A stretch of 63,970 nt of DNA, the filler included, from Polymyxa betae A26-41 (taxonomy: Eukaryota > Protista > Endomyxa: Phytomyxea): the NCBI GenBank assembly GCA_003693705.1. It is 9 parts of 9 records of this genome, joined end to end, with 100 filler letters (N's around TTAATTAATTAA, not from the genome) between each part and the next. Parts side by side here need not be neighbours in the genome. Positions count along the whole stretch, not along the records: positions 37,456 to 47,424 come from RBZT01000193.1; 8 more parts are not named here. One strand, 5' to 3'. Under the pieces are notes generated by a model, which was not told where the DNA came from, did not search any database, and saw only the letters and a program-made list of their open reading frames with translations. The translations under genes and the position numbers were made by a program. Positions 1 through 63,970 of the stretch are shown piece by piece. Numbering within the stretch: the stretch's first letter is position 1; each line of letters opens with the position of its first letter.

Positions 1-1046
1 TGAAGGGAGCGTGTTCGACAAACAGTTCACCACATTCAGCACTGAATTCGTTACAGAAAGCACCCAGCAGCCAAATTGCATTGTACGGAAACAGCAATGT
101 AGAATGTAATGACAGAGCCTCACTGTACGACCATGATATGGTTTAGAATAATGGATAATGACAAATCCCAAATCTTAAACAGGATAAAAGTTAACGAGCA
201 GCTCATGTTTACAAACAGGCACATCGAACACATCACAAGTTCACAACTGCAAAAGATTTCACAAAGCATACTTGAACAGAAAAACCAAAAACCAGAACCA
301 TCAGAAGTAAAGAGAGCGTACCAATTTGATAGGAGACGACGAACATCAATTCCCTCTAAAACTTGTTGATGCTGTTCATCGCAATCCTCAATAAAAGCAA
401 AGATTCGGACCAGCACGATAGCATCTTCGAACAGCTCGCGCTTGGGATGTTCCGATAAAAAAGTTTCGCAGAATGACATGAAGTCGGGCGATTGGGCCAA
501 CAAGTACATGTTATGATGATGGAAAATATGAGCCCACATCTGCGGCTCCATCAAGTTCAAGAAGCGGAGACGAGCCCGCTCACAATCTTGCAATGAGCTC
601 CGTTGTGCTAAAAGGACAGAGGTTTTTATCCAATATTTACCCGGAGAGCTGTACACAATATCCAGTTACTATAATGCTGCTGCATGAAAGCGAAACGATC
701 CACGAAAATCTCAATTCAACTTCAGCACAAAAACGAAGAACTTTGAGAGCCGGAAAAAAGACGGAAAAAAGAAGACATAGTTGGTGCAGGAGGGAGATCA
801 TAACAGTAGATGAAACACTCACCTTTGACCAAGATAGAGCTCCAGGGCTGTAGTATCGTCATCTGCAGATACAGACAGTGCGGATGGAGATAACTTCTCA
901 ATGATATTCTCGATATGCTTCCTGTCGCCTGGAAAACCCAGAGATATCAATCTCAAGAGCAGATTTCTTTCGTTCATGAGCGAATCGGCAAATAGGTCCC
1001 AGAATCGGACGGCCAAAATCGCAAAAGTCTGTTGTGAATCAGACAT
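1..1046 (-). CDS. Multi-exon protein-coding gene of unknown function (5' part; runs off the window start)
   Basis: ATG at 1046 (MSDSQQTFAILAVRFWDLF...), donor GTGAG at about 822 with a pyrimidine-rich acceptor, and further helical-looking coding blocks (ORF 120..656). No family recognised. Confidence 0.45.
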
Positions 1047-3637
1047 TCTCCTAAAGAATCAGTCAATAACGGGGTAGATGGGCTTCGATATCATATAAAC
1101 ATGCTGACAGAGCAAATTCCCAATAAAAGCTATACTGCCCCTCCTCCCCAAAAAAAACACTACTTAGTCATACCGGTCCATATCGAGGAGGCTCTCGACA
1201 ATCTCCTTGGTGGAGCCAGTGGTTGCTGCAAGATCAACGAGTCGTTGCAATATGATGTCTGGCTTAGTCCTGCGAATGTCGACAATGTCAATAATGGGCC
1301 AGTACTACAAAATTCGAGAGTTACGATTCTGAGATTATCTCCAATATCTGCGGATTATCAGGTCGTTCGTTATTGTCAATGTCTTGTTCGGCGCCCACAT
1401 CAGGGTCGGACCCGGATACAGTATAGATCGGTATTATCATGATCAGTACAGTCGTAATAACCAACCACAAACTTGTCATCATCATTATAGGTTCTAGACC
1501 ACCGGATTCTTCACGACGACGATGATCTGGTTACAACTTTGTGAGTAGTTAAATCTCGCACAAATTGGGATTGATCAAAACTCCGTGATACTGTACAACT
1601 TCGTTACATACTCGGGATATTTTCCTATCCGCAAGTGGATAGATGGGCTGCGCCTTCCGCCTCCCACCCTCGCATTTATTCCTTTCATGTCGATAAGACG
1701 ATAACTCGCTTCTATAACATGTCTTCTTGGAGGGTGTTTCAAGTACAAAAAATTGGGATTTTGCGTGTTTCTAGTATTACTGTAGAACGATAAAATAGGG
1801 ATAAAATAGAGATAATATAGAGATATTCACGGAATAGCCCAATGTCCACCACGAGCGAAAACGTCCTTCATGACAGGATTCGTCCAGATTGGCCCAAGCG
1901 AATTGACTGACCGCACCCAATTGTAAATGCCTTGAAGAGGGCTCGCGAAAGGACCTGATATCGATCTGTATTCCTTCTGTTAAGTAAAAGGACAGAGCAG
2001 ACCATGGCCTCTACAGAACTTCGGGCGGCCGATTATACCGATGCCACAAAAGTATTAATAATCAGCACGATTGCATTCTTAAGCAACTTCACTACTACTG
2101 AAACACTGTGTAAGATGCTTCAAACAAAAGTATTCAATGATTTTTTAATCGAATAATAATATTTTCTGACTGCAATTTCTATGGAATCACTGAAATTCCG
2201 CTCTTCAGTAAAATCACTTCATCACCTTCTGTCCTTGTCTCTAGATCAAAATGACGTGCCCTTTTCAGTCTTCACAGTTCGGGAAGGCCATTTCCGGACA
2301 GGACCTCGTTTATAGAAACCGCTCATGTGACACAATATAAGACAGAGAGTATATGTTGATACAAATGAGTGACATCCTGATAACAAACTCTCAATATCAT
2401 CATATAAATATTTAATCTACCATCGACGCTGAAGCGATTACGCTTCTGTCATTCTCAAATCGTGACCAACTTTAAAATCGTCCACTATGCTGACAGATAC
2501 TGGCTCCTAAAGTTTCTAAACTCAAGAAGCAGTCAGGAAGATCCCTAATTCAGCTACCGAAAGCAGAAGATCAGTATAATAACGAGTCGAGAATTTGAAC
2601 TTCATTGTTTCAGGTGAGTTTGCTACATTAACGCAGCTAGATATCATTCCCATAGAGTAATGTATCTCATCTGCAGACGCATGGCATTGCAGATTAATAA
2701 ACATACGTGATGAAGGTCGTTCTTCATTGCTCTTATAAAGTTGGTTATGTTGTCGACAAGTATTTTCGCTCTTGATGGAACTATCAAGTACCATTGTCAA
2801 AGCCGAAACTGTTGTTGTAGTCTCGTAAACGGCCTATTTCAGAGCCAAGGTGCTTCCCACAAGATATAAATCACCTGTTAAGTGTTCAGCATGATGTACA
2901 CATAGCAGACTCAAAAAGACTAAATTCGAAATATATTGCAAATTCGATGCTGCTGAGTACGATGAATTTTTCAAGCGTTGCGAGCGTCCCGGAAGGAATC
3001 GGCATTGAGTCTAAATGCCAGCCAAATGAGGTTTCTTAATATATAATAATTGTCAAAAAATTAGGGCTATCAACAGAATTTGTTTACTTGTACAATTATG
3101 GAGCAAAAGGATCCAGCTGCATCCATCTGACGACCGCGAGATCGAAGGTTTGATAAACAACGATATCGAGAGCAAGATGGAAGCGAGCGCCGTGAGCGAA
3201 TACGAGAAAGCGAGAAGCGCGACGGCGAAAGAGAACGAGACGAGCGTCGACAACAGAAAACGTTAAGCGACGAGCAGAATTTGTTCGCGCACAGCAATGT
3301 TTAAAGCACCAAGATATGAAACAAAAGATTCGACAATGAAGGCGGGTTTGGTAATTAGTTGCGCGAAAGATAATCTTGTTTTATTATATTTTTATTCATA
3401 AATTACGAATATCAGGCAGTGATGAAGTCCTCAACAGCGTGTTTGGAATGTTCCGAGACAACCAAAATATTAGTTTATCGGCCCGTACATGTATTTCATT
3501 AGAGGACTATCCACTGCTGTGAGTCCGCCACGGACGTGTTATCGCCCTGTAACGGTGTAACCTGTTACTACTTGGGTAGTTGTTGATTCATTTCCCATAT
3601 TGTTGTTGAAATCCCAACAACAATATCTCATAAGACG

Positions 3638-4404
3638 ATGATGAAGTATTCAATCTACGTCCTCATTGCTGTCTCTGTTCTCGCTTCTGGTCATGCTCGA
3701 CCGCCACTCTACAAGAAGCATCTTATGCGTCCAAACGCAAGCGAATATCCTCATGGAGACGATGAGAAATTCGATGCGATCATGAAAGACGTCGAATTTC
3801 CTCGAATTGCATCCATACTGGACCATGGCAGTCGCGCTATTGTATTCCATGGAATGTTCGGGGCTGGCAAATCATCCGTCATTGAGAGATTATCGCAAAT
3901 TCCCGATCTCGTAATCTCTTCTGGTCAAAATGTTGGCAACCATGCACAGCAGCAAGATCAAAAGGGGAAGAAAGCCATTGGACACACTACGTTGACAAAA
4001 CCTTATCTCATGCATGTTCCGCATCGTAATAAGTTTCTCCTAATCGACACTCCTGGGTTCGGAGAGAAGAATGATGCAATAAGAAAAGATGTTCTCGATG
4101 AGTCTGTAAAGGTCGTTAAGATCTTAAAAGATAATCAGATTCCTCTTGCTGGTATCTATTTCGTGATCGATCCTACTCCAAGAGATACAGTTGTCAAAAT
4201 CACATCGAATTTAGAGCTCATCAAGCTTTGTTATGGAGAAGATGCCGCTAAAAAGACTCGCATTGTCCTGAACAAAAGCGATCAACTAGCTAGAACTGGC
4301 AAAGTCTATATTGAGGGGGCACTTCAAACGACCCTTCAGAAAGATTTCAAATCTGTATTTGGAGTGAACTGTGAGAAGATCATCTTCATTTGCTCCGACA
4401 TTTA
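3638..4404 (+). CDS. Secreted P-loop GTPase (AIG1/MMR_HSR1-like TRAFAC G domain), 3'-truncated by contig end
   Basis: Hydrophobic N-terminus MMKYSIYVLIAVSVLASGHA; G1 GMFGAGKSS, G2 HTT, G3 DTPG, G4 NKSD in the correct order; intronless ORF. Confidence 0.85.
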
Positions 4405-4504
4405 NNNNNNNNNNNNNNNNNNNNNNNNNNNNNNNNNNNNNNNNNNNNTTAATTAATTAANNNNNNNNNNNNNNNNNNNNNNNNNNNNNNNNNNNNNNNN
4501 NNNN
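4405..4504. other. Artificial contig linker (N-TTAATTAATTAA-N, 100 bp)
   Basis: Six-frame-stop spacer. Identical linkers occur at 16055-16154, 19679-19778, 25782-25881, 37356-37455, 47425-47524, 58496-58595 and 60766-60865. Confidence 0.98.
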
Positions 4505-4734
4505 AACTGAAAAAGCGGAATTTGAATGCATCACCTGATCTGAGTGATTATCTCCGTGATTCTCTTCATCCAATATTATACTGTCTTGAACATCATTGTA
4601 ATAATGATGTCAATTATTTTTCTCATATATTTGGAGACTATATAGATCATTATCAATTTCAACGGAAATATTGTCCTGGACATAGTGGACAATGTCCTGC
4701 TCTATCTGCAATCAATTCTATTAAGAGTACTTAA
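4505..4734 (+). CDS. 3' end of a gene encoding the Cys/His domain shared with the 9918-12355 family
   Basis: DLSDYLRDSLHPILYCLEHHCNNDVNYFSHIFGDYI aligns with DLLKYLTDIVNPILICLQNYCNNDFNTFIKIFGDHI (ORF 12080..12355). Confidence 0.6.
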
Positions 4735-4906
4735 TCATTAAAGGATTCTTCATTGGATTGGATTGTAGTAGTTTTCGTCCTAGTTCGGGGCACCGACGGC
4801 GGAAGTCTATGGCTCTTTTGCTAATGATAAATCGGAGACTTACACCCTTGAAAAGAATTGACTGGTGTCAGCCTTTCGGAGTGCTAAAAGGAACAACCCT
4901 AGAATG

Positions 4907-5115
4907 AACTGAAGGAGCGGAATTTGAATCCATCACCTGATCTGAGTGATTATCTCCGTGATTCTCTTCATCCAATATTATACTGTCTTGAACATCATTG
5001 TAATAATGATGTCAATTATTTTTCTCATATATTTGGAGATTATATAGATCATTATCAATTTCAACAGAATCACTGTCCTGGACATACTGGATAATATCCT
5101 GCACTATCTGCTGTA
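4907..5115 (+). pseudogene. Direct duplicate of 4505-4710 with a premature TAA
   Basis: Near-identical copy of about 200 bp (aactgaa..gcggaatttgaat..catcacctgatctgagtgatt...), with ggaTAAtatcct replacing ggacaatgtcct. Confidence 0.8.
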
Positions 5116-5735
5116 AATTCTACCCAATTACTCATTCAGTAAACTTTGTGAGATAACTCCAATTTAGAACAGACTAGAAATCGTTCCGGACTCTTACTTT
5201 TGACTTAGTTTTTACGATGACGTTAATAATTTATAATCTATAGATCATATTCACTATCAAGAATATCACCTCTTGCCTTTCTCACAGGTTGTGGTGCCCT
5301 CCAGCGCTACTTTATGTCCGGGAGACGCGATAACAAGCAGCAGTTCGAGCAGTTTTGCGAATATCAACAGATGGATCTTCGGAAAACCAGCTTCCATACC
5401 TGCAGCGAATGGCGAAGTCAGTTGATCACCTACCCGGCGTCCAACATGCCGATTGATCAGCAATAAGAAAGCCTTGACGATGTAGGTGCTGATGACGACA
5501 CGGCAGGACGTGATCCAGAACCTCCATCTGTCATGATGTCGATATGCGTGAGCAGAAAGAATAGCTATCTAGAGTTCGAGCTTGAGATTGTTACAAACGT
5601 TCTGAAGTGAATTTATTGTTAATAAATTATAGTATTACCGGTAATTCATCGATCATCAGCCATACTGGCCCTTCACTAACCATTCATCCAGAATTGACTG
5701 GGAAACCCTTCCCTTGTTCCAGGAAACTATGACAA

Positions 5736-7480
5736 TCAAAAAACACCGATCTTATCACGTAAAATATAAAACCGGTTACCACCTAAGTCTTTTGTGAAAA
5801 TGTCAGCAATCACATCTTGCGTAGCGCAGAATTGTAGTTTGATGTCATTCTTCTTAACCTGATCTCGAACATAATGATAATGAATCTCAACATATTTGGA
5901 TCTCTTGGTGCTCATTATCTGCTCCGCAATCGAAATGCATGCTTGATTGTCCTCATTAATAATAACGGGGTGTAAAGGCTTTTGTCCTGGACGACTACCT
6001 AATAACTGGTTAAACCAAAACGCCTCCGCCGTTACCTCTGATAAAGAAATATACTCCGCTTCAGCCGTAGACCGCGATACACAGCCTTGCTTTTTTGAGT
6101 AATAAATTACAGATCCTCCATTAAGTAGAATTACTCCTCCTGAGATAGATTTTCGATCAGAAGAATCACCAGCAAAATCAGCGTCGCAATACACATCAAT
6201 TTTTCGATTATACTGGCCTTGGAAACAAATTCCATACGAAGAAATTCCTTTGAGATATCGTAAAATACGCTTTACCAATTTCACGTGACGCTCGTTGTAA
6301 TTAGAGACTGCCCGTGCTGCAACACTTACAGGATAACATATACCTGGTCTTGTGATATTCGCTAAGTATATAAAATGTCCAACAGCTTCCCTATATGGAA
6401 ATCCACTGCAGTCTGGTTGCTCATCATCAGTTAATGTTAAAAAATTAGCGAATGGTGTCTTGGCTGGTTTACAGTCTTGCACGCCGAATAGTTGTAGCAT
6501 TCTGTCAACCTTTGCTTTTTGAGACAGATGTAGTTTTCTATCTGGCCGATTTCTTGTAAGATGCATGCTTAATAAAAGCTTAGCTTCTCCCAAATCTTTA
6601 ACAGGAAGTTTGAAATTCGAATAAATCTCCGGTGCTAGTACACTCACATATAATATCATCAACATGAATTGCGCTGTTGGTTCCCACGAACGACAAACAG
6701 ATAGAATCAAAGAGTGATTTGTATCTAGGTCCAAACTAGCACGCAAACGTGCGGCCAGTAACAGCCACGATCACACTGAAAGCTGCAGCGAACATGCTGC
6801 CTTAAACAGGTCGCGCCTCGTCGCGGTCGCAACCCTCTAATATGCGCCCATAATATATCCACCATCGGGTTATGTCTTTAAAATAACGGACTTGTCAACT
6901 GGTACTGACTTATATCCGTCCCAATCTAATACGTCTAATAGATGCTTTTGTAGCTCTTTTGCGCCTTGTTTCAATCCGTACGGAACCTTATTAAGTTTAC
7001 AAACGTGGCTTCCAAATGTAGTCCCTGGCTCTAAGAATCCGGCCGGTTGTTCCATGAAAATGTCCATTTTGAGATCTTGGTGTTGTAACGCCGTTTCAAT
7101 GTGTAACTGGAATAATTCCAGATCTTCAGAAGCCGCAACAAATAAAATTGTCCGGATTGACCCCGCATGAGCAACGGGACTATATGTCTCCAAATAATCG
7201 CACACATATACTTGAGTAAATCCGCGTGCGACGAATCGTGCCTTAAATTCGACCACTTTGTTATTCTGGTCTCTTTTCCGCTTGAATACCTACCGGCTGT
7301 CGATGACCTTGCGATCCTCCGGTCTCCGAACGACCGACCACATATTATTCTTCATAAGTGCCTGGTACTCGGCCTTCATCGTTTTCTCCCAATCATCGGA
7401 ATCTTTGTCTTGCAGAGCTTGAACGCGATTTTTCGATTCATCAGTTTCTTGACAAATGACGATGTGAGACAAACGATGTA
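5736..7480 (-). mobile_element. Ty1/copia retrotransposon remnant (RT and RNase H)
   Basis: KFKARFVARGFTQ, YGLKQ, YREAVG, TRP, YCDADFAGD, STAEAEY, EDNQACI, ADIFTK motifs; stops and frameshifts present. Confidence 0.95.
6675..6842. mobile_element. Solo LTR (168 bp) inserted in the copia RT
   Basis: Termini TGTTGG...CTAATA (degenerate TG..CA), flanked by 5-bp TSD TGCGC (6670-6674 and 6843-6847). Removing it restores GAIHVDD. Confidence 0.85.
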
Positions 7481-7699
7481 AGTAGCAGAGTGAGATGGTT
7501 TAGTAGGATGCAAAGGTCAAAAATGGTCACCGAGGGCTCGGGGGCCAGTACGCCCCCGATCGGTTCGCCGGTACATAATCTGCCAGTCTCACTGGAAGGT
7601 TTCGTGAGATCATGCAGCTCAACAGAGGCCGTAAGCTTCAATCGGGATTCCTGGCAACGATCGGTCGATAAAGAGAGAAAGTTAAGGCTTCCGCTACCA

Positions 7700-7792
7700 G
7701 AGAGAGAGAGAGAGAGAGAGCTAGAGAGAGAGGGAGGGAGAGGGGGATTCACGGAGTATTATCCAGCTGTCGCCAGCTGTCGACAGATGGAA
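7700..7792 (+). promoter_or_regulatory. (GA)n tract plus conserved motif (CACGGAGTATT..CCAGCTG..GACAGATGGAAA) directly upstream of an ATG
   Basis: The same module occurs at 8735-8822 (reverse strand) and 9734-9840 (forward), each 5' of a coding fragment. Confidence 0.55.
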
Positions 7793-8086
7793 ATGCTTTG
7801 CCAAGCGGTTTCCTTCCTGATACTGAGCTTATCAGAGTGCTTGTTTGTATTCAGCTCTAATTCTGCAGACTGTCTTGAAGAGGCTCATGTTGGTGTCTCG
7901 CCTCTCGACCTCCAGGTTCCAGACACTGGAGTAAGATTGATCAGTTTAAAGAAGTTACATCATTTAACATGAATTATAGGAAACTATTCGCCATAATTCA
8001 TATTCAATCCACGACTACTCGGAACTTTCCTCTTTCAACAACCTCTTTGCTCCCTCATTTGATCCTAACCTGGATGTTGATTTTGA
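7793..8086 (+). pseudogene. Truncated copy (exons 1-2) of the secreted family gene at 9918-12355
   Basis: MLCQAVSFLILSLSECLFVFSS...CLEEAHVGVSPLDLQVPDTG | gtaag..ttatag intron | ETIRHNSYSIHDYSELSSFNNLF...DVDFD. Homology stops at the end of exon 2. Confidence 0.75.
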
Positions 8087-8255
8087 TAAGATTTTGCTCG
8101 CCCGGGTCTGGAGCATCAGCGAGCTAGTGGGGTAACATGGCAAATTGTGATCGAGGGGCGTTGTTTTTGGCGAAGATGTATGTGATGGTTTGATGGACTC
8201 CGTACCACAGGGCGATGTTGGGGGCGTCGCGGCGGGTGTTGGCTGATGTAAGGGC

Positions 8256-8435
8256 GCGCAGTTCACCGTCCTGTATCACCGCAGTGCTCCACTGCAGACG
8301 CGCAGTTCACCGTCCTGTATCACCGCAGTGCTCCACTGCAGACGCGCAGTTCACCGTCCTGTATCACCGCAGTGCTCCACTGCAGACGCGCAGTTCACCG
8401 TCCTGTAATCACCGCAGTGCTCCACTGCAGACGCA
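8256..8435. repeat. Minisatellite, 44-bp unit x4
   Basis: gcgcagttcaccgtcctgtatcaccgcagtgctccactgcagac repeated head-to-tail with no spacers; the fourth copy has a 1-bp insertion. Confidence 0.97.
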
Positions 8436-9917
8436 TCATGAGGAGTCATGAGCGTCGCATAATCAATTAAATTCCAGTCGAGGATTTCTGCACGGATCTA
8501 GGTTGGGTCAGCCTGGAAGGTTTTGCCGTAGTTGAGGTTGGACTTCTTAGCTGACGCGAGCTCTGTCTTCAGAGCTTCGACTTCACCGATGAGGGCTCTT
8601 TCTCTCTTCATCGCCGCATCCTGGTTAACTTTCTCTCTCTTCATGGTCAGAAAGTTCTCTCCATTTCCTCGATTGCCTTGTCAATGATGGCTTGGATGTC
8701 GCTGACATGATGGTTTGATGCGCTTTGTCGGGACTTCTGTCGACACGCACTTTTCCATCTGTCCACAGCTGGCAATACTCTGTGGATCTTTCTCTCTCTC
8801 TCTCTCTCTCTTCCTCTCTCTCGCTATCAATTACGATCTGTTTTTTCAAATACAGCGATCACCATGCCAATGATATCTAAATCATCCACTGTTTCTTGAA
8901 AGGACAACGCGACTCTTTTCTGTGGGCGCTAGCCTCGATACCATTCGCTCGAAACTGTGAACAATTTTCGTCCCTTTTCGAACGTTTGCTCAGATTAAGA
9001 ATATTTAACTGAGTTCGAGATATGATCGGGCTTCGCAGATACTCCTTGAAGCCAGAGACGCTCAGTTCATCACGGTTCGGCAGGTGTGCATTGAAAAAAT
9101 GAACAGTAAAAGTTGTTTCCGCTCTTTGATTCCAATTTCGTGATTCTGTAGCCGATACTACCGGGATCGTATCCGGTTTTGGCACCCGACCGGAGACTTC
9201 CGATCGGAGCCCTAGGTAGTGATTGGGATCAATGTGTCGAGGGGCATGCCCATCTAGTTGTTCTCGGTCATTAACTCTTGTTCAATAAAAGCATCCAAAA
9301 ACATTTCTAAAATTTGAAAAGTCTAAACTTATTCGTTCAATTTTTGAATTATATTTTGATTCATAAAAAGCAAAGCTCATAATTTATGTCTTGTGACATA
9401 CAAATTCAACGCTAAAATAAATTTCAATTTGTTTATTAAATGCCTTAATAAATGAAACTGCAGAAAAACCATTCTACTTCTTTTGTATTCAGAAACCTCT
9501 TTTTGATATCGCAACCTTTAATACAAAAAACTCAAGACAGCATTCTAATAAATCTAATTGTGAAATTTAAAAAAACGATAGCAAGAGTTATCAGCAGAGA
9601 ACAGAATGTTTGCATTCATAGCTAGGGTAGATAGGAGCATTTCGAGCTTATCCCAACGCTTGTGCAAATGCCCACATGACTGTTGACTCTATGGAGAAGA
9701 GAGCGGATTGATACAGAGCAAGGGACACATGACAAGAGAGAGAGAGATAGAGAGAGATAGAGTAATTCACGGAGTATTTCCATTTGTTGACCAGCTGGCG
9801 AAAGACGGAAAAGTGCGTGGCGGTCGACAGACAGAAAAAGTTTGAAGTTTCCACGCTTTGTCTACGCCAAAATATCGCATCGCCTCTGTTCGGCTATCAG
9901 ACTTCATTGGCCTTGAA

Positions 9918-20759: not shown

Positions 20760-23700
20760 GTGATGCAGAAGCAGTTCGTCAAAACTAATCGGGTACGGAG
20801 TTCAATACATACAAAAGCTGTAATCTATGTGAAATTTCAATAAAGAGGAAGGTTACAAAGTGGAAGAACCTTGAATTAGAAATCTTCTGATTTGCTGCCA
20901 TAAAGTGTAACAAAGACGGCCCAGCTGCGACTCAATAGCAGCCCTGGTCTAGATACAGTCTAAGGGAATGCATTTCGAAGCTGGCCAAAGACCTCGTACA
21001 TGCGGATATTTGGTGACAGGGATAAACTGATCCAATATTGCAGCAAGTATCCTTAAATCATGGATGTAGATGGTAGCTCGAGCATGACTTCCAATTAATG
21101 TCGATACAACGTCTTCAAGAATTCGTAACAGCTCGCATATATAACAGACACGAAATCGTCGATAAGAAGTCGAAGGGTAAACCTATAGAATTCATTACCA
21201 AGCGCAGTCAAAGAGAATCGTGCACTCTACCATATCGAATGTAGAAACGAATATTTGAATTGGTTGACCGCCACCACGGCTTGACGATAAACCCGAGAAA
21301 TATCAAATCGACGCAATGAAGAAACACCTCGTAAAGCAACCTAGAGAATGTTTGGAAGCGATAAATGATGGAAAAACCAAGTACCATTCGAGCAAATGGA
21401 ACAGTCAGTGAATGAGGGCAACTGAACGAGAACACCAAAGGCATCTATCATGACCATAGGATTACTTTCTTTGATAACAGTCACTACTAATACTGTATCC
21501 GTCAATATAAAAAAGTGGTGCAAAATAACAATACGTTTTGGTGTTAAAATTGGAGTAGAGTAACGAACAGCCGCGTGACGCTTGAAAATATCCTCAATTC
21601 GGGATACAATTCTCATTGATGCAGGAGTACAGTATGAGCAGAAGAAAAAATTCCCTAAAGGATATCAGCTAGAAGAAGTAGACAACTTATACAATACAAG
21701 GGACATGATAAGTGGCTGACACAGAATCCATATCGAATGTCATGTCAATTGCACGATCTGGTGTAATACGAGAAAGGGTTTCAACAACTCGAGAGCGGAA
21801 TGCAGAATTTGGTACAGAAAGCGAGTCCAGAACGGTTTGAATTTGAGCTTCATCCTCAGCCAGAGGTATCAGACCTTGTCTAATTCCAAAATCAGTAGAA
21901 GTAGCCGGAATATACAAAAGAGCGACTTCAGAAGGGTCTCAGCGGACGGCCTTCTCTTTGGATCACGATCGAGCAACATCGACACGATCGAGCGAAACTC
22001 ATGCATGAAACGCTTACTGATTAATTCAGTGGCGTGATCAACAGCTCATAAGCGCGGTGAACCAATGAAAATCTGAAAATGTTATTTGCTAACCAGTCTT
22101 CCTGAAAGCAGTCAAAGCAATGTGACGTTCCTTCGCGGTAGCGAAATGTGTGAACACTTCAAATAAAGTGATACACAAAGCATACATATACGTCTTATCT
22201 GATATCTCACCACCTGAAGACAATTTAACTTAGCATTAGGTGGGAAAAAATGTAAACCTGTCAGGTGAGCGATAATACGGAGTGACCACACAGTCGAAGT
22301 GGGTTCCATTCTTCATGCTCATTGCAATAATCTGACACGCAAGAAAACTTCTATAACTTCAATCCATCACCGGATCCGCTATGTTGTAGAAGTTCAGCAT
22401 TCCAAGAAATTGCCAAGCCTATTATCATTAAAATCAGAAGAGGCGAGGCAAAACTAACAAACTTACCAAATCTCCAATTTTGATATCACCACTTTCATCG
22501 AAGAAGACTATCCAAATTCAGCACATTCTGTAGCTAAACTCAACGACCAGCCGTTGGGCTATAACAATCGAAGTACAAAAAGCACTGCATTTGAAAACAT
22601 CCCGACCGGTTTGATATTGCGATGAACTACTCCTTGTTGATGGATGATACAGCAACGCTTCGCACAGCTGCGGAACAAATTTTCATACAGCAGATTCTGT
22701 GACTCCGCCTTCATTAATAACAGCACGAAGGGTCTTATTAGGTCAATATTCAAACTGGATAAATCTGCCACGATACTTATGAAAACGTTCCAGAAACATT
22801 AAATCTCTTACAGAGTTTCTTGCTCACCGGAAGGCGCTTCATCACTCAATAATCGCTTCAGGCCCTATGAATAGCTCCATCGAAAACTATCAGCTTACGT
22901 TGATAACACTACAATATGGAATAAATAATAATACCTCATCCAATCGTGAACAGAGTCATGTATAGCATGAGACGGCGCTGTAATCAATACTCCATCTTGA
23001 GATGTCTCTTCCTGATCTGAGCTGCGCTCTATCCAGCTTTGGTAGTAGCGAACTACCGTAAAGCACATCAGAATGAACGGCTACAGAAATATTCAACTAC
23101 CGATATAGCGGTGGTGTAGCCTAACAGTAGACATCAGATACGATTACACCATACGATTACACCAACCTTGGTAAACTACCTAGCAATGGTGGTGACCTCT
23201 GGCAGGATTCGGGATAGCTTTGACATTTCCTATCGGTAACGGGACCTTGGTTCGGGATTCAACAAAGAGAATGCCGCAGTTTTAACATCAAGAATGACTT
23301 TTTTAATATCAAACACGATCCCATCCTATATTTCTACACCAATGTTAGGGTAATTTATCATCGGAAACAGAATATACCTGGCTTTGATGACACTGCCAAC
23401 TCCACCTTGTCCAACAACGCCCAGCTCGGAGAAGATAGCTTGAGCTTCTGCGAGCGCCAGCAGGCTTGATAGAATATAATAGCCCATCAGCATCCTTTGC
23501 TGCAACGGGCAGCGTTAGTGGCTAATCAAATGTGGGATATCGTGCCAAGAAGGAGCTGTGATTTAATACCGTCGGCGTAGTGGCACTTCGTTGTGCTGTG
23601 GATTTCAAAAACCTTTGCAAAGGAGTTCCAAGAGCTTCGTTGAAAGACAAAGCGATCGGCTCGTCATCTGAAAAAATTCAGGTATGGAGCGGAAACCGAA

Positions 23701-24200
23701 ACGGTCGAACGTGCCGGTATGCTCGGAATCATGGGCGGAAGATTCAGCTTTTTCACAAAAAATTGGATGTCTTTTTCATCAGAGTCTGAGCCATAATACA
23801 GAAAATTAGTGGTAGACCACGAATCCTCTTCTTTCACATCCCTATTAAAAATTAATTGATAATAAGCAATGGTAAGGAAACCGGTCTACAAATCATTATC
23901 GAGCACAAACTCATTCATAACGAAGATATCATGAGCGGTTGACCGACTCCGAGAGGGAGACCTGATTTTGCCTAAGAAAATACAAAGGTCATGGTTAGAG
24001 AAGAAATTGTATGCACACGACCATACTGGGTCGAACGGGACCACGAAATGATTTCGAATGCTCAATACGAGCAGCTTTCTTTCTGAGTTCCTCTTCAACA
24101 CGTTTTTGAAACCAAGAATGTTCGACCGACTCCTTTCGTCTTGTTGCTTGCTTTGCCGTTGCAATTCAAGTTCGTCGCGTTGCGGTTTCTTATTGTCATT
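20760..24200 (-). pseudogene. GCN2: Degenerate GCN2-like eIF2-alpha kinase (kinase plus HisRS-like region), many exons
   Basis: FSELGVVGQGGVGSVIKAR, RILPEVTTIAR, HHRYI/VRYYQSWIE, VVHRNIKP, GDIKIGD, ERPSAETLLKS, then IFKRHAAVRYSTP and GVLVQLPHSLTVPFAR. Catalytic HRD appears as HRN; stops and frameshifts seen. Confidence 0.75.
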
Positions 24201-24279
24201 TCAGCATGCATAGATTCCGGAACCGGAGATCCTATTTAGCATAAGAATGCAACATCATGTAGAAGAATAACAATCAGGT

Positions 24280-25270
24280 TACCATGCTCGTCAAGATAAT
24301 CGGCGCAACCAATTCATATACACAAACTTCTCCCGTCGCGATTCTGCATTCCAATGTTTCAGGAATATTCGGAATTGTACATCGAAAATGGAATGCAAAT
24401 GATGAAACAGGTGGCGTAATGGTTCCGACAATTCAGAAGAGTGAAGGAAACGGTAAAGCCGTTGTTGGTAGTCATTCCACAGTCTCTTTTCCCTTTTCGC
24501 ATATTGAACATGTTCCAATACTCGCTCGATCATCTCTGTTGCGCAATTGCAGCCAGCAGCGGATCCGAAATCAAATCGTCGGCTGCCTGCATCGAATACT
24601 GCGGCTCTGTCTTGACAGGTAGAGATTGGATCTTGAAGACCTCCACATATGATATAGCAACCGCCACGGCCATCATGGTGATTGTTGCGGCAATCCACCA
24701 GATCATGGAGATCACAGATGCCTGGTAAAGGGCAGAGATTAACATAGCGCCTTGCATTATAAACAGCCAAAATGCTGTCATGCTGATTGCAGTCGAACTG
24801 AACACTTGCCATTTCGTCTTCCCGTTTTTCTCCGGGACCTTAATCTTGATGATAGCAGCTCCAAGAGCAGCAAAATCCACTATTACAAAGCTCATAATAT
24901 TGAGCTGCTGTAGAACGTACAGAGATTAGAGGACGCTGTGCCTGAGAATCTGATTGCACCTAGAGGCTGAAGCACTATTACGAATGATGTTCCGCTCTGT
25001 ACATCTAACTTGGCTTCTTCAAAGGCGAAAACTTCACTGTTTTGGTACATTCTTGACAGCGACGTATGTCTGTCCCAGACCAATAAATATTGCTACAGGC
25101 AACAATATCCACGGCAGGTAATCGAATATCATGAATTGATCACTTATACACGTTTGACTCGCACCTGTCGATCTCTGTTCAGAACTTTCAGAGGCACGTA
25201 CAATCGTAATGTTCAGAGACGGTCCACAAAACGTCATCAAGAGTAACATCTTATATCCGTCCATATAACA
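24280..25270 (-). pseudogene. Multi-pass membrane protein remnant
   Basis: Several hydrophobic helices (ORFs 25034..25264 and 24530..24895) interrupted by stops. Confidence 0.4.
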
Positions 25271-26699
25271 AGAAAANNNNNNNNNNNNNNNNNNNNNNNN
25301 NNNNNNNNNNNNNNNNNNNNNNNNNNNNNNNNNNNNNNNNNNNNNNNNNNNNNNNNNNNNNNNNNNNNNNNNNNNNNNNNNNNNNNNNNNNNNNNNNNNN
25401 NNNNNNNNNNNNNNNNNNNNNNNNNNNNNNNNNNNNNNNNNNNNNNCTTAACATAACTTCACCCTATCTATGACAGGAAGAAGGGTTTCGTTTAGGGTTC
25501 GGGTTTCTGATAAAAATTTCGCAGCTAAAAGATCTTTGTCCTCTTGGGATATGTCTAGGTTTTCATTATGACATGGAGCGATTGTCGTAACCTGAGCTGA
25601 AGTCGACAGATCAATCTTCCCAAAAGGAGGCGCTCTAGAATCTGAGCCACATATGATCTAAATTGTTTCCAAACGTTTGGTTACATTTGATCATATGCTT
25701 ACGTTTTGTTCACCCGCTTTCGCACCCGCGATAAAATTTTCGACGATTGATTTTTGAAAATCGCTGATTTGAATCCCTGGANNNNNNNNNNNNNNNNNNN
25801 NNNNNNNNNNNNNNNNNNNNNNNNNTTAATTAATTAANNNNNNNNNNNNNNNNNNNNNNNNNNNNNNNNNNNNNNNNNNNNGGTCTCGCCCGGGCTTGCC
25901 AGGGTAGTTCCGGGCTTCCGGAGGCCGGACGGTGACTCACGCAGTTCCCGCCGCCACTGGGCCCCCAGTGGCGATTTGGCCCTTTCGGGTCTCCTCCTGT
26001 CGCGTTAGGGTTCTCCACGATGGATTAATATCACTGATCAATCATTAGCATCGATTGACTCAGTTGTTCTATTGGTCTTGAATGTGAGACAGCCTCACTA
26101 CACAGCCGCTCATATGACTTGGCTAGGTCCATCAAAACGGTCACGAACGACCGTGGGCGAGTTCCAAATCGTGGGTCCGCGGCTATCTCCGCCTTCAATA
26201 ATTTCTTCAAGCCATAGGAGATATCCGTAAACGTAGCCAAACTGCCGGTAGTCACCCGCAGTTTCACCAAAATTATCGGTGGGCTGCGCCAAAAATGCGG
26301 CGGAGCCTCCATACAAAAAAAAACTACTGGTGAAACTGAAATGACTACCGAAACTGGGAGTGGCATAATTTCGCCTTCAGTTTTGGACCACGGGCTGCGT
26401 CAGTATTGAAGGGAGCCATTTTCAGGTCAGATACTGGTGACGTCACTGCAGGAATGTCATGTTCCTTGGACCCCGACAGTCTCCATATGGAGAGCAGTGC
26501 TGACCGCTTTGCTTCTGGTTTAGTCGAAGCCGTCGTCTACACCAGCATCAGAACCGTCGTCACGGGCGATCTCGTCCCAAATATTCGTTAATCAGACAAG
26601 AAATAAGTTTTATTAAAAACTGAGGGCGAAATTTTGAAATCAGGGAGAAGTTTGCGGATACCAGCACAAACTGCGGGTCACCGCGTTTTTTTAACAAAA

Positions 26700-26940
26700 C
26701 TGTCGGTGAAACTGCGGTCGACGTTTACGGATTTCTTTATTAGGGCGGACGGCATTGTGAAGATACTTCACGTCTAACTTCTCTCCATCATCATCCTCAA
26801 ATGACCGTTGCCAGCCGTTATCAACCACTAGTTGACCAATTGACGCTCGAGATCTATGACCCGTGCCATGGGGCATTTAATCTCCAGGTTCATCTCCAAT
26901 TCCCTCATCTTAGGATCCATTACGGAGACACTAGTCACCT
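26700..26940 (-). mobile_element. Gypsy gag remnant
   Basis: KMRELEMNLEIKCPMARVIDL...NGWQRSFEDDDGEK matches KMKKLKMDLKIDSPGLRVTDL...NGWNHLFEDEDGKK of the 33-kb element. Confidence 0.7.
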
Positions 26941-27439
26941 GGGAGATGAGGTAACTACATCAGCAGACTGCACAAATTCAGAATTGAATGAAAATCAGCA
27001 ACTCTTTGTGTATTTACATTCATCTTCCCACCATCATCATCGTCATCGTTTCGGACATTCAGAAGAATCAGTGTGCTCACAATCGTGCCATCAGGGCTCT
27101 TCACAAAACGTGTTGCAGGATTCGAGCCAACAAACTTTCCCATTTGGATAGTGTGTGTCATAGGCTTTGGATTCTTGTTTAACATAGCGCTCAGAATTTT
27201 GCATTCCGGATCGTCCATCACCTCAGAAATCGTCTTGATAGCGTGATCCAGAAATGGCGTTGCATTCGTGACCTTACTCACAAGAGTCAGGATAAGTTCG
27301 GAACCCGTTTCTGACACTGTAAACTTCATCGAAAAATGCCCCAGATGGGCGAATTACCAAAATTATTTCTCGGTAGGCGTAGAAATTAAATTGCGGCCGC
27401 GGACATTGTCCGGGATTTTTACCCCTCCATCCAGAATCA

Positions 27440-27805
27440 TGTATATTTGGGGGTACAAAGTCCCGCACTATACGGTAGTCGAAGTTGTGGATCGCCATCC
27501 CAATCAGAAGCTAGACTTAAAATGACGTTTGCCGTACAGAATTGTTGAGCTGGTAAACTGTCATGGTTTCATAATGGAAACATAATTACACAGGAGAGAC
27601 AGCAGGTTCATGGTGACCGTCTCTGCTTTTATCGTGATTGTAAGTTGAATGTCACTGAAGAGCTCAAAACTCAGTTTGCATTTGATAATGCTAGATTTGT
27701 GATTGAAGCGATTTTGGATGTTCACCAAAATTCTTCAATCTGGAGATCTAGAGTTGCTCGTTCACTGGAAAGGATTCAGTGATCTTGAAAATTCATGGGA
27801 ACCTA
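27440..27805 (+). mobile_element. Gypsy integrase C-terminus/chromodomain remnant, interrupted by a copia LTR
   Basis: PYRIV..VHGDRL.FY..KLNVTEELKTQFAFDN..WKGFSDLENSWEP, ending at the TGTTG of the next LTR. Confidence 0.8.
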
Positions 27806-29988
27806 TGTTGAGTAGATGATCCGGGTCTGGACTCCTGCTCAGCGTCTGAGGATGCCATACTATCTACGTTCAGATGCAGACGTATTAGTATCCAGAATCA
27901 AGTGCTCGATTTTTTCAGGACAGAAGATGGGTCGTAACAAGTCGGGCTGCCGGCGCACGTGGCCAGCAGCCAATCACCTAGTCCAGCGCCAGGTGGTCAG
28001 CGCCCTCGGCGCAGCCCAGTGCATTTCCCGGCGTGGTCGCTGTCCTAACACTCCCGCCCGACAACGCGGGGGATGCTCTTGCCGACATGAACTTAGCCCG
28101 TAGTCTCGTGAACACATTCTACGGCACGGCCTTGGTCAGCACGTCAGCGATCATCTCAGAAGTGGGACAAAATCTAAAATAATTGATCCCTCAGATATCT
28201 TGTCTCGTGTGAAGTGGTAGCGAACTTCTATATGTTTCGATCTTTTTGAAATCGATTCGTTCTGCCCCAAAGCAATCGTCGAATGATTGTCTTGGTAAAT
28301 CTTTGTTTGTGTCTCCTGCTTGAGACCCAGGAATTGAAGGAGGCCACGCAGGCAAGCAACTTCCCTGGTGGCCGCGCACAAATATAAGGTACTCGGCCTT
28401 CGTGGTCGACAGCGCTGCACACTCTTGTCTCCGGCTCGCCAATGATAACTGTCCACCGCCAAACATGATGATGAACCCCGTCGTGGACTGCCTCGCCGCC
28501 GCGCACCCGGCGAAGTCGGCGTCGGCATAGCCCTCAAGGCTTGACTCGATGCTCCCTCTGAACTCGATGCCCATGTCGACGGTCGCGCGTAAATACCGAA
28601 ACAGACGCTTGACTGCCTTGACATGTTGCTCTCCAGGATTGCTCGCGAATCTTGAGACCAAACCAGCTCCATGCGCCAAATCTGGTCTTGACCCCATCAC
28701 CAGGTACATTAACGAGCCCGCCGCCTGAGAGTATTGGTACTCCGCCAGAACACCATCATTTGCCTCCATTGTTGCTCCCATTGCAACGGGATTTGCGATC
28801 GGCCTGCACTGCATCATCCCGAATTTCTCCAGAATCTTGTACGCATAAGCCGACTGACTTATTTTTATAACTCGTTGTCGACGATCGCGTTCAATCTTTA
28901 GACCCAGAACGTAATTGATATCTCCCATCGGCTTGAGAGAATATTTATTTCGGAGCGAGGCTTAAATCGGTAATCTGCTCAGTGGACCCCGATGCGATGA
29001 CTAAATCATCAACATAGATCGCAACAAACACGAAGTGACCGTCAAGGTGGCGTGCATATACAAACGGATCCTCTTTCGAGCTGATGAATCCGATGCTTTT
29101 CAGTTCATTGTCGATCAGTTTCCACCGCACACGGCCGGCCTGCTTCAGCCCTTATATGGCCTTGTGAAGTTGACAGACCAGCTTGTTGTCATCGTCGCCT
29201 GTCTTTTGGAACCTGTCTAGTTGCTCCAGGTAAATCTCTTCGTCCAATGCTCCGTATGCGAAAGCTCAGTCAATATCTAGTTGCTTTATCTCCATATTGA
29301 ATCTAACAGCGATAACCAAGATCGCTCTCAACGACGTCAGTGACATAACTGGTGATGTGGTCTCGGTGTGATCGATCCCTAGTCTCTGCGTGAAACCCCT
29401 CGCCACGTACCTAGCCTTATAACGTTGAACTTTTCCCGCTGCGTTAGTCTTGGCCTTAAAACACCACTTGCCGCTCACGACGGCTCGGCCTGGTGGCAAA
29501 GGTACCAACGACCATGTCTTTTTTCTAACGAGCGCCTCATATTCTTCTTTCATAGCTTCTCGCCAGTGTGTTGACTCAAGCGTCTCTGTTGAAGTCGTCG
29601 GCTCCAGTCGCATATCTTCTTGTGCATTCAGAGCCCACTCGTGCATGTACCGTATCGGCGCTTTTCAGCTTCTCTTCTCTGCTTGAGCTGTTAACCTCGA
29701 TCCGTCTTTCACGCTCTCTCCGCGCGAGTAATCTTGTCGCTCGCCAACTGCCAGATTGTCATCCCTGTTGTTAGTACATTGACAGTAACTTGCTCCGGTG
29801 TTGAATCGCCATTAGGTGCCGTTGATGACTCGCCTGGTTGCCAACTAGGGACCGGTATCACTTCTCGTCGAGATCGGATGATATTCTTGCCAATCACGGC
29901 GTCTCGCGAGATGAATCGTCGCTTGGTCTTGGCAGACTCAAACACACCTGCTTGTTGGTGCTGGCACGCCAGACGAACGTCCAGCACT
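27806..29988 (-). mobile_element. Ty1/copia element (3' LTR 27806-28050, PPT, RNase H, RT), decayed
   Basis: LTR TGTTG...CTAACA with an adjacent purine tract; YKARYVARGFTQ, IYVDDL, GYADADFAG, SKHIEVRYHF. Confidence 0.93.
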
Positions 29989-32400
29989 TGAACCTGAAGA
30001 TTAAGCCATGATTGGTGACAGAACGTACACTAAGAGAGAAGGCTCGTTAGTTGATCACAAAGAAAAATGAATATTTGTATTCATATAATCGATATTCATC
30101 GGTCATAGTTTACTACGAATATTCATCAACAATCTCCCCCGTTTGCAGGAAACTATCACGCTCAAAAACACCTAGTTCGTTTCGCAAAAATAAAAATCGG
30201 CTACCGCCTAAATCTTTCGTAAAATGACCGCGATCAGGCTTTGACTTTTACAGTACTGTAACTCAATGTTCTTCTTCTTAACATGGTCGCGCACAAAATG
30301 ATAATAAACGTCAACATATTTCGACCTTTTCGTACTGGTTGTTTGATCAGCGATAGATATACACGCTTGGTTATCTTCATAAATTCTAATAGGATGTGGT
30401 AGTTGTTGTCCTTGGTAAACTAGTTAACAATTGTTTAAACCACAAAACTTCCGCAACTATGTCAGATAGAGAGATATATTCTGCCTCCGCGGTAGAACGG
30501 GATACGCACCCTTGTTTCTTAGAATAGAGAACAATTGGTCCTCCCGTATATAAAATTACTCCCCCTAAAATTGATTTTCGATCGGAAGAATCTCCAGCAA
30601 AATCCGAATCACAATAAATATTGATATTGTTTTGATTTTCGTGAAATCCGATTCCGTATGTTGAAGTCCCTCTTAAATAGCGAAAAATTCGTTTCACTAA
30701 TTTAACATGATGCTGGTTATAATTTGAAACAGCACGAGCAACAACTCCTACAGAATGTGCGAGATCTGGTCTTGTCATGTTCGAAAGATACATGAGATGT
30801 CCGACGGCTTCTCGATACGGAAACTCGCTGCATTTTCTTGAATTTCACCTTGAAGAGGTGGTGAAATATTTCCGTTCGGGGCTTTCACTGGCTTACAATC
30901 TTGCATGTTGAATAACTTTAACATCTTGTTGACCTTTGCCTCTTGAGATAGTTGAATTCTTTTATGTTTTTGATTCCTTGTTACATGCATGCCTAAAAGA
31001 ACTTAACTTCCCCTAGATCTTTGACTGGAAACACAGTAGACAGATCCTTCTTGAATTGATTGTATATGGAAAGAGTAGTACACGCACAAATTATATCGTC
31101 AGCATGAATAGCGCCCATGATATAATCACCATTGGTATAAGTTTTATAAATGACACACTTGTCGACCGCCACTGTTGTATAACCATGTTGTTCTAAAACA
31201 TCCAATAAGTGCTTATGAAGTTCAACAGCACCCTGCTTAAGTCCATATAGAACTTTGTGTAATTTACAAACCTGACTCGCAGAGGATGTTTTTGGCTCAA
31301 TAAAACCTGCAGGTTGCTCCATATATATTTCTTCTTTAAGATTTTGATGTTGAAATGCTGTTTCGATGTCCATTTGATAAAGTTCCAGATCTTCAAATGC
31401 CGCAATCGATATAATCATCCGAATTGATGCCGTACAAGCAACCGGACTGAAAGTCTCCATATAATCACACCCGAAAACTTGAGTAAAACCACGCGCAACA
31501 AATCGTGCTTTAAACTTGACAACCGTGTTGTTCTGATCTCTTTTCCTCTTAAAGACCCACCGGCTGTCAATGACTTTCCGATCGTCCTGCCACTGAACTA
31601 CAGTCCACAAGTTATTTTTCTTTAACGCTTTATACTCAGTCTCCATTGCTTTTTGCCATTCTTTTGCCTCCTGGTCTTTCCAAACTTCGATTCGGGATTT
31701 TGGATCATCTTGTTCTTGACATATATAATAAAATAATGTTTGCTCTTCACTAAATCTGGTTGGCTGTTTCCGCATTCGACTGGATCGTCTAACAGGGGAT
31801 TCTTCAACTCTCGATTCAGGTTCAGATTCAAGGACCTTGATGTCCGGATTTACGATATCCAGTTCATCAGTATCAAGATCAGCTTGTTGTTTTCTGGATT
31901 CTTGAAACACAGCATCTCGGCTCACAATAACTTTCTTTGAGGACTGGTCCATAATCCGGTATCCCTTCTTATTAGCTGGATGTCCTATAAAGATACCCTC
32001 TCGAGAACTACGATCAAACTTACCAGCTGGATCAACTTTATACCACACTTAGAACCGAAAAAGCGCAGATGACCTATACTTGGCTTTCGATGCGCCCATA
32101 ACTCAAAAAGAGTCTTTCCCTTGGGTAAACACGATGACGAACATCGATTACGAATATAAACAGCAGTTTGAGCTGCCTCTGTCCAATAATTTCTGGCTAA
32201 CGCCGATGATAATAACTTAGCCCTTGCCATCTCAATAACAGTCCGAATATAACGCTCAGCAACTCCATTCTGCTGCGGTCTCCTTGCAACAGTCAACTCC
32301 TGTTTAATGCCGCTCTTCGTTATCAAAATGATAAACTTCGCAGAAGTGTATTCTCCCCCATTATCGGAACGAATCCGACCAATTTGTAGCAAGTTGGTAT
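29989..32400 (-). mobile_element. Ty1/copia element (integrase, RT, RNase H, PPT, short 3' LTR at about 29989-30131) nested in the previous copia
   Basis: IRSDNGGEY, PQQNGVAER, YWTEAAQTAVYIRNR, KFKARFVARGFTQ, IHADD, YCDSDFAGD; PPT GGGGGAGA then TGTTG. Related to the 5736-7480 family. Confidence 0.95.
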
Positions 32401-32469
32401 AGTTTATCAAAAGATATCAAGAAAACTACAAGATTTTTCAAGCTATGATCAGGCTGCCCTAAGAACTTC

Positions 32470-35400
32470 AATCCAGACTCCGTACGGACTCCGCGACGGC
32501 ATTGGGTCCTGGAGCTTTTTGGGAATTGAATACAGAGCATTTGTTGATTTTACCTTCATTCTTGTGGATCTGATCGTAGAATCGAGAGAATTGCTACAAA
32601 GAATTCTTTTAGTTAGATGGCTACTCTGATGACGACGTCTGAAGATGAACCTTTTTATGATGACGAAATCGTTTACGATTAGGAAACTCCGACAGAAGAA
32701 GACGGAGTGATAGGACGAGGCTCTGTCGAAGTCGAAGAAGATGAACTCAGTCCGCCTTCGCCGGCTAATACTGATGATGATGATATTGGCAATGACGGCA
32801 GTCTGCCCAACAATGAAGAAATTGTGGCTAATCATGGCCGCCAGATGACAGATGACCGTCACCGAAACGTAGCCTCCGGCAATCTTGCCGTGGCTGAGAC
32901 TAATCGGGCCCCGTTACTACGGAAGCTGGATCCGTTGAGAGCAAGGATCGGTACATCCGCAACTTTCGGGATGCTAATACCGCAGGTAATCCACGATCTT
33001 TGGTCTCGATGATCGAGATGACGGTTTTAGAAACCATTTGCGAGTGTGACATATTCGTCGAAGTCGAGAATGTCACAGAAGACGATATCGAAGCTTGGAT
33101 TAACCAAGCTTTGAGGGATGACCGCTCGCAGGATTCTCAAATTGAGAAAAAGATGAAGAAGTTGAAGATGGATTTGAAGATCGATTCTCCAGGCCTGCGG
33201 GTCACGGATCTCTATGTACAATTTAATAAAATTGTCAAGCAAAATGGATGGAATCATCTGTTTGAGGATGAAGATGGAAAAAAGATGAAAGTTCGGCTCG
33301 TAACCAACGGAATCGAGCCAAAGGAATTGAAGACAAATATAAAAAACAAGATGAGATTGGAGCCGAAGTTTGCAAAAAAGCCCGTCGCCTTTATGGCATT
33401 ATTGCGAGAAAAGGCTATAAATCATGAAGAGACGGGCACCCTGAAAAACGATGAAGAAGATGACAAGAAGAAAAGTATGCGTAAGCGCGGGCGAAATGAT
33501 GACAAGAAGCCCGGAGACATGAAGAAGGCGAAAGGCGACAAATCAGACCGGTCACAATTGAAGTGTTTCAACTGTGGTAAATACGGCCATGCAGCCTTCC
33601 AGCGCCCAGAAAAAGGCAGCGCATCGGGCCGGTCCAAGTTGAAGTGTTACAACTGTGGTAAGTTCGGCCATGCTGCTCTCAAGTGCCCAGAAGTGCACAA
33701 GCTGTTGAAGAAGCACGATAGTACATTTAAGAAGAATTCCAACTACTTGATGATCTGTAGAATTGGTAGAAACCCAGACGCAACCCGGCAAATAGATGTG
33801 AAGATTAGTGAGGGCATGTACGTCCCTGGTATACTTGATAGTGGAGCCACAGACATGTCGCTGATCCCGTTAAGGATAGCAAAGGTTGCGATGCGGAACG
33901 ACCCGGCAATCAAGAAGGAGCGGCTGAGAGAGCCAATTCGACTTCGACTAGGTGATAATAGAACAGAGGTCGAAGCCACGGAGTGCGTAACACTCGATAT
34001 CGGGCTGCGCACAAAGGCCGGTGAAATTATCACGAGACAGCGAAAATGCCTGATTTGGGACGTTCCCAGTGAAGAAGTTTTACTCATGGGTGACCTACTA
34101 GAGGAACTCGGAATCGAGCCAAAAACTGCGCTCGACGCATTAATTGTGAGAAAACGAGCCAAGATAGATGATAATAAGGTCACAGAAGAAGTAGATAATA
34201 AAGAAGAAAAAGAACGCGATGATTGCGACCGCTTGGAAGAAATGGTAATAAAAGCTCCATCAGACGTAGAAGAAATCGAAGACGGCTTGAATAATTTGAT
34301 AGAAGCCGCTAGACGAACCGGCTTACCAGAAGAATGGGCGGAAAAGTTAAACCGGCTTGTTCAAAAGTATCGAGATGTATGGCGCGTAACACTAGGTCCC
34401 GATGCCCCAGCAAAGGTTACACCATTTGTCACCCGCCTGGTACCAAACGCAAGACCGTATAGATGTCCAAATCGGAGGTACAGCACAGAAGACAGTAAAT
34501 TTTTAAGACACTTTATTGAAGAACTAGAAACAAATGGCCTGGTAGAAGAAAACCATAATTCGGAATGGGCTTCTCCAGTCGTTGTGGTAAAGAAACCTGA
34601 CGGAAGTAGAAGAATGTGCGTCGATCTCAGAGGGGTCAATGCACAATCTGAAAGTACAGCATGGCCGATGCCTTTTTTGGAAGCGATTGTTAACAACTTG
34701 GCTGGATCGAAATGCTGGTTTAAATTAGACGCATTAAAAGGCTTCTGGATGATGCCATTAGCAGAAGAATGTCGGGAAATGTTTTCATTCATGACTGACA
34801 GAGGGGTGTATACACCAAGAAGATATATTCAAGGCGCTTTAAATTCTGCCACGCAGTTTCAGGCGAGAATGGCTTTTTTTATGAGCCTAATACAAGATCC
34901 TCTAATAGTGTGGATAGATGACCTGTTAGGGTATGCAAATTCACTAGACAGATGGTTTAGCACCTTGGAAGACACTTTAAGACTAGCAGCTAAACATAAC
35001 GTTAAGTTGAACCTGAAGAAATGTGATTTATTCACCCGTAAGGTTAAGTTTTGCGGACGAATATTCACTCCGAACGGAGTCAAACATGACACCAATCGAA
35101 TTGAAGCACTGCTTGGGATTGCACAACCCAAAACGGCAAGAGACCTACAGCAGTTTCTGATGGCAACACAATGGATGAGCAGGTCGATCCCTGAATACAA
35201 TAAGAAAGTACATAGTTTACAGAATATCTTTGAACTTAGTATGAAGGATCAACCATCGAGGAACAAAAAAGCGTTGCGAGGCAAGTTAAACTTTCTAAAT
35301 ATGGATGGAGCCCGCAACATGCTCTCGCTTTCGAACAACTGAAGACTGCTATCGCTAACAACGTGAAATTAGCGTATCCAAGAGAAGACATGGTGCAGTG

Positions 35401-37355
35401 CATGTTCACCGATGCCACCGAGTCTAGTACATCCGGAATGGTAACTCAGATTCCAAGTGATGATATAAATAAACCTGTATCATTACAGAGGCACGAACCA
35501 TTAGGTTTCGTAGGTCACCGGTTCAATAAATGCGAAATGAACTGGAACGTTGCCGAGAAAAGAAGGATTCGCCATTAAATATACAATGGAGAAGTTGGAT
35601 TATTTATTAGAGATGAAACGACCATTCAAGCTGTTCTGTGATCATAAAAATCTCATATAGATTTTTTCACCTACGAATGTATCAAAGCCAATAGCACAGA
35701 AGTTACAAAGATGTGCCCTCTATATGCAGCGATTTCATTATCAAATCGAGCATATCAAAGGAGAAGACAACATATGGGCCGACTTGATGACCAGACGGGG
35801 AGCGAAACCAGTCGACGATGAAATAGGCGCTACGCAAATGATAGTCCGTAGAGTGCGAGCGATAACGATCCCAGACGAACAGAGGATAAGGCCATTACAG
35901 AGCCCTGAGTTCATATGGCCTACTTTAGAAGAAATAAAGAAAATACAGAAGAGATGGCTGCCAGCTAGGAGCGGCCAAAAGTATAATGAAAATGGTTTAT
36001 TAATCACGGACAAGAAAAAAGTCATAATTCCGTTAAAAGCAGAAGACCTCCGATGTCGATTATGTATTATTTCGCATGCTGGAAGCAATAGTGGACACCT
36101 TGGGTACCAAGCGAGTACGCAGGAACAGACCCAGTTTTTCTACTGGAAGAACTGTACTGAAGACATTAAAGCAATCTGCAACTCGTGTCTGCATTTCCTG
36201 CCGACTAGAGGAGGGGTACGGATTCCACGACCTTTGGGCACACAGGTCCATGGACAGCAACCAAACGATGTATTACAAATGGACTGGATTTATATATGGC
36301 CAATGAAGAAGAATGGTATTCATGAATACCAGAGGAATCTAATCTTGCGTGATAACCTATCAGGAATGATAAAGATAACCCCCGCAAAAATTCCTAATAC
36401 ATCCGTGACTGTAGAAGCACTGATGGAGTGGAGGGCCCTATTTGGAGTGCCGAAAATTTTGGTCTCTGACATGGCTTCCTACTTTGTCTCGACGACGATG
36501 AAAGAGTTTGCCGGAAGATGTAATATGCAGCAGCATATCACCACGGCATACGGACACTATAACAATGGGACAATAGAGGTTATCAATAAAATTTATTTAG
36601 CCTTAATACGAGCCCTGTTGTTCGAGCTCAGATGGGAGAAGGAATACTGGCCCTGGTTAAATCGTAATGTACAACATACGATAAATCATCGAGGACAGAG
36701 CCGCTTGAACGGCCATGCGCCAGTTACCGTGATGACTGGATTGAAACCAGACAATCCATTAGATGAATTTTTTGATGTCCCAGTACGACGCAGTTTTCCA
36801 AAAACCCCGTGGAAAAACCTTTTATACAGAAGAAAATTGAAGAACTGCGAAGTGGGCTAGGTGAAATGCATAAAGCAGTTACAGAAACATCCGAAAAACA
36901 GAGGACTTTGAAGAAGAAGACTCAGAAGAAATACAGAAGAGAACCAAATTTTGGAGTTGGAGATTACGTCTTTGTTGGAGTACCAGAACCGACAAAAATG
37001 GCAGGACGAAAACTGTTCTTGAAATGGCGAGGTCCATATCGGATCAGTGACAATGAAGATAATTATGTGTTTTTCGAAGTAGAAAATATTATCGATCACA
37101 GTAAAAGACGGGTCCATGGCGACCGAATCCAGCTCTATGCACATGATAAGCTAAATGTCACAGAGGAAACAGTTTGCCCATGACAATGAATCATATCAAG
37201 TAAATGATTTTATTAACTGCAGACTTAACACAGAAAGCGGGCAACTAGAGTTGCTGGTCGAATGGAAAGGATTTACAGAAGATGAGAATTCGTGGGAACC
37301 ACTGAAGATTTTGCTTGAAGACGTCCCCGAATTAGTGAAGAAATATCTGAAGAAA
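32470..37355 (+). mobile_element. Ty3/gypsy chromovirus-type retrotransposon (gag with 2 zinc knuckles, PR, RT, RNase H, IN, chromodomain), frameshifted, 3'-truncated
   Basis: CFNCGKYGH and CYNCGKFGH..C, ILDSGA, WASPVVVVKK..RMCVD, WIDDLL, FTDA, integrase H..H..C..., LVSDMASYF, WRGPY, LLVEWKGF..NSWEP. Confidence 0.96.
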
Positions 37356-37455
37356 NNNNNNNNNNNNNNNNNNNNNNNNNNNNNNNNNNNNNNNNNNNNT
37401 TAATTAATTAANNNNNNNNNNNNNNNNNNNNNNNNNNNNNNNNNNNNNNNNNNNN

Positions 37456-37519
<64 letters not shown>

Positions 37520-37553
37520 CCCTAACCCTAACCCTAAAAAACCCAAACCCTAA
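37456..37553 (-). repeat. Telomere repeat tract (mixed TTAGGG/TTTAGGG) at contig start; probable chromosome end
   Basis: (CCCTAA)n interspersed with CCCTAAA, C-strand 5'-terminal as expected for a left chromosome end. Confidence 0.92.
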
Positions 37554-38762
37554 GTCGATGATCATGTCGCCGTATGCGGACGCGTAGTACAGGTCCGCGC
37601 CCTTCACCCGCATCAGCAGACGAGCGATCGCAAATTTCTGTAACACGATCGCCAGCTGTAATAAAGTGCGGTGATGGTCGCGGTCGGCGGCGCCGATGTT
37701 GATGACCGGCTCGGCGATCGACGGACATTCGACAACAAACATGAGCCAGAAATCCGTGGTATCCAGTCCGGTATACAGCAGGTTGGCGACGTACGCGACA
37801 AAAGCGAACGGATCGGCGCGGACCTGTACTCGGAACCGCCGCGTCCGGAACAGGACCGCGACGTGCCCCACCCGGCCACTGGTCACCAGCATCTCCACAA
37901 GTCCGAACATACTGGGCGGGTGCGGACAGCACAGTAACGGGAACAGGACCGGGACCAAGTCCGCAGGGAACTCGACATTATGGGCGAAATCGAGCAGACC
38001 GAACCGAATTCCGACCCGCAGCAGAGCCAGTACGACGCCAGCGTCGTCCAGGACGACGCGGCGTTCGGCCAGCTGCCAGGCCAGGTGCTCGGACATGGCG
38101 AAGTTGTGCGGGAAGACGCGGTCGAACGGGGCCGGGTAACGTGACCGGACTCGAGCCAGGACGTCGTCGGCGTAGCCTTTCGGGTCGGCGAATCGGGCCG
38201 CGTCCGTCCGCAGGAAATCGTGAACGGCCTCCACCATCCACGGCGGCACGCCGGGCGGGACTTCCGCCCCCCGGACGTCCTCGGGCAGACCCAGGACGAC
38301 ATCGATGGCGGCCAGGTCGAAATCCGGGGCCAGTACGACCGCCGCGAACACGTCCCGGGCGACGTCGCGGATCAGCAGGCGCGTGAGTTCGACTTTGGTG
38401 GCCGTGGACAGGGCGCGGGACCGCCCGATCTGGTCGTACACGCCCGCGGCGACCTGCGGGGTCAGGGCCGTGGTGTAACGGCGCGTCAGCGGACTTTGAT
38501 GCAGGAGCCGTGCTAGTTCACGGATGATGGCCGGTAACTGCGTGTCCGGGATGAATGGCGGGAGCAGATCGGGCGAGTACGACAGCTTCTGGATGAGGTA
38601 GGGGGCGCGGCATATCCGGCGCAGGCGGCGGCAGGTCTGAGACAGGCGGGCGAGGTCGGCGAGGGTGCCGAGCAGGTCGACGATCGGCGTGAGGAGATCA
38701 TCGGGGATCTGATCGAGAGGTGGGCCTCCTGCTGCTGGGGCCACCCCCGCCCCTATCTTCAT
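37497..38762 (-). CDS. F-box plus C-terminal ankyrin-like protein, intronless and GC-rich; reading frame ends inside the telomere
   Basis: LDQIPDDLLTPIVDLL...LARLSQTCRRLRRIC (F-box) and TLLQLAI....IARLLM...GAD......G (ankyrin). Strong G/C third-position bias. C-terminal RVRVRV is translated telomere. Confidence 0.82.
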
Positions 38763-38801
38763 GACGGGCGAGGTTCGTCAAGTCCACGACCACACTAGAA
38801 T

Positions 38802-39052
38802 AAGGAGAGGTGGCTGCGCCGCAAATATTTTTCATGTCGATTTGTTTTCAAAACTTTTTTGATGAGATCTGTGATGTTACCATCAAGGATAGGTGGCTGC
38901 GCCGCACATATTTTTTCAAAAAAATGCACAAAATGTTTTTGCTGAGATCTGTGATGTTACCATCAAGGATAGGTGGATGCGCCGCACATATTTTTTCATA
39001 ACGATGCGACGATTTGTTTTCGAAATTTCTTGCTGAGATCTGTGATGTTACC
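38802..39052. repeat. Subtelomeric tandem repeat, about 80-88-bp unit x3
   Basis: aagga(t/g)aggtggctgcgccgca.atatttt...tgagatctgtgatgttacca units start at 38802, 38885 and 38965. Confidence 0.93.
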
Positions 39053-39149
39053 AACAGACTTACAGCAATACTGATTTCTTCATTTTACGGCGCCCCCATC
39101 ATTCATCGAGATCAGCGTCGAAGAATGCAGTCGGCCAGTACGGCTCCTG

Positions 39150-39968
39150 TCACGAACTCGTATGCAACGTTGGAAGCCAGTCGTGAAATCTACGACAATC
39201 TCCGCCTGATATGACAGATGTTGCCCGCTGACCATATCGGCTCCCGCCTTCAGCACGACGCCTCCGACCGCTTCTTGCTGACGGACTTGTTGCGGCCTTC
39301 TCCTCGCGATCTCTATTCAAAACGCATCGACGATTGGTGACATCCTCCGCCGCCTCCTCTCTGGCGAGATTCACGCACTCCATTGCTAAAATTGCTCCGA
39401 TCTCGCCGGCGTCATACTGGAGTGCGTGCTGCCCCAGCGGTCTTATTGTCGCTGCTGGGAATCGGAGTCCGTTTCGATCCCGTCCTTTTGATAATGAGGG
39501 ATCGGCTGACGCAATCGGAGGTCGCGCAAGTTGAACTTTTCCGTACGGAAGATGGGGCCTCAATCTCATTCGTACGAATTTCTCCGACAGGAATACTGCC
39601 CCAAGAGACACGCCTGTCACGGAATTGCAGCAATACACGCTGGGACGAAACTTTTTCTGATGAAATCGAATAAATAGTTTAGAGGCATAACATTGACAGA
39701 TAGGGCGAGAGGGAGGATTTAGTAGATGGGCGACGTGTCCGTACGACATCGTTCGCCGGTGATGGAGGAAAACTCCATCAGGGTCGGACTGGAGGGATCG
39801 CGTCCGCCGCGTCGTTCCAGATCGTCTCGAATGACCTCGAGCAGGGCGTGCATGGCGGCGTTGTCCTCCGAGGTTCGTGACGGCGTCGACAAGTTCTCTG
39901 CAGACCGCGCTGTTGCCGGGGCCGGAGGTAGCCGAGACTTCTTCGAGTGCACGGCTAATAGATGCCAT
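39150..39968 (-). CDS. Hypothetical protein or pseudogene
   Basis: Long GC-rich ORF from MASISRALEEVSA; no recognisable domain, possibly frameshifted or spliced. Confidence 0.3.
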   Translation of the reverse strand: MASISRALEEVSATSGPGNSAVCRELVDAVTNLGGQRRHARPARGHSRRSGTTRRTRSLQSDPDGVFLHHRRTMSYGHVAHLLNPPSRPICQCYASKLFIRFHQKKFRPSVYCCNSVTGVSLGAVFLSEKFVRMRLRPHLPYGKVQLARPPIASADPSLSKGRDRNGLRFPAATIRPLGQHALQYDAGEIGAILAMECVNLAREEAAEDVTNRRCVLNRDREEKAATSPSARSGRRRRAEGGSRYGQRATSVISGGDCRRFHDWLPTLHTSS

Positions 39969-40574
39969 CAAGTCAGTGAAAGAGAACAAACAAACCCTAA
40001 ACCCTAAGATCTGAATATCGATGACGCTAACAACGAGAAACTGAGTGATTTTGTCGCTGTGAAAAAACTTGCAAAGCAAAAAGAATAACGACAGAAAAAA
40101 CGTCGGAATGAAACTTCTTGAAAAAAAAAAAGTGAAAGCTTTTACCTTGTGAGGCGAGGTCAAAAGTGCACTCGGCAGCCGGGAATGCAATATTCACAGC
40201 ACGGACAAGTTCGTGAATGTCGACTTCATGTCCAGCTGACCTGCATCAATCCGATCAGAACGAATCGAAGAAACATTTTGTGAGACAAAATCCATAAATG
40301 TTCATAAAGGTAAACAGAGTGGATCGAGAGAAAACGGCGTCAAATTGAACCAACATCAGCAGCTGTGTCTGAATCCATTCTGACGCTATGAACTTAAAAT
40401 ATGGCATCATCGAACGTGGAAAAAACGCAACAAAACTGTCAGAAAGGGAATACAGGAATTTCGGAAGTCTTCGTGATCAAATTGAGAAAAGGATCGAATC
40501 AGTTGCCATAGTAAGAACGCTCACAAAACGCCCTCTGAGAGAAATCAGTCTGGACAAAGTTCAGCAGACTGAAC

Positions 40575-41312
40575 TCATCCCAAAAGCAAAGCAGCGAAAC
40601 ATCGAAAACGGGAAAACGCGCAACCCAGTACGACGGACTCGTAGCCGCGCTTGAAGTTGAGAATGAAGCGCGAGAGGGCGTTGCGCTCGGGAGTGCGCTG
40701 GTTCGGGCGAATATCGGCGAACAGGCGCCGGTGATCGGGCGTCCCGGGCTGCGTCCGGCGCCAGAATTTCGGCTTCCAGTACCGATCGGCGTGCAGGACG
40801 TGGCCGGCATCCAGCCGGTGGGCCGGTACGAGCGCCCGCAGGGCGCCGTCGCTGCCGGATTCCGGCTCCGACGATCGTTTTAGGCGCATGCGCAGACCGA
40901 CGTCATCGTCGAAGGTCGCCATCTTGCTCGCGCGCGATCTCGAGACAGCCTTGGTGAAGGGGGGCGTGGTCCAGTACGACTCCGCGTCCGAATCTCACTC
41001 TGTTAACAGAGCAGTCGCGACGCTAAAGACGATTAGTGATCGTCGAAACCCGGGTGGTAAAAAAAGATCGCGGGGCCGTACCCGCCCCAGGGCCCCCTGT
41101 AGATTTCTGACTAATGAGGCGCCGGTCACAGGAACGCGAAACCCCCGGGCTGAGAGCGACCAGAATGCGGCGGTGACGGTTGTGACGGTCTCGGCTCGGT
41201 GCCTCCGATGAGGTTCATCCATCTCGAAGGGAGGCCGCTCGTCATAATTAGATCGAGGGCGCGATCCTGCTTTAGGCCAGTATTCCGTCAGGGTCGGGGT
41301 CTGCTGAGGCAT
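40575..41312 (-). pseudogene. Internally deleted piggyBac-like transposase remnant
   Basis: Two in-frame ORFs separated by one TGA (40995). ESYWTTPPFTKAVSRSR resembles YWS..F...MSRxRF, LDAGHVLHADRYW resembles GHHLYxDNYY, and KFWRR resembles KWWRR. Confidence 0.5.
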
Positions 41313-41889
41313 ACGAGCGACTATCTTAAGAAAATACTATAATTAACGATATAGTTGATGTGGCTGAGACAGAAATTTAGCAGAATCTTACAGTTGGCAG
41401 AGAGAAAATCTAAATAATTGTGAAGAGGATTTTCATATTACAAAATACGAAAATGAAAAATGTTATGATGAAACTATCTGATGATTTACACGGGCGAATA
41501 TCGTGGACGGAGTCGATACAGATTTATATTTGAAGATTTACAACGCCGCAGCTAAGAATATATTGATAATGAGCAATGCTAATAAACAGCATATTTACAC
41601 CTAAAAATCCAGAATGTCAGTTTTTACCCAAAGAAACACCACCAGTTCAAGAGGCCGCTTCAAACTGGATTGCAAAACGCCAATCATTAAATTGACAAGA
41701 GAATCAAATAGCACAAAACAAACCGGATCCGGAATGTCAGCATTTAACTGATAAAATATCGCTAAAGTTAAAGAAAATCGCTCGAAATGACTTAGCCAAA
41801 AAAAGGAGGAGAATTATGACAAAAAAAACCAAAGAGCACAAAAATAATCCGTAAGTTGAGATGAAAGTTTTGCCAATCCTCCATAAACC

Positions 41890-42090
41890 CTAACACGAGA
41901 CCTTGAATCCCTCTTTTCGAAGACAATCGAGATGAGCCTCGATGAAAGCTCGGCATTGGTCCTCGCCGTTCGCCAGCACGCATTCGTCCCTGTCTTTACG
42001 CGTCTGGGGACAAGCGCAGCAAATCTTCTTAGCAGGCGCCTTGGCCGGCTCGCCCACGGTCTTAGCAGCGGCTTCGATCTTGCCCGACAT
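41890..42090 (-). CDS. COX17: Cytochrome c oxidase copper chaperone
   Basis: KKICCACPQTRKDRDEC...GEDQCRAFIEAHLDCLRKEGFKV: CCxC copper site and twin Cx9C. Confidence 0.95.
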   Translation of the reverse strand: MSGKIEAAAKTVGEPAKAPAKKICCACPQTRKDRDECVLANGEDQCRAFIEAHLDCLRKEGFKVSC

Positions 42091-42972
42091 TTTGGCAATG
42101 ACGACGACGCTCCCTGCTTGGATAATGTGCGTGACTGGCAATCTGAGAGGAGGTGCGAAAATGTGCGCAGGTTGGGCATTTTTTTACTCCTACATGATTC
42201 TGTTTTTGAGAAATGAAAGATGCGTGGTGGTGCGCAATGCGCGAAAGTGGCGCATTGTACTGCTCACATGATTTTTTCTCAAAAGAAGATGCGTCAAAGA
42301 TCAGTCGATTCGACTTCACACTATACCAATAAATGGTCGCCGCCACCTGTCGGATCTATCTCACGACAGAAAGCACTAAATCAGTACAGATTATTGACCA
42401 GACACTTTCTGTATGTAATCTTACATTCAGACTCTTTATATAATTGGGCTCTGTAACAATGGGCTTATAATTAGAACTTCGAAAACTTTACAAATGTTGA
42501 AGAAATTTCACTTTTCAGATTTCAAATTAATAATCTGCTCTGTCCACCATCAGACCTGAATCATGGATAAAATTGAACTGAGATATTCTTCGAGATTGAT
42601 TTTGGATATAACAATCAGATATGAAGCTCATTCAAATAGGGCAAATTTTGTATTGATTCCGCATATAAGATGATCGGTGTCAGTGCGGTTTGCGGAGACC
42701 ATCCTGGTTCATGTCCAGGGCAGTGACACGGGCCAGTACGCCACCGTTGAGATGCCATTGTCCGACGCCGACCGCATCGTTCTGAAATCGCCGCAGATCA
42801 AGAGTGCACTCTCTGCGTTGCGGACGTTGACAGCCTTATCCCGAGCCCGAAGCCCTCATCATGTAATGTTACACAACACCAATAGATTCCTTCATCTCTG
42901 TCAACCTTTCAACTTGTTTTTTTTTTCTGTTTTTTTGTCTTGCCACTGCATATTGTGTCAAAATCGTGCGGA

Positions 42973-43132
42973 GATTTTCTCATGTATTTGTCAGCAGCCT
43001 GCTTCCGGGTCCGATTCTGGCACTGTTTATCATTGAGGGCGGCCGATTCGGTGATTTTCTCGTGTATTTGTCAGCAGCCTGCTTCCGGGTCCGATTCTGG
43101 CACTGTTTATCATTGAGGGCGGCCGATTCGGT
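42973..43132. repeat. Tandem duplication, 80-bp unit x2
   Basis: gattttctc(a/g)tgtatttgtcagcagcctgcttccgggtccgattctggcactg...ccgattcggt occurs twice. Confidence 0.95.
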
Positions 43133-46100
43133 AACATCGAATGAGGTCGTTCTAATACACTCGAGTTTGATCCCATCTATGTTTTCGATTGTGAATAACT
43201 ATTGCAGCAAAATCTGTTGAAAACTATCGGGGCATTAACAGATGCAGTGATCTGCTAGTTTACAGGAGAAATTCTGCCAAAAGGTTCAGCATAACAATCT
43301 CAAAGATCAATATTGATATGGTCTTGAATATCTAATTTGATTTCAGGTGTTTCGAACCGATACGAAAACGCTCTTCTCGATGATCACGTCAACGATGCTT
43401 TTATTATGTGGAGTCGAGGATGACATTTATAGATAGTAGTCGGGCTGCATTACCTGGTTGGAAAACTTTCGCTATTTCTGACCTGAGATGTTAAGAGGGG
43501 TGGGTTTAGGGTTTTAATCACCTGACATTATAAATTCGCGACTTTATGTGACAAACACGTATTCAACGACTGAGATGTCTTTCGATCTGGAGGAAACGAT
43601 AACATTTGAGGCGTTGCCGGCCATGGCTCATCATTGCGATTCTTGTATCAGGAGCGAATCCGATCAGCAAGGAAAATGCAGGCCCAGAGCGGGATCAGAA
43701 CGAGGCCAACTTCTTTGGATATCATGTGACGTGATAGTAAAGGAGTTATCACACCAATCACAGGCTCAAACAGAGCCTCAATAAAGAACAAAACCTGCTC
43801 GAGGCAGGCAGCCCTGATCACCAATCAGGCTGTTGAAAGATTCGATATCGACAAGGACCCGAAACATGCAACATGAACCGATGATATCAAGAGTGAAACA
43901 TTGCAATGTACTGTACGTACCATGTTTGCAAAAAGACCCAACGAAAGTCCGGTCAGAATTCGGAGAAATCCGAACACCCCATGTCGACACCTCCCCCGAC
44001 ATTCGATATTTTCTGCAAAATCCAAAGCGGGCAGATCACGAATGGAATGGGCATCATCAACAAGTACCAGATGGAGGTGCAGCACCCAGCGTCCGGCTAC
44101 AGATCAGCAGTCAAAAATATCACGAACAAGTACGAAAAGAGAGGAATTGAGACAGAACAGTCAGCAAAGAACAGCGCTGAATGAGTTGAATTACAAAAAA
44201 AAATGAGAACAAAAAAACTTAGCACAAAGTGAGAGTCGATCCCAGGCACTGACCGCGACCATATCGGTCTCGCTCTTATTCTTACGGTCGAGCAGGGTCC
44301 AAACCATACGACTAAGTTTGACAGCAAACACGACGGCAACAGCAGTAACGAGACCCGATTGGGCACCAAGAGAGAGCTGAGTATCAGCTACAGCCGAGGC
44401 AGGCGACATCGAAGGGCTCGGCGAAACATCTCCGAGCAGATAGCGGCCCGCTCTGCAACAGTTCCGAGTCAGATGAAAACGGGGGGCGGTACGGCGTCCC
44501 AATAGATCCGCCGTCCGGCTTCATTCGCTGTGCTTGATGAGTTGCTTCTTGTAGGGGATCTTCATACTTCATTATCACTGGTATCATCACGCCTCAGATA
44601 GCCTGTTGTATCCTTGCACTTACAAAATCCACACCTTGCAGCCGTAAAAAAAACGAAATCGATCGTAATGGCGACATCAATGAGAGAGAGCGCCTTCAGT
44701 CTTATCATGCAGCGAAAAGATTCTCTTCCAACAAGCAGCAATCGGAATTCGTCAACACCTTAGATGGATGGTTTGCGATTGTTGCTGATTACAGAAACCA
44801 AGACCTAACTATGAGCTGAGGAACGAGAAAAAGACGATCTGTGATTCGCTGAAATTTGCCGCGAAGAAGCTTGGCGATCTTGGTATACTGTCGACCCAGG
44901 CACGGCTCGAAAAACGAATGGATCCAGCTTATTGCAGAGAGAAATCTGTTCCTTCTGGGGGAGATCAAAGGCGATGAACGACTTGAAATAGAGCAAATAA
45001 TCGTTAAATATTCTTAATACGTTATTTCTATCATCGTGAATTTCTGCCCGCTAGAACATGGTTATCGCATCTTCATTTCTGCTTATTCAAACTGTGTGGA
45101 CAATCGGATCAGATCTCGCATTCCTGTATTGATTTGTTACGTTGAATAATGAGAATAGCTTGAATCGCATTCTCGAGAATCTGGAGGACGGCGGCACCCA
45201 AGGCTGATTCAATTTCGAATTCCTGTCCTCTATCATACCTGCTGGGAATGCCAATACAGAATAGGGTTTTAGGGTTCCGTGCGTATATAGTTGTGATTGA
45301 GAGTCAGATACGATCCGAATTACAGCAGATTGATTTCTGATTTCGCTCTCAGAAAATATAACGAAATCTCTTCGCTTCACGAAAGCAGGACCTTGGACCA
45401 GGCGTTTATATCATATCAATGATTTTTGTGCTGATCTAATATCTATCATACAGCTGTTAAAGATGTTCGAATCTGAAAGAACAGAACCCAGGCAGATCGG
45501 ATTTCAAGATGCATCATCTTGTTTGGAAGCAACGATAGCACACATATGGAGCCGCCAGAAGACAAGGCCTTTGCTTTCGAAGCCAACTGGAATGATTGAA
45601 ATTGTAACTGGGAATGAGATAACATCTGATGCTTCTATAACGAGCTCAAACAGTGGACAGCTAATTGGGGCATCAAGATACCAGCTAAAGGCGGCTCCGA
45701 AAGAAGAGCGTTGGACTGGTGGATCATTCGAGAAGAACCCTGAACCCTAACGATCACCTGACAGCGATCAGGCTGCCTCCGGGACTGACAGTCTCAGGAA
45801 ACGTCAACGCAGTTTTTGATACATTAGACAGTTTTCGCAACATCGTTCATACAGTACATAGAAATAATACATAGATTCTCGGCACACAGACTTCCAGGCA
45901 CAGTTTGGCAGGCCGCGTCTATAGATGGATTCTGTATCTGAACACAGTCTTCCAGAAATCCGGTAAATATTTTCAAGCACGCGTGCCTGAAGCACGCGCA
46001 GCCCACCGCGCAGTTTTTATTTCACAGTCGCGCAGTAAACAATTGTTTGACGATGTTATAATCGTAACTCAGGGCTCAGGCACTTAGATAGTCTGTCATC

Positions 46101-46231
46101 TGTTCGTCCCAAGTGTAGTGTTATTGGACTCTACTTACGTTTACTGGCAAACAGGCGCTCATCGTTACTTCTATGAGGCGTTTGGATATCCTTTCTAAGA
46201 GTGTCCGCTGGCGATTGGGGACTGGGCACAT

Positions 46232-46872
46232 CAGGGATGCCGAAATTTTGTTTCTGGGAACTGCTTCAGGAATAATTTATTCCTCTCAGTTTGCTGCGGA
46301 ATAGAATTATTCCACATGTGCTGCCTTCGGAAATTACGTACTGAGAATAAAATACATAAGTCTGGAATAAAGAATAAATATTCCAATTCCCGTAAAAAAA
46401 CAGTGGCATTTTCATAGCAGGTACAGTAAGCCTTCGCTTAAGTCCGCANNNNNNNNNNNNNNNNNNNNNNNNNNNNNNNNNNNNNNNNNNNNNNNNNNNN
46501 NNNNNNNNNNNNNNNNNNNNNNNNNCGGACTTAAGCGAAGGCTTACAGTATTTGAAACGACCTAAAACTCCGAATTCGTCTCGTTCCCACCAGTAGGCAG
46601 TAACGTGTGTGAAAGGGTTGTATATATGGCCAAATAGGCATTGCTAGATTACTTGAACATCAGAAGCGAGATGTTTCTATTTGTTCTTGTCACGAAACAA
46701 TGTTTGAATTTATTCCTCTCTAAAAATAAACAATTTTATTCCTTCCCCCCAGGATTAGGCTCGGAATAACATATTAAATAAACAATTTTATTCCTTCCCC
46801 CCAGGATTAGGCTCGGAATAACATATTTTGATGAATTTTTCCTGAAAGTGAATTATGTATTCGGCATCTCTG
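46232..46872. mobile_element. Non-autonomous hAT-like element (13-bp TIR) containing a nested MITE and a 52-bp tandem duplication (46724-46827)
   Basis: cagggatgccgaa ... ttcggcatctctg termini and repeated GGAATAA/TTATTCC subterminal motifs; no clear TSD. Confidence 0.5.
46424..46548. mobile_element. Tc1/mariner(pogo)-type MITE spanning an N gap
   Basis: TA|cagtaagccttcgcttaagtccg ... cggacttaagcgaaggcttacag|TA (23-bp TIR, one mismatch, TA TSD). Confidence 0.8.
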
Positions 46873-47524
46873 GCGCTGTGGAGAGATTCCCTGTTGGAGT
46901 TTAGCATTTTTCATAATGAACATACAATGCAACCGCGAATCATGCCTTTTTTTGTAAGCAATCGTACCTTGAATTGGTTGTTTCCATGTGCTATTTGTGA
47001 TTTTATTTTTAATGATGCGATTTGAACTAAAAGCTGACTCCTGCAGATGGTAATAAACTTGCTCGGTAAAAATTTGCACACATGCTATGAGCGCTATCTA
47101 CCCTAGATCACAATAATAAATGAAGATAATGGATAGGGAACCCAGCACAGAAACATCGAATTCGAAGTGCCAGAGGCACGCATGCACCCACAGTCAAACA
47201 ATAGTTTCTGCGCGACTGTGAAATTAAAACTGCGGAGGAGGCTGCGCGTGCTTCAGCAGAAATCTGTATATCCTATATTTAAATATACAGATGCTCATCA
47301 CAGAGTGTTTCTTCATTCTCAGGGCTACGCAAAGGAACGAACATCGACCTAGATTTACATTTGCTCTTATTAATAGTTACACAAACGATATTATTTATTT
47401 GTTGTTTAGACATGCGCTCTGGCGNNNNNNNNNNNNNNNNNNNNNNNNNNNNNNNNNNNNNNNNNNNNTTAATTAATTAANNNNNNNNNNNNNNNNNNNN
47501 NNNNNNNNNNNNNNNNNNNNNNNN

Positions 47525-48194
47525 ATTACGGCTCTGGAATCCGTCCAGGGTAACATTCCAAGTTGGGAATGATTCAATTGAAGAATCCGACCGGCAAAAT
47601 CAGGCGCAAACAGAACGTCACCAGCGGGAGCTTTGTCACCCAGTCGACAAACTCGCTAAGAAATACTTAGCGAATGCCACTGAGAACGCAGAGTTAGTTC
47701 AGCTGATGTTGAGCAGGCAATCGTTGCACAACGAGAGGACTTTAGAGGTGATTAAGCAATGCGAAAACAGATCTCGGCAGGATCGATTGTTGCTGACATC
47801 GTTGATGAGCGAAAGTTCTACTCCCCAATCTATACCGCATTTCAGTGAGGCAGATATAGAAAAGTTTGGACAACGGACGTCCTACCAAGCACAGCTTCGT
47901 GCACCATGGACGGCCCAAGGCAGATCTCAACGCCTAGTGCGCGCCAGATCTCAGCAGGAGACCGAGATCCAGCAAGTGGTTGACGAACAACGTGCTTCTA
48001 ACCAGACTAGAGGTGGGCTACCGGTATGCACGACATGTACGGCTAACGGAAGCCATACTGTCACCGGGCATACAGCCAATACGGCGCGCTGCCCCTACTT
48101 CGTGCCTGTCCACTTTAGCCATCAGCACTTGCGAACAGTAGCTGAGATCAATGCAGATCAGGCAGCAACCGAGTCTGCAATGTTCCGAGAGTAG
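47525..48194 (+). CDS. C-terminal fragment with CxxC...GH....CP knuckle, possibly a Mutator-type transposase tail
   Basis: CTTCTANGSHTVTGHTANTARCP near the C-terminus; 5' end cut by linker. Confidence 0.35.
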
Positions 48195-48469
48195 TTCTGA
48201 ATATCACCGACGCATAAATACAAGTACCGTATATACTACTACGTACGTATGTCCCTAGGAATACAGTTACACATTCACTACTTTTTATGAGCGCACTTTC
48301 AAAATTCGGAAACCCGTTACAGTTTTTTTGCGCTCGGCGATTCGGAGGATTTAGCTTGACGCGAAAAACCGGGTCGGGTACTGGTCGGATCGGGTACCGG
48401 ATAGGGGGTGGTACCCGACCCGACTACCCGTCGGGTAGTTTGATAGGCAAGGACTTTGTTTCTAGGCGT

Positions 48470-48690
48470 TAATAATTACTTCGATTTACGATGTGAGGAT
48501 CCTCCAGTTGATCCGTTAGATTACTGGAAAGCGCACACCCAACAGTTTCCTAATCTCAGCGCTGTGGCAAAAGACATTTTGTCGATTCCGGCTCTTCTGT
48601 AGTTGTCGAGCGAATATTCAATTGCGGCCTTGACGTGATTGGGTTTCGGCGACATTCTTTGAAACAAGAAACCTCTTCTTTGATGATTGG
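48470..48690 (+). mobile_element. hAT transposase C-terminal dimerisation domain remnant
   Basis: DPLDYWKAHTQQFPNLSAVAKDILSIPA..VERIFN......RHSL; ACCCGA/TCGGGT subterminal repeats at 48360-48440. Confidence 0.85.
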
Positions 48691-48696
48691 TAAGTA

Positions 48697-49399
48697 CTAA
48701 ACATGTCCGTTAATGGCATCAAAGTCTGGCCAGTCGCCGGACATTGATACCAAAGTTTGGTGGCGCAGCCTTCGCAAATTTTGGTCCGTGGCGAAACTTG
48801 GCCGAAGTTTTCTACCCTTACAAACCTTGGTGAAAAACTTTGAAGCAATTCGAACCACGGCGGAGGACGTGGCGCAATTTGTCGCCTTTAGAGTGCAATT
48901 TATGACAATGTCGGCCAGCACGTCCAGCGACGACAGCGCTCTCAGCTCGCTGCCCAACATCGACCGTGACGATGGAGTAGAGAATCGGGTGATCGTGCGC
49001 TCGGACCCTCCTTCGGCGAAGAAGGCAAAAACTAGTGTAGTCTGCAACAGAGTAGCTAGCTTATCGCGTACTCCAACTAGCGAATTCACAAACGTTTGGT
49101 CTTCCCCATTCAGCTCATCTGGAGCGAAAAGATACCAAGTATTCGAAGCAGCGGTAGCGACTGCACCAATCGCTGCCAGCTCCTCCACCGTTAGCTCCAA
49201 AAAATCAATAGAATTGGGAGCGTTCAGATGACAGACCTTCCACACGGCGACTACATTACTCGGAATTCGCGCAACATGTATTTTATAAAACTTTGTCCAA
49301 TTTTTGCATTTGCACCTTCAATTACGGACATAAGCAAACTCGGGCCAAGCCCAAATTTTGCTACGCAAAGTTTGGTCTCATTAACGGACATGTCTACTG
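48697..49399. mobile_element. Non-autonomous TIR element (Tc1/pogo-like CAGTA termini)
   Basis: acatgtccgttaatg at the left end versus cattaacggacatgtctactg at the right end, with further imperfect pairing inward. Confidence 0.65.
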
Positions 49400-49479
49400 T
49401 CTGAAAAAATACAGTCCCTTCATCTTTTTGTCTGTTTGCAACCTTTTTTGGATATTGTATGAACAGGTACTGGGTCGGT

Positions 49480-50845
49480 TTTCAGACTTTTAAACCCTTG
49501 CGGTTTGGTTAGATGTTCGTTAATTTTCTTGTTTTATAAATAGCCGGCTTGCTTTAGCCCATAGAAAGCTTTTCTCAAGCGATACACCTTTCCTTTTTCA
49601 ATAATGAAGACCTCTGGTTGTTGCATATATATTTCATCTTCTATATCTCCATTTAGATATGCACGAACAACGTCTACTGCCTTAATTTAAGGCCGTTCAA
49701 TGCAGCTAATGCTAAAATTATTCTTAAGGATTCTTGGTAAGCTACAGGAGCAAATGTTTCTCTATAATTGACGGCGTATTGCTGAGAACAGCCACATGCT
49801 ACTAATCTTGCTTTAAATTTTTCGATTTCACCGCTATTATCCTCTTTGGGTTTTATCGTGAAGACCCATTTTGATTTCACTGATTTGAATCCTTTTGGTA
49901 GTTGCTGAAGCTCATGTGCCATAACTCTTTAGGGTTTCCATCTCTTTCAGCATAGCGTCTTTCCAATACGCTCCGGGATCTGAATGTATTGCTTCGTGGA
50001 CATTGTTGGGAACTGCGATTTCACCGACTAGACGCCCTTGAAGACATGGACGTTTTAAATCGAATAGGCATGTCACATCCGGAACGTACTTGTCCTCGGC
50101 AAGGTTCGTGCTCGCCTTTGTCATGCTTCTAGTGTTCATGGACCGCTGGGGTCTGTTTATGGTATCGAGTTTCTCTCAATTTTCAGCTGGAGCATTATGT
50201 TGTTGCTGCATCGAAGGAGTCGTGGTATTGGGATTAGTCGTCTCGCAGGGATTTTCAGATGGAACATGATGCTGTGTTGCATTAAAGGAGTCGTGATATT
50301 GGCCGGATTAATCGTCTCGCCGCTATTATCCTCTAAGAACGTAAACGACTTCTCATCGAAGATAGCATCTCGACTACATTTCTCGATCTTCAGTTCCGGT
50401 ATCCATCAACGGTAAGCTTTTTGATTCGAAGCATAGCCTATGAACACAGCGCGATATGCTCTTGACAGGAGTTTAGGTCTGTGTGGCTTTCTCGGACGTA
50501 AGATCCAAGCGTTGCACCCAGACACGCGAAGATGCTCGAGGTTAATACTCTGGTTGGACCAAGCTTCGTAAGGTGGAATCCTGTTTCCTAGAGCACTATG
50601 GGGGCGCCGATTTAGAAGATGTACAGCGGTAAGCACGCTCTAAGGCCAGTATTAAGCTCGAGCATCTTCGCGTGTTTGGGTGCAACGCTTGGATCTTACG
50701 TCCAAGAAAGCCACCTAGACCTAAAATCCTGTCAAGAGCATATCGCGCTGTGTTCATAGGCTATGCTTCGAATCAAAAAGCTTACCGTTTCTGGATACCG
50801 GAACTGAAGATCTAGAGATGTAGTCGAGATGCTATCTTCGATGAG
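49480..50845 (-). mobile_element. Ty1/copia remnant (integrase C-terminus, RT) with an inverted duplication
   Basis: AVHLLNRRPHSAL...PYEAW, FIGYASNQKAYR, KWVF..K..KFKARLVACG, ETFAPVA. Confidence 0.9.
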
Positions 50846-50849
50846 GTAC

Positions 50850-51101
50850 AGCCCGGTATCCGACTCGGAAAACCGGGTCGGGTACCGGAGAGTGGCAGGT
50901 ACCCGACCCGTTAGTACCCGGTCGGAGCCCTACCCCTGGTCGTCTTAGCAGTTGAAAATTTCTTAAATCCGACACGAACGATCCAGGAATGGACAGTATG
51001 TCTTTTTCGACAAAAGATGTCGCATGCGATGTAATGTAATATAAAGGATCAACAGAAGAATCCTCGCAGCGCAAGTTCAAATAATTGTCGTCCTCGTCCA
51101 T
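50850..51101 (-). mobile_element. Second hAT remnant (dimerisation domain fragment plus terminal motif)
   Basis: NYLNLRCEDSSVDPL...KDILSIPGS is paralogous to 48470. CCGGTCGGAGCCCTA terminus near 50931, also seen near 9214 and 51518. Confidence 0.7.
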
Positions 51102-52041
51102 TATTGGCCTTCACAAACGCATTGAGAGAACATCGAGGTAAGTGAAAAAAAGAGAATCTTCACCAGCTGCCCCTGTGGTAGCGGTGGGGACCTGTTCAGC
51201 AGTACCAATTTCTCCCAATCGGTCACTTTTTCTCCCAATTAGAGATTATCAGAAGTGAAACAGGTTCGATGAAGTCTGAGTAATCAATATTGAAGTCTTT
51301 TTTTTGAATAGTTGCGAAAGCGTCGGTGAAGAAATGAGTGCTTTGCTCTTGCGGGTTGCCATATTCCTGACTGCAATGATGCAACTTGACAAAATACACA
51401 AATGGGAGCTGAACGTAAACCCGTGCGCGGTTTATACAACAAAAAATATTAACCGTCGGATACAGTCGAGTAGTCGGGTCGGGTTTCGACCCGCTACCCG
51501 AACCCGATCGGAGCCCAACGTGGCTGTTCGTTTGGGGGATGGACGGTCGGGGTTTCTGGACGTTGGCGACGGCTCAGTTTTGTTCGAGGAGTTTCCGACC
51601 TAGCATTGCGACCTCTGCTGTCACGCTGCCCAGGGTCTCGTTTAGGACGAACCCTTCCCCCCCAAGCGATCAGCAGAAATGGATCAGATCCATAAAACAA
51701 CTTGATTTGTCTAGCAATGCTTTTAGTTCTAGCTGGCTGCCCTTTCATAGCTTCNNTTTCGAATTGTATTCTGGAATACTTCTACTCATCCACAGGGTAA
51801 CCATCTAAAATTGTAAATCTCTAGCCGTCTTTGTCTGCGGAATGTTCGTTAAAGCAGCGATCCGTACCGGATCAGGAGACAATCCTTTAGTTGAAAACAT
51901 GCTTCCACAATATTTCACCTCGGTTGAAAAAAATTCACACTTATCAGTATTAAACTTAATATTGCTTTGTGTACACAGACGAAAACTCTTTAAACCATTG
52001 ATCTAAATTGAAGCATGAGCCTAATGGACGGTTCCTGAAAT

Positions 52042-52421
52042 TCAATCTAGGAATTCCCTGACTAAATCGGAGCAACAATCTTCGCATGCAGAATCCTGCT
52101 CTGGCATGAAGGTGTCTAGCATCCCTCGCTCGTTTATCATCCTGTAGATCCTTTTCGCATCGCGGATGTGAGGGGGACAGTTGGGGTCTCCAGTAGGCAA
52201 CTTTTTGTCACGAAGCTCTCTAAATTTTTCTTGAGGGCTTCTCCAGAACGAGACTGGCCGGTGGCTTTGTGATATTCCATAGCGACTACTTCCCACTCTT
52301 CTGCTCCAATCGGTTTATATTTCATACAGAACATGTTCAGCGTGTTTAGATTTTCAATTGAAAAATTTACAGCTCCAGGAGCACGCCCTTTCTTCACTTT
52401 AACGTCTTTGAGATCAGCCAT
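52042..52421 (-). pseudogene. Accessory Myb-like (DUF6818-like) protein of the element, frameshifted
   Basis: GRAPGAVNFS..KPIGAEEWEVV..R..EALKKK / FRELRDKKLPTGDPNCPPHIRDAKRI. Confidence 0.75.
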
Positions 52422-52626
52422 ACTTGATCAACACGACGATTACAAGAGTGATTCCTCGTGACCAAATGCTGCACTCTGAACCTGGCGTCTTTGGAGAAAA
52501 CATCTTCTTGCGGTAGCTTTCAGAAAAGCGCGGGCAACGAATGTTCTGTCGACTGTCGCAGGGTGTGAGCTAGCCACGACTGAATCCTGGACGTTTAAAT
52601 AAACTGCTTTTTATTATCAATCTGCG

Positions 52627-53869
52627 ATGTTGTGGCTTATTTTTATGATCAAGCAGCGTCGTCGCCGCCATTTAGTCAGGAATATGTCGACACACAACAA
52701 GATTCCCCGAGCATCGTTGCTATGGCCCACTAATTCTCCACGGAGAATGCTGTGGGGCAGTGGTCACGACTCAGCTTTGCTTGTGGCGACCGGGTTTGAT
52801 CACGTCGCGTTCCGTCAATTATTAATGCGATTCGAACCTGAACATCTGCTGTATACGCCGCATTCAAAAGATGGTTTCATCGGAGCTCGACGTAGCAACC
52901 AGGGTCGTCGTCGTTTAATGCGATGCGAAGACAATCTAGGATTGGTGTTTCTCTGGTGCCGAACTAGGTATTACTGTGGGCCTGATTGCTTCTCCTCGAT
53001 GATGCTGATACTGTGCATGCATAGATGCCCAATCTGGGTATTGACAATGATTTTCGGGGTCACGTCATCGGTATGTGAAACCTATCTAAAATTTGGTATT
53101 CACATCCTCGATAATGTCCCTGTCAAGATGGTCGAGGCACGCATCGTCGTTCCAGATGCTGTGACAATGCCACAATTCATCGAAGCGATTAGGGAGAGGC
53201 ACAATTTGCTTGATAATTTCTGGGCGGTAGTTGATGGCCTTAAACTTTACCTTTCTGAATGCGGTGATTGCTTGATACAGAACGCGTACTACAGCGGTTG
53301 GACGGCCGACTGCTATATTGGAAACCTGTTCGTTTTCACCCCGAACGGCTGCATAGCATTCCGGATTCTGAATGCTCCTGGTTTCCGATGCTTACGTACA
53401 TGAAATTCAGATACGTTTGATTTTATTCTCATTTAGGGAGTTGGCATGATGCAGAAATTGCGAAAGCAGGCGGGCTCTATGAAACCTTCAACGCGATGTA
53501 CGAACAGTTCGGAGCTAAAGTGATCGCCGATTCCGCATTTCCCCAAGGCGGCTATTGCTCAATTGCTCGTGCCTCGAAGGCGAACGAAGATGGACCACAG
53601 AATGCACAAGAGCTCGGATTCGAGCAGCAACTCACCAATGCCCGACAGCCAGCAGAGTGGGGAATGCGGGCAATGCAAGGCGGATTCCCTCGCCTCAAGG
53701 CCCGTTTTCCTTATGAAGAACGGGGTCACCGACGAATTGTGATGCGTATGATATCAGCGCTGCACACTCGCGCACCAGGATGGTTGGCATAAACCAAATC
53801 CGCAACGCTTATATGCCCGAGCTGAAAAAGGAGGCAGAAGGAATCTTCAATCTCCCGCATTATGAATAA
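52627..53869 (+). CDS. DDE_Tnp_4-type transposase (2 introns, 3' frameshift)
   Basis: VVDGLKL, QNAYYSGW, NAPG|SWHD, IADSAF, RQPAEWGMRAMQGGFPRLK. Confidence 0.85.
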
Positions 53870-55056
53870 AATGACCCTAATAAAAATCTAGAGAAAATGT
53901 ATTTCCGGGACCGATTGGCGTTTAGGGCTGCCTAAACCGAAATCTTCGAGTCACAGATATTTACTCTAGGAATTCCTAGATTGAATTTCAGGAACCGTCC
54001 AATAAATCATCAATCCAGAGTAATATTCTTATCAAATATGAGCTCAAAAACTTCATGCAACTTGGACTGAAACTGAATGGCAGATTTCAGTGCTCCTTGT
54101 ATAGATCTTCTAAGAGTAAAGATAGCTCTACCTGTCATGAAAGAGAGCATCTCTTGACATTTTCTGCAAGAGGCCTAAGCCAGAAGCCTTTGAAAGCATC
54201 CAACGTGAACCAAAATTTTGAATTACACAAATGTGTCACTATAGACTCTGAATAAGGCATGCTCCAAACAGTACTGTCAAACATGGCGTTTTTGCTTGTA
54301 AATCTACGCACATTCTTTGATCACCACCTTCTCTTTTTACCACCAATACTGGTGGAGCCCATTTTGAATTTTGGTTTTCATATTGCCGGTTTCAATTATT
54401 CTGCCCTATGGATGTTGAGAGTAAACCGGGGGGCGCACATTCTTAATCCTATCTGATTCACAGAGATTATTCCAATAACGCAATTTTGTTTGGGCTCCCT
54501 GAGAGGCCATTTGTTTCAAAAGAGGATTTTGTCATCTAATAAACCAGATTTTCATTAAATCTCGTTTGCGAATCGTGAAAATATTTTTTATGGTCTTGCA
54601 GCTCCTCAATGTAAAAACAAGGATTGCTTTTTATAGGCCAGTGAGCTGATAGTTGACGAGTATTGACAGCTGTTACGGTGCTCTTGAACGACTCCATCCA
54701 TATTCGTAAAGACCTTTTAAAAACCCCAGTAATCAAAGACACATTTTTTCTTGTGAATACGGATAGACATGGTCCAGAATGAGGCATCTCTATCGCTAAT
54801 CTTACCCAAACATAAAGAAAGCTGTGTAAAAATCACAAAATTGCCTTCAAAATCACAAGCTAAGGAAACCCAGGAGCGCTACGGAGAGGTGGCAAAATAG
54901 AACACTTGGATGTGGCCGAAGTTGCTCGATTTGCTTTATTTCGGCATTCTCAAAGCTCTTAATCCAGCAAACTGCCCGGATTTACAAAAACTCAGTCAAT
55001 TTAAATTAGATCTTAACTGCGTCTCGTCACAGTACAGTTCTTAGATCTACAAATAA

Positions 55057-56750
55057 TGTCATGTTGATAAAGCGACACTCTGAATCCTTGTTGTTCTTAC
55101 CAGCTTGTCTTGTTCTTAGTCTCGTTCATCCCTTATCTGTCATTCTCTTGCACAAGGGTTTATCACTCCTATTTGGTTTTGGGCCCAATATATGCTTGTT
55201 GGTGATATATTGAATTTGAGAATTGCCAAAATCCCAAAGTTCACGATCTCATGGATAACATTCAACTTTAGTCTGCCATGGAGCAGATGCAACTCCAGCT
55301 CAACGAATTGGATTTTCAAAACCGTTACCTCTCCGGGCAACTTGCGGAAACGGTTTCGAATCGAGAACAATCTGGCACTGTCGCTCTATCGACTCAACGC
55401 GAACCGAAGGTTTCTCTCCCCGAAAAATTCACAGGCAGCCCATCGCAGCTGCGCGAATTCGTTGAACAACAGGACAACATATTCCTTCTCCAGACAGATA
55501 CATTTCCTATAAATGATGGAACCAAAGGCGTCCGATTCCAGGCGACGATGCTCACGGAGACCGCCCACGATTGGTGAGTTGGGTTTAATTCCAATGCTGC
55601 CAACGCAGATCTCCTTACTAATTACCAAAATTTTATAAAGTCTTCAAGCACGCGTTTGAAAACCAAGGCCTCGAGGCCAAAGCCATTACCTGGCTAAAGA
55701 AAGCCAACCAGGGAAAGACCTCCCTTGACACTTTCACTTCTACCTTCCGTCTTATAGTTGCCGATGCGGGCTGGGACGATAAAACAGCTCGCGACACTCT
55801 TCGTCGCGCTTTGAATCCGGAGATGCGCATGCTGCTCCTCTCAAAAACGCAGGTGTCATCTCTGGCTGAACTTATCAGTCAGGCAACAGGCGCCGCCGCT
55901 GTCCTCGAAGATTATCACATTTCTGGTGATCCTTAGGCCGCTACTACTCCTTCTGCGTCCAGCACGCCTAGGGATTTGGATGTAATTATCATGCAAAGAA
56001 TGCAATTATCATGCAAAGAATCAATGCAGTTCTGAATCGTAACACTGCAACAGCCACGTCGAAATTCTGGCCCTCTCGTCCCCTTGGATGCGACGACACG
56101 TAAGAATAAAATGGATCATGACTTGTATTTATATGGAAGGTGCGAGGGTCATGTCGCTGAAGACTTCCCCAAATTAAAGGCCCGCAACGCCTCCCGAATG
56201 AATCCCGCCCTTCAGAAAACGCCGATGGACAGGCCTGATCCGGCGGTCTCCCCTGTCCCTATCATTACACGAGAACATTATTCCAGCAACCCCAAATCCC
56301 GCCTTCTCCTCCACACATTCGTCCTCTACCGCAGTACAGCATCGCTATCCTCAAAGCCACCAATTCATCCTTGGCAGCAGCGATTCGTGTTCAACAACCG
56401 CTCAACATGATTGTCTCACCATCCCTGTTTTTATCCAACGCCATTTAATATCAGCCCTGATTGACGATGCTGCTTCCTGATGCTTCATGGGCAAAGAACT
56501 CGCGCTTAATCTAGCAATTCCTCTTGTAAAAAAAACTGTCCCAACATATGTTCGCGCTATTGACGGTCGCCTGCTTGAGCCAATCGTTTTCGAAAGCGCT
56601 CCTGTGCGCATGACTTTCAGCGAATCGCGACACACGGAAATGATCGCTTTTAACATCATCTCGTCTCCCCATTTTCCCTTAATGCAGGGAATTTCCTGGC
56701 TCAAACTTCACAGCCTTAAAATTGATTGGAGCAACATGTCCCTTTGTGAC
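55057..56750 (+). mobile_element. Ty3/gypsy-type gag and aspartic protease remnant
   Basis: EPKVSLPEKFTG..QLREF, LTETAHDW; ISALIDDAA..F, V.AIDGR, GISWLKLH..IDW. Confidence 0.8.
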
Positions 56751-56759
56751 CGAAACTTC

Positions 56760-57530
56760 CAGTCTTCATGGTGATACCGAATTTAATACGACGTCGCTTC
56801 AAAATAACGCCTCTCTTGATCCCGAAATCGCATCCGATTATTCTAGTTAAATATCTTTGGCGAAGCGAGGTCTCCAGCACTACCGCCTCAGACATCGCAA
56901 TCACCAGGACGTTGCCAAACTTAGGACCAAGGAGCTCGCTCTTATTATGGGCCTTGACGACGATTTTCCGATTGCGACGCTCATAGAGCTGTCATCGGGT
57001 GGTCCTGACTGCGAGTCTTGCGCTCTTGGTAAAACCAAAGGCGACCATTTCCCCACTCTAAGAAACCAAATGATTTCGACATTGTCGAGCGGATTGTTCT
57101 TGATGCCTGTGGCCCTCTTCCAGTCTGTTCACTCAACGGGAAACGCTACTTTATCACTTTTTCCGACGACAAAAGCAGTTACAGATATATATTTCTTCTC
57201 AAACATAAATCCGAAGCTCTGGATGCCTTCAAACGTTTTAAACTTCAGTTGGAAAAACGGACCTCTAAGCAGATAAAAATTCTTTTCGGCAACAGTGCCA
57301 GCAAGTTTCTGTCAGCTCAGTTCACCGACTTTCTTCAGCAAGAAAGTATTACCTGGCAGTCGACTGTCACTCACTCATCGGAACAGAACGGAATCGCTGA
57401 AAGGGATCATCTGACTCTCATGGACTCGGTCCGAAGCATGCTTATTCATTCGCGACGGCCCACACAGTTCTGGGGTCCAGCGGTTCTCGCCGCCACAAAC
57501 CTTCATAACATCTGCCAGCATCGACCAAGA
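56760..57530 (+). mobile_element. Ty1/copia GAG-pre-integrase and integrase core remnant
   Basis: HYRLRH.N...CESCALGK, RYFITFSDD.S, EQNGIAER...LMDSVRSML...FW..AV.AA. Confidence 0.85.
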
Positions 57531-57659
57531 TTCGTAGCAGGTAAAGTGCTATCATCATCACGGACGATTTCACCTTGCTGGAGTGGCTTATCCTGGTAGG
57601 TGTGGCAATCTACTCGTCAGTGCACACTATCTGTGGGTGAAATCAAAATCGATCCTTCA

Positions 57660-58183
57660 ATCCAGTTCCAGGACGGTTGCTCCGCCACGGGGTCCGTGGT
57701 GGAGTCGTCCCGATTATTAGTGTTTATATATAATAAAAATATAGGTCTTTTTCTGGAAATTACTGTATTAATTGACACACTCCTCTCCTCGAAAGAACTT
57801 GTCTTGAAAAAATCCGACCTAGGGTTTAGGGTTTTAGGGTTTCATCAAAGTCGCGCGACTAAGAGGACTCAGATTCTGCGTACGCAGTTCCGAACCTTTT
57901 AACGCATATTTGAGTCATCCTCCAGCTGTTCTTCATATTATCAAATCTGTCTTCAGTCATCATAATCATCTGTCTTCAGTCATCATACTCTTCTGTGCTA
58001 GCCATCAAGATTCATCATGAAGATTCATCAATCTTCATTCCTCATTACTGTTGCTCTCATCAAGCAAGTCTTCAGAGTATCATCCATCAATTTCCGAATC
58101 TACCATCATTGTCCAATATTGACTTGACCTATATAAATAATTAGAGATTATTTATCGTATATATATAAGGAGTCTGACTCACA
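57660..58183 (-). mobile_element. Gypsy terminal (LTR-like) sequence with internal telomeric repeats; homolog of 60185-60715
   Basis: Reverse-complement similarity (ggtctttttctggaaat, attgacacactcctctc, catctgtcttca); TTTAGGG tract at 57820-57842. Confidence 0.7.
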
Positions 58184-58248
58184 TTAATATGGCAATCTGA
58201 CTACGCAAAAATAACTGCGACCACTGTGCGTATACAGTCGCTCATTGG

Positions 58249-58495
58249 GTGGCAGACAAACATCTGTCCATACAGATCGGTAGAGGAATGGCCTTCACTA
58301 CTGGCCCATTCGCAGCTCAGGCTCAGCGAATACTTGATCATGAAGAGCAGTTTACTCGTAAAAATACAAGGCTTGCTTATGATCGTAAAGGTCAGGAGTT
58401 CCTTGCGTTTTGCAACGAGATGTATGCCAGCCACGACTTCCCGACAACTGTCACTGAAGAGGTTTTCGGCTTCCTTTATTACCAAGCTTATAGAC
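58249..58495 (+). mobile_element. N-terminus of a Crypton/NDC10-like tyrosine recombinase, cut by contig end
   Basis: RKNTRLAYDRKGQEFLAFC........TVTEE(K)VFGFLYYQAYR, matching the T..AY..K..EF..FC..VTEEK..FL pattern. Confidence 0.7.
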
Positions 58496-58595
58496 NNNNN
58501 NNNNNNNNNNNNNNNNNNNNNNNNNNNNNNNNNNNNNNNTTAATTAATTAANNNNNNNNNNNNNNNNNNNNNNNNNNNNNNNNNNNNNNNNNNNN

Positions 58596-58852
58596 GCAAT
58601 AGAGAGTCGGAGACGAGATGAGAAACGTATGAATTTTGGAGTTGATCGGAATGGTTGCGTGGAGGCCGCTCCTCGCCATTCATAGTAGGGAGACGAGGGG
58701 ACCCGCGCAGTCCGTGACAGTTAGGGCTCTTCCCCTATAGGAATCGTCAGCAGGGGCGCAGCCCTCTGCGCAGCCCCTCAGGAAGGGCCAGTACGACTGC
58801 CTGGTGGTCGGCTGGGCGGCTGCGAGTACTGTCATGCTCAATGAGCATGACA
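58596..58852. mobile_element. LTR fragment inserted in a gypsy integrase zinc finger
   Basis: Matches 15923-16054 and ends ...GCATGACA; integrase homology (SGHLGYQA) resumes at 58853. Confidence 0.75.

Positions 58853-63970: not shown

What the first reader, a model, noticed from the sequence alone, without database searches (positions are those of the whole stretch)
37456..38762. F-box/ankyrin gene whose C-terminus and stop codon are supplied by the telomere
Seen: the frame runs ...GDMIIDLGFGFFRVRVRVRVRVRV-stop. The coding sequence GAC-TTA-GGG contains a TTAGGG seed, followed by degenerate and then perfect repeats, and the TAG arises at the first 7-mer TTTAGGG. The break falls at the end of a single ankyrin repeat. 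Inference: de novo telomere addition (chromosome healing) truncated an ankyrin array, so protein length now depends on telomere repeat composition and the gene has no 3' UTR. It may be subject to telomere position effect or yield TERRA-like mRNA.
Basis: partly seen in the sequence, partly recalled or inferred. Interest (0 to 1): 0.8.

Follow-up and report, generated by a model that had tools for sequence, protein, structure and literature searches.

The report
Gene cut off by telomere repeats
A protist gene for a protein-degradation adaptor runs straight into telomere-like repeats that supply its last 18 amino acids and its stop codon, most likely because the chromosome broke inside the gene and was capped with a new telomere, a known kind of accident and not a new mechanism.

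Summary
An intronless 421-codon ORF (38762-37497, minus strand) stays coding-like (GC3 about 0.8) to codon 403, then enters a 98-bp tract of mixed 6- and 7-base telomere-type repeats at the piece's edge. The tract encodes LGFGFF(RV)6 and the stop, which falls at the first 7-base unit. The F-box is solid (Pfam 4e-8). The ankyrin is one sub-threshold match, and no relative shows a longer ankyrin array, so 'truncated ankyrin array' is unsupported. A native telomere seed cannot be shown from one sequence. The tail is what chance gives: simulated random healing yields a median 7 residues, 18 or more in 20%, and an RV run in 41%. Three distant relatives were found, the best on a short contig of the sugar-beet assembly; with GC and gene style this hints at a plasmodiophorid-like protist (inferred only). 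Main rival: telomere-like words are about 40-fold enriched inside this piece, so the tract may be interstitial or intronic at a contig break. No reads could be examined. Telomere capping inside ORFs is known (Magnaporthe TLH; healing mechanism in Plasmodium). One extra lead: a 16-bp inverted copy 33 bp from the junction. Verdict: real, most likely ordinary terminal truncation; interest 0.3.

The parts
37497..38762 (-). Intronless ORF, 421 aa plus stop; F-box protein with a helical core and one ankyrin-like repeat; 65.5% GC in its unique part
38583..38714 (-). F-box domain (residues 17-60)
   Evidence: Pfam PF12937 33.3 bits, E 4e-8, above cut-off 24.3; PF00646 23.5 bits above 20.5
37929..38618 (-). 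Helical core (residues 49-278) shared at 29-35% identity with three database fragments; no Pfam family
37590..37676 (-). Single ankyrin-like repeat (residues 363-391), below Pfam's cut-off
   Evidence: Atlas feature neighbours are ankyrin clusters at 0.93-0.95 but with low recognition value
37456..37553 (-). Telomere-type tract, 15 units (ten 6-mers, three 7-mers, two irregular proximal units), G-strand pointing to the edge of the piece
37497..37553 (-). Tract-encoded codons 404-421 (18 aa) and the TAG stop at 37499-37497, formed at the first regular 7-mer
37586..37601 (.). Arm 1 of a perfect 16-bp inverted repeat, 33 bp inside the junction
   Evidence: (I8)
37815..37830 (.). Arm 2 of the same 16-bp inverted repeat, 213 bp from arm 1, within codons 311-316
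   Evidence: (I8)
38802..39056 (.). About three diverged copies of an 80-bp unit directly upstream of the start codon
   Evidence: D2-D4

Best explanation
A real chromosome end formed by terminal truncation. The chromosome broke or was resected inside the 3' part of a subtelomeric, intronless F-box gene, and telomerase added new repeats (first irregular units, then regular 6- and 7-base ones). The gene points toward the end, so its frame reads on into the repeats. In a 6-mer tract two of three frames are open (Leu-Gly or Arg-Val), and each 7-mer shifts the frame, so a stop appears within a few units. The 18-residue tail and the stop are by-products. The allele is probably a truncated, weakly functional or dead copy without a normal 3' UTR. 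Shown: the anatomy, the F-box, coding-like composition up to the junction, the chance nature of the tail. Inferred: that the tract is terminal, that telomerase made it, that coding sequence was lost, and that the intact product was an SCF substrate adaptor.
For: Orientation and position at the piece's edge, 15 units against at most 2 units for internal words. GC3 0.74-0.92 in every 50-codon block up to codon 400, with no stop or frameshift before the junction. Irregular proximal units. Simulation: median tail 7 aa, 18 or more in 20%, an RV run in 41%, a stop within 60 codons in 99.8% at the observed 7-mer share. Tandem 80-bp repeats upstream, as often seen in subtelomeres (established knowledge). 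Precedent: Magnaporthe subtelomere 1 is truncated within the TLH ORF and de novo truncations arise in culture (PMC1635262); resection to telomerase-RNA homology then repeat addition in Plasmodium (PMC6532940).
Against: Only 98 bp of tract is assembled. Internal telomere-like 8-mers occur 6 times against 0.14 expected, so this genome makes interstitial words. No relative covers residues 279-403, so loss of coding sequence is not shown directly. The organism and its true telomere unit are unknown; P. brassicae has an 8-base unit (PMC6823432), unlike this tract.
Confidence: 0.6

Rival explanations
1. The tract is interstitial, for example a telomere-like run in an intron or inserted at a repaired break. 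The short-read contig simply stops in it and the gene continues beyond. The repeat-encoded tail would then be an unspliced read-through that is never translated.
For: Five internal sites of telomere-like words, on both strands, four of them in about 41% GC stretches; one lies just upstream of a branch-like CTGAC and an AG (intron position inferred). Every repeat unit holds a GT in a donor-like context, and there are further GTs at 37607, 37590 and 37581. The scaffold has a 77-N gap flanked by inverted arms, so the assembly does break at repeats.
Against: Internal words are 8-16 bases (at most 2 units) against at least 98 bases here. The first 403 codons have no intron. Orientation fits a telomere (a 50% coincidence otherwise).
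Confidence: 0.22
2. An old, fixed arrangement: the gene is expressed and its product carries the telomere-encoded basic tail as its normal C-terminus, from an mRNA that ends in telomeric repeats.
For: The ORF is undamaged for 403 codons with strong GC3 bias; F-box intact. VR dipeptide repeats bind nucleic acids (PMC9992779), so a tail could act as a nuclear or nucleic-acid-binding tag.
Against: An intact frame is equally expected after a recent break. The tail's length and make-up match the chance model. Only six RV pairs. No conservation, expression or second isolate seen.
Confidence: 0.1
3. Assembly or library chimera joining the gene to telomeric reads, possibly with a fold-back artefact.
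For: Fragmented short-read assembly with a gap and exact tandem duplicates (52 bp at 46724-46827). A 16-bp inverted copy near the junction could be a fold-back artefact.
Against: Irregular proximal units are junction-specific and are not expected from a join through a shared hexamer; correct orientation.
Confidence: 0.08

Closest known systems
Terminal truncation within the TLH helicase ORF at Magnaporthe oryzae subtelomere 1 (PMC1635262)
   Same: Telomere repeats directly cap a broken coding sequence of a subtelomeric gene.
   Different: Here the gene is an F-box protein, the repeats are mixed 6/7-mers, and the terminal position is not proven.
Telomere healing in Plasmodium falciparum subtelomeres (PMC6532940)
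   Same: Proposed mechanism: break, resection, telomerase priming on short homology, repeat addition.
   Different: There the original sequence is known, so the seed can be shown; here no intact allele is available.
Avr-Pita of M. oryzae, 3' UTR ending 48 bp from the telomere (PMC1635262)
   Same: Gene at the very tip, exposed to truncation.
   Different: Avr-Pita has its own stop and 3' UTR and is secreted; this ORF has neither, and no hydrophobic signal-like N-terminus.
TERRA-derived VR and GL dipeptide repeat proteins (PMC9992779)
   Same: The same two open frames of the 6-mer repeat; the tail is a short VR run preceded by Leu-Gly.
   Different: Those are long products of non-AUG translation in mammals; this would be six pairs fused to an AUG-initiated protein, and expression is untested.
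F-box plus ankyrin proteins (Legionella AnkB, giant-virus and poxvirus F-box/ankyrin proteins, from my own knowledge) and plasmodiophorid ankyrin proteins, some with SKP1/BTB domains (PMC12503489)
   Same: An SCF-linking module combined with an ankyrin-like segment; predicted substrate-adaptor role.
   Different: Only one sub-threshold ankyrin repeat, a 230-residue helical core of no known family between the domains, no signal peptide, no sequence match to named members.

Membership tests
Healed chromosome end (de novo telomere addition) | G-rich repeat strand runs 5'->3' toward the end, joined directly to unique sequence | tested here: met
Healed chromosome end (de novo telomere addition) | The tract is terminal (no unique DNA beyond) | not testable with these tools
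Healed chromosome end (de novo telomere addition) | An intact allele or paralogue continues past the junction | tested here: inconclusive
   three relatives cover residues 49-278 only; none in metagenome or viral scans
Healed chromosome end (de novo telomere addition) | Short native homology to the telomerase template at the junction | tested here: inconclusive
   first hexamer may be native or added; codon use does not decide
Healed chromosome end (de novo telomere addition) | Repeat unit equals the organism's telomere unit | not testable with these tools
   organism unidentified; no other contig ends available
F-box proteins | N-terminal F-box above Pfam's cut-off | tested here: met
   PF12937 33.3 bits against 24.3; PF00646 23.5 against 20.5
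F-box proteins | Binds Skp1 | not testable with these tools
   needs an interaction assay
Ankyrin-repeat proteins | Two or more tandem ankyrin repeats above cut-off | tested here: not met
   one repeat at 13-16.7 bits against 22.3; no ankyrin structure in PDB sequence search; models too poor there (pLDDT under 50)
Secreted plasmodiophorid ankyrin effectors | N-terminal signal peptide | tested here: not met
   F-box starts at residue 16-17; best hydropathy 9-mer in the first 30 residues is 1.5 (a rough check, not a signal-peptide predictor)
TERRA-derived VR dipeptide proteins | Transcription and translation of the telomeric repeats | not testable with these tools
   no RNA reads or proteomics

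The most novel reading that the evidence does not exclude
A fixed, expressed gene whose normal stop codon and basic Arg-Val tail are written by telomerase: an AUG-initiated mRNA that is also a TERRA-like RNA, so that the telomere's proximal repeat pattern sets the C-terminus of an SCF adaptor; possibly formed by fold-back templated repair followed by telomere addition.
Probability: 0.1. Interest if true: 0.65.

Novelty: new member of a known kind. Interest (0 to 1): 0.3.

Why it matters
As a healed truncation it is a routine sign of subtelomere turnover. It has modest value as a record of a mixed 6/7-base telomere-type repeat and of a small unnamed F-box family in a poorly sampled protist lineage. 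It would matter more only if the allele is fixed and translated, because it would then be a natural gene that gets its stop codon and a VR tail from the telomere, a direct test case for translation of telomeric repeats.

Tried and rejected
Word search with the ORF: nothing; with the four-sequence profile: only the known hit. Exact look-ups of four window proteins: absent. Metagenome and viral scans with the profile: nothing, so viral origin is unsupported. COX17 relatives share no neighbouring gene with the piece and name no organism. AlphaFold models were poor (mean pLDDT 39.5 and 50.0) and fold searches gave nothing. Rfam: nothing. Other frames of the piece have no Pfam family. An apparent 8-base extension of the inverted repeat was rejected: that word occurs four times in the piece. 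One search included two tract codons in the 'unique' part; the simulation was repeated correctly. Papers did not confirm that the sugar-beet contig is Polymyxa; that link is from my memory. Spliced models of the neighbouring genes were not joined. The missing 3' end was not reconstructed.

Full report
Observation. The piece (37456-47424, 48% GC, 45.7% outside the ORF and tract, one 77-N gap) begins with 98 bases of telomere-type repeats, C-rich on the plus strand. One open frame on the minus strand runs from ATG 38762 to TAG 37499-37497, 421 aa. Unique sequence ends at codon 403. The next 18 codons, LGFGFF followed by six RV pairs, and the stop lie in the tract. The tract has 15 units: ten 6-mers, three 7-mers and two irregular units next to the junction. 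The stop arises at the first regular 7-mer and 41 bases of repeats follow, so it is not an effect of the linker.

The gene. The frame is coding-like throughout: GC3 is 0.74-0.92 in each 50-codon block to codon 400, and it is the only long open frame there. The F-box at residues 17-60 passes Pfam's cut-offs. The ankyrin is a single match below cut-off (13 bits, E 0.17; 16.7 bits on a trimmed piece; cut-off 22.3). A PDB sequence search finds no ankyrin repeat; language-model neighbours are ankyrin clusters, but with a low recognition value. Models are too poor to judge the C-terminal third. There is no hydrophobic signal-like start. From established knowledge an N-terminal F-box with a C-terminal interaction region is an SCF substrate adaptor; that function is inferred.

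Relatives. The exhaustive search found three fragments at 29-35% identity covering residues 49-278. The best is KMS85982.1, a partial protein on a 702-bp, 51% GC contig of the sugar-beet assembly; the other two are 1.2-kb JGI contigs. One ends in a stop at about query residue 312, 37 bases before its contig ends; the other continues about 700 bases past the shared part with no match to the ankyrin-like region. So no relative shows a longer ankyrin array, and none shows what lay past codon 403. I recall that such short beet contigs are often Polymyxa contamination, but the papers I could search did not confirm it. The 45.7% GC outside the ORF resembles Polymyxa betae (45.1%) and Spongospora (45.7%) (PMC6328671). 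A plasmodiophorid-like protist is therefore a guess; P. brassicae itself has an 8-base telomere unit and 58.5% GC and does not fit.

Is the tail special? No. In a 6-mer tract two frames are open (Leu-Gly, Arg-Val) and one is closed; every 7-mer moves the frame. Capping this ORF at random places with a tract of the observed composition gives a median tail of 7 residues, 18 or more in 20%, an RV run in 41% and a stop within 60 codons in 99.8%. A telomere-supplied stop is the expected result of any sense-oriented truncation in this genome. The stop lies 54 bases into the tract, in the proximal part that is usually stable (established knowledge), so length variation between cells is unlikely.

Is the tract a telomere? 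For: orientation, edge position, irregular proximal units, length of at least 15 units, and tandem 80-bp repeats upstream of the gene. Against: the telomere-like 8-mer occurs six times inside the piece against 0.14 expected (0 of 500 shuffles), at five sites on both strands, mostly in low-GC stretches that look intronic or untranslated (inferred, not checked with RNA). One of them forms the stop of the unspliced COX17 frame. These words are at most two units long, so the terminal tract is of another size class, but a longer interstitial run at a contig break is not excluded, and each unit holds a donor-like GT.

An extra feature. A perfect 16-bp inverted repeat links 37586-37601, 33 bases inside the junction, with 37815-37830. 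No synonymous shuffle and 1 of 1000 codon shuffles reach 16 bases; the gapped score gives p about 0.003 for the tail and at most 0.02 gene-wide. It fits a short fold-back templated insertion at a broken end, known from end-joining repair (own knowledge), but it was found after the fact, and arm 1 encodes the Gly-Ala-Asp motif that fits the ankyrin consensus, which argues that it is native. It is a lead only.

Mechanism and comparison. Most likely (0.6) the chromosome was truncated inside the gene and healed by telomerase, as described for Plasmodium (PMC6532940) and seen inside the TLH ORF of Magnaporthe (PMC1635262). Rivals: interstitial or intronic tract with a contig break (0.22), fixed and expressed telomere-ended gene (0.10), chimera (0.08). 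The tail uses the same frames as the TERRA-derived VR and GL peptides (PMC9992779), but nothing here shows transcription or translation. Two literature searches for a closer precedent returned nothing, which says little given the narrow terms.

Verdict. Real feature, correctly read, most likely an ordinary terminal truncation; new member of a known kind; interest 0.3. Spliced models of neighbouring genes were not joined, and the missing end of the gene was not reconstructed.

Noticed in passing
window 39992-40007, 41885-41893, 43501-43515, 45262-45276, 45737-45750: Short telomere-like words on both strands, about 40-fold above shuffles (6 against 0.14 for the 8-mer), mostly in low-GC stretches that look intronic or untranslated; may be telo-box-like motifs of this genome.
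   Followed up: partly
window 41890-42090 (minus): COX17 gene (Pfam E 3e-19). Its unspliced frame also stops at a TAG inside one of the telomere-like words (41885-41893); an intron there is possible.
   Followed up: partly
window 37586-37601 and 37815-37830: Perfect 16-bp inverted repeat inside the ORF, one arm 33 bp from the junction; p about 0.001-0.02 depending on the null.
   Followed up: partly
window 46422-46550: About 25-bp inverted arms on either side of the 77-N gap, with TA outside each arm: looks like the ends of a Tc1/mariner-type element whose middle was not assembled, or a scaffolding artefact.
   Followed up: no
window 45987-46038 and 47205-47256: 52-bp inverted arms (88%) 1166 bp apart, enclosing the gap; possible non-autonomous DNA transposon.
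   Followed up: no
window 38802-39056, 42969-43132, 46724-46827: Tandem duplications of 80, 80 and 52 bp; the last is exact and may be an assembly overlap; the first lies directly upstream of the F-box gene.
   Followed up: no
window 39150-40922 (minus): A probable multi-exon gene (first exon 40922-40578 has GC3 0.79) with no Pfam or convincing Atlas match.
   Followed up: partly
L003:1-702: The best relative is annotated as a sugar-beet protein (KMS85982.1) but sits on a 702-bp wholly coding contig with no plant relatives in the search; probably a contaminant of that assembly.
   Followed up: partly
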